Origin: an uncultured delta proteobacterium
GTDB lineage: Bacteria > Desulfobacterota > Binatia > UBA9968
Length of the DNA: 64,000 nt
NCBI GenBank assembly: GCA_963804165.1
Contig: CAWDPO010000017.1
Coordinates: forward strand, 256,001 to 320,000
Direction: 5' to 3'
Within the stretch, counting starts at the first letter, position 1. Each line of letters opens with the position of its first letter. This document shows positions 1 through 64,000 of the stretch, in pieces. The notes beneath the pieces are model-generated. The model ran no database searches. It saw only the letters and a program-made list of their open reading frames with translations, and had not been told where the DNA came from. The position numbers were made by a program, and so were the translations under genes.

Positions 1-704
1 AAGTACCTGCGAAATATCTCGCGCCGCGCCTTGAGCGATGCCGCCGGCACGATGACTCCGAAGCGCGCGTATTCGATGGGAAGATCTTCCAGGTCGGCAA
101 GATTGACGCAGCAGCCCGAGTCGAGAATCTTCGGCAGATCGTAGGTGCCGATCAGTGCGCCATCGATGTGGCCCGCCACCAGCGCGGCGATGCGGATGGC
201 GTCGTTGCCGCCCGACTGAATGATTGCGACGTCTTTCTCCGGATCGAGCTTCCAGTAGCGTAGCAGCATGCGCGTGACGAAATCCGAGGACGCGCCGAAA
301 CGGCTGATCGCGATGCGTTTGCCTCTGAGATCGGCGGGCGCTTTGGCCGGCTTGCGCGCGATGAAGCTGAGCGTGATGCGGTTCATCCATCCGGCGATGA
401 TTCGCACATCCAAGATTCCTGCGGCCTTGAGGTTGAGCATCGTCGGTATATTGGAGTCCGTGAGATCGATATCGCCGCCGACCAACGCTTGCGCAGTGAT
501 TGCCCCGCTATTGAAATATATCGCCTTGACATCGAGATTGTATTTGGCCCAGAGGCCGGCCTTGTCGATGGTGTTATAGAGACTCTGGGCCACACCCGCT
601 CCGCTGTAACCCATCTTGAGCGCTGGTTGCGCATACGCGCCGCGCCCGCCCGCCAGCGAGATCACAACTATGAATAGAAGCGTTTCGATGTATCGCAACA
701 TCAT
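1..704 (-). CDS. ABC-type substrate-binding protein, NMT1/THI5/SsuA-like (3' end outside window)
   Basis: Read by hand on the minus strand from ATG at 704: MMLRYIETLLFIVVISLAGGRGAYAQPALKMGYSG...ADLRGKRIAISRFGASSDF...KLDPEKDVAIIQSGG; signal peptide plus the family motif DL(K/R)GK.I.ISR.G. Confidence 0.85.
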   Translation of the reverse strand, partial: MMLRYIETLLFIVVISLAGGRGAYAQPALKMGYSGAGVAQSLYNTIDKAGLWAKYNLDVKAIYFNSGAITAQALVGGDIDLTDSNIPTMLNLKAAGILDVRIIAGWMNRITLSFIARKPAKAPADLRGKRIAISRFGASSDFVTRMLLRYWKLDPEKDVAIIQSGGNDAIRIAALVAGHIDGALIGTYDLPKILDSGCCVNLADLEDLPIEYARFGVIVPAASLKARREIFRRY

Positions 705-786
705 GCCCCGCCGGGGCGAGATGGGAAGAAATCGAATAGCGGAGTGGTAGACTGTCGGGAGAATTCGAATGGCATGCATCTTCTCA

Positions 787-818
787 ATACTCCATTACTC
801 CAACACTCCATCACCCCA
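787..818. repeat. ACTCCA/TGGAGT ~8-bp tandem repeat overlapping the stop of the amidohydrolase gene
   Basis: aatactccattactccaacactccatcacccca; same family at 19264 and 52002. Confidence 0.75.
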
Positions 819-1934
819 AGCGATCTTGTACAGTTTCGTCGCATTGACCGACAATACTCGTCGCTGCTCAAGCGCGCTCATGTTGGCTAAACATTGGGTT
901 GCAAACTTTTCCGTCTCCGGCCAGGTGGAATTCGCGGTGGGAAAGTTTGTCGACCACAGAATGTTTTCCGTGCCGATATGGCGCGCGTTGATCTTCACTT
1001 CATCGTACCAAGTCGTCAAATAACATTGACGGCGAAACATCTCGGACGGTTTCAATTCGTAATCGCAGTGATCCTGCTCGTACTGATGGTCGGCGTATTC
1101 CAACAGAAAAGTTCCCCAGCCGATGGTGCTCTCGGCGAAAACAACCTTGAGCTTGGGATAACGCAGCAGAATGCGCGAGAAGAGAAAGTTTGTCAGGTCG
1201 AATACGGCGCTGGCCGGACGAACGACAGATTGGAATGCTGCCGTCAGCTCCGGCGAAAGGTTCGGCGCCATCGGAAAATGCAATTGCGGGGCCGAGCCGG
1301 CGTGAAAGCACAGCGGGACATTGAAGTCCTGGCAGGTTGCCCAAACCGGATCGTAGTCGGGACTATTGATATGCGGCAGCTTGCGCAGATGCATGGGTTC
1401 CGCGGGAAAGATGACGCTGCGATGACCGCGGTCGACCGCGCGCCTGATCTCGCTGATGGTCGCTTCGATGGGTGACAGCGGCACGATGCACTGCGGGATA
1501 AAACGCTCGCTTGCCGCCACCCACTCGTCGATCAGCCAATCGTTGTAAGCTTGCACACAGGCGAGCTCAAGTTCCGCATCGGCGATCGTGCCGAACAATT
1601 CGCCGGAGAAGCCGGGGAGGCTTGGATAGAGCACGGCGAATTCGACGCCGTCTTCATCCATCGCTTTGAGCCGTGCGCTTGGATCGTAAGCGGCGGTTGG
1701 TATTTCTTCCCAGCATTTTGGAATATTTGTGCGGTCTGCGAGTAGCGCGCCGACACGAGCAGTGTCAGCGAGCGGCCGTGGCCGGCCATCGACGATCCAC
1801 GAATCGGCGCCATCGCGCGATCGTTCGAGATGGGGAATACGGTTGCCGAATTTCGCCTTCGACAGCCGCCGCGACCAAACGTCAGGCGGCTCGACGACGT
1901 GATCGACGGCACTGATGAGTCGTGTTGTAGCCAT
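795..1934 (-). CDS. Amidohydrolase family 2 protein with divergent metal ligands
   Basis: ISAVDHVVEPP, RLKAMDEDGV..AVLYPS, AYNDWL, CFHAGS, FAES.IGW, WSTNFP. Confidence 0.9.
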   Translation of the reverse strand: MATTRLISAVDHVVEPPDVWSRRLSKAKFGNRIPHLERSRDGADSWIVDGRPRPLADTARVGALLADRTNIPKCWEEIPTAAYDPSARLKAMDEDGVEFAVLYPSLPGFSGELFGTIADAELELACVQAYNDWLIDEWVAASERFIPQCIVPLSPIEATISEIRRAVDRGHRSVIFPAEPMHLRKLPHINSPDYDPVWATCQDFNVPLCFHAGSAPQLHFPMAPNLSPELTAAFQSVVRPASAVFDLTNFLFSRILLRYPKLKVVFAESTIGWGTFLLEYADHQYEQDHCDYELKPSEMFRRQCYLTTWYDEVKINARHIGTENILWSTNFPTANSTWPETEKFATQCLANMSALEQRRVLSVNATKLYKIAWGDGVLE

Positions 1935-1970
1935 AGCCTCTCTTCAGTTTTCTATCGCGGGCAATTAGCT

Positions 1971-2083
1971 CCCTCTGCCTTAACGGGAGAGGATTGAGGT
2001 GAGGGTGAATTTCGAGAACATATCGAAGTACCGTTCGAAGAGTATCACCCCCATCTTAATCTTCCCCCATCGAGGGGGAAGAG
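1971..2083. repeat. Inverted pair of REP-like GC hairpins (family B)
   Basis: ccctctgccttaacgggagaggattgaggtgagggtg ... cacccccatcttaatcttcccccatcgagggggaag. Confidence 0.75.
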
Positions 2084-2109
2084 AAACAAAATAATTGGCG
2101 AGCACGGTA

Positions 2110-3255
2110 TCACGTCACTCTGTAGAGCGCGCGGGCGTTTTGATACAGCATCTTCTCGCGCTCGTCTTTGGGCACGTCTGCGAGGGAACGTTCGACAAAT
2201 TTCCACGAGTCAGGATAGGTCGAGGCGATGTGCGGATAGTCGGACTCCCACATGATGTTGTCGACCCCGACCGCGTCGCGCAGTTCGATGCCAGCGCGTT
2301 CGTACCAGAAATTGACGTAGACCTGTTGCCGGATCAATTCGCTCGGCTTTCGATCCAAGCCGTGACGCCAGAGTTGGCGCCGTTCCCATTCGTGATCGCA
2401 GGCTGCCTGCACGCAACTCACCGAGCCGATGCCGGTCTCGGCAAAGACCCACTTCGAACGCGGAAATTTGTAGGCGATGCCCGAGAAAATCAAGTTGGGC
2501 ACGATCTGTGCCGGCCACGCTGAGGTCGGTACAGTGAACGCGGCATGCTGTTGATATGGCGTATAACCATCCCACTCGGGGAACGTCAGCTTGCGCGCAA
2601 GTCCGGCCGACGCGTGAAAGTGAATCGGCATTTCGAGTTCCTGACAGATTTCCCACAAAGGATACCAGTAAGGCTCGCTGATGTGCGGTAGCGATTCGAC
2701 CATAAGGCTCGGCAGCGCGAACATGACGACGCCGCGATGACCTTGGCTCGCCGCGCGTCTCACCTCGGCAACGATCACGTCCATGCCACAGAGCAGCGGC
2801 ACCATGGCGAGGGAAATAAAGCGCGCGCTAGCGCGCGTCAATTCCCCGAGCGAGTCGTTGTAAGCCTGCACACAGGCGAGCTCGAATTCGGCGTCGTTGT
2901 ATTGATGAAACGAGCTCGGATCGTTGGGAAACAGCACTTCGGCATCGACGCCGTCGGCATCGAGGGCTCTAAGCCGTTCGCTCGCAACGTAGGCTTTGGC
3001 CGGGACTTCTTTCCAGTGCTGCGGATAGAGATTACGCTTTGGATCGCCCATCACGGCGGGGCAGTTGCACACGCCGCGCGTGTGCAATGGCCGCCCATTG
3101 ACGACCCAGCGCTCGACTTTGGCGCCTTTGTTATCGACTTCCTTGATTTGCGGGATACGCTCACCGAATTTACTTTTTGACATGCGGCTGAGAAACGCAT
3201 GGGGTTCGGTGACGACGTGCGAGTCTGCGCTGATGAGGCCGTGATGAATTTCCAT
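2110..3255 (-). CDS. Amidohydrolase family 2 protein
   Basis: ISADSHV, DGVDAEVLFPN, AYND, IHFHAS, MWESDYPH, NARALY. Confidence 0.92.
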   Translation of the reverse strand: MEIHHGLISADSHVVTEPHAFLSRMSKSKFGERIPQIKEVDNKGAKVERWVVNGRPLHTRGVCNCPAVMGDPKRNLYPQHWKEVPAKAYVASERLRALDADGVDAEVLFPNDPSSFHQYNDAEFELACVQAYNDSLGELTRASARFISLAMVPLLCGMDVIVAEVRRAASQGHRGVVMFALPSLMVESLPHISEPYWYPLWEICQELEMPIHFHASAGLARKLTFPEWDGYTPYQQHAAFTVPTSAWPAQIVPNLIFSGIAYKFPRSKWVFAETGIGSVSCVQAACDHEWERRQLWRHGLDRKPSELIRQQVYVNFWYERAGIELRDAVGVDNIMWESDYPHIASTYPDSWKFVERSLADVPKDEREKMLYQNARALYRVT

Positions 3256-3314
3256 CTAGAATCCTTGCAAGTTTGCCGAACGTACGCCGTGATTTGAATC
3301 GCTTGGGGTTCATT

Positions 3315-3485
3315 CCCCGCAGCTTGCTGCGTTTTCGCAACGGCCAATCCGAAGTCCGTCATTCCCGCATGTTTTAAGCGGGAATCCAGGCCAATCCGGA
3401 TCTGGACCCCGGACTAAAACATTCCGGGGTGACGGAATGGGAATCGTTCGCATGATGGGTCTTCGATACCCCGCAGCTTGCTGCG
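3315..3485 (+). repeat. Composite ~170-bp MITE/REPIN-like element (family A), copy 1
   Basis: CCCCGCAGCTTGCTGCG at both ends; core GTCCGTCATTCCCGC..GCGGGAATCCAGG..CCCCG..CGGGGTGAC at 3354-3433. Confidence 0.8.
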
Positions 3486-3520
3486 AGGTAGTTTATTTTA
3501 TGTTCTAATCGCCTTTCCGA

Positions 3521-3638
3521 TTTCCTTCCCCTCGACGGGGAAGGACAAAGGTAGGGGTGATCTTAATTCTGACTTGCACCCCCATCTCAATCCCTTCGAC
3601 CAGGCTCAGGACAGGCTTCCCCCGTCGAAGGGGGAAGA
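3521..3638. repeat. Family B inverted REP pair carrying a nested ~23-bp insert (3593-3615)
   Basis: Near-identical to the reverse complement of 30701-30794 apart from inserted CCTTCGACCAGGCTCAGGACAGG. Confidence 0.85.
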
Positions 3639-3719
3639 CGTAAATCCTCGCGCCCACACCAAGATCCCATTTTCCTTGCTTTAAGTCGAAACTAGAAACG
3701 CGAAACTCGAAATTTTGTC

Positions 3720-4401
3720 CTAATCTAACTCCGCCATCGCCGTGGCAACCGCGCCATGAAAACAGCGCTCGATGGCGAGCGACTCTTCGGCGCCGCGGAG
3801 AACTTGCTGTACGGACAGGTCGTCGACGACGTAACTTTCAAAAACCTGGTTCAATAAATCGGAATGCTCTACGTCCGCAACGAGATGAACTTGCGTACCG
3901 ATGTCTTGGTCTTTCCTCTTGATTCCCAGCTCCACTTCCTGCCGCTTCACCAAGCGCTGCGTAAGCGTGCCGCCTTTGACGATCTGATCGTTGTTGCGCC
4001 GTTCTAGAATGTGCGAGCAGGCAAGCCCTTCGAGCCAGGGATTTTCACGAGCACAGTAAAGCCAAGCGTAAAACGCGGCGCGCGCGCCGGGAATCATGTC
4101 GGATTCCTTACTGCCGCCCAAATCTTCTTCGGTCACATGCGCCTTGCCCATGCGCGGGTCGTAGATCAGCTCGTCTTTTTCATGCTCCCAGATCGCGCGC
4201 TTGACGTCGAGCGGCGCCTTACACGAGACCGCCGCCCAGCAGTCGCGCCGGTTGTTGCCGAAGAAAGTCATGTGCAGATGGCGGAAGGCGAGTCGTGTCG
4301 GTGTCAGTGGCACGGTCAGCATGCGCTTGATTTCCGGCGTTTCGTACCACTGGTTGACCAGGCAGATCTAATTGTTTTGCGACTTCGGGCCATTTGCTCA
4401 T
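3720..4401 (-). CDS. Heme-oxygenase-like (TenA/PqqC/CADD-type) iron-containing redox enzyme, +1 frameshift near 4363
   Basis: N-terminus MSKWPEVAKQLD joins LVNQWYETPEIKRMLTVP in another frame; candidate diiron ligands HEKDEL..H, HILE, HLVADVEH. Confidence 0.7.
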
Positions 4402-4519
4402 TGCAGATTCCTCCCGCGAATCTTAGCCGTGCGATCAAGCAATTGTCGGCATTGCGCGAATATACGTCCGCGCGGAAAGGGCTGTCAATCAAACGAAGGC
4501 AAGGCGAAAAAGTTCACTG

Positions 4520-5017
4520 TCAGGAAATCGAACGATTCATCTCGAGATCGCTTAGGGCGGGATCGTTTCGGTAAGGCGCAGTGTTCCCCGTAAGTGTGAA
4601 GCCGAGACGTTTGTAGAACTCGATCGCCGCGTCGTTGTTGCTCGTGACGATCAATTGCACTGTGCGCGCACGCTGTGCACGAGCCCAATCGACGATCGCT
4701 TCTACTAATTTTCGGCCGATTCCCAGTCGGCGATGCGCCGGCGCTACCCACATGGATACCAAGTGGGCGTGGGATGCGTCGTCTTTGTCGAGAAATCCGC
4801 CGACGATGCCGCACGGCGTGGTGGCGTCCATTGCAAGATATACGATTGATCCTTCGCCGTTCCGCAGCGATGCACGCTTGACCCACTCAGCGTCGGTAAG
4901 CCGGGATTCATCGGCGTAGGTCGAACTGAAGGCCATCGGCGTATCGCACAATGCTTGAAGGCGAACGTCCTTGAAGAGTATGGCGTTCTGCGGCGTGACT
5001 GGTTCGAGAGTGATCAC
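4520..5017 (-). CDS. GNAT family N-acetyltransferase
   Basis: SMWVAPAHRRLGIGRKL (motif A) and NDAAIEFYKRLGF. Confidence 0.9.
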   Translation of the reverse strand: MITLEPVTPQNAILFKDVRLQALCDTPMAFSSTYADESRLTDAEWVKRASLRNGEGSIVYLAMDATTPCGIVGGFLDKDDASHAHLVSMWVAPAHRRLGIGRKLVEAIVDWARAQRARTVQLIVTSNNDAAIEFYKRLGFTLTGNTAPYRNDPALSDLEMNRSIS

Positions 5018-5024
5018 AGTGTAT

Positions 5025-6118
5025 TATTAAGTTCTGTATAATATAGTGACATATTTAGATTATTGTGATAGTGTTCGGTGCATGGGAAATCCGATAGGAG
5101 TACGACGAGATTTTGATGTACTGGAACAGCGGCGATTGGAGGCAGCTCGTCTGCTTCGCGCTGGGGTTTCGCAATCCGAAGTGGCGCGGCAAGTGCGAGT
5201 ACACCGCCAGTCGGTAAGTCGCTGGGACAAAGAACTCAAGGAGTCGGGAATCCGGGGGCTCAAAAAAGCCGGCCGTGCAGGGAGAAAACCCTTACTGAGC
5301 ACAGCAGACCTACGGCGCGTAGAGTCTAAGCTCAAGCAAGGAGCGCAGGCCAGAGGGTATACCACCGAGCTATGGACGACCTCCCGGGTGGCTGATCTGA
5401 TCGAGCAGGAATGTGGGGTCAAATACCACCCGGCCCATGTGTGGCGGATCCTGCAAGAACTGGGTTGGAGCTGCCAGAAGCCAGCTAAACGGGCGTTGGA
5501 GCGTGATGAAAAAAAGATCGAGCGATGGAAGAAAAAGCGCTGGCCTAAGCTTAAAAAAAAGCGCAGAGGGAGAAGCGCACGATAGTGTTTATCGACGAGA
5601 GTGGATTGAGCGAGAGGCCGCACTGTTGTCGGACTTGGTCGCCCAAAGGACAAACGCCTATTCTGCAGTATCATTTTAACTGGCAGCATCTGTCGGCCAT
5701 GGCGGGGGTGACCTGGAGAAACTTTTATTTTCGCTTGTTTCCCGGTTCGGTTCGTAGCCCCCAGGTGGTGGAGTTCTTGAAACACTTGTTGCGCCACATC
5801 CGAGGCAAGGTGCTGGTCATCTGGGACGGGCTCAGAAGCCACAGGAGCCGGTTGGTCAACGATTTCGTCTTTGCACAACGCGGCCGGCTGCACATTGAGT
5901 TTCTTCCTGCTTATGCCCCTGAGCTCAACCCGGTAGAGTATCTTTGGGGTTACTGGAAACAACATGAGTTACCTAACTTCTGTCCAAAACACTTCTTCGA
6001 ACTTACCTACCAAGCCCGACAAGCTCTGCGTCGAATGCGCCGTCGACCGACTCTCGTCACTGCGTTCTGGAAACAAGCTGAGCTGTTTTGATGTAACTAT
6101 ATTATGCAAAGGTCAATA
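5025..6118 (+). mobile_element. IS630-family insertion sequence
   Basis: Imperfect 28-bp terminal IRs: TATTAAGTTCTGTATAATATAGTGACAT (5025-5052) versus revcomp of 6091-6118, TATTGACCTTTGCATAATATAGTTACAT; TA at both ends; two-ORF transposase. Confidence 0.92.
5082..6091 (+). CDS. IS630 transposase (HTH ORF plus DDE ORF joined by -1 frameshift at the A8G run, 5553-5561)
   Basis: Winged HTH with WTT..V..LI; DDE motifs FIDESG, IWDG, LPAYAPELNPVEYLW. Confidence 0.92.
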
Positions 6119-6183
6119 GGTGGAATTTTTGATTTCTGCGAGGATTACGTTCAATCCCTATTAAGGTTGGTTGCTTGTCCGAA

Positions 6184-6264
6184 GTCCGTCATTCCCGCGT
6201 GTTTTAAGCGGGAATCCAGGCGAGTCCGGAAACTGGACCCCCGATAAAAGCGCTCGGGGGTGAC
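6184..6264 (+). repeat. Family A element core, copy 2
   Basis: gtccgtcattcccgcgtgttttaagcgggaatccaggcg...cccccgataaaagcgctcgggggtgac. Confidence 0.8.
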
Positions 6265-6326
6265 TCGTCTAACGCAAAACTCGTCGCTGAACTTTGATAT
6301 TCGACACCTTGCCGGAGGTTGTTCAT

Positions 6327-7250
6327 TCAACCAACTAGCGGCACAACCTTCTTCTGAAAGAGCGTAAGTTGATCCACCTCATCCTTGATCGGCCATACAA
6401 AAATACGCTGAACGCCGGCTGCTTTGTAAGCCGCGAGTTTTTCCGCGCAGGCTTCCGGCGGACCGATGAGAAGGCGCTCGCGGAATTGATCGAGCGGACG
6501 ATGCAGGAACGCTGTGAGCGTTTCAGACAAAAGTCGCTCAGCCTCGGATTTGTTTTCAGTGACGTACATGAACATTGTGACCAGCGCGTTTGGGAAACTC
6601 GCGGGATCTTTGGCGACGGTCATCAACTCGTTCTGAAGTTTACCCAAGCCGATCCTGAATTGATCTGGCATTGTGTTGTACGCCGACGCCAGCCATCCGT
6701 CTCCCAATCGTGCCACCCGGCGCAGGCCGGCGTCCGAGCCCCAGCTGCCGATCCAAATCGGCGGAGTCGGCATTTGCAGCGGTTTCGGTTCGAGATTGAT
6801 TCCCACCGTGGAATAAAACCGTCCGGTGAAGCCCTCGCCGGTCCAAAAAGAACGTAAAGCCTGAACGCTTTCGTCAAAGCGCTTCCAGCGCTCCTCGTAG
6901 TTCAAACCGACAATCTCATAGTCGCGCGCCGCAGATCCGGGTCCGACGCCGACAATCAGCCGGCCATTGGAGAGTACGTCGATAGCGGCCATAGTTTTAG
7001 CCACCTGCACCGGACCGCGCACGACGGAGAGTAAGATGCTGGTCCCGACCGTCATGTTTCCGCTGTGGGAAAGGATTGCGGCGAGAGCAGTCGGCGCGTC
7101 CAACCACGGACGAGAATGGATCAAATGATCATTGGTCGAGACCGCTTTAAAGCCCAAGTCCCGGGCGGTTTGCACATAGGCCGACAACCACTCCAAGGAA
7201 AAGCGTTGGAAACCAAAATCTATAACGGGAAGATGCGCGCCGTAATCCAT
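6327..7250 (-). CDS. LLM-class flavin (F420/FMN)-dependent oxidoreductase
   Basis: GFKAVSTNDH, DVLSNGRLIVGVGPG, PKPLQ.P.PPIWIG, RRVARLGDGW. Confidence 0.92.
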   Translation of the reverse strand: MDYGAHLPVIDFGFQRFSLEWLSAYVQTARDLGFKAVSTNDHLIHSRPWLDAPTALAAILSHSGNMTVGTSILLSVVRGPVQVAKTMAAIDVLSNGRLIVGVGPGSAARDYEIVGLNYEERWKRFDESVQALRSFWTGEGFTGRFYSTVGINLEPKPLQMPTPPIWIGSWGSDAGLRRVARLGDGWLASAYNTMPDQFRIGLGKLQNELMTVAKDPASFPNALVTMFMYVTENKSEAERLLSETLTAFLHRPLDQFRERLLIGPPEACAEKLAAYKAAGVQRIFVWPIKDEVDQLTLFQKKVVPLVG

Positions 7251-7288
7251 GTTAGTCTCTCCATGCTGGTAATCGGTCTATAGCTCTA

Positions 7289-8236
7289 CTACTGCTTAGC
7301 CCCAAGCTCCCTCTGCGCCTCTTTGATAAGGGAGAGATCGGCGACTTCGCTCAGGGCAACGTCACGAGTCACCTTCATTGTCGCCTTTCTCTCTTCAACC
7401 ATCACTCGGAGGCCTTTTTCGCAAACACTGGTATCGTCATTATAAACTCTATACACACCGTCATAGGTGGCCGCTGCGATTTCTTTATTGACCTTCAACC
7501 AGTCCATGATGAACTGGATCGTGCCATCGCGATTGCCGCGGATATAGCGGGTCGCTTTGATGCCGGCTTTGATGACGCGCTTGACTTCATCGGGTTTGTC
7601 TTGGATTTTCTTGATACCGGTGACTAATCCCGTCTCGGGAAAGACGAGAACATCCTCGGCCTTGACAAGAATATTAAAACCTTTCTTCTTCGCCTCGAAA
7701 TCCAGCGGCGGGGCTAGCACGGCAGCATCGAGCAAGCCCTGGGTGAGCCTGATGAAGCGGGCCTCGACCGCGCCGACGGCGACGAACTTCATATCTTTGT
7801 CCGGATCGAGACCGAAGTGCTTGGCGATGACTCGCGCCGTGAAAATAGAAACGCCGGCAAACGTGGAAATCCCAACGGTCTTGCCCCGAAGCTCCTGAAC
7901 TGACTTGATCTCAGGCCGAGCGACGAGCGCGAGCACGGGAGTGGGCACGAAGCACGCCACCACCTTGATCGGCAATCCTGAAATCGGACCTCCGAGTGTC
8001 ATGCCGGTACTGTAGTCCACTTCGCCGCTGCTCAAGGCAGCGCTGGCGGCTCCGCCGGTGACGCGGATGATTTCAGCCTCAAATCCCTCTTCTTTAAGGA
8101 AGCCTCTTTTATGCGCCAAGGAGTAGGTCATAAACTGGCCGCTCAAGTTTCCGATACTGATTCTGATCTTGTCTGCCGCGTCGGCGCATGTTTGAAGTAC
8201 GAGTACTGCAAGCAAGGCAACAGAAAACTGGTGCAT
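7289..8236 (-). CDS. NMT1/THI5/SsuA-like substrate-binding protein
   Basis: Signal peptide; GFLKEEG; ELRGKTVGIS; GLDPDKD. Confidence 0.88.
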   Translation of the reverse strand: MHQFSVALLAVLVLQTCADAADKIRISIGNLSGQFMTYSLAHKRGFLKEEGFEAEIIRVTGGAASAALSSGEVDYSTGMTLGGPISGLPIKVVACFVPTPVLALVARPEIKSVQELRGKTVGISTFAGVSIFTARVIAKHFGLDPDKDMKFVAVGAVEARFIRLTQGLLDAAVLAPPLDFEAKKKGFNILVKAEDVLVFPETGLVTGIKKIQDKPDEVKRVIKAGIKATRYIRGNRDGTIQFIMDWLKVNKEIAAATYDGVYRVYNDDTSVCEKGLRVMVEERKATMKVTRDVALSEVADLSLIKEAQRELGAKQ

Positions 8237-8394
8237 CGAGAACCTCTATTACAGACGACTAAGGACCTTCCAGATTTCCAGGCGAATTATGTCGGCGCTC
8301 AGGATGGCAGCAGCACTGAATCGTTTCATCAAGCCTTTGCTAGATTTGCTCATTCGGCATTTGCACAGAACGCGCGACGGCCACGACATGCGAA

Positions 8395-8898
8395 TTAGCC
8401 GCCGGTCGTGGCGGCGAGCAAAGCGCGACGGCGTTCCAGGCTCTCTTTCGACCAATATTTAGCGCTCTGGTAATATTCTTCAACCGCCGGTGTGTCTGGT
8501 GGAAGCACGATCCAGGGTTGCTTCGACGAGGTGTAGATATGAATGTCGGGCGGCAAGCGATCGGGGTCGTCGAGTGTGCCGACGCGCACGAAGCGCATAG
8601 CGTCCCCTACGCCAGCGTAGTTGCTCCAGAGAGCGATGCGGCACGTTGGACAGCGGACGATCTTCTGGCCTTTTCCACTGTTCGACGGCGTGTTCACGGC
8701 CTCGGGCTCGCCTTTCAGCAAAATCACGCGGTCAGCTTCGATCAGAGCATTTAAAGCGAAGGCCGCTCCTGTTTCACGCTGACACCAGCGGCAATGACAG
8801 CAATGAACGAACAACGGTCTGGTCGTCATTCGATAGCGCACCGCGCGACAGGTGCAACCGCCTTCCGCAGGGAAATCATTATCGGTAATCATTGCCAA
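8395..8898 (-). CDS. GFA (glutathione-dependent formaldehyde-activating/CENP-V) family protein
   Basis: GGCTCRAVRY, HCCHCRWCQ, CPTC, PDIHIYTSSK. Confidence 0.92.
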   Translation of the reverse strand: MAMITDNDFPAEGGCTCRAVRYRMTTRPLFVHCCHCRWCQRETGAAFALNALIEADRVILLKGEPEAVNTPSNSGKGQKIVRCPTCRIALWSNYAGVGDAMRFVRVGTLDDPDRLPPDIHIYTSSKQPWIVLPPDTPAVEEYYQSAKYWSKESLERRRALLAATTGG

Positions 8899-8985
8899 CT
8901 CCTCAGGGTGTTTTTAGAAAGCGCAGCTGGTCGAATTGTAAAGTCGCGGAAGCCACCGCTCGCAGAACGGGCGTCGAACAGGTAG

Positions 8986-9453
8986 TTAGCTCTGGTTTGC
9001 ACATCTATATTTCACACCTAGACTGTCGGCGAAGGTTTTTATCCGCGACTCCGGTATCGACAAGTCGATCCACATGCAGTTCGAGAAAGCGTCGGGCCAC
9101 TCCAATAGTGGCACGCGCTCTATGTAGAGAAAAAGATGGTCAAAGAGTTCCGGCTCGGCGTGATGCAGCGAGGCGCTGGCTAAAGCCTCGCATAGCGTTG
9201 CTGTAAAGCTGCACCGGAACTGTAGGATGGTACCGGTTGACCAGAGCGTTTGTGGCTTCGGTAGGTAGGGACCAGGGTCAGTGTGTCGCTCGAAGATCGT
9301 GACGATACTCGGAGCGGTCGATGTGCACTCGAAGAATACAGTGGTTGCCTCGGGGAAGGTTGGGGCGAGCAATTGCAGGAATGTGGTGCTGTCAACTCTC
9401 CGATCCTCGAGCTCCCAGCATGGTCCCAATGGAAGGGTAAGTGGAATTTGCAT
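8986..9453 (-). CDS. Hypothetical protein
   Basis: 155-aa ORF filling the gap in a minus-strand run; no recognised motif. Confidence 0.6.
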   Translation of the reverse strand: MQIPLTLPLGPCWELEDRRVDSTTFLQLLAPTFPEATTVFFECTSTAPSIVTIFERHTDPGPYLPKPQTLWSTGTILQFRCSFTATLCEALASASLHHAEPELFDHLFLYIERVPLLEWPDAFSNCMWIDLSIPESRIKTFADSLGVKYRCANQS

Positions 9454-9538
9454 TGGTTTAGGAATTGTAGGACCCCAAGATCATCGCGGTCGCGAACCCT
9501 CCGACGAACGCAAGCGTAATCTTCGCGAGCTGGGAATA

Positions 9539-10567
9539 CTATTTCTCCAGCAAACGCTTCATGCGATCAACCACTTCTGGAGGTTGGGCGATGACATCGC
9601 GGGCCAGCGTTTCGAGGTCGTGGCCGGCAACAGGATCGATCTCCAATCTCCGTTCTTTGGCTTGCGCCTGAAAATCCGCATCGTTGAGTGTTTTTGCGAA
9701 GGCGCTCTTGAGGATTTTCGCGCGGTCCGGCGGCAGGCCGGGCGAGCTGACGTAGGGCCGGCCGAATGCGCCGACCGCAAGAATGATCGTCGCCAGGCGT
9801 TTGCCCGCCTCCGGAGTTTTGTACTCGTTCATAAGCTCCCAGATGGTCGGAACTTCGGACAGTCTCGGGTCGCGCTTTTTACCGGTTTGGATCAATACGC
9901 GGACAAAACCATTCTTGAACCAGGTGATGAGCGGTTCTCGTCCGAACAAGGTTTCGACGGAGATGCCGCGGCAATGAACCTCTTCGCGCTCGACGGCGAG
10001 CTCGATTTCGGGACCGTCTTTATACCCGGTGAGCGTGACGAACTTTGCTCCGAGCGTTTCCTCCAATAGGTTTCCGGTATAGTAACCGGTCGACGACGTG
10101 CCAGTGGCGCCGCATTTCGGCGGCACGGTTGCATTGCGCACGTCTTGAATCGTCTTGTACGGCGTGGTGGCGCGGATGTAGATAAGCTGCTCGACCTGGG
10201 TCGGCGTGCCGAGCCAGGTAAATTTCCGCCAGTCGAACTGAACTTCTTTTCTGCCCACCAATTGATCGAAATAAAGACCGGCGCGAATCCCGCCGAGAGT
10301 GAGCCCGTCGGGCTTGGCGACTTTGTAAACGTAGTTGGCCGCGATCATCGCGCCGGCGCCGGGCATATTCTGGACGATGAAGTTAGGATTTCCCGGGATG
10401 TACTTGCCGAGGTAACGGGCGATCAACCGCGTCCATGCGTCATCGACACTCCCCGCGCCGTACCCGGCGACGATTCTAATGGTCTTGTCTTGATAGAACG
10501 GCGCTTGGCACCATGTGTTGACGGGTGAAACAAAGACGAGAGCGAGAACGAAAAAGATTCGGTTCAT
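9539..10567 (-). CDS. tctC: Tripartite tricarboxylate transporter (Bug/TctC) substrate-binding protein
   Basis: FYQDKTIRIVAG..G..D, HIPGNP-like YIPGNP, VQNMPGAG, AKPDGLTL. Confidence 0.88.
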   Translation of the reverse strand: MNRIFFVLALVFVSPVNTWCQAPFYQDKTIRIVAGYGAGSVDDAWTRLIARYLGKYIPGNPNFIVQNMPGAGAMIAANYVYKVAKPDGLTLGGIRAGLYFDQLVGRKEVQFDWRKFTWLGTPTQVEQLIYIRATTPYKTIQDVRNATVPPKCGATGTSSTGYYTGNLLEETLGAKFVTLTGYKDGPEIELAVEREEVHCRGISVETLFGREPLITWFKNGFVRVLIQTGKKRDPRLSEVPTIWELMNEYKTPEAGKRLATIILAVGAFGRPYVSSPGLPPDRAKILKSAFAKTLNDADFQAQAKERRLEIDPVAGHDLETLARDVIAQPPEVVDRMKRLLEK

Positions 10568-10700
10568 GGCAAACCTCCCCGTGCGTCATTTGTCGGCGCG
10601 GAGCATACTCGGTTTGCTATGATAGATACAAGCGAGAAAACGGGAACACATTTTACCGCGGAGACGCAGAGTTCGCAGAGGTAATACCTCTATTCCTGCG

Positions 10701-11687
10701 TTATTTGCCCAGGCCTTTCTGTTCCAGCTCTCTTTTAACTTCTTCGACAAATCGAAGCTCCATCACGCGCTGAACGGGCATGGTTTCGTTCATTTTCATC
10801 GGCTCGCGGATCTCGTACTCAAGAATATTCTTGATTCCCTCTGCCGACGGGACGCCGGGCACGCCGGGAGCGAATGCGCGCGTGTACGCCTTGGTGGCGT
10901 CGATGAGCATGGCGCGATTGATGTTGCCCAGTTGAAGTTTCTTGATGCCGATATCCGCCGCGTCCTCCGGACGCTCGCGCATGAATAGCAGCGCGCGAAC
11001 CATCGCGCGCACCCAGCGTTTTACCTGCGCCGGATTATCGGCGATCTTCTTGTCGGTGGCGACGTAGCCTTGGAATGGCAAGGGAAATAAGTCGCCGAGG
11101 AAAGCCAGGGATCGCAGTCCCTCTTTTTCCGCCACGATCACGCCGCCGGGATCGAGCACCGCGGCGTGGAGCGAGCCGGCCTTGATGGCGGCGATCCGCG
11201 CACCGGAGCTGGTGCCCATAGGGATACGCGTGATGTCTTTCGCCGACAGGCCGCCCCGTTCGACAAACATCGTCGAGAAACGATCTTCGCTATCGCCGAT
11301 CAGTCCAACGCCGACCTTTTTGCCCTTGAGATCGGTGATCTGTTTGATGCTCGGGTGCACCACGAAATACCAAGTAACTTTTTCGGTTTGGTACAGGATC
11401 GCTTTGAGCTCCGCTCCCTTGGCGGCCGCGCGCAGACCGCTGCCGCCGGCGCCGCTGAAGTCGACGTTGCCGCTCACCAAGGCGGCGATGGCCGCCGGAC
11501 CGCCGATCACGATGGTTTCGTTCTCCAAGCCCTCGTCTCTGAAGAAACCCTTGGCCTCGGCGACATAAATCGAAAGATAGTTGAGGCTTGCGCGCGGCAC
11601 CGCGGTGCGGATCTTTTCAGCTGCCGCGGAGTTTACTAGAATCAGGCAAAGGCCGGCCGAGATCAATTGCACGAAACGGAAAATCAT
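10701..11687 (-). CDS. NMT1/THI5/SsuA-like substrate-binding protein
   Basis: Signal peptide; KGFFRDEGLE; DLKGKKVGV. Confidence 0.88.
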   Translation of the reverse strand: MIFRFVQLISAGLCLILVNSAAAEKIRTAVPRASLNYLSIYVAEAKGFFRDEGLENETIVIGGPAAIAALVSGNVDFSGAGGSGLRAAAKGAELKAILYQTEKVTWYFVVHPSIKQITDLKGKKVGVGLIGDSEDRFSTMFVERGGLSAKDITRIPMGTSSGARIAAIKAGSLHAAVLDPGGVIVAEKEGLRSLAFLGDLFPLPFQGYVATDKKIADNPAQVKRWVRAMVRALLFMRERPEDAADIGIKKLQLGNINRAMLIDATKAYTRAFAPGVPGVPSAEGIKNILEYEIREPMKMNETMPVQRVMELRFVEEVKRELEQKGLGK

Positions 11688-11849
11688 AAAAACTCCACCT
11701 CCGGCTTGCGAAAATCGCGCGGACAAAAATTTGTACCCGAGACAATGAGTACGCCGGCCTTTCCGGTCAAGCGAATCGGTACGCGGGGTTTCATAGAGGT
11801 GGAAAAAGGTCGAAGGAAGGGCAGGAGGGCATTAGGGCATTTCGCGTCG

Positions 11850-12323
11850 CTACTCCGGCTGAGATTTGGCGCGCCTCTCGGCTATGACCTTGAGCGCGTT
11901 TTGCTTCGTGGACACGAACCAATTCATGTGTCGACGCAGGAAGAGCAGATCGGCGAGTCGGCCGATAACTCCGAAAGGAGCTTCCCACTCGAGGGTGTCG
12001 CGCATGACGGTTGCTCCGTTCTCAACCTCGAATTCATGAACGTGACGGAGCCGCTTGAACGCGCCCTGGACCATTTCATCGACGAAACGGGTAGGGCGAT
12101 CGAGTGCGGTGATCCGAGCGACGAACCGCTGGGTGATACCGAAGTGACGACCTTCGAAGGCGACGAGGTCACCGATCTCGAGCAGGCCCTGCGTTCGGCC
12201 CGGTTCGACGACTCGCTCGGAGGAGAATGCGGCCGATTCGGCGTGAGCACCCACGTCACGCGCAAGATCGAAGCACAGCTCGATGGGCGCTCGGATTCGG
12301 GTTGCGATAACGATCGTGGTCAT
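11850..12323 (-). CDS. SRPBCC (START-like) family protein
   Basis: TRIRAPIELCFDLARD, RFVDEMVQGAF...H.HEF, MRDTLEWEAPFG; start at MTTIVI. Confidence 0.85.
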   Translation of the reverse strand: MTTIVIATRIRAPIELCFDLARDVGAHAESAAFSSERVVEPGRTQGLLEIGDLVAFEGRHFGITQRFVARITALDRPTRFVDEMVQGAFKRLRHVHEFEVENGATVMRDTLEWEAPFGVIGRLADLLFLRRHMNWFVSTKQNALKVIAERRAKSQPE

Positions 12324-12345
12324 CACTCTGCTGTATATCAGGAGT

Positions 12346-13617
12346 CTATTCCTCCGACTTGAAATCCAGCATTCCTTGGAACTCCAGTCCTTCGATTTCC
12401 TGAAGCGTTTTCCCGGCGATGCCTTGCAGGTCGCCATACATGCCGACGGTGGCTTGCATGACGCGGTCGATTTGTTCTTCGCGCTTGGCCCACTGGCGGG
12501 TGATGGCTTTCTTCTCGCGGTCGAGATCTTCTTTCATGGATGAGAATGCTTCGACAATCGCTTGAACACGCTGGCGAAAACGCGGTCCGGTGAGATAGCC
12601 GTAGACCATTTCCATTTTCGTCTGCTGGCCTTCTGAAGCTTGGCGCGCCGATGCGACTTCGATCAGCGTCTGGCGCAACGAAAGTGCAACCGGCAGCGCC
12701 ACTTTCGGATCGGCGACCCAGACGCCCTCGACGAAGCCGAATGTTTCGATGTCTTTAGGCATCGCCTGACTGACGATAACGGCGATCTCGGCTTTCGCCG
12801 TTCTCTGGTCCTCACGCAGCTTGGGCAACCAGCCATCGCTCCAGTTTTTGGTCCGTTTGCATTCCCAAAGAATGGTGCCGCAAACTTGATTGAGTGGTCC
12901 GATGACGCGTTGGAGCACGTCGCCGCCAAATTCGCCTTTCGGAACCGGCTGGATCGTGTCGCGCGGAAATTTCGCGGTAAGCAGAGCTTCCAACTCCATT
13001 TCTTGAACTTCTCCTTGAAGTTGCTGCGAGCCCTGCTCGGCGCGGCGCTTCAATTCTTCGATCTGCTTTTGCATCGCAGTGATGGTTTGATCTTTCTCCA
13101 TCACTTTGAGCTTGAGTTCTTCCTCAGCTTCTTTTTTGGCTTTATCCCGTTCTGCGCTGAGATCGGCCTGCACGCGCTTCTCGATGGTTAGATCGAGCTC
13201 GCGTTTGGCGTCGTCCAGTTCACGCTCCTTGCGAATCAGCTCGGCCTGGGTCTTTTGTGCTTCCGCCAGTTTTATATCTCGCTGTTTCAATACTTCCTGG
13301 AGGGTATTGATTTCCTTGGCTTTCTGATCGAGATCATTGCCGAACGCGAGCTTGGCTTTCTGTTGTTCTTCGGTCGCGATGCGGAGACGTTCTTGCTGAA
13401 GTTTTTGGGCGACTTGTTGATCTAAGGTCGCTTTCGCTCTTTCCAAGGATTGCGCGCGTTCGGTGAGCGCTTGTTCGCGTTTGGTCATGTCGGTGTCTTT
13501 TTGCGATAAGCGCTGCTCATAATCGCGCCGGACGGATTCGAGCAAAGGCGCGGCGAGCGACTCGGTCAGTTTGATCTCCGTTTTACACTGCGGACAAACG
13601 ATAGTCGGTTCGGCCAT
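12346..13617 (-). CDS. DUF2130 family coiled-coil protein
   Basis: N-terminal CPQC, long coiled coil, GSQQLQGEVQE, ILWECKRTKNWSDGWLPKLREDQR. Confidence 0.88.
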   Translation of the reverse strand: MAEPTIVCPQCKTEIKLTESLAAPLLESVRRDYEQRLSQKDTDMTKREQALTERAQSLERAKATLDQQVAQKLQQERLRIATEEQQKAKLAFGNDLDQKAKEINTLQEVLKQRDIKLAEAQKTQAELIRKERELDDAKRELDLTIEKRVQADLSAERDKAKKEAEEELKLKVMEKDQTITAMQKQIEELKRRAEQGSQQLQGEVQEMELEALLTAKFPRDTIQPVPKGEFGGDVLQRVIGPLNQVCGTILWECKRTKNWSDGWLPKLREDQRTAKAEIAVIVSQAMPKDIETFGFVEGVWVADPKVALPVALSLRQTLIEVASARQASEGQQTKMEMVYGYLTGPRFRQRVQAIVEAFSSMKEDLDREKKAITRQWAKREEQIDRVMQATVGMYGDLQGIAGKTLQEIEGLEFQGMLDFKSEE

Positions 13618-13663
13618 GAATATTCCCTTGTTCAGAGTTTCTAATTGCTCAAAGGAAGTTAGT

Positions 13664-13957
13664 TTAGATTCGATCGATCCAGTAGCGGGGCCGACGATGT
13701 AAGTGAGCTACGGTGCGATAACAACGATGGTATCGCCGTCGACGCCGTATATCACGCCGTAGGGGGAATCGAGCGATCAGGCCTCGTCGAATTACCGGTT
13801 CAATTTCTGGGCAAGACAGTGGGAAACTGATCGCACGCCGAACCGTCCGGTCGAGTTCGTCGAGAAACTCTTGACCCAGATCGTCTGCTTGTTGGTTGTA
13901 CCAAAGGACGGCATTGTCCAGCTCTTGCTCGGCAAGCGTAAGAAAGCGTACTTTCAC
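13664..13957 (-). CDS. RelE/ParE family type II toxin (local frameshifts in the C-terminal half)
   Basis: AEQELDNAVLWYNQQ..LG.EFL, RFP, VAHLHRRPRYW; overlaps the antitoxin stop (GTGA). Confidence 0.8.
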   Translation of the reverse strand: MKVRFLTLAEQELDNAVLWYNQQADDLGQEFLDELDRTVRRAISFPLSCPEIEPVIRRGLIARFPLRRDIRRRRRYHRCYRTVAHLHRRPRYWIDRI

Positions 13958-14175
13958 GAGCGGCGGTGCTTTGCCATCGCAGTCTCGTAATCCACTGTTG
14001 GCACTTTACCGGCTTTGTACGCCGCCCAACGTTTACGGGCCTCGTCGGCCCAAACTCGGTCAATTTCAGGATCGGGTTTGTCCAGATCCTCGAGAATGAC
14101 GTCCAACAATTGAAGTTTGTCGGTGTCTGGCAACTCCTGAATTTCCGCTGCGAGTTTTTCTAAGGTCTTTGCCAT
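13954..14175 (-). CDS. Putative addiction-module antitoxin (TIGR02574-like)
   Basis: 73 aa, LP..DKL.L...IL..LD.PDPEIDRVWADEARKR..AYKAG; upstream of the toxin. Confidence 0.85.
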   Translation of the reverse strand: MAKTLEKLAAEIQELPDTDKLQLLDVILEDLDKPDPEIDRVWADEARKRWAAYKAGKVPTVDYETAMAKHRRS

Positions 14176-14269
14176 GTAGATCTCCCAATCGGCTTAGATA
14201 CGCTACATTATAACAAGCGGAGTGATTACCCAAATTGCTTTGGTCTGCCGCTTATTGTCAATTTGTGCT

Positions 14270-15430
14270 TTACTTTAAATTGCCTGACACTTGGTTGATC
14301 AAATTTTGCACCGGTTTCATATCCATCCAATCGGGATTCCACATAAGCAAATACTTGACGCCGTCGCGGCGGCGCATCAGGGGATGGACGTCGCTTTTCG
14401 GGATATCGATTCGCAGAGAGTCGGTGCGGCCAGCGGGTTCGCGGTCGCGTTGCAAAGCGATCTGGCCGTCGCGCGAAAGCAGCCAGTTGATCAAAATTTT
14501 TGCGGCATTGGGATGCGCCGGTTTATCCATTAAGGCATGCGCGCCGCCTATGGCGTCCAACCCGACGCCTTCCTTCCAGCCGCCGGTGTCGAGAATCTGA
14601 ACCGAGAGGCCTTGCTCCTTGGCATTTAACGTATCGTCGGATTGACTGAAGAGATAGAGCGCGAACCGTTTTTGCGCCAACCAGTCGGTCGCCTGGCGAT
14701 AGTCGCGCGAAAAGGTGATGTTCATTTCACTAAAGAGACGCCGCAGATAATTTGGTCCAAGTTCAGGATGATAATAGATAAAACGCGCGCCGTTGCGGCC
14801 TTCGCCTTGTTTGAGATCGGAAGCGACGATTTGGCGCTGCCATTTGGGATTGAGCAAATCCCAATAGGACTTGATTTCGGCTTGATTCAGCATCGACGTG
14901 TTGTAACTGGCGAACCGGACATAGACGCTGGCGGCGGGGACGAAGAGATATTTGCCCTCCGGGTCGGAATACTGGTGCTTGTTCTGCCACCACTTCGATT
15001 GATCCTTTACTTCCGGAAGGATCATGGCCGCGTTAATCGGCTGCAGTGCTTTGCCGCGGTAGAAGGAATGCGCGGATGTGAGGCCAAAGCGAATGACATC
15101 GGTGAGATATTTACCAGGACGGCGTTCTGCCATGATGCGTGAGACCAGCTCGGCGCAGGGGCCGTCCACGGATTCCAGCTTTATTCGTGGAAACTTATTC
15201 TGAAACTCGGCGAGATAAGCGTGGCTGCCGCAGCCGGAGTAGACGACTTGTCCTTCCTGCTCGGCTGCCTTGAGAGTTTTGTCCCATTCCGACTGCCAGT
15301 CTTCGGCGGGTTGGGCGGCTTGAAGAGGGAAGGCTGCAACTTGCAATGTGACCAGCAGGGCAACGAAAAGAGTCTGGATTTCCACTTTCGCGGGAATGAT
15401 GGGAGGATGAATGGCCGCGTACGAACTCAT
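14270..15430 (-). CDS. ABC extracellular solute-binding protein (Fe3+/thiamine-like SBP)
   Basis: WDKTLKAAEQEGQVVY, RIMAERR.GK, SYWDLLNPKW, AHPNAAKILINWLLSRDGQ; start position uncertain. Confidence 0.85.
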   Translation of the reverse strand: MSSYAAIHPPIIPAKVEIQTLFVALLVTLQVAAFPLQAAQPAEDWQSEWDKTLKAAEQEGQVVYSGCGSHAYLAEFQNKFPRIKLESVDGPCAELVSRIMAERRPGKYLTDVIRFGLTSAHSFYRGKALQPINAAMILPEVKDQSKWWQNKHQYSDPEGKYLFVPAASVYVRFASYNTSMLNQAEIKSYWDLLNPKWQRQIVASDLKQGEGRNGARFIYYHPELGPNYLRRLFSEMNITFSRDYRQATDWLAQKRFALYLFSQSDDTLNAKEQGLSVQILDTGGWKEGVGLDAIGGAHALMDKPAHPNAAKILINWLLSRDGQIALQRDREPAGRTDSLRIDIPKSDVHPLMRRRDGVKYLLMWNPDWMDMKPVQNLINQVSGNLK

Positions 15431-15482
15431 CAACCGGCAATAACCTTTGTGTTTTTTCGCGCGCTGCGTGGCGGCGGGCAAC

Positions 15483-16670
15483 TCAGGAGTTTCCAAGGTG
15501 GAAGAATTCCATCGCGTTGCCGCACACCATTTTGTGTTTTTCCGCATCGGGCACGCCGGCGAAGTTTTTATCGATGATTTTCAACGACTCGGGCCAGTCC
15601 GATTCTTGATGAGGGAAATCGGAGCCCCACATCAGACGATCGACGTTGATCTTATGGCGCGACTCAACGCCGACACGGTCGAATTGAAAGCCCCAGTAAA
15701 AGTATTCGCGAATGCATTCACTCGGCGGACGTTTCATCGGCTTTAGTCCAAGCAGGCGATCGGCCCAGCGGTGGTGGCGGTCGTAACGAACATCGGCGCC
15801 CTGCAGGAAGAATGGAATCCAGCCGATCTGATTCTCCGCGAAGAAAATCCGAAGAGTCGGGAAGCGATCGAAGAGCCCGGACAAAACCCACTGCACCGCC
15901 GCGATGGAACCGTTACCGCGCACTGGGCCGAAGCGTCCCACTTGTTCGACCAGATCGTGGGTAAGTTTCTTCATGAGCTCGTCCGATTCGTTCGGATATT
16001 TGAAAAGCGGTCCTTTGCGTTCGCCGGCGCGCTCAAGATCGACGTGCACGCTGATCGGCATGTTCAACTCCAGCGCGCGTGACCAGAAGGGATCGTCGTC
16101 ATCGGATGGATAAGATTTGCCGCTGGGAAAGCCCTGCAGCAAGACGGTTTTCAATCCTACTTCGGCGCAATAATTCAGCTCCGCTATAACGTCCGAAATA
16201 TTATTTACGAGAGGGAGAATTCCCACGCCGATGAGACGGTCGGGATCCACCGCGCAGTAGTCTTCGACGAGCCAGCTGTTGTAAGCGCGCACGACGGCTT
16301 TATACGCGTCGTCGTCTTCGATGCGGCGCCAAAATTTCGGCCCGCCTTGTTGCGAGGGGAAGAGCACTTCGGCGTCGATGCCGTCCCGGTCCTGCTCGGT
16401 GATGCGCTGGTCGGCGCTGCCCGTGCCCGGCGTGCCTTCATAGCGGCCATTGAAGGGGACGTAGTTGTCGCGTCCCCTGCCGCCGTAGAGATCCGCGGCC
16501 GCCGCCGGCCGCTTGATGTTGTCGCCGATCATCCAGGCATCGCTGCCATCTGGCTGGCCAACGAGGCGCGGCGCCAGCTCGCGATACTTCTTCGGCACAC
16601 GATCGAGCCAATGGCGGGAATCGATTTCCAAATGGGAGTCGGCGGAGATGTAGCGGTAGTTTCGTGACAC
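15483..16670 (-). CDS. Amidohydrolase family 2 protein
   Basis: ISADSHL, DGIDAEVLFPS, AYNSWL, MWGSDFPH. Confidence 0.92.
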   Translation of the reverse strand: MSRNYRYISADSHLEIDSRHWLDRVPKKYRELAPRLVGQPDGSDAWMIGDNIKRPAAAADLYGGRGRDNYVPFNGRYEGTPGTGSADQRITEQDRDGIDAEVLFPSQQGGPKFWRRIEDDDAYKAVVRAYNSWLVEDYCAVDPDRLIGVGILPLVNNISDVIAELNYCAEVGLKTVLLQGFPSGKSYPSDDDDPFWSRALELNMPISVHVDLERAGERKGPLFKYPNESDELMKKLTHDLVEQVGRFGPVRGNGSIAAVQWVLSGLFDRFPTLRIFFAENQIGWIPFFLQGADVRYDRHHRWADRLLGLKPMKRPPSECIREYFYWGFQFDRVGVESRHKINVDRLMWGSDFPHQESDWPESLKIIDKNFAGVPDAEKHKMVCGNAMEFFHLGNS

Positions 16671-16902
16671 TGCGATTCCTTTCTTTCAAGTGGCGAGATG
16701 AGTCAGTTTTCCGTTCTAGGCAATTCGAATCTAAACGAATACTAGCGAAATCGATTGTCGCTGCCAAGCGAAAGAAATCGCTTAGACTAGACTGGACAGT
16801 TTGACGTAATCCGAGATACACGTGGCACAGTTTTCATCGGCAACAATCGTTCCCGCGGGCGATACGCCAAGTACGCCGCGAGAGTGCTAGGAGGTTAAGC
16901 GC

Positions 16903-17880
16903 ATGCGGATGATTTCGCTACGATGTCTGGTGCTGGTCGCTTCGCTGATCTTCCTCGCAGCTGAGCAATCGATAGCGCAAATTGCGTTGCAAAAGGTGCG
17001 CATCGCTTACTCGAGTAGCGGAGTCAATTACATAGATCTGTTTCTCGGCAAGGAGAAGGGCTACTTTCGCGAAGAAGGATTGGAGCCGCAGCTCATTCAG
17101 ATGAGCTCCAACATCGCGATCACGGCTAACATCGCCGGCGAGCTGGACGGTCAGGCAGCCATCGGTAGCGCCATTCGCGCTATCCAACGCGGCGCGCCCC
17201 TGCGGGTCGTGGTGGTTACTTTGCGTCGGCCATTGTTTTGGCTCGTTGTCCGACCGGAGTATCGCTCGGTCAAAGAGCTAAAAGGGAAGGTGCTCGGCAT
17301 TTCCACGATCGGCGGCAGCCAACATCTCAGGGCGAAAGGCATGTTGGCGGCGGGTGGATTGGATACCGAGAAAGATATTACTTCGATTCAAATCAGTGAT
17401 CAGACGATGCAACTGCAAGCCTTGGTCACCAACTCAATTCAAATTACCGCACTGAGCCCGCCATGGGTGGCAGTGGCGCGCGACAAATTCAAGATGAATA
17501 TTCTCGACAGCGCGCTCGAACGTTTCGCGGGCATCGACAGCGGACTCGCCGTTGCTCTCAAGCTCCTGCAAGAGAAGCCCGATCTCGTGAAAAAGATCCT
17601 TCGGGCGCGGGCCAAGGGAAATCGGTTTTATTTGGAAAACGAACGGGAGGGGAGTGAGTACTTGGCACGTCTTTACAAAGTCGACATCAAAACGGCCCTG
17701 GAATCATACCGCGCATCCAAGCCCGCATTTACCAGCACAGGCATCCCGACCGATGACGAGATCAAAGAGCATCTCGCCAATGACGCGCAGTCACTCAAAT
17801 TGTCCGAGTCGCTGCCACCGTCGAAGATCGTTGATTTCAGCCTTCAGCGAGAGGTACTGCGCGAGTTGGGAATCAAATGA
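16903..17880 (+). CDS. NMT1/THI5/SsuA-like substrate-binding protein
   Basis: Signal peptide; GYFREEGLE; ELKGKVLGIS; AGGAGG RBS upstream. Confidence 0.9.
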   Translation: MRMISLRCLVLVASLIFLAAEQSIAQIALQKVRIAYSSSGVNYIDLFLGKEKGYFREEGLEPQLIQMSSNIAITANIAGELDGQAAIGSAIRAIQRGAPLRVVVVTLRRPLFWLVVRPEYRSVKELKGKVLGISTIGGSQHLRAKGMLAAGGLDTEKDITSIQISDQTMQLQALVTNSIQITALSPPWVAVARDKFKMNILDSALERFAGIDSGLAVALKLLQEKPDLVKKILRARAKGNRFYLENEREGSEYLARLYKVDIKTALESYRASKPAFTSTGIPTDDEIKEHLANDAQSLKLSESLPPSKIVDFSLQREVLRELGIK

Positions 17881-17959
17881 TAGGCGAGAAAGTGGTGATG
17901 GTTGGGCTGCTTTGTTGCGAGTCGGCCGCATCATAGCGATTCGTAGTCCCGCAAGTCCC

Positions 17960-18020
17960 GTCATTCCCGCATGTTTTTAGCGGGAATCCAGGCGAAACCC
18001 TTAAAAAACTCGGCAGTGAC
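17960..18020 (+). repeat. Family A element, degenerate copy 3
   Basis: gtcattcccgcatgtttttagcgggaatccaggcgaaacccttaaaaaactcggcagtgac. Confidence 0.75.
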
Positions 18021-18083
18021 AACATTCGAGGAAACCTTTGAGGAATACCTGTAGTTCGGTGCGCGCTGGCTCTCGCGGCCCCG

Positions 18084-19244
18084 TCATGACCACAATTGTC
18101 TAGTGGCGATCTCCGCTCCCTGCGTCATTGCGCGGAACTTCGCCCAAACGACGGTGGGATGGATTTCTGGGGTAAACGTCGCCTGGGAGGAAAATCCGCA
18201 GTCGCTCCCGCCGATCACGTTCTCGCGTCCGACGAGCTTGGCATACTTGACGATCCGCTCCGCGACCAAGTCAGGGTGCTCGACGATGTTGCTGCAATGA
18301 GTAATGACGCCAGGGATCAGGATTTTTCCTGCCGGCAGCTTGGTGTCCTCCCAGAGGCGCCACTCGTGCTCGTGACGCGGATTTGCCGCTTCGAACGAAA
18401 TCGCGTCGGCATTGACCTTCAACATGAGACCGATGATGTCCTTCAGTGCGATGTCGAAGATGCGCGGCCCTTCATTGATACCATAGCACGTGTGATAGCG
18501 GATTTTCTCTGCCGGAATCCCGCGCAGCGCGTGGTTCAGCGCCTCGATGTAAATCTCTGCATCGCGGACCCGCTCGGCGACAGTCAGAGACGGTTCGGTG
18601 CGATAAAGACGCGTGAGCGACGGGTCATCGATTTGCAAAATGAATCCAGCGTCGATAATGGCCAGGTATTCGACTCGGAGCGCCTCGGCCAACGCGTACT
18701 GAAACTCCTCGTCGTTCCCATAGTACTGGTTGCTGAAAAAACCCGGGGCGATGGCCGGCATGAAAACTTCCTGCGGCTGCAGACCATCGAGCGCCGCCTT
18801 TAGATTCTCGATATCGGTTCGCACCGCTTCCTGTCCTTTGTAGGTGATCGGACCGGTGCACGCTACCGGCAGATTTGGGCCGACGCCGCACATGTGTTCG
18901 GCGAAATATTTCTCGTAGTATTCCGGAAAGGCGCGCGCCTCATCGATCTTCATACGCGCGGCGATTCGTGCTTCCGAAGTCGCAACCGGTTCGAAGCCGG
19001 TGAGTCTCTCGACCAAGTAGGCATTGAAGCTCGGTTTACTCTGCTCACCGTCGGTGACGATATCGACACCGCATTTCACTTGCTGGCGCACCATATCAGC
19101 CACGGCGCCGCGGACACGCGCGGCATAAGCTACCTGGTCATATGGCTTGCCGTGCAATTTCGCGTCCATCATTTCGAGAAGATCCTGCGGCCGCGCGAGA
19201 CTGCCGGCGTGGGTGACGAGTATTCGATTCGTGCTTCGTTTCAT
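18084..19244 (-). CDS. Cobalamin-independent methionine synthase II / epoxyalkane:CoM transferase-like Zn enzyme
   Basis: THAGSLARP, DIVTDGEQSK, LQIDDP, Zn ligands YHTCYG...E...SDCGF. Confidence 0.88.
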   Translation of the reverse strand: MKRSTNRILVTHAGSLARPQDLLEMMDAKLHGKPYDQVAYAARVRGAVADMVRQQVKCGVDIVTDGEQSKPSFNAYLVERLTGFEPVATSEARIAARMKIDEARAFPEYYEKYFAEHMCGVGPNLPVACTGPITYKGQEAVRTDIENLKAALDGLQPQEVFMPAIAPGFFSNQYYGNDEEFQYALAEALRVEYLAIIDAGFILQIDDPSLTRLYRTEPSLTVAERVRDAEIYIEALNHALRGIPAEKIRYHTCYGINEGPRIFDIALKDIIGLMLKVNADAISFEAANPRHEHEWRLWEDTKLPAGKILIPGVITHCSNIVEHPDLVAERIVKYAKLVGRENVIGGSDCGFSSQATFTPEIHPTVVWAKFRAMTQGAEIATRQLWS

Positions 19245-19263
19245 TTGGCCTCCGATCTGAGAA

Positions 19264-19338
19264 CTGGAGTGCTGGAGTAATGGAGTCGTGGAGTGATGGG
19301 CCGCTAAATCCAATACTCCAGCACTCCATCACTCCAAT
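19264..19338. repeat. Palindromic TGGAGT/ACTCCA repeat cluster
   Basis: ctggagtgctggagtaatggagtcgtggagtgatggg...ccaatactccagcactccatcactccaa. Confidence 0.85.
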
Positions 19339-19348
19339 CTTCACGGCT

Positions 19349-20347
19349 TCACCGGTACAGTCCATCGATATATCCCGAACGATCCAACTCTTCGAGCAAA
19401 GTCGTGTCCATAAAGTCCTTCGGATTGGCTGTTTTCGCAGCGGGCGTTCGATCCATGGCATCCTTGATGATCGTTTTGAAACCTTCGATCGATGGATAAG
19501 GCTTGGGTTTAATAATTTCGCGGAGCGTTTGGTAGGCGTCCTCGAGCTGCTTTTCGTCTTTGGTTTGACGATATTTCGCGAGGGCCCGCTTGGTGAGGCT
19601 CGGATTGGTTCTGACGGCGTGAATGGCTTCTACAAAGGCTTTCAAGAAACGTCTGGCGAGATCGCGGTTTCGCACGAGCAAACGCTGGGTGGTGACCAGC
19701 CCGGTTCCCTGATACGGAACATTCAGGTCGCGCAGGTTGAGTAAAATCTTCATGCCGCCTCGTAGCGCTTGAAGGTGGTCGGGCGGGGAGAGGAGGCTGG
19801 CATCAATGGAACCGCCGTGAAGTGCGATCAACCGTTCCGGCGTATCGCCAACTTGAAGAAAAGTGACGTCTCTCTCGCCCATGCCGTATCTCGGCAGCAC
19901 GTTCAGCAAGCGAAGGTGCGATGCCGATCCGAAACGGAAAACGCCGACGCGCTTGCCTTTGAGTTCCTCCACGGCATTGATATTGGGTCGGACGACGAGC
20001 CGGTCGTTGAGGATGTCTTGGACGCCGGCGAGCATCACAGGATCGGCGCCCTGTAACCGGGCCGAGAACATGAGCGAGCCCGTCATCTGGCCAAATTCAA
20101 CTTCGCCGGCGATCAGGGTTTCAATCGCGGCGCGCGTGTAGACGATTTCCGCGTTGATACCATTCTTACCGAAAAGCCCGCCTACGTCCGCGACCCACAA
20201 CACTCCTTGTGTGGGAGAAACGGCGGAGAACGCTACGCGTGTCTTGTCGGCGCTGAGAGCGGATGTCTGGACAAGACAAAGCAAGAGCGCGCCGCTTAAG
20301 AGGAAAGGCATGCTCAATGAATGACCTGGTCTTGTGGGTATCACCAA
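19349..20347 (-). CDS. NMT1/THI5/SsuA-like substrate-binding protein
   Basis: Signal peptide; ELKGKRVGVFRFGSAS; PYPS.EG. Confidence 0.88.
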   Translation of the reverse strand: MVIPTRPGHSLSMPFLLSGALLLCLVQTSALSADKTRVAFSAVSPTQGVLWVADVGGLFGKNGINAEIVYTRAAIETLIAGEVEFGQMTGSLMFSARLQGADPVMLAGVQDILNDRLVVRPNINAVEELKGKRVGVFRFGSASHLRLLNVLPRYGMGERDVTFLQVGDTPERLIALHGGSIDASLLSPPDHLQALRGGMKILLNLRDLNVPYQGTGLVTTQRLLVRNRDLARRFLKAFVEAIHAVRTNPSLTKRALAKYRQTKDEKQLEDAYQTLREIIKPKPYPSIEGFKTIIKDAMDRTPAAKTANPKDFMDTTLLEELDRSGYIDGLYR

Positions 20348-20550
20348 GCTCCCCCATTCTGATCCGCGCTGGTTAAATATTTCAATGGCTCGCTGGAAGA
20401 TAGGAAACTTCGGCAGCGGGCGTCAAGCGGTTTATTAGCCGCCCAGAATGTTTCGCGACATCGACTTACCTCGTGCGGCGCAATGAGTTTGACATCACGG
20501 TTGCCAATTCACTACTCTCACCGCGGTGCCCGTCTACGGAGAGCGAACCA

Positions 20551-21558
20551 ATGAAAACAAAGCACACGAGGAGCGTCGATTCGCGGTGCGAGATGACCGT
20601 GTTGACAGTAGCGCTGATCGGCATTTTGATTCTAGTGGATCTCGCCGGTGCCCAAGCGCCGGCACAAAAGCTCAGCATCAGCATGTCGAGCACCGGCATG
20701 CCGTCGATCGAGCTCTTCATTGCGCGGGAGAAGAATTTTTTCCGCGAAGAAGGTTTCGAGCCGCAGCTGATCCGCATGAGCGCCAACGCAGCGATCGCCG
20801 CCGGCGTCGCCGGCGAGCTGGACGCGCTTGGGTCAGTGGGGAGTGCGGTGCGCGCAATCATGCGCGGCGTGCCGCTCAGGATTCTCTCTGTCGATCTGCG
20901 TCGTCCGATCTTTTGGTTGGTGTCACGGGGTGAATTCCGCACGGCGAAGGAACTCAAAGGTAAGCATCTCGGCATCGCCACCATCAACGGCAGCCAGCAT
21001 TCGGCAGCGCGAAAAATGCTCGCCATTCACGGCGTCGACTCGGACAAGGACCTGACGTTTGTGCAAGTGGGCGATGAAAGCGCTCAACTCCAAGCGATGG
21101 TCAGCAACTCGATCCAAGTTGCCGCGCTGACGCCGCCTTATGTTTTTCTGGGACGCGACAAATTCAAAATGAACGTCCTGGAAAGCTCCATCGATAAGTT
21201 CGCGAGTATCCAACAGGGCATCGGCGTACAGGTAAAAACATTTCAGGACAATCCGGATTGGCTGCGCAGGTTGCTACGCGTGAAGGCGAAGGCCGGACGA
21301 TTTTTCCACGAGAACGAAAAAGAGACGGCAGAGATCCTGGCGCGAACGTGGAAAACCGATGTGGCGACGGCGACGGAATGGTACCGGCGCTGCAAGCCGG
21401 CGTTCACGCCGACCGGGATTCCGACTGACGATGAGATCAAGGAGTTTCTCGCAGACGAAGCTCAGGCGCTGAAGCTAGGCGAAACTGTCGCGCCATCGAA
21501 AGTGTTCGATTTTAGTTTGCAGAGAGCCGTGAATCGAGAGTTGGGGATCAAGGGGTGA
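20551..21558 (+). CDS. NMT1/THI5/SsuA-like substrate-binding protein (close paralog of 16903-17880)
   Basis: Shared segments EEG.EPQLI.MS.N.AI.A..AGELD, LRRP.FWLV, TGIPTDDEIKE, DFSLQR.V.RELGIK. Confidence 0.9.
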   Translation: MKTKHTRSVDSRCEMTVLTVALIGILILVDLAGAQAPAQKLSISMSSTGMPSIELFIAREKNFFREEGFEPQLIRMSANAAIAAGVAGELDALGSVGSAVRAIMRGVPLRILSVDLRRPIFWLVSRGEFRTAKELKGKHLGIATINGSQHSAARKMLAIHGVDSDKDLTFVQVGDESAQLQAMVSNSIQVAALTPPYVFLGRDKFKMNVLESSIDKFASIQQGIGVQVKTFQDNPDWLRRLLRVKAKAGRFFHENEKETAEILARTWKTDVATATEWYRRCKPAFTPTGIPTDDEIKEFLADEAQALKLGETVAPSKVFDFSLQRAVNRELGIKG

Positions 21559-21566
21559 ATAGGACG

Positions 21567-21638
21567 GTTCAACGTTCAAGGGTCCAAAGTTCAAGCTTTC
21601 AAATCGTTTAAACGGTTCAAGTTGTTGAAATCGTTCAA
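21567..21638 (+). repeat. GTTCAA 7-9 bp tandem array downstream of a stop codon
   Basis: gttcaacgttcaagggtccaaagttcaagctttcaaatcgtttaaacggttcaa...gttcaa. Confidence 0.85.
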
Positions 21639-21660
21639 GGGAAGGGAAGTGACGGGAGTT

Positions 21661-22791
21661 ATGGCGAGGCAGTTTCGAGCGGACAATCTTGGTAGTCTGC
21701 TGCGGCCGCCGGAGCTTATTGAGGCGCGCGTGGCGCACCGGGAAGGACGGATCGATGTTGAGCAGCTGCGCGAGATCGAGAACCGTTCGATCCGGGCCGC
21801 GCTGGAAATGCAAAAAGCCGCCGGCGTTGATGTCTTCACTGACGGCGAATATCGGCGCGGCAACTTCATGGCCGATTTCACGAACACGCTTGACGGCATG
21901 GTGCCGAGCGAAACGATCATGGCGCCAATCTGGCGCGGGGCAAATCGCGAACTAGCGAGCCAGTTTCGCCGCTCTGACGGTGAAACAGTCGTCGGTGCCA
22001 GGCTGCGGAAAAAGACCCCTGGGGTTTTTGTCAGTGAGGCAACATTTTTGAAGCAGCATGCGCCGGGGTTGTTCAAAGTCTGTGTTCCGAGCGTCGTGCA
22101 ATTCGCCGACAGCAAATACAAACCTGGAGTGACTGATAAAATTTATCCGACGCGGCGCGCCATGGTGCAGGATTTCTCGGCGCTGCTGCGCGACGAAGTT
22201 CAAGGACTCCTGGATACGGGAACGAGTTACGTTCAACTCGACGGACCGTCGTATTTGACGCATTTGATGGACGAGCGGCGGCGTCAGCAACTGCGCGGTA
22301 TGGGCGCTGATCCGGATGAAATCCTCGATGAGGTGATCGCCGGCGATAACGCGCTCATTCAAGGGCTTCGCCGCAGTGCGGAGACGGTCATCGGCATTCA
22401 CTTCTGCCGCGGCAATAACCGCAGCTCTTGGAGCGCCGAGGGAAGCTACGAGGTTATCGCTGAGAAGACTTTCGGATCATTACAAGCCGATAGATTTCTC
22501 ATGGAGTACGACTCGGAGCGCGCCGGAGGCTTTGAGCCGCTGCGCTTTGTGCCCAAGGGTAAGACCGTCGTGCTTGGCTTGATCACGACCAAAGAGCCGG
22601 AACTGGAATCGGAAGAACTGCTCTGCCGCCGTATCGACGAGGCTGCCCGATATGTTCCACTCGAAAACCTCGCACTCAGCACCCAGTGCGGCTTCGCTTC
22701 GACGCTGCTGGGAAATTTGATTTCGGCGGATGACATGAGTCGAAAGCTTGAGCTGGTGGCGAGAGTCGCGCGGAAGGTTTGGGGGAACTAG
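21661..22791 (+). CDS. MetE C-terminal-like (YxjH-type) Zn-dependent protein
   Basis: RADNLGSLLRP, TDGEYRR, IHFCRGN, MEYD, STQCGFAS. Confidence 0.9.
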   Translation: MARQFRADNLGSLLRPPELIEARVAHREGRIDVEQLREIENRSIRAALEMQKAAGVDVFTDGEYRRGNFMADFTNTLDGMVPSETIMAPIWRGANRELASQFRRSDGETVVGARLRKKTPGVFVSEATFLKQHAPGLFKVCVPSVVQFADSKYKPGVTDKIYPTRRAMVQDFSALLRDEVQGLLDTGTSYVQLDGPSYLTHLMDERRRQQLRGMGADPDEILDEVIAGDNALIQGLRRSAETVIGIHFCRGNNRSSWSAEGSYEVIAEKTFGSLQADRFLMEYDSERAGGFEPLRFVPKGKTVVLGLITTKEPELESEELLCRRIDEAARYVPLENLALSTQCGFASTLLGNLISADDMSRKLELVARVARKVWGN

Positions 22792-22796
22792 GATAG

Positions 22797-22824
22797 GTTC
22801 AACGTTCAAGGGTTCAAGGTTCAA
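22797..22824 (+). repeat. GTTCAA x4 array
   Basis: gttcaacgttcaagggttcaaggttcaa, 5 nt after the stop codon. Confidence 0.85.
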
Positions 22825-22850
22825 AGTTTTCGATCTCTGAGACTCAATTT

Positions 22851-23031
22851 CCCGTAGCTTGCTGCGTTAGGGAAATTGCTTCGAGGTCCGTCATTCCCGC
22901 ACGTTTTAAGCGGTGGTTCGACCGCGCTCACCACAGGCGAATTCGGAACTGGAGCCCGCAATAAAAACATTCGGGGGTGACAGCCTTAAACAAGTTTAAT
23001 CGCCGAGTGCTGATACTCGCAGCTTGTTGCG
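22851..23031 (+). repeat. Family A composite element, copy 4, with nested insert
   Basis: cccgtagcttgctgcg...gtccgtcattcccgcacgttttaagcgg[tggttcgaccgcgctcaccac]aggcg...cgggggtgac...cgcagcttgttgcg. Confidence 0.8.
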
Positions 23032-23074
23032 GGTTATTCGTTCGTTATAGAAGCTCCAACGTTCAGCCAGTCCA

Positions 23075-23430
23075 ATGAAAACTGGAATTGTTGTCGGTTT
23101 GCTCATTTATTCATTGCTGAAATTTTTGCGGATTCAGGCTTCGCCCAGTCGAGCCGGAATAAAATTTGTCTGTCGCTGTCCTCCACGACGCCGTTGCTCG
23201 TGAAAGTGCCGATTACATCGTCTTAGATGCGAGCCTCCAGGTCTCGTTTCACGTCCGAAAACTTCGCGAGCGACGCACCCGCCGTGCTCGGCTCCGGTGC
23301 TGTCGATGTTTTTGGACGAGTCGATTTTTGTTTCAAACGCAGTTTAATTCGGAACTGAAACATCAAAAATCGGTCTCGGTGCTTGATATTGCCCGGATTG
23401 TGATTTTCACTGATTTGAGAACCAGGCATA
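23075..23430 (+). pseudogene. Possible decayed substrate-binding-protein remnant
   Basis: MKTGIVVGLLIYSLL then, in a shifted frame, FADSGFAQSSRNKICLSLSS, resembling an SBP signal peptide and first strand; the rest is degraded. Confidence 0.3.
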
Positions 23431-23485
23431 GCGCAGTGTGGGGAAGTCGGGCAAGACTTAAAATTGAGCGTGTCGAGGAGCTAAT

Positions 23486-23893
23486 ATGCAAAGCGATGAA
23501 CAAGAGATTCGTCAACTAGTCACGACCTGGATGGCAGCGACCAAAGCAGGCGATGTCGAAACCGTCCTGAGCTTGATGGCGGAGGACGTTGTGTTTCTGT
23601 TGCCTGGACAACCACCCATGATGGGAAAGTCCGCTTTCGCCTCAGCAGCGCGAGCTCAATCGAACCAGGGACCGGTCCAGTTCGATGGCACGAGCGAGAT
23701 TCAAGAGATCAAAGTTTTAGGTGACTGGGCGTTCATGTGGACCAAGTTGACGGTCGTGGCGACTCCGCCTGGCGGCGCCCCGCCGATGACGCGGGCGGGG
23801 CACACGCTTTCGATCCTAAAAAAGCAAAACGGGAAATGGGTGCTGGCGCGGGACGCCAACATGCTGGCCCCCGTGTCAAAGCCCGGCGCATGA
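23486..23893 (+). CDS. SgcJ/EcaC-like NTF2/SnoaL-fold protein
   Basis: DEQEIRQLV..W..AT.AGD, MAEDVVFL.PG, GKWVLARDAN; GAGGAG RBS. Confidence 0.88.
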   Translation: MQSDEQEIRQLVTTWMAATKAGDVETVLSLMAEDVVFLLPGQPPMMGKSAFASAARAQSNQGPVQFDGTSEIQEIKVLGDWAFMWTKLTVVATPPGGAPPMTRAGHTLSILKKQNGKWVLARDANMLAPVSKPGA

Positions 23894-24031
23894 CGCTGGC
23901 AAGATCTTCCACGCGCCTCCTTTTTCAGAGGAGAGAATCTTCCCCTCTTTAAGAAAGAGGGGAAAGGGGAGATTTTTCGGACACAATGACGCGAAACTAG
24001 TCCACCGCAGGCAAGTCTTCACTTGATTACG

Positions 24032-24473
24032 ATGTGGAGGGAAATCTTACTCTGGCTGTTCGTGATCAATCTCGGCATCGCATTGGAGCGGGGATCTATG
24101 AGGCCAGGGTTGTGATTCCTGGGCCCCAGCATGGCCAAACACCGGGCTCATGTTCTGGGTTTACGCGACCACCGTACCGCTTACTCTGCTAACAATCGCC
24201 AACCTCATTGCTGCCTGGTCGACTCATGGGCCGATGCGTTTCTGGCACCTTACGGCGGTTTGCATCGTTATCGTCGAACGGTTAGCTACGTTTTCCTACT
24301 TTATCCCGACGATGGTGCGGTTGATGAGCACAGACGGCGTAACGGATGCTGAGGTCAAAGCGGCGCTCTCGCAATGGCTTTTTATGAACAACGGGCGTCA
24401 CGTGCTTACGCTAACCGGTTGGCTTGCAGCGTTGAAGGCGCTCTCCTTGTCCGGGAGCCGTGGCTCTGCTTGA
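24032..24473 (+). pseudogene. DUF1772-like membrane protein, frameshifted near 24083-24130
   Basis: MWREILLWLFVINLGIA(F)GAGIYEARVVIP...WPNTGLMFWVYATTVPLTLLT...ERLATFSYFIPTM. Confidence 0.65.
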
Positions 24474-24536
24474 CGAATTCCTCTTCGCCTTGAATTGAGA
24501 CATCCGATTCTGTCGGCACGACGCTCTGCAGTCGCG

Positions 24537-25524
24537 TCAATAAGTCGAGATCGGCCGAAACGTCCTTTGGCCACGCTCTCGTCCAAAATCTCTCTTTTTC
24601 GCCTTTTGCCTCGACTTAGGTGCTCTGGAATGCCCGAACCAATCAGCGAGAAAGTCGACAAAGGTGCGCACCCGCTCGGGAACCCGCCTCGTGGGCGGAT
24701 AGACCACGTAGATCGGCCGCTGCGGCGGTGAATAATTTGGAAGCAGCTTGAGCAGCGCGCCGCTCTTCAGATCGTCTTCGATGCAGTAAAGCGGAAGGTA
24801 GCCGATGCCGAGGCCCGCAAGCGCCGCCTTGCGCAGCACGAGTGCGCTATTCGACGAAAACGTGCCGCTGATTTTTACCGAGATGACGTGGTCCGAACTG
24901 TGCAGACGCCAGGCGCGATCGTTGGGATCGAGATTGACGTGGGCCAAGCACAAGTGTTTGGTGAGATCCGCCGGCGTCTTCGGTTCACGGTGGCGATCGA
25001 GATATTTCGATGACGCGCACACTACCCACTGAAGCGTTGCGATCTTGCGGCCGATCAGAGTCGAGTCGGGGAGATCGCCCAATCGCACGGCCACATCAAG
25101 CCCCTGATCAACGAAATCGTAGGCGCGAAAGGAATAGTCTTCGAGGATAAGGCTTAGCTTGAATATTCGGATATCGCGCGGAAAAACTCACCACGGCGTC
25201 GGAGAGATAGAGCGTGCCAAATGATTTTGGCGCGGTCACTTTTAGCGAGCCGCGCGGCTCTTTCTGCAGCTGGGCGATCGATGATTCCTGCTCGCTCATT
25301 TCCGTCAACATGCGCTGGCAAAATTCCAGATAGTTAGCGCCGGCTTCTGTCAATGTCAGGGATCTTGTCGTCCGGTTGAGCAAACGCACTGCCAAGCGAT
25401 TCTCCAAATCGGTGACATGGAGGGACACCAGCGAACGCGAAATGCCCAGTTGCTTGGCCGCGGCGGAAAAACTTCCCGCGGTAGCGACTCGGACAAAGCT
25501 ATCTATGGTTCTAAAGCGATCCAT
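24537..25524 (-). CDS. LysR family transcriptional regulator (single extra base near 25160)
   Basis: HTH FVRVATAGSFSAAAKQLGISRS..., LLNRTTRSLTLTEAG; substrate domain DVAVRLG...GLGIGYLP in the next frame. Confidence 0.88.
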
Positions 25525-25536
25525 GGCTCGACATTA

Positions 25537-25557
25537 TTGTTTAGCGATGTTCAACAA
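25537..25557. promoter_or_regulatory. LysR-type T-N11-A dyad site in the divergent promoter
   Basis: TTGTT-tagcgatgttc-AACAA just upstream of the lysR start, facing the metE-like pair. Confidence 0.6.
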
Positions 25558-25647
25558 AGTGTTTACCATTTGTCGGCTTGTCGGAGCAACTGATGCTGCA
25601 TATAGCAGCAGGTAGAAGGCGTTCACGCGCTTCCCCGGAGGAATTAA

Positions 25648-26808
25648 ATGATGGCGGAATTATCAAAGGAGCCTCTTGCACAAATTCGCACAGATGTTGT
25701 CGGGAGTCTGCTTCGCCCCAAGCGGATTAAAGAGGCCTATGCGGAACGTGACCTAGGCAAGACTTCCGCCGAAGAGTTACGGCGGGTCGAAGACGACTCC
25801 ATCCGTGAAGCGGTGCGGTTTCAAGAGGAGATCGGACTGGATGTCGTTACCGACGGCGAATATCGCCGCTTAAATTTCCAGGACAGCTTCGCGGCTTCGG
25901 TGAGCGGCTTCGACGCGCGCGCGGTCAATCTTTCGTTCATGGAAAGCCTGTCGCGCGAGGGGAAGCCGCTGCAGCGCTGGGATCCTTATCACGTGGCGGA
26001 TGGAGCGGCGATTTTGCAGCGCCGGCCGGTGTCGCAAAAACTCCGCCTCGCGCGCAATCTGCCGCTTGAAGAATATCGCTTCGTCAGCAGCGTGGCGCGA
26101 AAGCCGGCCAAGGTCACTTTAGTCGGCCCGGATCGGATTACCCAGCGCTTCGACTATCAAAATTCCAAGTCGGTTTACTGGAGCACGGAGGACTTTGTGG
26201 CCGACGTGGTACGCATCGAGCGCGAGATGATTCGCAGTCTGATCGACGCCGGGTGCCGGTATATTCAAATCGACGCGCCAAGCTACACCGCCTACGTCGA
26301 TGCACCGTCGCTCAATGAGATGAAAGAGCGCGGCGAAGATCCGATGAAAAATCTCATGCGCTCGATCAAGGCCGATAATGAGATCTTGCGTCTCTTCGAT
26401 GGCGTGACGTTCGGGATTCATTTGTGCCGCGGCAACCAGCGCAGCATGTGGCATCGAGAGGGGACCTATGACGAGATCGCGGAGAGGCTTTTCAATGAAC
26501 TGCGCCATGACCGTCTTCTGCTCGAATACGACAGCCCGCGCGCCGGGACCTTCGAGCCGCTCCGTTTTGTGCCGAAGGATAAGATCGTAGTTTTGGGATT
26601 GGTGAGCACCAAGATACCGGAAATCGAAAAGGTAGACGATCTCAAGCGTCGTATCGAGACAGCATGCAAGTATATTCCCTTGGAACAGCTGGCCATCAGC
26701 CCGCAGTGCGGCTTTGCCTCGGACGTGGTCGGTAATCTCATCAGCGAGGACGATCAGAAAAGGAAATTAGAAGTCGTGGTGGAAACCGCGCGGCAGGTTT
26801 GGGGATGA
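25648..26808 (+). CDS. MetE C-terminal-like (YxjH-type) Zn-dependent protein
   Basis: VVGSLLRP, VTDGEYRR, IHLCRGN, LEYD, SPQCGFAS. Confidence 0.9.
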   Translation: MMAELSKEPLAQIRTDVVGSLLRPKRIKEAYAERDLGKTSAEELRRVEDDSIREAVRFQEEIGLDVVTDGEYRRLNFQDSFAASVSGFDARAVNLSFMESLSREGKPLQRWDPYHVADGAAILQRRPVSQKLRLARNLPLEEYRFVSSVARKPAKVTLVGPDRITQRFDYQNSKSVYWSTEDFVADVVRIEREMIRSLIDAGCRYIQIDAPSYTAYVDAPSLNEMKERGEDPMKNLMRSIKADNEILRLFDGVTFGIHLCRGNQRSMWHREGTYDEIAERLFNELRHDRLLLEYDSPRAGTFEPLRFVPKDKIVVLGLVSTKIPEIEKVDDLKRRIETACKYIPLEQLAISPQCGFASDVVGNLISEDDQKRKLEVVVETARQVWG

Positions 26809-26816
26809 TTTTGGTC

Positions 26817-26857
26817 GTTCAAGGTTCAAGGGTTCAAAAGTTCAAGGCAGATTCAAA
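26817..26857 (+). repeat. GTTCAA array
   Basis: gttcaaggttcaagggttcaaaagttcaaggcagattcaaa, after the stop codon. Confidence 0.85.
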
Positions 26858-26907
26858 GCGCTGAATGTGTTTGACGGTAGCATCGATTCTTTGGCTCTGG
26901 GAATTAT

Positions 26908-28029
26908 ATGGCCATAAAATTTCGGGCGGATAACATCGGCAGTCTTCTGCGACCGGCGGAACTGTTGGCCGCGCGGGCGGCGCTACGCGAGGGTCGTATG
27001 GACGAGCATCAAGTCCGCGAGATCGAGGATCGGTCGATCCTCACGGCCCTGGACATGCAAAAATCCGCCGGTGTCCAAATTTTCACCGACGGCGAATATC
27101 GCCGAGATATTTTTACCGCCGACATCACCAAAGCCCTTGACGGGCTCGTGCCGGGGAAACCGGTGGTGAAGTTCGAATGGCACGGTAGGGGAAAAGAACT
27201 TGCCGAGGAATCCAAGGAAGGCAACTTGCAATATATCGTCGGCGGAAAATTGCGCGGAAAAGGCCGCTTCACACCGAACGAAGCGCCGTTTTTAAAAAAA
27301 CATGCGCCGGGGCCGTTCAAGGTCTGCACGCCGGCGGCGATGCAGCACGCGATTATGCGCTATCGACCCGGCGTGACGGACAAGTTTTATCCGACCGTTC
27401 ACGATATGCTGCAAGACGTGGCGGCGATCATGCGCGAGGAAGTGCAGGCGCTGATCGACGAAGGCGCGTCTTATGTACAACTGGACGCGCCATCGTATTC
27501 GAATTTCTTCGATCACAACCGCCGAGAAGTGCTGAAGCAAAGCGGCATTAACCTGGATGAAGCGCTCGATGCAGCCATCGCCGCCGATAACGCCATGATT
27601 CAAAACCTCAAACGCAAGCCCGACGCCGTTGTCGGCATCCATTTCTGCCGCGGCAACAAGCGCAGCGCCTGGGGCGCAGATGGCAGTTATGAGCCGGTCG
27701 CCGAGAAGGCCTTCGGCTCGCTCAACATGGATCGTTATCTGCTGGAATTCGACACGGACCGCGCCGGCGGCTTCGAGCCGTTGCGATTCGTACCCAAAGA
27801 CAAAACGGTGGTGCTAGGTCTGATCACGACGAAAGAGCCGAAGCTCGAATCCGAGGATGAACTCGTGCGGCGCATCGAACGAGCGGCGAAGTATGTGCCG
27901 ATGGAAAATCTCGCTCTGAGCACGCAGTGTGGCTTTGCCTCCGCGGCGTCGGGGAATTTGATCACGTGGGACGACATGAAGCGCAAGCTCTTGTTGGTCG
28001 CCAAGCTTGCTGGCAGGGTGTGGGGATGA
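26908..28029 (+). CDS. MetE C-terminal-like (YxjH-type) Zn-dependent protein
   Basis: RADNIGSLLRP, TDGEYRR, IHFCRGN, LEFD, STQCGFAS; close paralog of 21661-22791. Confidence 0.9.
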   Translation: MAIKFRADNIGSLLRPAELLAARAALREGRMDEHQVREIEDRSILTALDMQKSAGVQIFTDGEYRRDIFTADITKALDGLVPGKPVVKFEWHGRGKELAEESKEGNLQYIVGGKLRGKGRFTPNEAPFLKKHAPGPFKVCTPAAMQHAIMRYRPGVTDKFYPTVHDMLQDVAAIMREEVQALIDEGASYVQLDAPSYSNFFDHNRREVLKQSGINLDEALDAAIAADNAMIQNLKRKPDAVVGIHFCRGNKRSAWGADGSYEPVAEKAFGSLNMDRYLLEFDTDRAGGFEPLRFVPKDKTVVLGLITTKEPKLESEDELVRRIERAAKYVPMENLALSTQCGFASAASGNLITWDDMKRKLLLVAKLAGRVWG

Positions 28030-28037
28030 CTTAACTC

Positions 28038-28093
28038 GTTCAAACGTTCAAGGTTCAACGGGTCGCCCAGTTCAAATCGTTCAAGCCGTTCAA
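28038..28093 (+). repeat. GTTCAA array
   Basis: gttcaaacgttcaaggttcaa...gttcaaatcgttcaagccgttcaa. Confidence 0.85.
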
Positions 28094-28120
28094 TTCCTTC
28101 ACCTCGAGGTTTCATTGTAA

Positions 28121-28203
28121 TGTCATCCTGAGGCGACAGCCGAAGGATCTCGTCTTCGCAAGTCACTGAGAATGCGAGCTGCTTCGCTGTGTTCAGGATG
28201 ACA
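28121..28203. repeat. REP-like palindromic element (family C)
   Basis: tgtcatcctgaggcgacagccgaaggatct ... gcttcgctgtgttcaggatgaca; relatives at 42106-42213 and ~36968-37017. Confidence 0.8.
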
Positions 28204-28411
28204 CACCAGGTTTTTTTTTGGCGACACAGCCACCTAGCCGAGGGGATGAAGGAGGTTTATAGTGAGAGCTCGCTCTCCTTTCGGCCGTGCATCGCCTTAC
28301 TAGCTTATTTCGACGTTCACGAATCGCTGGACAACGCGCTGTGTTCCGGTTTAAAAAAGAATACTTGATGCGCCTCTGGCGCATGAGATTTTCGAGTTGG
28401 GAGGGAACTAG

Positions 28412-30634
28412 ATGACGCAGGTCGTTGGCAAACCGACACCGAGGGTCGAGGGCGTGCTTAAGGTCACGGGTAAAGCGCTCTACAGCGCGGATTTGCAATT
28501 ACCCGATTCTTTATGGGGCAGATGCTTGCGCAGTCCGATTCCATACGGACGAATCAAGCGCATCGATACCGGCAAAGCTTGGCAAGTGCCGGGAGTAAAA
28601 ACGGTGATCACGGGTCAGGACGTGACCGGCTTACGCATCGGGCGCTGTATCTACGATACTCCAGTGCTGGCGGATGGCGTGGTTCGGTTCATCGGTGAAA
28701 AGGTTGCTGCCGTGGCCGCGGAAACGAGACTCGCCGCAGAGCAGGCCCTCGAATTGATCGAAGTGGAATATGAAGAGCTGGAACCGCTGCTCGATCCTGT
28801 AGAGGCGGCAAAGCCGGGCGCGCCGGTGCTCCACCCTGATTTACTTTCTTACAAAGGTCTGCCGGTTCCCCTGGAAAACGTCAGCAACGTCGTTGCCTAT
28901 TTGAAGTGGGGCAAGGGGAATCTCGAAGAAGGCTTCAAGCAGGCCGACGTGACCGTCGAGAATACGTTCACCACCCAGGTGACGCATCAATCCTATCTCG
29001 AACCCCACGCTTGCGTGGTCAAGGCCGAGGCGTCGGGCGGCGCAGAGGTGTGGTCATGCAGCAAGACACCGTTCGCGGTGCGCGGCCAGCTGTCGAACTG
29101 CATTGGCGTGGCGAAAGAAAAACTAATCTTCCATCCGACACACATCGGCGGCGACTTCGGCGGCAAGGGCGGCTTCATGGATGTTCCCGTGGCGTACTTT
29201 CTGTCGAAGAAAAGCGGGCAAGCGGTCAAGATGGTGATGGATTACACGGAGGAATTGACTGCGGGCAATCCGCGCCACGCCTCGATTATCAAGATCAAGA
29301 CCGGCGTCAAGAAAAACGGGACGATCGTCGCGCATCACATCGAGTTTATGTTCGACAGCGGCGCTTACGCGTCGATGAAGCCGGCAGGTTATCTGATCGG
29401 CGCATCGACTTGCGCCGGGCCGTACAAGATCGCCAACTGTCTGATCGAAGAACGGATGGTTTACACCAACAAAATTCCCTGCGGCCATATGCGGGCGCCC
29501 GGCGACCCGCAGGGGTTTTTCGCCAACGAAAGTCAGCTCGATATCGTCGCGCGCAAGCTCGGCATGGATCCGGCGGAGTTCAAACGCCGAAACATGCTGC
29601 GCGACGGCGACGAAACGCCGATCGGCGGCCATATTTCGCACATCCGAGGCCAAGAAGCGCTGGAAAAAGCGATTCAACTTGCGGGCTACGGAAAACCGAA
29701 GCCCAAAAATGTCGGCCGCGGTCTATCCTTTTCCGAGTGGAGCCCGAGTGGCGGCGAAGGCAACGTTTTCGTGACGATCGAGGACGACGGCAAGGTTAAA
29801 GTGATTACGCCGGTCGTCGACCAGGGTGCCGGAGTGCTCACGGTGATCGTCGAAGTGGTGGGCGAGGAATTACAAGTTCCGGCCGATGAGATCGAGTTAA
29901 AGCAAGCGGACAGCACGATCGTGCCGAGCGACGGCGGTGTCGGCGGCAGCCGCGCGACGCGAGTTTACGGCAACGCTTCATACGAAGCGGGTATTAAGGC
30001 GCGAGAAGAGCTGTTCGCCTTTGCGGCGCAGGCCTTGGAAGTCGATCCCAAGGAACTGGATCTCGATCGGGGAATGATTCTGCACAAGAGTTCGAAGCGC
30101 AAAATGAGCTTCGCCGAAGTCGTGAAATTCAAAGGCGCGCCGATCTACGTGCGCGGGTATTACAAGAGTACGGAAAAATCCCACGACGCTTCCGTGTCGG
30201 CGCAAATCGCCGAGGTGCACGTCGACCAGGAGACCGGCAAGGTCACTTTGCGCAACATGGTCTCGGCGCACACAACGGGCAAAGTCATCAATCCCCTGAT
30301 GCATCAAGGACAGATAGAAGGCGGGGTCGTATTCGGTCTCGGTTATGCGCTCACTGAAGAAGTGATGTTCGATGGCGCCAAGATCACGACGACGAACTTC
30401 GGCGAATTCAAGATTCCCAACATTACGGACATCCCGCCGCTTAAAACTAACGTCATGGAAAACGTGCCGGCGGGCCCCGGACCGTACAATAGCCTGGCGA
30501 TCGGCGAGGTCGCCAACACGCCGACCGCAGCGGCAGTCGCAAACGCGGTGGCCGATGCTTGCGGGGTGCGCATTATGGATTTACCCGTAACGTCGGAGAA
30601 GGTGTATAGGGCGCTGAAGGCGCGAGGTGCGTGA
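28412..30634 (+). CDS. Xanthine dehydrogenase/CoxL-family molybdopterin-binding subunit
   Basis: KVTGKALYSAD, QSYLEPH, IGGDFGGKG, GHMRAPG, VDQGAG, GGSR, GQIEGG, AIGE. Confidence 0.93.
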   Translation: MTQVVGKPTPRVEGVLKVTGKALYSADLQLPDSLWGRCLRSPIPYGRIKRIDTGKAWQVPGVKTVITGQDVTGLRIGRCIYDTPVLADGVVRFIGEKVAAVAAETRLAAEQALELIEVEYEELEPLLDPVEAAKPGAPVLHPDLLSYKGLPVPLENVSNVVAYLKWGKGNLEEGFKQADVTVENTFTTQVTHQSYLEPHACVVKAEASGGAEVWSCSKTPFAVRGQLSNCIGVAKEKLIFHPTHIGGDFGGKGGFMDVPVAYFLSKKSGQAVKMVMDYTEELTAGNPRHASIIKIKTGVKKNGTIVAHHIEFMFDSGAYASMKPAGYLIGASTCAGPYKIANCLIEERMVYTNKIPCGHMRAPGDPQGFFANESQLDIVARKLGMDPAEFKRRNMLRDGDETPIGGHISHIRGQEALEKAIQLAGYGKPKPKNVGRGLSFSEWSPSGGEGNVFVTIEDDGKVKVITPVVDQGAGVLTVIVEVVGEELQVPADEIELKQADSTIVPSDGGVGGSRATRVYGNASYEAGIKAREELFAFAAQALEVDPKELDLDRGMILHKSSKRKMSFAEVVKFKGAPIYVRGYYKSTEKSHDASVSAQIAEVHVDQETGKVTLRNMVSAHTTGKVINPLMHQGQIEGGVVFGLGYALTEEVMFDGAKITTTNFGEFKIPNITDIPPLKTNVMENVPAGPGPYNSLAIGEVANTPTAAAVANAVADACGVRIMDLPVTSEKVYRALKARGA

Positions 30635-30700
30635 AGAAAAGAAATGAAAGCTGGTAATGAAAGGGAACTTGTCTTGTGTTTTTCCGATGACCAATCTGAC

Positions 30701-30794
30701 CTCTTCCCCCTCGACGGGGAAAGATTGAGATGGGGGTGCGAAAGAAATCTAAGATCACCCCTTCCTTTGTCCTTCCCCGTCAAGGGGAAGGAAA
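30701..30794. repeat. Family B inverted REP pair (uninterrupted version of 3521-3638)
   Basis: ctcttccccctcgacggggaaagattgagatgggggtg...caccccttcctttgtccttccccgtcaaggggaagg. Confidence 0.85.
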
Positions 30795-30872
30795 TGATAG
30801 AAATGCCGGTCCATGATTCGGAATCAGCATACGAGCCAATGGTCTAGATTTCCGTAAAAGCAGGAGGTGCTT

Positions 30873-31949
30873 ATGCCTGAATCCTTACGATACTACATCG
30901 CTCACAACGGCGGATTAAAGATCGTCCAGCCGCAAGGTTCGTCGATGAGCACGGTCGGAGAATTTTTCGAAGGCAAAACTCTCGAGCATCTGATCGGCTG
31001 CAAGAACAATCCGGAGATCGTTTTTGCCGCGGTTGCTTTCGACGGCGGTTATCGCACCGAAGACGCCGGCAAATTCTGGACGAAAATCATGGATGGCGAC
31101 GTGCGCACCTTCACCGTCGATCCGCACGATGAGCGCGTCGTCTACATGGGCATCGGCCCGATCCGACTATTTCGCAGCGAGGATACTGGTAAAACCTGGG
31201 AACCGTTGGATGGCATGCTCGCTATTCCAGACGAAGCAAAAAAGAAATGGGACGTGCCGCCGCGTCTGCGCGGTGTCGAGTTTCCTCACGTGCGCCATAT
31301 TTTTATTCATCCGGATAATCCGAATCTCATCTTTGTCCTGCTTGAGCATGGCGGTGTACTGTTGAGCAGGGATCGCGGCAAAACTTGGTACGACCGGAGC
31401 ATTGGAATCAATTACGTCGACATGCACTACATCGAAAACTATCCGGGTAGCAAGGAGCGTTATTACGTTTCATCGGCGCGCGGTTTTTACCGCAGCGACA
31501 ATGCCGGCGAGCACTGGCGCCGCGTGGAGAACGGCATGCCGTGGAGCTATACGGAATTACACAGCTACTCGCACGAATGGCACTTCCTGCCCGGTGACAC
31601 ACCGCGCATGGTGCTCTGCGGCGGCAAAGGCTCGCCGGGAGTGTGGAGCAGAGAAAAAATACATCCTCATGGCTGTATCCTGCTCAGTGACGACGGTGGG
31701 GAAAACTGGCGCGTCTCGACGCAAGGATTGGAAAAAGAAAATCCCTGGATGCCGTGGGTGCTGGTGCATCATCCTACCGATCCGAAAGCGCTCTTCTGCG
31801 GTATGGGCGATGGGTCGCGCGGCTACGGTTTCGAAGCTCGCATCAAAGGCAAAGGCGCATTTTACACAAGCCGCGATCGTGGCGACTCGTGGGCACCCGT
31901 GATGACGGATACGCCCTCGATTCTAACCGCGTGGGTGGCACCGAACTAG
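30873..31949 (+). CDS. BNR/Asp-box beta-propeller protein (cytoplasmic)
   Basis: Repeated S.D.G.TW Asp-boxes (RSEDTGKTW, SRDRGKTW, RSDNAGEHW, SDDGGENW, SRDRGDSW); AGGAGG RBS. Confidence 0.85.
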   Translation: MPESLRYYIAHNGGLKIVQPQGSSMSTVGEFFEGKTLEHLIGCKNNPEIVFAAVAFDGGYRTEDAGKFWTKIMDGDVRTFTVDPHDERVVYMGIGPIRLFRSEDTGKTWEPLDGMLAIPDEAKKKWDVPPRLRGVEFPHVRHIFIHPDNPNLIFVLLEHGGVLLSRDRGKTWYDRSIGINYVDMHYIENYPGSKERYYVSSARGFYRSDNAGEHWRRVENGMPWSYTELHSYSHEWHFLPGDTPRMVLCGGKGSPGVWSREKIHPHGCILLSDDGGENWRVSTQGLEKENPWMPWVLVHHPTDPKALFCGMGDGSRGYGFEARIKGKGAFYTSRDRGDSWAPVMTDTPSILTAWVAPN

Positions 31950-32164
31950 GAATGTAGCCGCAAAGAACGCAAAGAGCACAAAGGGTTTCACAAACGCTGC
32001 GCGGAGTTTTTTAGAATTCCGTCATTCCCGTGAAAATGGAAATCCAGGGTTCTCTTGACTTGCCTGGACTCCCTCCGGCTTCTGCGGCAATGACGACCTT
32101 TCTTTTGGATCCAACCTTTACCGGCGCGTAGATCACGAACCAACGAGTGCAATTGCGAATACCC

Positions 32165-32850
32165 ATGCGACTTGTAATCGCTATTACCATCCTGGTGCAG
32201 CTGCACATGGACGCACCGTCTTGGGCGCAGAACAAAGTGCGTCTCAACTGGGGCGCCATCAGCGGCGTGATGAGTCCCATCTGGGTCGCGCAGGAAGAGG
32301 GACTGTTCAAGAAACACGGACTCGACATCGAATTGATCCATATCGCTTCCACTTCCAAGGCAATCCAATCGATGGTGTCCGGTGAGATTCAATTTACCAC
32401 GGCGGACGCGCTCAACAGCATCCAAGCGGTGGCCGCGGGCGCCGATGTTGTGATGGTTTGTGAGGGCGTCAATCGATTTGTTTTCTCGATCATGGCTCGC
32501 GCCGATCTTAAACGAGTCGCGGATCTCAAGGGGAAAAAGATCGGTATTACCCGTCTCGGCTCGTCGACACACACCGCGGTGCTTTACGTCGTCAACAAAG
32601 CAGGTCTCGGCGGCAACGATTACACGCTGCTGCAACTCGGCGAGGTGCCGAATATCCTTACCACGATGTTGGCGGCACAGATCGACGCCGGTGCGCTTTC
32701 GCCACCGACCAATAGCCGGGCGAAAAAAGCGGGACTGTACGAGCTGGTCAATCTTGGCGTGGACGGGCCCGAGTATCCCTCAACCGTGATCGCGAGCACG
32801 CGCGCTTACGTGAAAGCCAATCCGGACATCACACGACGCATGGTCCGGGC
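32165..32850 (+). pseudogene. NMT1-like substrate-binding protein, C-terminally truncated
   Basis: Normal family sequence to ...ANPDITRRMVRA, then unrelated sequence that reads into the 3' end of the convergent gene. Confidence 0.7.
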
Positions 32851-32899
32851 AACGGTTCCACCCGCATCGATTCGCACGGTTGAAATCCGGCGGCAGAGT

Positions 32900-34054
32900 T
32901 CAAATTCGCAAATTGTAAAACCTGCGTGCGTTTTCACCGAGTAAGTCGGCTTTTTCGGCGGCGGTCAGGGCTTCGGATCCCTTGATCGTTTGCACGCGAT
33001 CCCAATCCATATCGCTGTGGGGGTAATCGCTGGCGTACATGAATCCTTTACTGCCGAGCTGATCGATGATCGAGCGCAGGTTCTCGTCGCCTTCAAAGCC
33101 GCTCAAGATTCTGCCTTCTAGAATATCTTCGCCGGGCTCGTGGACTGTGGCGGCCAACTCGTAGGGCTCTCTTCCCCAGTCGCTCTCTTTGCGGCCGGCG
33201 CGCGGTTCAAGGACATGCTCGATGTGTTTCCCCACCCACCAATTCCAGTAAGGCAGCCAACTGGCGCCGATCTCCAAGAAAGCGCAGCGCAAACGAGGCA
33301 GCGTCTTCAGCAGCCCCGTTTGGACCAGCGACATCATCGCCACCATCATTGAAAACGGCATCGCGGTAACGTGCGTCGAGAAAAAATCGGTGAAGCAGTC
33401 TGCCCAGGGCGTGTAGTGCATGCCGGTGACAGCGTGAAATCCGACGGGAGCGTCGAGGTCGTTCATGGTCTCGAAGAAGGGAACGAACTCCTTGGCGTGA
33501 AGAGGAGTGTTTCCTACCATGCCGGGAATGACGACTCCGTTGAGGCCGAGTTTTTTCACTGCGCGCCGAGCTTCATCGACCGCGGCGGGAGGATCCTGAA
33601 TCGGCACCAGAGCGACTCCGCCCAGGCGTTTCGGGGCTTTGGCGCATTGCTCGGCGATATAATTGTTGTAGGCGCGGCACACGGCGGCGGCCAACTCTTT
33701 GTTTTCGAGATCGAACACCCAAACCAGCGCCGTCGGATAAACGATCTGGAAATCGATTTCCATCCGATCCATGTCCTGCAGGCGGCCCTCGATGTCGTCG
33801 AGAGAATTATCTTTAGCTTTCATCTCCGCATGGCGCGGCGTCTGATAGCGAAAGCCGCCGCCGCCGACGCCTTTGGTAAAAGGCAGACGCGGCACGAGCC
33901 GTCCCTCGACCAGCCAACGTCCGGTATCTCTCGGCTCATCGCGCAGATCGACAATACGGGGACGCGCCGAATAGAATTCTTTTTCCATGTAGCGATCGAA
34001 GAGATCGAAAGGCTCATGTAGGTGTCCGTCCGAATCGATGACTTGCACAGGCAT
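32900..34054 (-). CDS. Amidohydrolase family 2 protein
   Basis: IDSDGHL, DMDRMEID..IVYPT, AYNN, GFH, YASDYPH, GENARRFY. Confidence 0.92.
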   Translation of the reverse strand: MPVQVIDSDGHLHEPFDLFDRYMEKEFYSARPRIVDLRDEPRDTGRWLVEGRLVPRLPFTKGVGGGGFRYQTPRHAEMKAKDNSLDDIEGRLQDMDRMEIDFQIVYPTALVWVFDLENKELAAAVCRAYNNYIAEQCAKAPKRLGGVALVPIQDPPAAVDEARRAVKKLGLNGVVIPGMVGNTPLHAKEFVPFFETMNDLDAPVGFHAVTGMHYTPWADCFTDFFSTHVTAMPFSMMVAMMSLVQTGLLKTLPRLRCAFLEIGASWLPYWNWWVGKHIEHVLEPRAGRKESDWGREPYELAATVHEPGEDILEGRILSGFEGDENLRSIIDQLGSKGFMYASDYPHSDMDWDRVQTIKGSEALTAAEKADLLGENARRFYNLRI

Positions 34055-34080
34055 CTCCTCCTTTGGTCTACTTCCAGGCC

Positions 34081-34390
34081 TTAGCGGATGGCACAGTCTT
34101 TTTCAAGATAAGTGCTATTCAATATCTTCCTACGTCTAGCGTTTAATGCTGCCAACCGAGACACCGTGCAAATTTCATCTTGAAGGCAGGACCCAATTGA
34201 ACTAATTTGCGGCGGTTGCCGTCTACTCTGTGGAGAGGAGATGAAGAATGGCACGAAAGCTTGGGTCATAACTGGAGCGGTGATTACGCTGTTGGCACCA
34301 CCGGCGCGTGGATCGAGTCGATGATCAAAGGCGAAACCTAGTCGGTACCATTCCTCCGAATCGATGCCTTGCATAGGCATCTCCTCCTGG
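34081..34390 (-). pseudogene. Heavily deleted duplicate of the adjacent amidohydrolase gene
   Basis: RBS and start nearly repeated (AGGAGGAGATGCCT..GCAAG.CATCGATTCGGA): MPMQGIDSE vs MPVQVIDSD; internal AFVPFF vs EFVPFF. Confidence 0.55.
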
Positions 34391-34553
34391 AATTGATCTT
34401 CAGTTTGTTCTGGATGGCCTACTGTGTTTTGGGAAATACGTGGAGTCCGGCGCCGGGTCGTTCACGTGTGATCATTGGCACGATTGGATCAGTTGTGTTT
34501 ATCTTCATGGTATACGGTATCAGGATTCCGTCATCTGGCATGTGTTAGAATAA

Positions 34554-35459
34554 ATGACGAGCATGGATCGTATGAGTGACGCTAACTTTTATCAGATTCT
34601 CGGCGTGGGACCGTCTGCGAGCGCCCGAGAAATCAAATCAGCATATAGAAAACTCGTCAAACAATATCACCCGGATCTGTTTCCCGCAGCGGCCGCGAAA
34701 GCGGAAGCGACCGAGAAGTTACGCCAAGTCAACGAGGCCTATGCGGTCCTTGGGAATCCCAAGCGGCGTCGTGATTATGATCAAAGGCTTTTTCAAACGC
34801 CAAAAGAGCGCGTTCGAGCTCCCGCCGCGGCCGAGCGCCGTGAAACGCAGCGTCCTCGCCGTTATGGCAGTGTTCGAAGCAAGACAGAAAAAATCAAAAC
34901 TCTGAAGGAGCGCCTGCACTTTTCGAAAAAGCAGGTGGCATATGCTCTGGTGGCGGCGCTCGTGGTGTTGATCGTTGTGTATGCGAATCGAAGCGTGCCG
35001 AGACTGATCGTCACATATACCTTGGTCGAGAAGGTTGAGGTTTCACCACCGAAGGGACCTCCTCCGTTAGATGAAACCAACCAGGGCTGGGTCACCATAG
35101 GCCAGTACGCTACTGTCGCAGAATGTGCTGGGATGGTGAAAGAGAAAGTCCGAAAGGATGAACAAGAGGGAAGCCGAGCTGCCTTTGGCCAGGCGAACGG
35201 CACCATGGCCATAACGGTCCTTATAAAGACGGAAACAGCGAAGAAGCTGGAGAAATCTTATGCTGCTGACAGTCCGGAGCGATCCGCTGCGAACGAAAGC
35301 CCCTCGCAGCCAGAACAAAGGCTAACCAAAGACGGACCGGAATCTCCCGAGAACGGTATGACTAAACGGGTAAGAAACCTCGAGTGCCGGGCGGTGCAAC
35401 GGGTAGTGCATGAGTCGTGGTTCCAAAAAGCGTGGCGAGGAGTGACGTCGCCGTCTTAA
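34554..35459 (+). CDS. J-domain (DnaJ-like) membrane protein
   Basis: FYQILGV..SAS..EIKSAYRKLVKQYHPD, NEAYAVL; one TM helix (VAYALVAALVVLIVVY). Confidence 0.88.
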   Translation: MTSMDRMSDANFYQILGVGPSASAREIKSAYRKLVKQYHPDLFPAAAAKAEATEKLRQVNEAYAVLGNPKRRRDYDQRLFQTPKERVRAPAAAERRETQRPRRYGSVRSKTEKIKTLKERLHFSKKQVAYALVAALVVLIVVYANRSVPRLIVTYTLVEKVEVSPPKGPPPLDETNQGWVTIGQYATVAECAGMVKEKVRKDEQEGSRAAFGQANGTMAITVLIKTETAKKLEKSYAADSPERSAANESPSQPEQRLTKDGPESPENGMTKRVRNLECRAVQRVVHESWFQKAWRGVTSPS

Positions 35460-35567
35460 GGGCAAAAATGGATTTTCCACACTGGAAAATCTACACGGCT
35501 CACACCTGTCGGATTTTCCCGGGACCTCATCGGGCTACATGGATCGTTGCCGCCCGGACGCCCCTGC

Positions 35568-36689
35568 TCATTCCCCAAACCCATACAGCCGCGCGCAGTT
35601 ATCCCAGAGGTATTTCCTTTTCGTTTGATCGCTGAACGGCAGCTTGAGAAAAGTCTCCACCGCATGTGGAAACTTGACGTCGAGGTGCGGGTAGTCGGTC
35701 GAGAAAACGATGTTGTCTTCCAAGCCGAAGTCGGGGATATTCTTCGCGACTATTTCGTCGCACTCCACAGCGCCCCAGCACTGGCGTTGAAAATATTCCA
35801 GCGGCTCTAGTTTCATTTCCGGATGTTCGGCGGCGCCAGTGAGCTCAGCGTACTCGCCCATTCTCCATAAAAGCCAGGGGAGCCAGGCGCAGTTGCCTTC
35901 TAAGAATGCTACTTTCAATTTCGGGAAGCGCTCCATTACGCCGCCGTAGATCATGTCGGCGCAGGCGAACATGTTTGCCATGGGAAACGACAGCGTGTTG
36001 AACATCGCGAAGCTCGGAATGAATTCGGACAGCGCGGGCTGAGGCAAGAAAACTCGACCGGCTTCGTGGAAGCCGACGGGAATATCGAGTTTCTGACATT
36101 CCTCCCACAGCGGATTGTAATAAGGATCGCTCCACATCCTACCGTTGACGTGGTTGGGGCGCATTAGGATGCTCCGAAAACCCAGCTCCTTGACCACGCG
36201 GCGCGTCTCCTCGACTGCCGACGACACGTCATGAGGCGCGACGATGCCGGCGCCGTACATGCGATTGGTCGCAACCTTGCAGAAATCATGCATCCAGTCG
36301 TTGTAGGCTTTGGCGATGGCAGCGGCCAATTCCGGATCGAGCCCGTCGACGGCGAGCACGAACAAGCCGCGGCTCGGATAGAGAATCGCCACGTCGAGAC
36401 CTTCCTTGTCCATGGCGCGCACCTGCGCCACGTTGTCAAAGTCGCGCGCTTCCTCCTCGGGATACTTTTCGTTGAGAATGCGTTCGCGGATCGGTCCCAG
36501 CGCAGGAATAGGTTTCGGCGTCGGCCGCGGCATGATCTTGCCGTCAACTTGGACGCCGAGATCGCGCTTGTGGCGGTTGAGACCGATGGGCGCGCGATCA
36601 AGGAATTTCTCGTCAATATACTTCTGCCACAGATTGCAGGGCTCCATCACGTGCATATCGGAGTCCATCGCTTTGAATCCGTTCTTCAT
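35568..36689 (-). CDS. Amidohydrolase family 2 protein
   Basis: MDSDMHV, AMDKEGLD.AILYPS, AYNDWM, GFHE, FSTDYPH. Confidence 0.92.
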   Translation of the reverse strand: MKNGFKAMDSDMHVMEPCNLWQKYIDEKFLDRAPIGLNRHKRDLGVQVDGKIMPRPTPKPIPALGPIRERILNEKYPEEEARDFDNVAQVRAMDKEGLDVAILYPSRGLFVLAVDGLDPELAAAIAKAYNDWMHDFCKVATNRMYGAGIVAPHDVSSAVEETRRVVKELGFRSILMRPNHVNGRMWSDPYYNPLWEECQKLDIPVGFHEAGRVFLPQPALSEFIPSFAMFNTLSFPMANMFACADMIYGGVMERFPKLKVAFLEGNCAWLPWLLWRMGEYAELTGAAEHPEMKLEPLEYFQRQCWGAVECDEIVAKNIPDFGLEDNIVFSTDYPHLDVKFPHAVETFLKLPFSDQTKRKYLWDNCARLYGFGE

Positions 36690-36800
36690 TTTGGTCTCCT
36701 TAGACTCGTCAACTGGAAAACGCTTGTCATTCGCATAACAAAGGGTCGGCAAGGTGTCAATTTGGCTGCGGAGGTTATAGCTCCCCGTCGCGTCAAAGAA

Positions 36801-37017
36801 CCCTCACTTCGTCAGACTGTGTGGATACTATCTCGGAGCGCTTCGACGGCGCTCATGGCGAACGGATAAGTATTCAAGTTCTAATATAACCGCACCGTTC
36901 GTGGTGAGCCAGCCTGCCCTGAGCGAAGTCGAAGGGAACCATCAACGGTGTTTTCACACACTCTGCCCTTCGAGATGACACATCCCCGACTGTCATTCCG
37001 AGCAAAGCGAGGAATCT
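36801..37017. repeat. Nested cluster of MITE/REP elements
   Basis: IR-bounded unit CAGACTGTGTGGA(36813)...TTCACACACTCTG(36965) containing a hairpin pair and the mini-element cctgccctgagcgaagtcgaaggg, flanked by family C sequence. Confidence 0.65.
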
Positions 37018-37026
37018 TTCCGGAAT

Positions 37027-37980
37027 TTACCGACCGGCTTTGTCAACGAATCTGAAATCAAAAACTTGCTCGGGCGAAATCGGCGTCTTGATATCCAAAG
37101 TCCTGCGCGTGAAGTCGAGAACGCCGTTGATCCATGCTTGGCTTGGCCGGCCTTCGTCGGCGAGCACCGTCTTGATGCCAGTCGAACATCGAGTGGCGAA
37201 GGATTCGTCGGGCATGTTTCAATTCTTTGGCGATAATTTGATCGATTCAGCGCGGTTTTGCCGATAGTAGGTGATGCCTCGCAGCGTGCTTTGACGAACG
37301 CCTGAATGTCGCTGGGGTTCTTCTTGATCAGATCGTCGGTGACGCCGAGGCCGCCGATGGGATAATGCGGCAAGTAATCGCCGGAAACGGCAAGTTTGAA
37401 AAAACCTTCCCGGGCGAGCATGAGACTTCGAGGCGGGCTGAAGATCGCCGCGGAGATCTTTCCGGCTTTGAGTCCAAGATAGAGATCTTCCTGTCTGCCG
37501 AGCGCCAAGATCGTCACGTCCTTATCGGGATTCAGCCCATTGCGTTCGAGAATCAAGCGGGTGATATGCTCGAAGGTTCCGCCGCGCGTGGTGATGGCGA
37601 CGAGTTTTCCTTTCAGCTGCTGGAATGAATGGATCTTCGGATCGGAAATCAAGTCGAAAGTCGGTTTAGTGGTGATGATCGGAAACCAATTTAACCGGAA
37701 CTCCGCGCGCTGCTGCGGCCAATATCGATCCTGAAGCGGTCGAGAAGTCGACTGAATTGTCCAGCACCGCGGGGACGCCCAAGGAGCCCGTGACGAGAAT
37801 GATTTCTACTTCCAGTCCTTCCTTTTGATAGAAACCCTTGGCCTGCGCCATTTTCAACGGAAGCGTGACGATATCGACCGTGGGAATGGCGAGGCGGACT
37901 TTTTTCAGCTGAGCGAATGCGGAGGTAGAGCCGATTGAGATGATCAAAGTTGTGAACAATACGATTCTCTTTATTAGCAT
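37027..37980 (-). CDS. NMT1-like substrate-binding protein, several single-base frameshifts
   Basis: Fragments MLIKRIVLF...KGFYQKEGLE / LKGKLVAITTRGG...GLNPDKD / PEQVFDFRFV in successive frames. Confidence 0.8.
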
Positions 37981-38064
37981 GTGATTGCTTCTAGAAGCGT
38001 CGCTGCTTCACTCATTCTCCACGAGTCTAGTTGCCCGCAGCCTGTTGTGAGGGACTTCAACGCT

Positions 38065-39234
38065 CTACGATTCACTGTTTCCCCACACATCCGCTGCTAC
38101 TTCTTGTACAAGCTCCAACTTGCGCCATTGGTCGTCTTCGGTGATCAAATTGCCAACGATGTTCGAAGAGAAACCGCATTGCGGGCTCACGGCGAGCTGA
38201 TTCAGCGCGATGTAGCGGCTGGCGTGATCGATTTTTCGTTTCAAATCATCCGCCGATTCGAGAGCCGGGACCTTGGTGCTCACTAATCCCAAAACGACAA
38301 TTTTATTCTTCGGCACGAATCGAAGCGGTTCAAAGCCGCCGGCGCGCTCGGTGTCATATTCCAGTAGGAAACGATCATGCTGGAGGCCGTTAAATAGCCG
38401 TTCGGCGATGGCGTCATAGGCCCCTTCGCGGTGCCACATGCTGCGCACGTTGCCGCGGCAGAGATGGATGCCATGGGTGACACCGGTGATGCCGGCGATT
38501 ACGGCATTGTCGGTCCTCACTGAACGCTCCATCTTGGCGATGGGATCAATTCCCGCCGCACGCATTGTTTCGAGGGAGCGTGGGTCAACATAGGCCGTGT
38601 AGCTCGGCGCGTCCATTTGCACGTAAGGACAGCCGGCGTCGGCCAACTCTTGAACTATCTGCCGTTCGACTTTGAGGACGTCGGATAAATATTCCTCTAT
38701 GTCAGCGTACACGCCATGGGAGTTCTGCCGGGCAAAATTTTCGCAGATGCGATCCGTTGCGATCAAAGTAATTTTTACGGGCTTGGTCGTCAATACCGAC
38801 GCGTAGCGCCATTCGGCCAACGGACGATTGTCGGCTAGCCGGACGCGCTCGACGATCGGCCGCCAGTATTGCAGCGCGGGGTCGGTTTTCGCCGAATCCG
38901 GCTGCCAACGTTGCAATGGCTCGCCACCCACGGTGCGACTCTCCTGAAATTGTAACGTGGGCTTTTTCGGGACAAATCCGGAGACGGTTTCGACAAAGCT
39001 ATCCTGAAAGTTTAGACGGCGGAATTCGCCGTCCGTGAGGATCGACAGGCCGTGCGTTTCTTGCTGCGCGATCAGTTCTTCGATCGACTCGTCTTGAATC
39101 TGCCACAACTCCTCATCACCGGCTTCGCCCTTGCCATGCCGCGTATAAAGCTCTTTTAGCTTCTGCGGCCTAAGCAGACTGCCAACTTGGTCGACGCGCA
39201 AGTTGGCCACGGACGTTGGTGATGGGTTCGACAT
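38065..39234 (-). CDS. MetE C-terminal-like (YxjH-type) Zn-dependent protein
   Basis: QVGSLLRP, TDGEFRRLNFQDSF, IHLCRGN, LEYD, SPQCGFSS; close paralog of 25648-26808. Confidence 0.9.
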   Translation of the reverse strand: MSNPSPTSVANLRVDQVGSLLRPQKLKELYTRHGKGEAGDEELWQIQDESIEELIAQQETHGLSILTDGEFRRLNFQDSFVETVSGFVPKKPTLQFQESRTVGGEPLQRWQPDSAKTDPALQYWRPIVERVRLADNRPLAEWRYASVLTTKPVKITLIATDRICENFARQNSHGVYADIEEYLSDVLKVERQIVQELADAGCPYVQMDAPSYTAYVDPRSLETMRAAGIDPIAKMERSVRTDNAVIAGITGVTHGIHLCRGNVRSMWHREGAYDAIAERLFNGLQHDRFLLEYDTERAGGFEPLRFVPKNKIVVLGLVSTKVPALESADDLKRKIDHASRYIALNQLAVSPQCGFSSNIVGNLITEDDQWRKLELVQEVAADVWGNSES

Positions 39235-39261
39235 CGAATTGGGATTCGGATCTTGTTTAGT

Positions 39262-40260
39262 TCATCTCCACAACTCTGCCAACCAACCCGAGCGCTTGAT
39301 CTCAGCGATATAGCTATTGTCGTAGTAGACGCTCAAGGGTGTGCTGCCTGCGAGCTTCGCGTCGACGAGATTGAATTGCGCCGATTGTTGCACGATCGGT
39401 TGAATCGACCCCGGCGTTACCGTGGGATCTTTGATGAAAACATCGATCGCAAACTTGTGGGTTTGATCCAATATTTCGGCGTCGGTTTGGCGCGTGTATT
39501 TCGCCAGCACCGCTTTCGCGTGTTTCTCGTTGACAAAGATCTGTTTGATTCCTTCCATCGTCGCCTTGATCATACCGACGACGACTTCGCGATTCCTTAC
39601 GGCGTAGGATTTGCGCGCGACCAGGCCTTGAATCAAGAATTCGACGCCGGCTTTTTTGAAATCCTTGGGGCTCACCAGCTCGCGATAACCGTCCTTCATC
39701 AGGCGAAAGGTGAACGGCGCGGAGGTGATGATGCCGTCGACCAAACCTTGCGAAAGGCTCGTGATCGCCTGGGTCGTCGTGCCGGTTTGAACGATGTTGA
39801 TGCCCTGGACGTTGTGCAGTTTTACGATCGCCTGGAGCGTGAAGTGGGGAATCGCTCCCAACCGGCTGATGCCGATTCTTTTGCCAACTAAGTCCGCGGG
39901 TGTTCGGATTTCCGGTTTAACGATTAGAGATTGAATCGCATAAGGCACCGTCGTAGCTACCTGAACGACGTCACCGCCTTGTAAAACGTTGGAAACGAGA
40001 GGAGGCCCGCCGCCTGCGCCGACGCCCGCTTGTCCGCCCAGCATCGCCTGGATGATCACCGGTGACGCACCGACATAAATCATGTCCACGTCGAGGCCGT
40101 ATCTTTCGTAAAAACGGGACTCCTTAGCGACCCACCAGGGCAGGCTGGCAGCGCTGATCGGTGTGAACGGAAAGGAGACCTTAGTTGCGGCATGAGCAGA
40201 CGATGCGATGGCGCCGATCATCAGCGTGGCCAGCAGAAAGTTTTCAATTATTCTCTTCAC
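39262..40260 (-). CDS. NMT1/THI5/SsuA-like substrate-binding protein
   Basis: Signal peptide; YGLDVD; DLVGKRIGISRLG. Confidence 0.88.
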   Translation of the reverse strand: MKRIIENFLLATLMIGAIASSAHAATKVSFPFTPISAASLPWWVAKESRFYERYGLDVDMIYVGASPVIIQAMLGGQAGVGAGGGPPLVSNVLQGGDVVQVATTVPYAIQSLIVKPEIRTPADLVGKRIGISRLGAIPHFTLQAIVKLHNVQGINIVQTGTTTQAITSLSQGLVDGIITSAPFTFRLMKDGYRELVSPKDFKKAGVEFLIQGLVARKSYAVRNREVVVGMIKATMEGIKQIFVNEKHAKAVLAKYTRQTDAEILDQTHKFAIDVFIKDPTVTPGSIQPIVQQSAQFNLVDAKLAGSTPLSVYYDNSYIAEIKRSGWLAELWR

Positions 40261-40385
40261 AAGATTTGCTCTCTCTAAGCGACTTTGGATACCTCGACCA
40301 GTTCAGTTCATGTTAGCGAAACCCATGGCTTGGCGATTCCTTCTCCCTTGACGGGGGAAGGCTAGGATAGGGGTGCTGCGTGGTC

Positions 40386-42020
40386 TCACGCCGCTCCTCG
40401 CACTTTGTCGATGACCTCAACTGTGTTTCCTGGCATCGCATCGCCGCGCCAGGCGACGTGACCGTCGGGGCGAACGAGTACGAATGGGAGTTCGTATGTT
40501 TCGCGCACTTTCGGTTCGTCGAGCGCGACAACTTCAAACGGCATGCCGACTCCTCGCGCGGCTTCCGTGATCGTGCTCGTGTTCGTGGTTTTGGCCGACA
40601 AGTTCAGTAACGTGAACCCCTTGCCGAACAAGTCCAGCGTCGATCGGCCGTCTTTCAGCCAGACATGGGGCGCGCGCACCCCGGGCCAGGTGGACGGCAC
40701 GTACAGCCCATGATCGAGCTCCGGCGCCGGTGTGCCGTCGGCAACGCAGATCGGTGAGTTCTCGTAGCGATAGCCGAGCTCGATGCCGGCGGAGTCGTGC
40801 TGAAATTCTTTGGCGCGCGTGCGCAGGATCGCGGCGCGGGCCTTTTCGCGGAGCTGTTTGCCTTCTTCGCTATCTTCCTCGATCTGGGCGGAGAAGGGAG
40901 TTTGGTTGTCGTAGCTGGCGCGCATCTCGGCAGCTTCGTTGACATTGATCATGGCGATGGGCTTGCGTTCCGCCGTGTAGCTGTCGATCAAACGCGCGCC
41001 GCCCCAACCTTGCAGCATCGCCGCCAACTTCCAGCCGATATCGATGGCATCGCCGACTCCGGTGTTCATGCCGAAGCCGCCGGTCGGCCAGTTGAGATGG
41101 GCGGCGTCGCCGGCGAGAAAGACACGTCCCTCCTGATATTTCTCGGCGACAACGCAGTGTCCGGTCCACGGGCGGCACATCGAGCAACTCAAATGGAATA
41201 TTTTGGCCCAATGCATGGCGCAGTTTTTCCGGAGCGTTCAAGTCATCGATCTGTTCTTGTTTGACGTTGCGAATGTTTAGACGCCAAAGCTCCTTGCCGT
41301 CCACGGCGGCGATGGAGCCGTTAATATCCGCGTTAATGATTTGGTACATGACGGCCGGGCCATAGCTGATCGATTTGAGAAACGATGAGCGAAACAAAAC
41401 CGCGACATTCATGCCTTGAGAGAAAATGCCTTGATACGGAATGCCGAGCGCGCGCCGGACATTGCTCTTGCCTCCGTCGCAACCAACGAGATAGTCCGCT
41501 GTCGATGGTTTCATCGTTGCCGTTCTTTGCATCGACGATCTTGCAAGTTACTTTTTGCCCGTCATGCTGAAACGATTCCAAAGAATTTGTTGTAACGAAG
41601 TTCAACAGTCGCAAGCGTGTCGACATGCTTGTGCAGCACGGGATCGAAGTATGGCTTTGAAATCCAAAGCCGGCCTTCGGGACTGTAGGGCGAGCGTGAA
41701 TTCGGATCGCCGTTGGCCGGATGGTCGAAGCGCGCGATCTCGTGGCCGGTCATGCGCGTGACAAAAAGATAATTGCGTGGATAGTCGTCGGGATAGCCCG
41801 AGTCGAAGCGCATCCGGTCGGCGATTCCCCAGCGGCGGAGGTGCTCGCAGGTGCGCGTGTTGGCGAGATTGGTCGTCGGAAAATCCACACTGCCGTCGGT
41901 CTGTTCGACGACCAGACACCGGATGTTTCGGTAGGCAAGCTCGATGGCCAATGCCAATCCAACCGGACCGGCGCCGGCGATGAGGACGGCAACATGTGTC
42001 GGGGCAGTTGCTTCAGCCAT
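40386..42020 (-). CDS. FAD-dependent monooxygenase (PheA/TfdB-like), multiple frameshifts
   Basis: VLIAGAGPVGL, YLVGCDGG.S.VR, VFLAGDAAH...PTGGFGMNTGVGDA, LVRPDGHVAWRG split over several frames. Confidence 0.85.
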
Positions 42021-42105
42021 GGCTCATTTCACTGTGATCAACTGCTCTGAATGAAGTTTCTTCGCAAGCGATCGTCTCGTCACCATCTTGAATCTTATTG
42101 TTTTA

Positions 42106-42213
42106 GTCATCCTGAGCTCCAGCGAATGATCTGCTTTTTCCGAACGCCTATAACCTGGCTTGTCCCAAAAGTATAAAAGCAGATCGTTCGTCACTGCGTT
42201 CCTCAGGATGACA
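42106..42213. repeat. Family C palindromic element
   Basis: gtcatcctgagctccagcgaatgatct ... agatcgttcgtcactgcgttcctcaggatgaca. Confidence 0.8.
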
Positions 42214-42401
42214 TTCAAATTGCTGTGCGAGGTAGTAGCGCGTAGCTTCATGCACCTGATTGTAATTGGGCACCTGAATCGCTGCATCCCACGTTGATTC
42301 TCCCCGGCAAGTAAACACGTAGAGAATGTGGCTGTCAATATAAAGAAGCGACGGCTGCTTGACGCCATAATATCGTTGGCATATGGAGAGCGTACGCTGC
42401 A

Positions 42402-43397
42402 ATGAAACTTCCACGAACAATTCTGCATTCGATACTCGTTCAACTGTGTTTTTTCGCGGTCGCTCAATCACAATCCCTGCCTAAGATTCGCATCGGCTAT
42501 CCGTCCATCAGCTCGCGACAGGCGCAGCTATGGGTCGCCAAGGATGAGGGAATATTCCGCAAGCACGGGCTCGACGTCGAGCTCATTTTCTTGCGTGGCG
42601 GACAGGTGGCGATCCAAGCGCTCACGGGCGGCGATCCGCCGATCGTGACGATCGGCAACGTGATTATCGCCAATCTGCAGGGCCATGACATCATTCTCGT
42701 AGGCTCCGTGGAAAATTCCTATGACCAGAGCGTTTTCGCCCGTCCGGGCGGTGGCTCGCGCGTGGAGCATTTGAGGGGTAAGCGCTTCGGCATCAGTGGT
42801 TTTGGATCCGCGACCCACACCGCGGCGCTGATTCTATTCAAGAGATTTAATCTCGAGCCCAACAAAGACGTGTCGTTCGTGCCGACGGGTACCGGGCCGG
42901 AGCGGCTTGCCGCCATGAGCGCCGGAAGAATCGACGCGACTTTCTTCAATCCTTCGGAGGTCCCCAGGCAATGAAAGCGGGTTTGGTGGAAATCATTCAG
43001 ATGGCCGACATCGATTTTGAAGTTCAAGGCAGCGGATTGGCCACGTCGCGAAGCTATATCAAAGCCAATCGAGAAATCGTCAAGTCGGCGCTCAAAGCGT
43101 ACGTCGAAGGAATTTATTACATATTCGCGAACAAGGCGGCGACGCTTAAGAAGCCTGGGCAAGTATATGAGAACCAGCGATCAAGATGTCTTGGACTACT
43201 CCTATCAGCATTATTTGAAGAGAACGCCGAAGAAGCCGTATCCGACAATGAAAGGGATTCAAAATCTCATCGATATGTCGACGCCGCAGATGCCGCAGGC
43301 GAAAAGCGCCAAGCCCGAACAGTTCGTCGATCTCAGCTTTCTCCAAGAGTTGGAAAACGAGGGTTTCTTCGGTGAGATGGAAAAGCGTTACAAATGA
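42402..43397 (+). CDS. NMT1-like substrate-binding protein, frameshifts near 42965 and 43152
   Basis: GIFRKHGLDVE, LRGKRFGISGFGS; C-terminus KPYPT.KGI...FVDLSFLQELE in other frames. Confidence 0.82.
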
Positions 43398-43445
43398 CCG
43401 CGTTTTGAACCGGATTGCCGCAGGCGAAATCAGAAAGGAGCAGTC

Positions 43446-44377
43446 ATGATCATCGACACTCACTTTCACGCGTTTCCCGGAAAATTTCTCGATCTTGTTG
43501 CCTGAAGCCCAGAATGACGTGCGGGGAGTCGGGCTTTCACGCTTTCGACCATCGAGAGTACCTCGATGTTATGGACAAATACGGCATCGACATCGGTGTG
43601 CTTTCGAATACCGGCGGAAGGATCGAGAAAACCGGTCGGGCGCGCGCCCTGGAGCTCTGCAAAATTCTCAACGACGCGTTCGCCGAAGCCCACGCAAAAT
43701 ATCCGCAAGCGCTTCATGGCATTCGCTCGATTGCCGATGGTCGACATGGACGATTGCGTCGGCGAGCTGGAGCGCTGCTACAAGGATCTCAAGATGCATG
43801 GCGTGATGATGCCGACCAACGTCGCCGGCAAATATATCGACGAGCCTGAGTTCGGGCCGTTTTGGGATGCGCTGGCGGCTGGGTGGCAAGCCGTTGTTTC
43901 TCCATCCGGCCAACGCACCGTGCCAGTCCAATTGGGACAAGTACTCGCTGCATCAGAAAATTCTCTGGCCGACGGACAGCACGCTGGCGATTTCCCGAAT
44001 CGTTTATGCCGGTATATTCGATCGCTATCCGAAACTAAAACTAATCGCGTCGCATTTGGGCGGCATGATTCTGCTGTATCTCGATCGGCTCAATTGGCGC
44101 GAGGGCAATCCGGTATGCAAGGAAGAGCCTGAGACGTACTTCAAGAAAATCTATTACGACACCGCCGGGCCGATTCGCGCGGCATTTATAAAGCTTGTCT
44201 GCGATACGGTGGGAGCCGAGCAGATCCTGTTCGGCGCGGATTATCCGCACGGCCGGGGCGGACGGGACGATCAGTTTTATCCGATGACTTTAAAGGAAAT
44301 GGAAGAGCTCGATATCCCTGCAGGCGGATAAAGAGAAGATATATTATTTAAACGCCAAGAAGCTGTTCAAAATCTGA
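43446..44377 (+). CDS. Amidohydrolase family 2 (ACMSD-like) protein, about 4 single-base frameshifts
   Basis: MIIDTHFH, MDKYGID, LFLHP, SHLGG, YYDT, LFGADYPH, NAKKLF. Confidence 0.82.
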
Positions 44378-44424
44378 AAGCGTTCAAATCGTTCAAAATG
44401 TCCAGGACATTGATCCTCGTATTC

Positions 44425-45714
44425 TCAACGCTCAACGACGGCGAGTGTTTCGACATGAAAAGTCTGTGGAAAAAGGTCGATCGGTTGAACCATCCGAAGC
44501 TTATAGTCATGTGTGGTTAACGCGGCGAGATCGCGCGCCAGGGTCGTTGGGTTGCAGGAGATGTAAAATATTTGTCTTGCGCGCAACGCTGCCAAGTCCG
44601 TTTCGAGTCCTTTGGCGCCAGCGCGGGGCGGATCGAGTACGATCTTGCTAAATTGTTCGCGTTTTCGTTTTAGTTCCGCGACGGCCTTGGGCACGGCGGA
44701 GCAAATCCAGCGAATATTATCAATACCGTGTTTTTGCGCGTTGAGCTTACCGTTGGTGATCGACGACTTGTAACCTTCGACCGCAACAATTTCCTTAGTC
44801 CGCTCTGCGATGGGCAAAGTAAAATTGCCGCCACCGCAGTAAAGTTCGAGCACGCGATCGTCGCTTTGGAAGCCTCCGGCGGCCAACAGCATGTTGAGGA
44901 CACGCCGATTACCCTCCGAGTTCACTTGCGTGAAGACATCCCCATCTAAGGTCAGAGAAAGGTCATCCAGTAAATGGACGTTGATTACCGGTTTGCCCCA
45001 AGCCCGGCGCCAGTCGGCGCCTGCGACAATCACGCCGCGAATTTGTTCGTCTTCGCCTGCCAAGTTCGCACACACCTGCTCGTCGCCTGGCGCGAACGGA
45101 CCGCTCGCGCGCAGGACCGTCACGATTTCTTGGGATTCGTCGCCGGCGACGATCTCGACGTACTCGATCGGTGTCGCGAGTGCGCGGACCCACCGGCGTA
45201 TCGAAACAAGCGTGCCGTTCAGACGATCGTCGGCGATCAGGCAGGAGTCGATTTCTACCAGCTGGTGAGAGGCACTGCCGTAGAAACCAAGCGTTCTGTT
45301 CCCGCCTACCTGTAGACGAATACGCCGGCGATAATGGAACTCGTCATTTGACGGAATGATCGGTCTGAGCTCGAAATCTCCCAGCTTGCCGATGCGCCGC
45401 AGGACGTCGACGACGCTTTGTTGTTTGGCTTTCAATTGCGCGTCGTAGCGCAGGTGTTGCCACGAGCAGCCGCCGCAAGCACCGACGTAGGGGCAAGGTG
45501 GCGTTCTCCGAAGCAGCGAAGGCGTAAGCACACGCATGGCTTCGGCGAGAGCATAGCGCTCTTTCGCTTCAGTGATTCGCACCTCCACCGTGTCGCCGGG
45601 GGCGGTGTGCGGAACCATGATCGCCTTGCCGTCCAGGCGGCCTATGCCATAGGGGCCGTAAGAAAGAGCGTCGATGTCTAGCGTGGCCGTGCTTTTCGCG
45701 TTAGTCTGGGGCAT
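44425..45714 (-). CDS. rlmD: 23S rRNA (uracil-C5)-methyltransferase, RlmD/TrmA family
   Basis: TRAM domain, C..CGGC 4Fe-4S motif, FTQVN, ELYCGGG, LDPPRAG, YISCNPTTLARD, DLFPQTFHVE. Confidence 0.9.
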   Translation of the reverse strand: MPQTNAKSTATLDIDALSYGPYGIGRLDGKAIMVPHTAPGDTVEVRITEAKERYALAEAMRVLTPSLLRRTPPCPYVGACGGCSWQHLRYDAQLKAKQQSVVDVLRRIGKLGDFELRPIIPSNDEFHYRRRIRLQVGGNRTLGFYGSASHQLVEIDSCLIADDRLNGTLVSIRRWVRALATPIEYVEIVAGDESQEIVTVLRASGPFAPGDEQVCANLAGEDEQIRGVIVAGADWRRAWGKPVINVHLLDDLSLTLDGDVFTQVNSEGNRRVLNMLLAAGGFQSDDRVLELYCGGGNFTLPIAERTKEIVAVEGYKSSITNGKLNAQKHGIDNIRWICSAVPKAVAELKRKREQFSKIVLDPPRAGAKGLETDLAALRARQIFYISCNPTTLARDLAALTTHDYKLRMVQPIDLFPQTFHVETLAVVER

Positions 45715-45799
45715 TCGAAAAGAGTCTACCAGTGTGCGTAACCCATTTTAACCATCTTTGTGATCTTCCGCCTTCGATCCTATTATCCGGATAACTATT

Positions 45800-46174
45800 A
45801 TGAGCGAACCGCAAGACGATCCGAGATTTCTCAAGGGCATTGAAGAGTTCAATCAGGGACTGTTTTTCGAGTGTCATGAGACACTGGAAGAAATCTGGTT
45901 GGAGGAGCACGGTGAAGATCGCTTGTTCTACCAAGGGATTATTCAGATAGCAGCGGGTTACTTCAAATTAGAACAGGGGGTGCCGGCCGGAGCGCTCAAG
46001 CTCTGGCGCACCGGCTTGGATAAGATCGCGCCTTATGCGCCAGTACATTTCGGCGTCAGTGTAGAATCTCTGATGCAAGCCGTCAGCGCCGACTTGAAAC
46101 AGTTAGAAACCAGCCAGCAAAGCGACGTCGCCAATGTCGCTCTCAATCCACCGACGATAAATTTTATTTGCTAA
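45800..46174 (+). CDS. DUF309 domain protein
   Basis: FNQG.FFECHETLEEIW, YQGIIQIA. Confidence 0.9.
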   Translation: MSEPQDDPRFLKGIEEFNQGLFFECHETLEEIWLEEHGEDRLFYQGIIQIAAGYFKLEQGVPAGALKLWRTGLDKIAPYAPVHFGVSVESLMQAVSADLKQLETSQQSDVANVALNPPTINFIC

Positions 46175-46186
46175 TGATCTTGCCGC

Positions 46187-46861
46187 ATGATCCGCTGCAT
46201 CGACGTTCGCAAAGTCTATCGGCAAGGCGAAAGTGAAATCACCGCGCTGGCGGGTATTTCGCTGGATATACCCAAAGGTTCATTTGCCGTGATCATGGGG
46301 CCGAGCGGCTCTGGCAAGAGCACGCTCTTGCACCTGATCGGCGGCTTGGATCGACCGACCAGCGGAGATCTTTTGGTCGACGGCAGACTGATCGGCCAGA
46401 TGGCGGACGATCAGGTGACGCTGTTTCGACGCAAAAAGATTGGCATCGTGTTTCAATTTTTTAATCTGCTGCCGACCCTGAGCGCCGCGGAAAACGTGGC
46501 GCTGCCGCTCGTGCTCGACGGCCGATCCAAAGCCGAGGCAGATCATCAGGCGGAAACTCTTTTGACCAAGATAGGCTTAGAAAAACGGCAACACCATCTG
46601 CCGGAGGAACTTTCGGGTGGCGAGATCCAGCGAGTCGCCGTGGCGCGGGCGCTGGCGTTTAGTCCGCCGATTCTTCTCGCCGACGAGCCGACAGGCAATC
46701 TGGATTCGAAAAATGGCGAAGCGATCTTAGCGCTGCTCAAACGGATCAACCAAGAAGACGGTTGCACGGTGGTCATGGTGACGCACAGCCCCGAGGCTGC
46801 GCGCTACGGCGACCGGACGATTTTTCTGCGTGACGGTCGAGTGGCAACCGAGACTTCCTGA
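46187..46861 (+). CDS. ABC transporter ATP-binding protein (LolD/MacB-like)
   Basis: GPSGSGKST, LSGGE.QRVA, LADEPTGNLD, VTH. Confidence 0.95.
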   Translation: MIRCIDVRKVYRQGESEITALAGISLDIPKGSFAVIMGPSGSGKSTLLHLIGGLDRPTSGDLLVDGRLIGQMADDQVTLFRRKKIGIVFQFFNLLPTLSAAENVALPLVLDGRSKAEADHQAETLLTKIGLEKRQHHLPEELSGGEIQRVAVARALAFSPPILLADEPTGNLDSKNGEAILALLKRINQEDGCTVVMVTHSPEAARYGDRTIFLRDGRVATETS

Positions 46862-49443
46862 TGTTGCGTTTATTGACTGCTGTATCCTGGCGTCACGCGA
46901 AGCGCCACCGGCTGCGTACCGCGCTAACGTTTTTTGGTATCGCCCTCGGTGTCGCCGTCGTCGTGGCAATCGCGGTCGTCAATCGCTCATTGACGACTTC
47001 GTTTCAATCCACCATCGATCAGATCGCCGGCAAAGCGGTGTTGCAGGTCGCCAACGGCGAGAGCGGCGTCTCCGAGTCTTTGTTTCCGTTAATTCGTGAC
47101 ACGATCGGCGTCGGCGATGCTGCGGCGGCGGTAGAGGGTTTCTTGCCCGTCGCGGGTGTGCCGGGTGAGCGGCTGTACGTCTACGGTGTCGATTTACTGA
47201 CCGATTTTGCTATTCGCGACCATCAATTCTCCGGAATGCAGTTTGGCTTCGATCAGGCGCTCGATTTTATCGCGCAACCGGACTCGATCGCGCTGACGGA
47301 ATCTTTCTCGCGTCGGCTGAAACTGCCTTTGGGCGCCAGCGTGACTTTGCTGACCAGTCACGGCAAGCGTGAATTCACGGTGCGTGGGTTGCTCAAGGAG
47401 CAGGGAACCGCCAAAGTTTTCGGCGGCAGCTTCGCGCTGATGGATCTGCCGGTGGCGCAGAAAACTTTCGGCAAAGAAGGCAAGCTCGATGTCGTCGATC
47501 TAACGGTTGTAGAGGGTGAAAAGATCGAAGCCGTCCAGCAACGGCTGCGCGAACGGCTAAAGGGTGCGGCTGAAGTGGAGCGGCCCGGAAAGCGCGGCGA
47601 GCAGATCGAGCTTCTGTTGACGTCGTTTCGCGTCGGGCTGTTCTTTGTCAGTTTGATCGCGCTATTCGTCGGTTTTTTTCTGATCTACAACACGGTGTCA
47701 GTCTCCGTGATTCAGCGCAGAAAGGAAATCGGCGTGTTGCGCTGTCTCGGTATGAGGCGGAGCGAGCTGCTCCGCTTGATCATGGCCGAGGCCCTGTTGT
47801 TGGCGCTCGCGGGTTCAGTTGCCGGCGCGGGCCTGGGTTGGCTGCTCGCGCGGGCTGCGTTAGTCGCCGTCGGCCAAACGGTTGGCAATTTATTTTCGTT
47901 GATCGATCTCGTGGGCGGCAACTTCACGATGCGCGAATTGGCGCTTGCGCTCGGCAGCGGCGTTGCGGTGGCTTTGCTCGCCGCGCTGCACCCGGCGTGG
48001 GAAGCGATGCGCGTAAGCCCCCTGGAAAACGCCCGGCAAGCAGCGTGGCGACCGGTAGGCAGGCAAACAACTTCTTGGGCGAACCGTCTTGGCCTTTGTT
48101 GCATGGCGCTATGTCCCATGCTTTTGGCGATTGCGCCTTCGGTCGACGGCTCGGTCGAACGATTCAGTGTCGGCGTCATCGGCATGCTGGTCTTCCTTCT
48201 CGGCTTGGCAGCCTTTTGTCCGGCAATGATCAGCCTCGTCGTGGGTTGGTTTTGGCAGTCTAAAGCGCGCGTGCCTGGGTTCGACGGGATTGAAGCGCGC
48301 TTGGCTTCGGACAGTTTGCGCCGTAATCCGTTTCGCTCCGGCATCACCATTGCCACCATGGTGATTAGTCTCGCAGCGATTTTTACTATCGCCGCCTTCG
48401 TCAACAGTGTCCGCGGGTCATTGCTCGCCTGGGTCGATCAAATGGTGACGGCGGATTTGATCGTCAGCTCGGGCGCCCGGACGGCGGGACCGCGAAATGT
48501 TCCGTTGAGGGAGGATTTACTGCCCGAGCTCAGAAAAATTCCGGGAATAAAAATAATCGATCTTTATCGCTTGATCCGTTCCACTTACCAGGGCAAGCCG
48601 ATTCTGATCGAATCATTTTCCGCGCGGGATTCCGCGAGCGTGCGTAATTTACCGATGGTGGCCGGCGATGGCGTACAGGCATTGCGCGAGATGGCCGCAG
48701 GGAAGGGGATCATCATCAGTGAAAGCTTTCACAGCAAATTCGCCAAACGCATGAACGACACCGTCGAGTTGATCACGCCGTCGGGGTTGATCGCTTTCAA
48801 AGTCATCGGCGTGTACATCGACTATTCATCGGACTCGGGCAGCGTATTACTCGATCGCGCGCTGTACAAGAAATATTGGAAAGACGAGCTCCTCGATGCG
48901 TTCGATCTGTGGTTGGAGCCGGGCGCGGATCAGCAATCGATCATCCAGACAATTAAGGAACGATACGGCGAGCCGTATCAGCTGTTTATCAGCACGCACC
49001 GCGAGCTCAAAGAATCCGTGGTTCGAATCATGGAACAATCTTTCGTGGTTAACTATGCCGTCGAAATCGTCGCCGTGGTCGTCGCCATCTTCAGCGTCAT
49101 CAACACGCTGCTGGCGTCGATTCTCGACCGCACCAGAGAGATCGGCGTCTTGCGCGCGATCGGCGCGACCCAGGCGCAAGTGCGGCGCATTGTCGTTCTG
49201 GAAGCGGGGTGGATGGGATTGATCGGTGGCGTGCTGGGCTTATTCGGCGGTAGCGTGATGGCGTATCACCACGTGGTTTACAACACCAAGGAGCTCACGG
49301 GGTGGACGTTTCAGTTTTATTATCCCTACGGTGTGGCGGTGTTGACGATCGTCGCCGCCGTGAGCTTATGTTTGATCGCCGGCTACGGTCCGGCGAAACA
49401 GGCGGCGTCAACGCCGATCGTGACGGCGATCGGTTATGAATAA
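46861..49443 (+). CDS. ABC transporter permease, duplicated FtsX/MacB-type
   Basis: RTALT..GIALGVA, RRKEIGVLRCLG, RTREIGVLRAIGAT; translationally coupled to the ATPase. Confidence 0.92.
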   Translation: MLRLLTAVSWRHAKRHRLRTALTFFGIALGVAVVVAIAVVNRSLTTSFQSTIDQIAGKAVLQVANGESGVSESLFPLIRDTIGVGDAAAAVEGFLPVAGVPGERLYVYGVDLLTDFAIRDHQFSGMQFGFDQALDFIAQPDSIALTESFSRRLKLPLGASVTLLTSHGKREFTVRGLLKEQGTAKVFGGSFALMDLPVAQKTFGKEGKLDVVDLTVVEGEKIEAVQQRLRERLKGAAEVERPGKRGEQIELLLTSFRVGLFFVSLIALFVGFFLIYNTVSVSVIQRRKEIGVLRCLGMRRSELLRLIMAEALLLALAGSVAGAGLGWLLARAALVAVGQTVGNLFSLIDLVGGNFTMRELALALGSGVAVALLAALHPAWEAMRVSPLENARQAAWRPVGRQTTSWANRLGLCCMALCPMLLAIAPSVDGSVERFSVGVIGMLVFLLGLAAFCPAMISLVVGWFWQSKARVPGFDGIEARLASDSLRRNPFRSGITIATMVISLAAIFTIAAFVNSVRGSLLAWVDQMVTADLIVSSGARTAGPRNVPLREDLLPELRKIPGIKIIDLYRLIRSTYQGKPILIESFSARDSASVRNLPMVAGDGVQALREMAAGKGIIISESFHSKFAKRMNDTVELITPSGLIAFKVIGVYIDYSSDSGSVLLDRALYKKYWKDELLDAFDLWLEPGADQQSIIQTIKERYGEPYQLFISTHRELKESVVRIMEQSFVVNYAVEIVAVVVAIFSVINTLLASILDRTREIGVLRAIGATQAQVRRIVVLEAGWMGLIGGVLGLFGGSVMAYHHVVYNTKELTGWTFQFYYPYGVAVLTIVAAVSLCLIAGYGPAKQAASTPIVTAIGYE

Positions 49444-49470
49444 AAAATAAGTTTTAATCTCGTTGGACCG

Positions 49471-49645
49471 GCCGCCAGCTTACTGCGAAATGGTGAGCGC
49501 TCGTGCCGTCTGAGTCCGTCATTCCCACATGCTTTTAGCGGGAATCCATGCGAACCTCTACTCGACCCCGATAAAAACATTCGGGGGTGACAACTTTTGG
49601 GAAAAATTCTATAGGGGTCTGTCGCTGCCGCGCAGGTTGCTGTGC
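49471..49645 (+). repeat. Family A composite element, copy 5
   Basis: cgccagcttactgcg...gtccgtcattcccacatgcttttagcgggaatcc...ccccgataaaaacattcgggggtgac...cgcaggttgctgtg. Confidence 0.8.
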
Positions 49646-49676
49646 GGCAAGTCTATTTTCTTATATAAGTTTCAAA

Positions 49677-50249
49677 CTACGAGGTCGGCACTTCGGTGAA
49701 ACTGACGAAGCGCGCGCGGCGGTTTTTTACGCGGCATTCTTCGGTAAGGTCGAAGCAGGCGGGAGCTTCTTTGCCGTAGCTGATCGTGACAAGGCGTTCG
49801 GTGGCCACCCCTTGGCTCACGAGAAATTCTTTGGCGACTTGAGCCCGTTTCGCGCCGAGCGCGAGATTGTATTCAGCCGAGCCGACGTCGTCGCAGTGGC
49901 CCTCGACTTCGACCCGCGCTTTAGGGTTTGTCTTTAACCACTCTGCGTTCTTTTGTAGAACCTGCTGGGCCTCGGGATCCAATTCAACGCTGTCGAATTG
50001 ATAATAGACGTCCTTCAGCGCCGCGCCCGGCGGGGTTACGGCAGCAACGCCACGGCTAATCGCTTCCATGGCGGACGGAGAGCGCGCTGAAACCGTATTC
50101 GCCGGGTTACCGAAGGAGTCCGGAGGGTTGAAAAGCTTCGGCGTTGGCGCACCTGACATCGAACAACCGGCGGAGACTGAAATAACGAGAAGTAATCGAA
50201 CGATGCGAAGTTTTCCGAGAAAGTTCCATGGACAGCGCAAATTGGTCAT
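49677..50249 (-). CDS. pal: Peptidoglycan-associated lipoprotein (OmpA C-terminal domain)
   Basis: Lipobox SAGC; VEGHCD..GS.EYNLALG..RA, ISYGKE.P, NRRA. Confidence 0.85.
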   Translation of the reverse strand: MTNLRCPWNFLGKLRIVRLLLVISVSAGCSMSGAPTPKLFNPPDSFGNPANTVSARSPSAMEAISRGVAAVTPPGAALKDVYYQFDSVELDPEAQQVLQKNAEWLKTNPKARVEVEGHCDDVGSAEYNLALGAKRAQVAKEFLVSQGVATERLVTISYGKEAPACFDLTEECRVKNRRARFVSFTEVPTS

Positions 50250-50341
50250 CCTTGGGTGGAAGTCGAAAGCTGCGATATCCTCGCGATTTGTGGCCGAATT
50301 GTCAAGTTTTTTTTGCGGTTCAAGAAAGTTCCAGCGACCGC

Positions 50342-50815
50342 CTATGCCAGCTTCAAGGCGGGATTGGGCTTGCGATTTCGCAGATAGGACAACAAAGTAC
50401 CGCAGATACCGCCTGTCGCGTCGATCATCACGTCGGTCACGCTCGCGCTTCGATTCGGGACGAACGATTGATGGAATTCGTCACTGGCCGCGTACAGAAT
50501 CGTCAAAAAAACGCTGAGCAAAAGCGTTCGGATGATCGGTTTGTCCGCCATTTCGTTTCGCAACGCGCGCATGAGCAGCAGCGCAAAGACTAAGTACTCA
50601 CCGAAATGGCCGAGCTTTCGAATAAGGCCGTGGATTCGCTGCACCTCGGTGAGCGGCAGCCAGGGAAAAAATTCGCGTAACAGCGCTTGGACAAATCCGC
50701 CGGTCTGGGAGCCGGAGAATATCTCGGTAGAAAAAACAAAGATCAGTGCCGCCCAAAGGACAACTGGAGCCCAATTCCAAAGGAAGATCGAGATGGGGGA
50801 GCGACTCGGGAGCAT
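50342..50815 (-). CDS. VanZ family membrane protein
   Basis: W..LIF.FS, RKLGHF.EY, YAASDEFHQSFVPNR...DV.ID. Confidence 0.9.
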   Translation of the reverse strand: MLPSRSPISIFLWNWAPVVLWAALIFVFSTEIFSGSQTGGFVQALLREFFPWLPLTEVQRIHGLIRKLGHFGEYLVFALLLMRALRNEMADKPIIRTLLLSVFLTILYAASDEFHQSFVPNRSASVTDVMIDATGGICGTLLSYLRNRKPNPALKLA

Positions 50816-50953
50816 GCGTTGTTTCGAAGCTCCTGTGAGAGTAGCGGTCCGCCCCCGGCGATGTCAACGCGACGGCGTTTCGCGCTTCTATTTGCGCAGC
50901 GATCGTGTATAAAATCGTACAGGGCCTAGCCGTTCCGAGAGAGGAAAACCTCG

Positions 50954-51958
50954 ATGAAGCACAAGATCACGTTGATTCCGGGAGACGGCATCGGACCGGA
51001 AGTCACCAAACCAACTCTGGACATCATCAAAGCGGCGGGCGTCAAGGTGGATTGGGAGAACTATCTAGCGGGCGCCGAAGCGCTGAAGAAGCACCACACG
51101 ACGATCCCCCAACAACTCATGGACTCCTTCGACAGAAATCTTGTTGCCCTCAAAGGTCCAGTGACCACGCCAGTGGGCGAGGGCTTCACGAGCGTCAACG
51201 TCGCGCTGCGCCAGAGCTTCAATCTCTATGCGAACCTACGGCCGATCAAAAATTTGCCCGGCGTGAAGGCGCGCTATCAGGGCGTCGACCTGATCGTGGT
51301 TCGAGAAAACACTGAAGGTCTTTATTCGGGCATCGAACATGAGGTCGTGCCGGGAGTGATGGAGAGCCTCAAGATCATCACCGAGAAAGCTTCGACCAAG
51401 ATCGCGAAATTCGCTTTCGGTTATGCCAAAAAGTACCGGCGCAAGAAAGTCACCGCGGTGCACAAGGCTAACATCATGAAGCTCACCGACGGTCTTTTCT
51501 TGGACTGCGCAAGAAATGTTGCGAAGCAGTACAAGGGCATCGGTTTCAGTGACATTATTGTCGACAATGCATGTATGCAGCTGGTCCTGAACCCTCTCCA
51601 ATTCGATATTTTGCTGCTGGAAAACCTCTACGGTGATATCGTGTCGGACCTTACGGCGGGTTTGGTCGGAGGTCTCGGCGTGGTTGCCGGCGCCAATCTC
51701 GGCGATGCCCACGCACTCTTTGAGCCGGTGCACGGCAGCGCGCCGGATATCAAGGGCAAAAATATCGCCAACCCGACCGCGATGATTCAGGCGGCGATCA
51801 TGATGCTGCGCCATATTTCCGAAAGGGCGGCGGCCAATCGGATCTCTCTGGCCTTGGAGCGTGTTCTCATGCGGGGAGAAGTCCTGACCGCCGACCTCGG
51901 CGGCACCGCGTCGACGAAAAAATTCGCCGACGCCATCATTCGGGAAATCGAGAAGTAA
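50954..51958 (+). CDS. NAD-dependent isocitrate/isopropylmalate dehydrogenase family protein (IDH3-like)
   Basis: IPGDGIGPEV, SVNVALR, RENTEGLY, VHKANIMK, NLYGDIVSD, EPVHGSAPDI. Confidence 0.92.
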   Translation: MKHKITLIPGDGIGPEVTKPTLDIIKAAGVKVDWENYLAGAEALKKHHTTIPQQLMDSFDRNLVALKGPVTTPVGEGFTSVNVALRQSFNLYANLRPIKNLPGVKARYQGVDLIVVRENTEGLYSGIEHEVVPGVMESLKIITEKASTKIAKFAFGYAKKYRRKKVTAVHKANIMKLTDGLFLDCARNVAKQYKGIGFSDIIVDNACMQLVLNPLQFDILLLENLYGDIVSDLTAGLVGGLGVVAGANLGDAHALFEPVHGSAPDIKGKNIANPTAMIQAAIMMLRHISERAAANRISLALERVLMRGEVLTADLGGTASTKKFADAIIREIEK

Positions 51959-52001
51959 ACGAGGCAGCGAAGGTCAACGTATTCGCTTCGTTAGAATCAT
52001 C

Positions 52002-52053
52002 CCATTAGTCCAATACTCCGACACTCCAATCGGACTGGAGTACTGGAGTATTG
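52002..52053. repeat. TGGAGT/ACTCCA palindromic repeat between convergent genes
   Basis: ccattagtccaatactccgacactccaatcggactggagtactggagtattg. Confidence 0.75.
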
Positions 52054-52073
52054 ATTTTAAAAGTTGGGTGGAA

Positions 52074-53228
52074 TTATCCGTTACACGTCACCCACTGGCG
52101 CGGATACGCGTTCAAGGACTCGCAGCCGTGCTTCTTCACAACCAGGGTTTCGCCAAATTGCAGGCCCATCTTTTCGTCGTAGGTCATGAGATTCGGCTGG
52201 ATGACGATCACCATGTTTTCGCGGAAAACCATTTCCCGGGAATCATGCCGTTTGCGCGTCTTGGTCTGAAAGATGGGAGGATATTGGTTGACGCCGTGAA
52301 CCAGATCATCGTACGTGCTGTAGCCGCGCCGGTGGATAACTTCCGCGGCCTCTTCAGCTTCGGTGGTGGTCGCGCCGTCTTTGATGACCTTGGATAAAAT
52401 TTCAAAGCCCTCCATCGCTGCGTCGTGCATCTTTTGCCATTCCGGTGTCGGGCCTTCGCCGATCGAAAAAGTGCGGTGAATCTGTCCGCTGTAGCCCGAG
52501 TAAGCGCCGCTTATTTCGCTGATCAATGCATCGCCTTTTTCAAGCTTGCGTCCGGAATGAAATTGCGAAGGCACGGGAAAGTCCGGCTCGCGCATCGGCA
52601 TGCTGCTCATGAAATGAATGCCGGCGTAGCCGCCGGCTTTGAGATAGACCGACTCGATGATCGCCGGGATTTCATCCTCGCGCATGCCAGCTTTGAGCCC
52701 CTCCGCCAGCGCCTGGATCGATTGGTCGGTGAGCTTCGAAGCGATGCGAATGCGCTCGATTTCCTCCGAGCTTCTGACCGTCCGCATCGTGCGCAGCTTG
52801 CCGCCAAGATCGACGAACGAAGCCGAAGGACAGGTCTCGCGCAACTTGTTATAGATCTGATAAGAAATCGATCCGACTAAACCGATCTTTTTCGATTCCA
52901 AACTGCGCTCGCCGAATAGATCGATGACGCTGTGGGTCGTGTTCGCCCCGGCCCAGCGCACATCCTTGATCCACGACATGACCCGCGCCATCGGATAATG
53001 ATTAAACAACTGCATCAGAATGACCGGGTCTTTACCGGCTTGCATGAGCAGATAAGCTTCCCGGCTGCTCGGCCAGTCACTCAGCCAGTAGATGTCCGAC
53101 GCGTAGCGCCCGCTGCCGTAGAAGAGCATGGCTTCGACGCCTTCCTGTTCCATCAAACTATAAACCGCTTGATGCCGTCGCTGGATTTCCGCGTCGGAAA
53201 AAGTGGGATAATCAGATCGTCGTCGCAT
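52074..53228 (-). CDS. M24 (creatinase/prolidase-like) family hydrolase
   Basis: FS..EI.RR...V..LM; R.VRS.EEI; pita-bread fold segments GYSGQIHRTF, HG, ENM..VIQPN. Confidence 0.85.
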   Translation of the reverse strand: MRRRSDYPTFSDAEIQRRHQAVYSLMEQEGVEAMLFYGSGRYASDIYWLSDWPSSREAYLLMQAGKDPVILMQLFNHYPMARVMSWIKDVRWAGANTTHSVIDLFGERSLESKKIGLVGSISYQIYNKLRETCPSASFVDLGGKLRTMRTVRSSEEIERIRIASKLTDQSIQALAEGLKAGMREDEIPAIIESVYLKAGGYAGIHFMSSMPMREPDFPVPSQFHSGRKLEKGDALISEISGAYSGYSGQIHRTFSIGEGPTPEWQKMHDAAMEGFEILSKVIKDGATTTEAEEAAEVIHRRGYSTYDDLVHGVNQYPPIFQTKTRKRHDSREMVFRENMVIVIQPNLMTYDEKMGLQFGETLVVKKHGCESLNAYPRQWVTCNG

Positions 53229-53429
53229 TGAGAAATTCCTCCGGATATCTGACGCCCTCAGAACTGGAATGCGAGCCGAGCGGGACGTTCAGTTCGATTG
53301 TTTTTCTGTATCATCGACGCCGACGCTGAGGCAACCGGAAGATCGAATTTATTCAACGGACCGGCTCGCCCTGGACATTTTTTTTGCTGCGTGCGACTCT
53401 TCACTTACTAAAAAAGCAGGAGGATTCTC

Positions 53430-54257
53430 ATGACGGCATCGTTCTACATCCGTGGATCGTTTATTGCGTTTTGTTTTTCAATGGTGCTTGCCAGCGTCCA
53501 TGCAGAGGCGCAGCCCGCGAAGGGCGATTACCAACCCCAGGTCGGCCAGGACGGAAAAGATGTCATCTGGGTGCCGACACCGCAGGCGCTGGTCGATAAG
53601 ATGCTCGATATGGGCAAGGTGACGTCGAAAGATTATGTGATCGATCTCGGCTCCGGCGACGGCCGCACGGTGATTACCGCGGCCAAGCGCGGCGCCAAGG
53701 CGATGGGCATCGAATATAATCCCGACATGGTCGAGTTGTCGAAGCGTAATGCCGCCAAAGAAGGCGTCAGTGACAAAGCCAGCTTTGCCAAAGCCGACCT
53801 CTTCGAGAGCGATTTTTCTCAGGCGACGGTCATCACGATGTTCCTGCTGCCCGATATCAATTTGAAACTTCGGCCGAAGATTCTAGACCTCAAACCCGGC
53901 ACTCGGATCGTCTCGAACTCGTTCACCATGGGCGATTGGTCTGCTGATGATACCGTGAACGTCAAAGATAGCTGCGCTTCATATTGCACGGCGTACCTTT
54001 GGATCGTGCCGGCGAAGGTGGAGGGAGTGTGGCGGCTTAACGACGGCGAGCTCACCCTCAAGCAAACCTATCAAATGATTTCCGGATCGCTAAAGCGCGG
54101 TAACAACACCGTGCAGATCGCCAACGGCAAACTCAATGGCGATCAGATCACGTTCAACGCCGGCGGCACGCTCTACGTGGGACGGACAACCGTCAATGGC
54201 ATGGAAGGGACGATAAGTTCGGGCGGCGATTGGAAAGCGACGCGCGCCGGGCGCTAA
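53430..54257 (+). CDS. Class I SAM-dependent methyltransferase with predicted signal peptide
   Basis: DVIWVPTP..LVDKML, DLGSGDGR, GIEYN, LKPGTRIVS; N-terminus ends in VHA-EA. Confidence 0.88.
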   Translation: MTASFYIRGSFIAFCFSMVLASVHAEAQPAKGDYQPQVGQDGKDVIWVPTPQALVDKMLDMGKVTSKDYVIDLGSGDGRTVITAAKRGAKAMGIEYNPDMVELSKRNAAKEGVSDKASFAKADLFESDFSQATVITMFLLPDINLKLRPKILDLKPGTRIVSNSFTMGDWSADDTVNVKDSCASYCTAYLWIVPAKVEGVWRLNDGELTLKQTYQMISGSLKRGNNTVQIANGKLNGDQITFNAGGTLYVGRTTVNGMEGTISSGGDWKATRAGR

Positions 54258-54288
54258 CGAAAAAAATGTTTGGGCCGTACCGGCGGCC

Positions 54289-55137
54289 ATGGAATCACGA
54301 AAGGTTTTGATGACGGTGATGTCGCGCCGAGGATTGCTCGTCCTGGCGCTCTTTTCGCTCATTTTTAATTTATCTACCGAAGACCAGGCATCGCCCGGCG
54401 AATACGTGCCGAAATCCGGTCAAGCCGGCAAGGATGTCGTGTGGGTGCCTAACCCGTCAGCCATGGTCGAGAAGCTTCTCGACATGGCGACGGTAACTCC
54501 GCAAGACTACGTCATCGATCTGGGCTCGGGCGACGGCCGTAACGTGATCGCCGCGGCCAAGCGCGGGGCTCGTGCCCACGGCATCGAGTATGATGGCGAC
54601 TTGGTCGAGCTCTCCAAGCGCAACGCCGCGAAGGAAGGAGTCGGCGACAAGGCGACCTTTGAGAAGCGCGATATCTTCGAAAGCGACTTCTCAAAAGCCA
54701 CCGTGATCGTGCTCTTTCTTACACCCGAGTTGAATATCCGGCTGCGGCCCAAGCTCCTCGACCTCAAACCTGGAACCCGAATCGTCGCGAACACCTTCGC
54801 CATCGGCGACTGGAACGCCGACCAAACGTCGGTCGCCGCGACGAATTGCGAGCGTTGGTGCACGGCCCGGCTGTGGATCGTGCCCGCAAGAGTAACGGGA
54901 ACTTGGAAATTCGCGGATGGCGAACTGAAACTGAAACAAGTCTACCAGACGTTTACAGGGATACTGAAGGCTGTGAATGGATCTGCGCCGGTCGCCGGAC
55001 GGATGCGCGGCGAAGAGATCTTTTTCAGCAGCAAGGACAGCCAATTCACCGGGCGTGTAGCTGGCGACATGATCGAAGGCGTCGCCAGGACCGCTGGCGC
55101 CGACCGTAAGTTTCGCGCCAACCGCGTCGGCAATTAG
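54289..55137 (+). CDS. Class I SAM-dependent methyltransferase, tandem paralog with hydrophobic N-terminus
   Basis: DVVWVPNP, DLGSGDGR, GIEYD, LKPGTRIVA. Confidence 0.88.
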   Translation: MESRKVLMTVMSRRGLLVLALFSLIFNLSTEDQASPGEYVPKSGQAGKDVVWVPNPSAMVEKLLDMATVTPQDYVIDLGSGDGRNVIAAAKRGARAHGIEYDGDLVELSKRNAAKEGVGDKATFEKRDIFESDFSKATVIVLFLTPELNIRLRPKLLDLKPGTRIVANTFAIGDWNADQTSVAATNCERWCTARLWIVPARVTGTWKFADGELKLKQVYQTFTGILKAVNGSAPVAGRMRGEEIFFSSKDSQFTGRVAGDMIEGVARTAGADRKFRANRVGN

Positions 55138-55200
55138 ACGGCACGGTTAAACAATGAAGGGTCACGCTTGTTCCGCGTCGCCTTCTTGCTTGGTACCGCT

Positions 55201-56202
55201 TTACGACTTGATCCTTAGCAATCGTTTGGCGTTGCCTTCGAGCATCAGCAGCTTGTCCGCTTCGGAAATATCGAGCTGCTCGACTTTTTTTGCCGCGCCC
55301 CAATCGCCTAGATCGTAGGGGTAATCCGTGCCGACCATGATGTGGTCCACGCCGCCCAGGCCGATCAGATATTTGATCGTGTCGAGGCGATAGATCATGT
55401 CGTCGTAATAAATATTTTTCAGATACGCACTCGGCGCCATTTTCGCCTTGGCCGCGCGCGCGCCGGCGCGGACTTCCCAGCCGCGGTCAAAGCGGCCGAG
55501 GTGGTAGGGGAAAAATCCGCCGCCATGAAGAATGCAAAGCTTCAAGTTGGGAAAGCGATCGAACACTCCGCTGTAGGTCATGTAGCCGAAGCAAAGCGCG
55601 CTGTCGGCGGGATTGCCGCAGATTAATTTCAGCCCGTAAGGATTCATTTTATCGGCGCCGGCGACGTCTTCCGGATGCATGACGACCATGACGTCGAGCT
55701 CTTGCGCCTTGGCCCAAAAGGGATCGAAATCGTCGGTGCCGTAATAGTTGCCGTTGACGTTGGTGCCGATGTAGCCGCCGCGGAAATTCAAGTCGCGTAC
55801 GGCGCGCTCCAAGACTCGCGCGGCGCGCGCCGGGTCCTGCAGTGGCACGGAGGCCATGCCGACGAAGCGGTCGGGATAACGCTTGACTAACTCGGCGATG
55901 CCTTCGTTGTAAACATTACACCAGTTTTCGCCTTGCTCGCCGGTCAGCCGGTAGCCGAGCGTCGCCGTGTGCGCTTCCAGCGCCGCCATGGCCAGCTTCG
56001 AGTCCGCCATCATCTTGAGCCGTTCATCGACCGCGGGTAGTTCGGGATGCAGTACAAAAGGCGGACCACCGGCAAAGGAAAGCGATTTGTGACCGTCTTT
56101 CTCTGCCAGCTCGACGCCTAGATGTTTGCCGCTCTTCTTGGCTTCCTCCAAAAGGCTGTTGGGCACGTAATGATGGTGAACATCGATGGCACAGGTATTC
56201 AT
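55201..56202 (-). CDS. Amidohydrolase family 2 (ACMSD-like decarboxylase)
   Basis: IDVHHH, GMASVPLQDP, IGTNVNG, MHP, HGGG, GTDYPY. Confidence 0.92.
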   Translation of the reverse strand: MNTCAIDVHHHYVPNSLLEEAKKSGKHLGVELAEKDGHKSLSFAGGPPFVLHPELPAVDERLKMMADSKLAMAALEAHTATLGYRLTGEQGENWCNVYNEGIAELVKRYPDRFVGMASVPLQDPARAARVLERAVRDLNFRGGYIGTNVNGNYYGTDDFDPFWAKAQELDVMVVMHPEDVAGADKMNPYGLKLICGNPADSALCFGYMTYSGVFDRFPNLKLCILHGGGFFPYHLGRFDRGWEVRAGARAAKAKMAPSAYLKNIYYDDMIYRLDTIKYLIGLGGVDHIMVGTDYPYDLGDWGAAKKVEQLDISEADKLLMLEGNAKRLLRIKS

Positions 56203-56241
56203 CTGGATACTTCCTTCGCGATGGAATTCAGTTTGCTCGCG

Positions 56242-56288
56242 CCCTCACCCTTCCCTCTCCCAGTGGGAGAGGGTGAGAGTGAGGGGGG
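56242..56288. repeat. Family B REP hairpin
   Basis: ccctcacccttccctctcccagtgggagagggtgagagtgagggg. Confidence 0.75.
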
Positions 56289-56331
56289 GAAAATGAAAAT
56301 TGAGATAAGAGCGAGGTGAGTCGCGACTCGA

Positions 56332-57999
56332 TCAATGGGTTATGCACAAATGCTGGCGGCGTACTTTACCGGGGAAGACCTCGTTGCATTGACCCTCCTC
56401 GACGACCGTCGCGCCATTGACGATGACGGCTTTCATTCCGGGCGGATGACGCCTGACTTCCTGAGCGTCGACCGTGGCCGGCAGCTTCTGGCTTACCAGG
56501 TCATCGATCTTGTCGGCATCAAATACCGTCACGTCGGCCGGCATTCCTTCTTTGAGCACGCCGCGGTTGAGGCGCAATTTCTTGGCCGGGAATCCGGTCA
56601 GCTTATGCACCGCTTCCTCGAGGCTGAACAGATTCTTTTCGCGGCGCCAGTAGCCGAGGATTTTCGTCGGCGCGCCATGCCAGAAGAAGCGATCGAGATG
56701 CGCGCCAACGTCGGTGCCGATGAGGCTGGTGTCGGATTTGATCATTTCCGCCAGCAGCTCGGGATGGGCGTTGGCGAGGCCGTGGTAACAGATCCGCGAG
56801 CTGAGATTATCTTCGAGCCAGGTATCGAAGAACGCGTCCACCGGAGCTTTTTCCGTGAGACGCGCGATCTCTTCGACGTTCTTCAACTCCAACTTCTTTA
56901 ATTCAGGTTTATCGAGATGCTCGAACACGACGCGGTCCCAGCCATGCCATTCAGGAAATTCCAACTTGCCTTCGCACGCGATGCGCTCTTGCTCGATCTT
57001 TCTGCGGATCTCCTTGTCCTGGAGCTTGCTGCGCACGTCGCTTGAGTTTTTGATCGCCTCCCACGTCGGCAGGCCGTTAAACAAGAAGCAATCATCGAAG
57101 TCAAAGCGCCGGATATGCTGGTAGGGGATGACGACGCCGTACAAATCCTGGCCGCGTTTCTGCGCTTCTTCCATGTACTGGATCGACTTCGTCCCCGCGG
57201 CCTTCGCGCCGGGTCGGACGCGGAACTCATTGCCGATCTGCAGGCCATGAATTTTCGTGAGCATCTCCGGCACGCCGGATTCCGGCTGGAGAATCATCTG
57301 AAAACCGTTGAATTGGAAACAGCCGTTGTATTCGTCGGTAACGTTGGCGAGCTCGATGATTTCATCATGCTCGGCGAACGTGCTCGGCGTGCCGGCGTGA
57401 ATCGCCGGTCCACCACGCGGGCTCGTGGAAAAGCCAATGGCGCCTAGTTCCATGCCCTCGCGCACCATTTTTTTCATGGTATCGAGCTCTTCAGGATTGG
57501 CGGCGCGCTGATAGGCGGCCTCGCCCATTACGGTCAAGCGCACGGGAGAGTGGGGCATGAGAGGGAGCACGTTAATGGCGACCTTGCCTTCGAGGTAATT
57601 CAAATATTCGCCGAAGGTATTCCAGCGCCAGTCTTTGTCGTCGACATATTTGTCGAGCACGCGGCGCAGATACTGCACCAGCACCTGGCGCGGCTCGGGC
57701 TTCGGTGGCACCGGCGCGCAGGACGCGCCGCAGTCGCCGATGACGATGCTGGTCACGCCGTAATTCACCACTGGATTGCCGTTCGGATATTGCACCACGA
57801 AGGCGTCCATGTGCGTATGCGAATCGATGAAGCCGGGGGCTACCACATGCCCTTTGGCGTCGATCTCTTTCTTGCCCGTTCCCACGTCTTTGCCGATAGC
57901 GGTAATCTTATCGCCGTCGATCGCGACGTCAGCCGCGAATCCGGGGCTGCCGGTGCCGTCGACGACCGTTCCATTCTTGATCACTACATCGTGAGCCAT
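56332..57999 (-). CDS. N-acyl-D-amino-acid deacylase family (amidohydrolase 3)
   Basis: IKNGTVVDGTG, APGFIDSHTHMD, GVT..V.GDCG, GAIGFSTS, LEEAVHKLT, ADVTVFD. Confidence 0.9.
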   Translation of the reverse strand: MAHDVVIKNGTVVDGTGSPGFAADVAIDGDKITAIGKDVGTGKKEIDAKGHVVAPGFIDSHTHMDAFVVQYPNGNPVVNYGVTSIVIGDCGASCAPVPPKPEPRQVLVQYLRRVLDKYVDDKDWRWNTFGEYLNYLEGKVAINVLPLMPHSPVRLTVMGEAAYQRAANPEELDTMKKMVREGMELGAIGFSTSPRGGPAIHAGTPSTFAEHDEIIELANVTDEYNGCFQFNGFQMILQPESGVPEMLTKIHGLQIGNEFRVRPGAKAAGTKSIQYMEEAQKRGQDLYGVVIPYQHIRRFDFDDCFLFNGLPTWEAIKNSSDVRSKLQDKEIRRKIEQERIACEGKLEFPEWHGWDRVVFEHLDKPELKKLELKNVEEIARLTEKAPVDAFFDTWLEDNLSSRICYHGLANAHPELLAEMIKSDTSLIGTDVGAHLDRFFWHGAPTKILGYWRREKNLFSLEEAVHKLTGFPAKKLRLNRGVLKEGMPADVTVFDADKIDDLVSQKLPATVDAQEVRRHPPGMKAVIVNGATVVEEGQCNEVFPGKVRRQHLCITH

Positions 58000-58279
58000 A
58001 ATTGGATCTCCTCCCTGTGGTCGGTCAATTTAAATTCTTATCCCACCGAAGGTGACTGGCTGTCAACTGCTCGGAAGCGGTTTTGGGTTGCGGATTTCGT
58101 GCTTCGAGTTTGTTGAAATCAGAACGGTGGAGGTTAATGCGTGGTTTCAGTCGAAGAAATGATTCGATTGCAGAGTAATCCGTAAGATGACGCGTCGCTG
58201 CGCCAGACTACCGCGGAGTAATGGATCTCGCGGCAAACCCGGGATGCAAGACCGGAAACTCGAAACCGCGCTTCGCGCG

Positions 58280-59779
58280 CTACACGGCGTCTTCCGGGCG
58301 CTCGTATTTGGCTTTGCCCATGCGCTCTTTGATCGTTGGATAGGCGACTGTGAAGATGGTCACCGCAATGAGCCCTATGACCGTCGGGAACATAAGCCAT
58401 TTGGCGCCGTAGGCGGCGGTGGAAATCCACAGATAATTTTCCGCGATCTTGCCGAGGGTAAGCCCCAGTATCAAAGGGGGCCGCGGCCAGCCGAACTTGA
58501 CCATGCAAAAACCTATAAAGCCGAACAGCAGCGTGGTGATGATGTCGTTAAGATCGTTATTCGCGGTAAATGAGCCGATGAAGACCAGAAACATCAAGAA
58601 GGGGATAAGCAAGGTACCGCGGATAAAGGTCAAGGCCGCGAGATGATTCAAAATCAAAAAGCATAGGGCGGCAACGATAAGGTTGGCGATGATCAACACC
58701 CAAACCATCGAAAACGTCACGTCGAGTCGCGACTTGAGCATTTCGGGACCGGGATTGAGGCCGACGATCAGCATCGCGCCCAGCAGCAATGCCATAGCGC
58801 CGCTGCCGGGAATACCGAAGGCGAGGGTTGGAATCAAGTCGCCGCCGCGGGTCGAATTGTTGGCGCAAGCGGGACCGAGCAACCCTTCGATTGCTCCTTT
58901 GCCGGCGCGAGATTTGTCTTTGAGTCCTTGCACGGCGTGGGCATAAGAAATCCATTGCGCCACATTGGCCCCGAGGACGGGCAGGACGCCGAAATAGACG
59001 CCGATCATGGCACAGCGAAAGACCAACCAGAAGTGGCGAAAGGTGTCTTTGATCCCCTCCATCACTCCGGTTATTTTGTCCGGTTTGTGGCTTGCGATGC
59101 TGGTGCCGCGAACCGACAAATCGACGATTTCGGGTATCGCGAACAGACCGACGACCACGGGGATGAGGTCGAGGCGATCCCACAGGTAAAGCGAGCCGAA
59201 AGTATAACGGAGAGACCCGGTTTGAGGATCGACGCCTATGGCGGCCAACATTAAACCGAGACCGCCGGCCAAAAGGCCCTTGATCAAGGACGCGCCGGCG
59301 AGCGTGCCGATAAAAGTTATGCCCATGATCGCTATGACAAACAGCTCCGGCGATCCGAAGAGGAGTACAAGCGGACGCATAATCGGTATCGATAGGGCCA
59401 ATGATAGAGCGCCGATGACCGAGCCTAAGACAGAGGCCGTGATCGCGGCGCCTAACGCGCGGCCGGCTTCGCCATTTTTCGTCATGGGATAGCCATCGAG
59501 TATCAAGGCGGCTGAGGACCCCTCCCCGGGGATCCCAAAAAGTATCGAGGTTAAATCGCCGGTTGTACTGGTGACGGCGAGCATGCCAAGGAGAAACGCA
59601 AACGCGGAAACCGGGTCTTTGATGTTATAAGAGAACGGCAACATCAGCGCCAAGGTCGAGAGGCCGCCGATGCCGGGAAGGAGGCCGACCCAAAAGCCGA
59701 TGGCGATGCCGAGGAGCATGTATCCGAAGGCTGGCCACGCCAGTACTTTCCAAAATCCTATGATAAAAGCTTCTAACAT
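58280..59779 (-). CDS. tctA: Tripartite tricarboxylate transporter permease TctA
   Basis: GLLPGIGG, SILFGIPG, DGYPM..GEAGRAL, ANNS..GG.LIPTLAFGIPGS, PPLILG. Confidence 0.92.
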   Translation of the reverse strand: MLEAFIIGFWKVLAWPAFGYMLLGIAIGFWVGLLPGIGGLSTLALMLPFSYNIKDPVSAFAFLLGMLAVTSTTGDLTSILFGIPGEGSSAALILDGYPMTKNGEAGRALGAAITASVLGSVIGALSLALSIPIMRPLVLLFGSPELFVIAIMGITFIGTLAGASLIKGLLAGGLGLMLAAIGVDPQTGSLRYTFGSLYLWDRLDLIPVVVGLFAIPEIVDLSVRGTSIASHKPDKITGVMEGIKDTFRHFWLVFRCAMIGVYFGVLPVLGANVAQWISYAHAVQGLKDKSRAGKGAIEGLLGPACANNSTRGGDLIPTLAFGIPGSGAMALLLGAMLIVGLNPGPEMLKSRLDVTFSMVWVLIIANLIVAALCFLILNHLAALTFIRGTLLIPFLMFLVFIGSFTANNDLNDIITTLLFGFIGFCMVKFGWPRPPLILGLTLGKIAENYLWISTAAYGAKWLMFPTVIGLIAVTIFTVAYPTIKERMGKAKYERPEDAV

Positions 59780-59894
59780 TGGATGCTCCTACCGCCTGTG
59801 AATTTAGCGGCTCATGCTCATTATCGCATCTTGCGTTGAGGGTCAACTGAATTAACCGGTAAATTTGCATTTCTACCGGTTTCTTTTGAGCCAG

Positions 59895-60989
59895 TCACTG
59901 ACTCAAGATTCTTTTCAGGGCGGCGCTAATATCGGGTGGTTGGTTGACGACTTCCTTCGCTAACGCTGCCAACTCCTCACCGTTGACCGGCCGCGGTTCC
60001 CAGCCTTTTTTTGCAACATCTTCCTGGAACTCGGGATCGGAAAATATCTTCCAATAGGCTTCGCGCAGCAGTTTGACCCGCTCGGGCGGTAGTCCCGGCG
60101 TGGCCACGATAGGCATCGAGCCAAAACCCCACAAGCCCAAGTAAGTGTTCACCAAGCGGCGCTTGGCGTCGGCGATTTTGTATTGGTCCATCAGTTCGAA
60201 GATGGTTGGCACATCGGGGATTTTCGGATGGCGCTGCTTCTCAGTGTGCAGCCAGATGCGCACAAAGCCTTTCTTATGCCAGGAGATGAATGGTTCGCGG
60301 GCAAAAAAACCGTCGATGGTGATGGCGCGGCAGTTTACCTCGCCCCTTTCCATCGCCAAGTCTTGATCGGCGCCACCCGGATAGCCGCTGATCACTTTAA
60401 ATTTCATGCCCAAGGATTCTTCGAGCAGCCGGGGAATGTCATAACCGGTGCTGCCCACGCCAGTCGCCGAACAGCGCGGCGGATCGTTGGACTGGCGCAA
60501 CTGATCCAAGCTTTTTTGCGGCGCGTCGCTGCGCATGAAGAGCAGATGGCCGGCGCGATAAGGTGTGCCGATCCAGGAATATTTGGGCCAGTCGAATTGC
60601 ACTTCCTTGCGCCCGGTCAACTGCGCCATGATGAGCGCGCCGCCAAAGGAGCCCAGGCTAAGTCCATCCGGTTTGGTCATGTTGTAAACGTGATTGGCGG
60701 CGATCATCGAGCCGGCCCCGGGCATGTTTTGAATGATGAAGTTGGGATTGCCCGGAAGATACTTGCCCATGAAGCGCCCGTAGGTGCGCGCGTATTGGTC
60801 ATGGTTATCGCCCGGTTGGTAGCCGACGATGACGCGGATGGTTTTACCTTGGTAGAAAGGCGTCTGGGCAGACGCCCGTTCAATGTTCAAGGGGTTCAAA
60901 AGTTCAAGGACGGAAAGACCGAGAAGTCCGAACAGCTTGAACGTTGGAACCCATGGACTCGTGAACATATTGTTAAGCCGGTATGTCAC
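59895..60989 (-). CDS. tctC: TctC/Bug substrate-binding protein
   Basis: FYQGKTIRVIVG, LPGNP, NMPGAGS, KPDGL; start may be ATG 60968. Confidence 0.88.
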   Translation of the reverse strand: MTYRLNNMFTSPWVPTFKLFGLLGLSVLELLNPLNIERASAQTPFYQGKTIRVIVGYQPGDNHDQYARTYGRFMGKYLPGNPNFIIQNMPGAGSMIAANHVYNMTKPDGLSLGSFGGALIMAQLTGRKEVQFDWPKYSWIGTPYRAGHLLFMRSDAPQKSLDQLRQSNDPPRCSATGVGSTGYDIPRLLEESLGMKFKVISGYPGGADQDLAMERGEVNCRAITIDGFFAREPFISWHKKGFVRIWLHTEKQRHPKIPDVPTIFELMDQYKIADAKRRLVNTYLGLWGFGSMPIVATPGLPPERVKLLREAYWKIFSDPEFQEDVAKKGWEPRPVNGEELAALAKEVVNQPPDISAALKRILSQ

Positions 60990-61010
60990 GGGGCCTCCCC
61001 TTTAACTGGA

Positions 61011-62099
61011 TCACTTTGCCAGCAACTTTTTCAACGACTCCGTGATTTCCGGCGGTTGATTGACGACGTCCCTTGCGAGCGTCTGCAACTCTTCGCCACC
61101 GATGAACTCGACTTCCCATTTGCGCTTCTTCAACTCTTCTTGAAACTCCGGATCCTTGAACATCTTGGCAAACGCATCGCGCAGAATTTGCGTTCGATCC
61201 GCCGGCGTGCCGGGGGTCGCTACGATCGGTCGGGAGCCGAATCCCCAGATGCCGAGATAGGTATTGACCAAGCGCCGCTTGGAATCGGACACTTTGTATT
61301 GGTCCATCAATTCGAAGACCGTCGGCACGTCGGGCAGCTTGGGATGGCGCTGGCGTTCCGTTTGCAGCCACACTCGAACGAAGTTTTTCTTCACCCAGGT
61401 TGGGAAGGGCTCTCGTTGGAAAAATGATTCGATGATAAACGCACGGCAATGAACCTCGCCGCGCTCCAAAGCGAGATCTTGATCGGCGCCGCCGGGGTAG
61501 CCGCTGATGACGCGGAACTTGAAACCCAACGCTTCTTCGAGCAGCTTCGGCAAATCGTAACCAGTGCTGCCGACGCCGGTTGCCGAACATTTCGGCGGAT
61601 CGTTGGTTTGGCGCAGATCTTCAAAAGTTTTGTACGGCGCGTCGGTGCGCATGTATAAAAGATGGCCGCCGCGGTCGGGAGTCATGATCCAGGCATATTT
61701 CGGCCAGTCGAACTGGACTTCCTTGCGCCCCGTCAACTGCGCCATGAACAGCGCTCCGCCGATGGAGCCTAGCGTCAAGCCGTCCGGCTTGGTCAAGTTG
61801 AAGACGTGGTTGGCGGCGATCATCGAGCCGGCGCCAGGCATGTTTTGCACGACGAAATCGGGATTGCCGGGAATATGCTTGCCGAGAAAGCGTATGTAGG
61901 TTCGCGCCCACAAATCATGACTGTCGCCGGGCTGGTAGCCGACGACGATGCGAATGGTCTTGCCCTGATAGAAATTTGCTTGCGCAAAGGCTTGTTCAAG
62001 GTTCAAAGGGTTCAACAGTTCAACGACGAACAAAAGAAACAGGCTTAATCCGTTGAACGTTTGAACGTTTGAACGGTTGAACCAATGCGTTGAAATCAT
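61011..62099 (-). CDS. tctC: TctC/Bug substrate-binding protein
   Basis: Start MISTHW after GAAGGTGAGG RBS; FYQGKTIRIVVG, HIPGNP, NMPGAGS. Confidence 0.88.
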   Translation of the reverse strand: MISTHWFNRSNVQTFNGLSLFLLFVVELLNPLNLEQAFAQANFYQGKTIRIVVGYQPGDSHDLWARTYIRFLGKHIPGNPDFVVQNMPGAGSMIAANHVFNLTKPDGLTLGSIGGALFMAQLTGRKEVQFDWPKYAWIMTPDRGGHLLYMRTDAPYKTFEDLRQTNDPPKCSATGVGSTGYDLPKLLEEALGFKFRVISGYPGGADQDLALERGEVHCRAFIIESFFQREPFPTWVKKNFVRVWLQTERQRHPKLPDVPTVFELMDQYKVSDSKRRLVNTYLGIWGFGSRPIVATPGTPADRTQILRDAFAKMFKDPEFQEELKKRKWEVEFIGGEELQTLARDVVNQPPEITESLKKLLAK

Positions 62100-62119
62100 A
62101 CTACGCCTCACCTTCAAAA

Positions 62120-63202
62120 CTATTTCGCCAACAATTTTTTTAGCCACTCGACCACTTCCGGCGGTTGATCGATGACTTCCTTCGCAAGCGCCTGGAGGTC
62201 TTCGCCGCTGGTCGGCCGGATCTCCCAGCCGCTTTTTTTCGCTTCGGCAAGGAAGTCGGGATCCTTCATAGTCTTGGCAAAGGCATCGCGCAGGATCCTT
62301 ACACGATCCGCGGGGATGCCCGGAGTCGCCAGGATCGGCCAGGCACCAAAGCCGCCGACACCCAGATAGACAAGCATTTGGCGGCGCTTGATCTCCGGCG
62401 TTTTGTATTGGTCCATCAATTCGAAAAGTGTCGGGACCTCGGGAATCCTGGGATTACGCTGCCGCGAGGTTTGCAGCATGATGCGGACGAAGCCGGTCTT
62501 GTGCCAAGTGACAAAGGGTTCGCGGGCGAAAAACGCCGCAATGGTAATAGCGCGGCATAGCGCCTCGCCTCTTTCGATCGCCAGATCCATTTCGGCGCCG
62601 CCGGGGTAACCGGTGATCAGGCGGAATTTCAAGCCGACCATCTCTTCAAGCAACTTGGGCACGTCGTGGCCGCTGGTGCCGACGCCGGTGGCGCTGCAGC
62701 GCGGCGGCTCTTTGGCGCTGCGGATGTCGTCGAGCGTCTTATAGGGGGAGTCCGAGCGCATGAATAACAAATGGCCGTTGCGCTCCGGCGCGCCGATAAA
62801 GTTAAACTTCGTCCAATCGAATTTGGCTTCTTTGCTGCCGACGAGCTGCGCATAGTAAAGGGCGGGAGAGGGGGAGCCTAGGGTCAAGCCGTCGGGCTTG
62901 GCGACGTTGTACACGTGATTGGCCGCGATCATGCCGCCCGCGCCCGGCATATTCTGCACCAAGATCGCCGGATTGCCGGGAATGTGTTTACCCATACTGC
63001 GCGAATAGGCGCGCGCGAAGAGATCGTGAGTGTCGCCGGGCAAGTTGCCGACGATAATGCGCACGGTCTTGCCCTGGTAGAAATTCGCTTGCGCGAATGC
63101 CCGTTCAACGTTCAAAGGGTTCAATAGTTCAACGACGGAGAAAATCAAGAGTCCGACAACCTTGAACGCTTGAACCTTTGAACTTTTGAACGAGTTCGTC
63201 AT
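62120..63202 (-). CDS. tctC: TctC/Bug substrate-binding protein
   Basis: FYQGKTVRIIVG, HIPGNP, NMPGAGG, AKPDGLTL. Confidence 0.88.
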   Translation of the reverse strand: MTNSFKSSKVQAFKVVGLLIFSVVELLNPLNVERAFAQANFYQGKTVRIIVGNLPGDTHDLFARAYSRSMGKHIPGNPAILVQNMPGAGGMIAANHVYNVAKPDGLTLGSPSPALYYAQLVGSKEAKFDWTKFNFIGAPERNGHLLFMRSDSPYKTLDDIRSAKEPPRCSATGVGTSGHDVPKLLEEMVGLKFRLITGYPGGAEMDLAIERGEALCRAITIAAFFAREPFVTWHKTGFVRIMLQTSRQRNPRIPEVPTLFELMDQYKTPEIKRRQMLVYLGVGGFGAWPILATPGIPADRVRILRDAFAKTMKDPDFLAEAKKSGWEIRPTSGEDLQALAKEVIDQPPEVVEWLKKLLAK

Positions 63203-63223
63203 TTGACCCTTCCGCCGCGGCCG

Positions 63224-64000
63224 TTACATACCCAACACCTTTTTCATCCGTTCGACAACCTCAGGCGGTGTAGCCATGGCTTCTTTGACCAACGTTTCGA
63301 TTTCATCCCAATGCGATGGATAGATCTCGAGCTTGCGCCGTTCCGCCTCCGCCAAAAACGCCGGGTCGCCAACTGACTTGTCGAACGCGTCGCGCAGGAT
63401 CTTTAGCCGGTCGGCCGGCACTCCCGGCGGCGCAATGATTGGCCGTCCCAAATCGCTGGCAATCAAGATAACTTTGGCGAGGCTTCGCACCGGATCGGGC
63501 GTTTTGTAGCGGTCCATAATCTCATAGATCGTCGGCACATCTTTGAGGCGCGCGTCGCGCTTGCTGCCGGTTTGATAAAGCACGCGCACGAAGTTTTTCT
63601 TGCGCCAGGAGAAAAAAGGCTCGCGGGAATGAAAGGTAGTTATGGTGAATGATCGGCAGACCACCTCGCCCCTTTCAACCGCGAGCTCGATATCCTGTCC
63701 GGCTTGATAGCCGGCGACGATGTCGAATTTGGCGCCAATGGCTTCTTCCAGGAGCTTGGGAATGTAATAGCCCGTCGAGGCAATGCCGCTGGCGCCGCAT
63801 TTTGGCGGATGAGTTGCGGCGCGCACGTCGTCGATGGTTTTGTAGGGTGCGTCTGCGCGCATGTACATCATATGGTTCGAACTCACCGGACTCCCAAACT
63901 TATTCTAGTCATACTTGACCTCCGGTCGTTTCACGAGTTGGTCCAAGTAAAGCGCGGGATAGATCGCTCCAAGGGTCAAGCCGTCAGGCTTGGCAATGGT
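63224..64000 (-). pseudogene. tctC: TctC/Bug protein (5' end outside window) with in-frame TAG at 63905-63907
   Basis: AKPDGLTLGAIYPALY...PEVKYD*NKFGSPVSSNH; TAG replaces the conserved Trp and about 3 codons (WIG-like) are missing. Confidence 0.7.

What the first reader, a model, noticed from the sequence alone, without database searches (positions are those of the whole stretch)
60878..63202. Signal peptides of three tandem tctC genes are encoded by a palindromic GTTCAA/TTGAAC repeat element
Seen: 63103-63191, 61994-62082 and 60878-60966 each carry four GTTCAA units with identical 7/9/8-nt spacing (24 nt, frame-preserving), a ~30-nt variable spacer, then inverted TTGAAC units (four clean units in the first two, degenerate in the third). 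On the coding strand this DNA is translated as the n-, h- and c-regions of the signal peptide: FKSSKVQAFK-VVGLLIFSVV-ELLNPLNVERAFA, FNRSNVQTFN-GLSLFLLFVV-ELLNPLNLEQAFA and VPTFK-LFGLLGLSVL-ELLNPLNIERASA. The loop supplies most of the hydrophobic core. The same GTTCAA arrays occur as non-coding DNA elsewhere in the window, and the unlinked tctC at 9539 has an ordinary signal peptide without them. Inference: a dispersed repeat element was exapted as an export signal, and the mRNA can fold a long hairpin over the first ~35 codons that may tune translation or processing. This resembles in-frame Rickettsia palindromic elements but is aimed at signal peptides.
Basis: partly seen in the sequence, partly recalled or inferred. 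Interest (0 to 1): 0.8.

Follow-up and report, generated by a model that had tools for sequence, protein, structure and literature searches.

The report
Repeat element domesticated as signal peptide
A short hairpin-forming DNA repeat that normally lies untranslated just behind stop codons in this soil bacterium has been taken over as the whole export signal of one family of periplasmic binding-protein genes, and its six-letter words are still kept letter for letter, as if the DNA served two purposes at once.

Summary
Three tandem minus-strand TctC/Bug genes (PF03401) read a GTTCAAx4 - 29-nt loop - TTGAACx4 palindrome in frame as their whole signal peptide.

- **Repeat family.** It is genus-wide: 334 loci in this genome and 31 of 31 sister genomes searched. 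Most copies are non-coding and start a median 11-12 nt after a stop codon. Two full-length copies enclose a PF05635 four-helix-bundle gene.
- **Scope of the translated form.** It is confined to one TctC clade: nine copies in one cluster here, and all 71 database proteins sharing the peptide are TctC or broken or chimeric TctC. It is not "aimed at signal peptides" in general.
- **Origin.** Identical geometry in 27 copies argues for one capture, spread by duplication and exchange. Orthologs at 86-88% identity in two array-poor genomes carry ordinary signal peptides.
- **Constraint.** Given the amino acid, codons inside the words are nearly fixed on rare codons (GTT 23/25, TCA 18/21, CTT 26/28), while spacers and loop drift. 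This indicates nucleotide-level constraint.
- **Hairpin.** It is predicted strongly in two of the three copies. Spacers show no covariation, so its role is untested.

The closest precedents are RPE and the Yersinia YPAL MITE. Earlier notes of this scan report similar repeat-derived signal peptides in other genomes.

The parts
62120..63202 (-). tctC/Bug paralog 1 (360 aa), with a signal peptide of 37 residues
   Evidence: ORF. Pfam PF03401 at 71.5 bits against a cut-off of 27. GGAAGGG lies 5 nt before the ATG.
63162..63191 (-). Copy 1, 5' arm on the coding strand: GTTCAA x4 with 2/2/2 spacers, read as FKSSKVQAFK (n-region)
63133..63161 (-). Copy 1, 29-nt loop, read as the hydrophobic core VVGLLIFSV
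63103..63132 (-). Copy 1, 3' arm on the coding strand: TTGAAC x4 with 2/3/1 spacers, read as (V)ELLNPLNVE (c-region), followed by RAFA|Q
61011..62099 (-). tctC/Bug paralog 2 (362 aa from the ATG at 62099)
   Evidence: GAAGGTGAGG lies before the ATG.
61994..62082 (-). Element copy 2 (4+4 exact units, 29-nt loop), which encodes the signal peptide of paralog 2
59895..60989 (-). tctC/Bug paralog 3 (364 aa, GTG start after AAAGGGGAGG)
60878..60966 (-). Element copy 3. The c-region arm is intact (4 units). The n-region arm has decayed to 1 exact unit.
   Evidence: The fold is not better than shuffles.
63224..64000 (-). Fourth tandem paralog, which runs off the window. It has one in-frame TAG, and its own element copy lies beyond the window at G000:C17:320195-320283.
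21567..21640 (+). Non-coding GTTCAA array, starting 9 nt after a stop codon and lying upstream of the next start
22797..22829 (+). Non-coding GTTCAA array, starting a few nt after the TAG stop
   Evidence: It is predicted unstructured as RNA.
26817..26850 (+). Non-coding GTTCAA array, starting about 10 nt after a TGA stop
28038..28098 (+). Non-coding GTTCAA arrays (3+3 units), starting about 9 nt after a TGA stop
44382..44396 (+). Two-unit GTTCAA array in non-coding DNA
9539..10567 (-). Unlinked tctC with an ordinary 20-residue signal peptide (used as a comparison)

Best explanation
A gene-less copy of a genus-wide foldback repeat was captured once at the 5' end of a tctC/Bug gene in a tandem cluster. 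The repeat is a GTTCAA word array, a variable loop and an inverted TTGAAC array. It normally sits untranslated a few bases after stop codons. Full-length forms enclose a PF05635 four-helix-bundle gene.

**How it is read.** The copy is translated from a start codon just upstream and supplies the whole Sec-type signal peptide:
- the GTTCAA arm gives the Lys-rich n-region (FK / SSK / VQ / FK);
- the 29-nt loop gives the hydrophobic core;
- the TTGAAC arm gives an unusually long c-region (ELLNPLNxE) ending in AxA.

**How it spread.** The arrangement spread through gene duplication and through exchange of 5' ends between tandem paralogs. It has repeatedly been replaced by ordinary signal peptides.

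**Constraint.** The six-letter words are still under nucleotide-level purifying selection inside the coding sequence, so the DNA or mRNA keeps a second function besides coding. That function is inferred, not shown. It is most likely recognition of the word by a trans-acting factor, formation of the arm-arm hairpin in the mRNA, or both.

**Shown:** anatomy, family membership, distribution, codon-level conservation. **Inferred:** export function, a single capture, the second function.
For: 1. **Same family.**
   - There are 334 loci in the genome, with GTTCAA-first polarity in 71 against 3.
   - The arrays occur in 31 of 31 genomes of the genus, with 0-1 hits of the reversed control pattern.
   - They occur in only 2 of 12 genomes of other genera of the order, one hit each.
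   - Of 243 loci with 3 or more units, 17 lie in my gene cores.
   - Arrays start a median 11 nt (single, 66 of 103 within 20 nt) or 12 nt (palindromic, 51 of 75) after the upstream stop.
   - Here the first unit lies 32, 37 and 44 nt after the upstream stop (coordinates).
2. **Translated as a signal peptide.**
   - All three proteins are PF03401.
   - A Shine-Dalgarno-like motif and a start lie upstream of the element in every copy shown.
   - The 27 element-type peptides have a median length of 38 aa, n-region charge +3 and best 10-residue Kyte-Doolittle window 2.8; 14 of 27 have AxA.
   - The 34 ordinary ones have length 23, charge +1.5 and window 2.9.
3. **One capture.**
   - 27 of 78 clade copies fit one 89-nt template at 36 or more of 48 word positions, and 18 fit at 48/48.
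   - The distance to the -1 codon is 8 nt in 22 of the 27.
   - Non-coding copies have loops of 2-112 nt and variable spacers.
4. **Word-level selection.** Conditional on the amino acid, over all 78 copies:

   | Amino acid = codon | Observed | Expected from the mature parts |
   |---|---|---|
   | V = GTT | 23/25 | 0.124 |
   | S = TCA | 18/21 | 0.052 |
   | S = AGT | 15/28 | 0.066 |
   | L = CTT | 26/28 | 0.098 |
   | N = AAC | 27/27 and 29/29 | 0.52 |
   | E = GAA | 32/32 | 0.54 |
   | L = TTG | 31/42 and 30/40 | 0.24 |

   - A spacer Leu column and the -2 Ala column use mixed codons.
   - In conserved mature columns the majority-codon share is 0.72 against 0.54 expected.
5. **Turnover.**
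   - Orthologs of gene 1 at 88% and 86% identity (G008, G036) have ordinary signal peptides with 0 of 8 words.
   - These genomes have 25 and 18 array hits, against 136-409 in the seven array-rich genomes that keep the gene-1 element type; the eighth, G007, has 7.
   - The quick ML tree of 70 rows needs at least 10-13 label changes on well-supported branches.
   - The G018 orthologs of genes 1 and 2 carry loop types exchanged relative to G000.
6. **RNA.** Contigs from two metatranscriptome runs of one study cover both elements at 90-99% identity, for example 61867-62118 and 62975-63192. This is weak evidence, because the tool warns that DNA can be present in such libraries.
Against: - No signal-peptide predictor could be run. 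The c-region of 13 residues, with two Glu and one Arg, is atypically long, and cleavage and export are untested.
- The tree is the quick search only and is rooted at the midpoint. It does not give the direction of change (ancestral element with losses, or later spread by conversion).
- The second function is unidentified:
  - No spacer or loop-closing pair covaries; 0 of 14 exceed shuffles, the best being 217 of 2000.
  - Copy 3 does not fold better than shuffles.
  - The GTTCAA-type PF05635 gene was not found at E<=1e-25 in array-rich genomes that keep element-type signal peptides: G004 (293 hits), G035, G002 and G042.
- G007, with only 7 array hits, still has element-type copies with 6 of 8 words, so the link between genome-wide array load and retention is loose.
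- Related genomes are not independent samples.
Confidence: 0.7

Rival explanations
1. The words are intact because the signal-peptide segments are young. Recent gene conversion among tandem paralogs, or from non-coding copies, keeps re-homogenising them, and there is no selection on the words.
For: Exchange of 5' ends between tandem paralogs does occur: the loop types of genes 1 and 2 are swapped between G000 and G018. Signal-peptide types are interspersed on the tree. Mature conserved columns also keep some shared codons (0.72 against 0.54 expected).
Against: Conversion would homogenise spacers and loops too, yet these vary. Third positions in the loop carry 0.2-0.9 bit in most columns, against about 2 bits in the words. 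A spacer Leu column uses 6 codons. Element-type copies whose mature parts are only 52-56% identical still have 8 of 8 words.
Confidence: 0.12
2. The foldback element has a target preference for this junction and inserted independently into many tctC paralogs. There were several recurrent captures, not one.
For: The junctions of this tandem cluster attract word-array elements. Other words (CACTCCA, GATTTTG) lie just upstream of orthologous starts in G007, G036 and G008. Arrays in general sit right after stop codons.
Against: The geometry is identical: spacers 2/2/2, a 29-nt loop, spacers 2/3/1, and 8 nt to the -1 codon in 22 of 27 copies. Loops of non-coding copies range from 2 to 112 nt.
Confidence: 0.1
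3. The element is not translated. The real start lies at or after its 3' arm (for example one of the TTG codons) and the element is a 5' leader.
For: The 3' arm has in-frame TTG codons. The starts were not verified experimentally.
Against: Such a protein would begin 7-10 residues before the mature N-terminus and would lack any hydrophobic signal. Yet it belongs to a periplasmic receptor family whose paralogs and orthologs all have signal peptides ending at the same AxA|Q position. No Shine-Dalgarno-like motif precedes those TTGs, while one precedes the upstream ATG or GTG. The frame stays open through the element in nearly all element-type copies shown, apart from two frameshifted copies in one genome (L013, G040).
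Confidence: 0.05
4. Peptide-level selection alone (a useful FK...LLNPLN motif) produced the hexamers, and the likeness to the non-coding arrays is coincidental.
For: The peptide motif is conserved across copies.
Against: Given the amino acid, rare codons that spell the word are used almost exclusively. The same word, polarity and unit number occur in hundreds of non-coding loci.
Confidence: 0.02

Closest known systems
Rickettsia palindromic elements (RPE; Ogata et al. 2000, as described in the passages of the Delihas review PMC2229807 that I read)
   Same: A dispersed palindromic repeat that occurs both between genes and fused in frame inside conserved protein genes, where it is tolerated or used by the protein.
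   Different: RPE copies are conserved over their whole 105-146 bp and sit inside mature proteins. Here only the six-letter words are conserved and the loop is free. The copy forms the whole signal peptide, and the words stay under nucleotide-level constraint. No sequence relation to RPE was tested.
Yersinia YPAL/RU-2 MITE fused to ORFs (Delihas 2007, as summarised in PMC2229807, passages read)
   Same: A hairpin-forming mobile repeat whose hydrophobic translation contributes a predicted signal peptide (locus YPO1552).
   Different: In Yersinia the repeat forms only part of the signal of a small putative new protein in two close species. Here it forms the whole signal of an established periplasmic receptor family, in 27 copies across at least 15 genomes of a genus, with a codon-level test.
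23S rRNA intervening sequences carrying an S23p/PF05635 ORF (Coxiella IVS, PMC4990558, abstract only)
   Same: Full-length relatives of the element are a small PF05635 gene between inverted arms that can pair. The copies described here are gene-less derivatives.
   Different: These copies lie at protein-gene junctions, not in rRNA. The arms are arrays of a short word that differs between cassette lineages. RNase III processing was not tested.
REP/BIME-type extragenic palindromes
   Same: Hundreds of copies, location just after stop codons, and hairpin potential.
   Different: Built from repeated words with variable spacers and loops. Many loci are single, non-palindromic arrays predicted to be unstructured. 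Association with a RAYT transposase was not tested.
Earlier notes of this scan on repeat-derived signal peptides and on GTTCAA foldbacks in Binatia (e1-3894646, e1-2768611, e1-4553460, e1-1264793, e1-900405; AI notes)
   Same: The same phenomenon (a hairpin repeat read as an export signal) and the same repeat family (GTTCAA arms around a PF05635 gene), reported on other DNA.
   Different: Those notes concern other genomes. The combination seen here was not in the notes returned by my three look-ups. That combination is a GTTCAA foldback read as the signal peptide of a TctC clade, with synonymous-site conservation.

Membership tests
TctC/Bug periplasmic substrate-binding proteins (PF03401) | Match to Pfam PF03401 above the gathering score | tested here: met
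   71.5, 55.7 and 48.8 bits against a cut-off of 27
Sec-type cleavable signal peptide | Positively charged n-region, hydrophobic h-region of about 7-15 residues, and small residues at -3/-1 | tested here: met
   By my own simple measures: n-region charge median +3, best 10-residue Kyte-Doolittle window median 2.8 (2.9 for ordinary paralogs), and AxA in 14 of 27. The c-region is long (13 residues). No trained predictor was available.
Sec-type cleavable signal peptide | Export and cleavage by signal peptidase I | not testable with these tools
   Needs proteomics or reporter fusions.
GTTCAA foldback repeat family of this genus | Arrays of the word GTTCAA followed by inverted TTGAAC arrays, with GTTCAA first | tested here: met
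   Polarity is 71 against 3 genome-wide.
GTTCAA foldback repeat family of this genus | Position at a gene junction shortly after a stop codon | tested here: met
   The first unit lies 32, 37 and 44 nt after the upstream stop. Family medians are 11-12 nt.
Hairpin-armed PF05635 cassette (IVS-like) | The arms enclose a PF05635 four-helix-bundle ORF | tested here: not met
   The signal-peptide copies have a 29-nt loop and no ORF. Two full-length GTTCAA cassettes exist at G000:C34:19148 and G000:C34:21782, so the copies here are gene-less derivatives.
MITE | Terminal inverted repeats | tested here: met
   The inverted word arrays.
MITE | Target-site duplication and a cognate transposase | not tested
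   The ends are ill-defined because the spacers vary, and no transposase was sought.
Rickettsia palindromic elements | Sequence similarity to an RPE family consensus | not tested
   No RPE sequence was at hand. The likeness is in behaviour only.
Structured regulatory RNA hairpin | Compensatory changes that keep base pairs | tested here: not met
   The words never vary, and 0 of 14 spacer or loop-closing pairs pair more often than shuffles. Predicted stability comes from the words alone.

The most novel reading that the evidence does not exclude
The GTTCAA words are cis-sites of a genome-wide, word-specific nucleic-acid recognition system that acts on hundreds of stop-codon-proximal sites. The TctC clade keeps a complete site inside its signal-peptide codons. 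One stretch of DNA would then carry two overlapping codes, export signal and regulatory or processing site, and a whole set of transporter-receptor paralogs would be controlled together at the mRNA level.
Probability: 0.2. Interest if true: 0.8.

Novelty: new variant of a known kind. Interest (0 to 1): 0.55.

Why it matters
It is a clean, multi-genome case of selfish-looking repeat DNA becoming a working part of proteins: a complete export signal for a conserved receptor family.

Unlike the published cases I could read about, the captured repeat keeps its nucleotide words at synonymous sites long after capture. That makes an overlapping-code hypothesis directly testable: recode the words synonymously, then measure export, mRNA level and cleavage.

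It also shows how easily a foldback made of such words yields a signal peptide. The sense arm is Lys-rich in two frames, the loop is free to become hydrophobic, and the antisense arm is Leu/Asn-rich. This may explain why similar captures keep turning up in other phyla, according to earlier, unchecked notes of this scan.

Practically, gene callers and signal-peptide predictors may mis-start such genes, and repeat maskers may hide their 5' ends.

Tried and rejected
- **Same peptide on unrelated families.** A search with residues 1-40 against 5.8 billion proteins, restricted to lengths 198-630 aa, found 71 proteins. 68 carry PF03401. The three without it are two frameshifted TctC and one chimera with a TctC N-terminus. 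My reading of all in-ORF arrays of this genome found no other family.
- **PF05635 protein as the factor that keeps the words.** Protein clusters do track the word of their own arms. However, the GTTCAA-type protein was not found with this query in several array-rich genomes. The idea is weakened, not excluded.
- **Hairpin covariation.** None was found.
- **Literature.**
  - GTTCAA + repeat + intergenic gave 62 papers. The 15 listed were all eukaryotic or unrelated.
  - 'palindromic element' + 'signal peptide' + in-frame + repeat gave 4 papers, none describing this (listing and abstracts only).
  - PF05635/TIGR02436 terms gave 8 papers. None describes word-array arms, judging by listing and abstracts.
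- **DNA-run holders.** Shares of 0.29-0.40 show relatives in soil and rhizosphere metagenomes. I made no habitat claim from them.
- **Parts of the stretch without RNA-contig cover.** These say nothing.
- **Careful tree search.** It did not finish in 300 s, so the quick tree was used. Eight of the 78 copies were dropped for being short or having a stop.
- **Ideas set aside.** An IHF-site or tRNA T-loop likeness of the word was considered from memory and dropped as untestable here.
Full report
**1. Observation**

- On the + strand, GTTCAA units start at 63103/63110/63119/63127, at 61994/62001/62010/62018 and at 60878/60885/60894/60902. The spacing is 7/9/8 in each copy.
- After 25-29 nt come inverted TTGAAC units. 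There are four exact units in the first two copies and one exact unit in the third.
- The two-unit pattern occurs 27 times in the window against 0.04 expected; 0 of 100 shuffles reach 27.
- Three tandem minus-strand ORFs read through these stretches: 62120-63202, 61011-62099 and 59895-60989. All three match Pfam TctC PF03401 above the cut-off.
- Each has a purine-rich Shine-Dalgarno-like motif and an ATG or GTG 2-10 codons upstream of the element. The mature protein (A|QANFYQGKT...) follows 8 nt after the element.
- On the coding strand the order is GTTCAAx4 (n-region FKSSKVQAFK), a 29-nt loop (h-region) and TTGAACx4 (c-region ELLNPLNxE), then RAFA|Q.
- The unlinked tctC at 9539-10567 has an ordinary 20-residue signal.

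**2. The element is one member of a large repeat family**

The window lies in a 7.50-Mb, 46-contig assembly with 55.8% G+C.
- I found 334 loci with runs of the word in the whole genome.
- Of these, 233 have arrays in one direction only, 71 have a GTTCAA array followed by a TTGAAC array, and only 3 have the opposite order.
- Non-coding palindromic copies have 2-5 units per arm, variable spacers (7- and 9-nt periods) and loops of 2-112 nt with unrelated sequences.
- I made my own crude gene calls (longest ORFs scored by codon usage, trimmed by 120 nt at the 5' end). With them, 17 of 243 loci with three or more units lie inside gene cores.
- In tandem gene contexts, single arrays are in the sense direction in 75 cases and antisense in 33.
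- Arrays begin a median 11 nt after the upstream stop codon for single arrays (66 of 103 within 20 nt) and 12 nt for palindromes (51 of 75 within 20 nt). The distance to the next (longest-ORF) start has a median of 130 nt for single arrays.
- Triple-unit arrays occur in 31 of 31 genomes of the genus, with 7 to 409 hits; the reversed control pattern gives 0-1. They occur in 2 of 12 genomes of other genera of the order, one hit each.
- Names attached to database proteins place the group in Candidatus Binatia.

**3. Full-length relatives carry a gene**

I followed a lead from earlier notes of this scan (e1-1264793, e1-900405) and searched for PF05635, the 23S-rRNA-intervening-sequence protein (a four-helix bundle).
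- Of five matches in this genome, two (C34:19148-19429 and C34:21782-22096) lie exactly between GTTCAAx4 and TTGAACx4.
- In 12 loci from 12 genomes of the genus (one of them G000), every PF05635 gene is, by my reading, flanked by inverted arrays of some short word. The word differs between loci: AGGCAAT, AGGCTTG, AGGAGTAAG, AGGGGTAAG, GTTCCA or GTTCAA.
- Protein similarity tracks the word. The GTTCAA copies are 70-90% identical to each other. The GTTCCA copy is 61-63% identical to them. Copies with other words are 28-40% identical to them.
- The short palindromes therefore look like gene-less derivatives of a hairpin-armed cassette, comparable to a MITE and its parent.
- Arms and gene are linked, so their co-divergence does not by itself show that the protein recognises the word.

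**4. The translated form belongs to one TctC clade**

- In this genome, reading every array that lies in an open frame of 150 aa or more, I found the complete palindrome read into a recognisable protein only in one cluster on contig C17. It holds nine copies between C17:316878 and C17:331427.
- A search with residues 1-40 of paralog 1 against 5.8 billion proteins (lengths 198-630 aa) gave 71 hits. 68 carry PF03401. The other three are two frameshifted TctC and one chimera with a TctC N-terminus.

**5. One capture, then spread and turnover**

- I collected 78 clade copies from 29 fetched loci and from C17:310-360 kb. 24 have 4+4 exact words, 30 have none, and the rest are partial.
- 27 copies fit a single 89-nt template at 36 or more of 48 word positions, 18 of them perfectly. 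The element ends 8 nt before the -1 codon in 22 of the 27. Such fixed geometry contrasts with the variable non-coding copies and argues for common descent from one capture.
- On a quick maximum-likelihood tree of 70 copies, element-type and ordinary signals are interspersed. Eight copies had been dropped as short or carrying a stop; the careful search did not finish; the root is at the midpoint only. Well-supported branches force at least 10-13 changes.
- The orthologs of paralog 1 in G008 (88% identical) and G036 (86%) have ordinary 26-27-residue signals with none of the eight words. That is a replacement, not decay.
- In G018 the orthologs of paralogs 1 and 2 carry loop types exchanged relative to this genome, so 5' ends move between tandem paralogs.
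- Other word arrays (CACTCCA, GATTTTG) lie just upstream of orthologous starts in G007, G036 and G008, so these tight junctions are hot spots for such elements.
- G008 and G036 are array-poor (25 and 18 hits), while seven of the eight genomes with element-type orthologs of paralog 1 have 136-409. The eighth, G007, has 7 hits and still keeps 6 of 8 words. The link is suggestive only, and the genomes are related.

**6. The words are conserved at synonymous sites**

To avoid choosing copies by the feature counted, I took all 78 copies. For each codon column upstream of the cleavage site I counted codons only among copies that have the consensus amino acid. The expectation is the codon usage of the mature parts of the same genes.

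| Amino acid = codon | Observed | Expected |
|---|---|---|
| Val = GTT | 23 of 25 | 0.124 |
| Ser = TCA | 18 of 21 | 0.052 |
| Ser = AGT | 15 of 28 | 0.066 |
| Leu = CTT | 26 of 28 | 0.098 |
| Asn = AAC | 27 of 27 and 29 of 29 | 0.52 |
| Glu = GAA | 32 of 32 | 0.54 |
| Gln = CAA | 21 of 22 | 0.50 |
| Leu = TTG | 31 of 42 and 30 of 40 | 0.24 |

- Within the same stretch, a spacer Leu column uses six codons, and the -2 Ala column uses GCG 15, GCA 13, GCC 4 and GCT 2.
- In conserved columns of the mature part of 32 element-type copies, the majority codon has a mean share of 0.72 against 0.54 expected. Shared ancestry contributes something there, but far less than is seen in the words.
- Copies whose mature parts are only 52-56% identical still have all eight words.
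- The words are therefore kept by constraint on the nucleotides, not by the peptide and not by recent homogenisation of the whole segment.

**7. Signal-peptide character**

No trained predictor was available. By simple measures:

| Measure | 27 element-type | 34 ordinary |
|---|---|---|
| Median length | 38 residues | 23 residues |
| n-region net charge | +3 | +1.5 |
| Best 10-residue hydropathy window | 2.8 | 2.9 |
| Residues after that window | 13 | 7 |

AxA at -3/-1 occurs in 14 of the 27 element-type peptides. The tripartite layout is present. The c-region is unusually long and contains charged residues.

**8. Hairpin**

- As RNA, the 99-nt stretches fold to -39.7 kcal/mol (z -6.3), -27.8 (z -3.1) and -27.1 (z -1.6; 14 of 200 shuffles fold as well).
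- In a longer context the hairpin persists and starts 8-14 nt after the AUG.
- Single arrays are predicted unstructured; 184 and 197 of 200 shuffles fold at least as well as two of them.
- Because the words never vary, they cannot show covariation. None of 14 candidate spacer or loop-closing pairs pairs more often than shuffles.
- In partial copies the 3' arm outlasts the 5' arm in 10 cases against 3.
- Selection thus seems to act on the words, not on helix continuity. A hairpin role is possible but has no independent support.

**9. What keeps the words**

A word-specific trans factor is the most economical idea, but its identity is open.
- The cognate-looking PF05635 protein was found at 60% identity or more in many genomes.
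- It was not found at E<=1e-25 in the array-rich genomes G004 (293 hits; 92% complete, about 10 contigs), G035, G002 and G042. G004 still has element-type signals with 7-8 words.
- This weakens that candidate.

**10. Expression**

Assembled contigs of two metatranscriptome runs from one study cover both intact elements at 90-99% identity: 61867-62118, 62051-62257, 62975-63192 and 63065-63174. The tool warns that such libraries can hold DNA and that contigs show no ends, so this is only weak support that the element is in the transcript.

**11. Comparison with what is known**

- The passages I read of the Delihas review (PMC2229807) describe RPE fused in frame into 19 Rickettsia genes. They also describe the Yersinia YPAL/RU-2 MITE partly forming a predicted signal peptide (YPO1552).
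- The present case is of that kind, with four differences: the repeat supplies the whole signal of a conserved receptor family; it is shared by many paralogs and species; it consists of words and not a conserved consensus; and it keeps nucleotide-level constraint.
- For the Coxiella IVS paper (PMC4990558) I saw only the abstract in the listing. It gives the parallel for PF05635 genes inside paired arms.
- My searches found no paper describing GTTCAA word arrays, word-array arms around PF05635 genes, or this signal peptide. They covered only the held library, and I saw only listings and abstracts.
- Earlier AI notes of this scan report repeat-derived signal peptides in other phyla and the GTTCAA foldback in Binatia. 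I treated them as leads. I checked the PF05635 link and the review myself.

**12. Unpublished genome**

The unpublished genome G005 is one of the genomes in the tallies, and gives one of the 78 copies (L024). No conclusion depends on it.

**13. Verdict**

The reading "repeat exapted as export signal" is well supported, as a single old capture in one TctC clade. The "aimed at signal peptides" reading is not supported. The hairpin function is open. The most interesting result is the conservation of the words at synonymous sites.

Noticed in passing
window 63224-64000 (minus strand; continues to G000:C17:320288): The fourth tandem tctC paralog has one in-frame TAG near window 63887, although its element-type signal-peptide region is intact. 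It may be a pseudogene or an assembly error.
   Followed up: partly
G000:C34:19148-19429 and G000:C34:21782-22096 (locus L047); loci L035-L046: PF05635 four-helix-bundle genes sit between inverted arrays of a short word. The word differs between cassette lineages, and protein similarity tracks it: GTTCAA copies are 70-90% identical, and the GTTCCA copy is 61-63% identical to them. All units of one cassette share the same word, which calls for a homogenising force.
   Followed up: partly
L009 (G007), L016 (G036), L015 (G008), upstream of tctC starts: Arrays of other words (CACTCCA-type, GATTTTG-type) lie at the same tandem-gene junctions where this genome has GTTCAA elements. Related genomes thus carry different repeats at one spot.
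   Followed up: no
G000: C3:89536, C10:20855, C10:25664, C16:60140, C33:82677, C43:306395, C46:151648: Several 9-nt-period GTTCAA foldbacks carry a second, nested G+C-rich hairpin (CCCCC...CGCG...GGGGG) in their loops. This looks like another repeat family nested inside.
   Followed up: no
G000:C30:43339-43437: A 9-nt-period palindrome starts right at an ATG and is in frame (VQN VQA VQD VQI ... LNE LNV LND LNK) with an ABC-ATPase-like ORF. It is unclear whether it is a translated N-terminal extension or only a leader.
   Followed up: no
window 21662-22792 and 26910-28027 (+): Two paralogous genes with similar C-terminal ends (...VWG*) are each followed within about 10 nt by a sense GTTCAA array. 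These arrays are predicted to be less structured than shuffled sequence.
   Followed up: partly
L006 (G018) versus window 61994-63191: The orthologs of paralogs 1 and 2 in G018 carry signal-peptide loop types exchanged relative to this genome. This points to recombination between the 5' ends of neighbouring paralogs.
   Followed up: partly
L013 (G040:C30), copies at locus positions 479 and 2745: Two element-bearing tctC copies in G040 are out of frame or have stops at the junction between the element and the mature part (3 TGA reported). These are possible pseudogenes or assembly errors.
   Followed up: no
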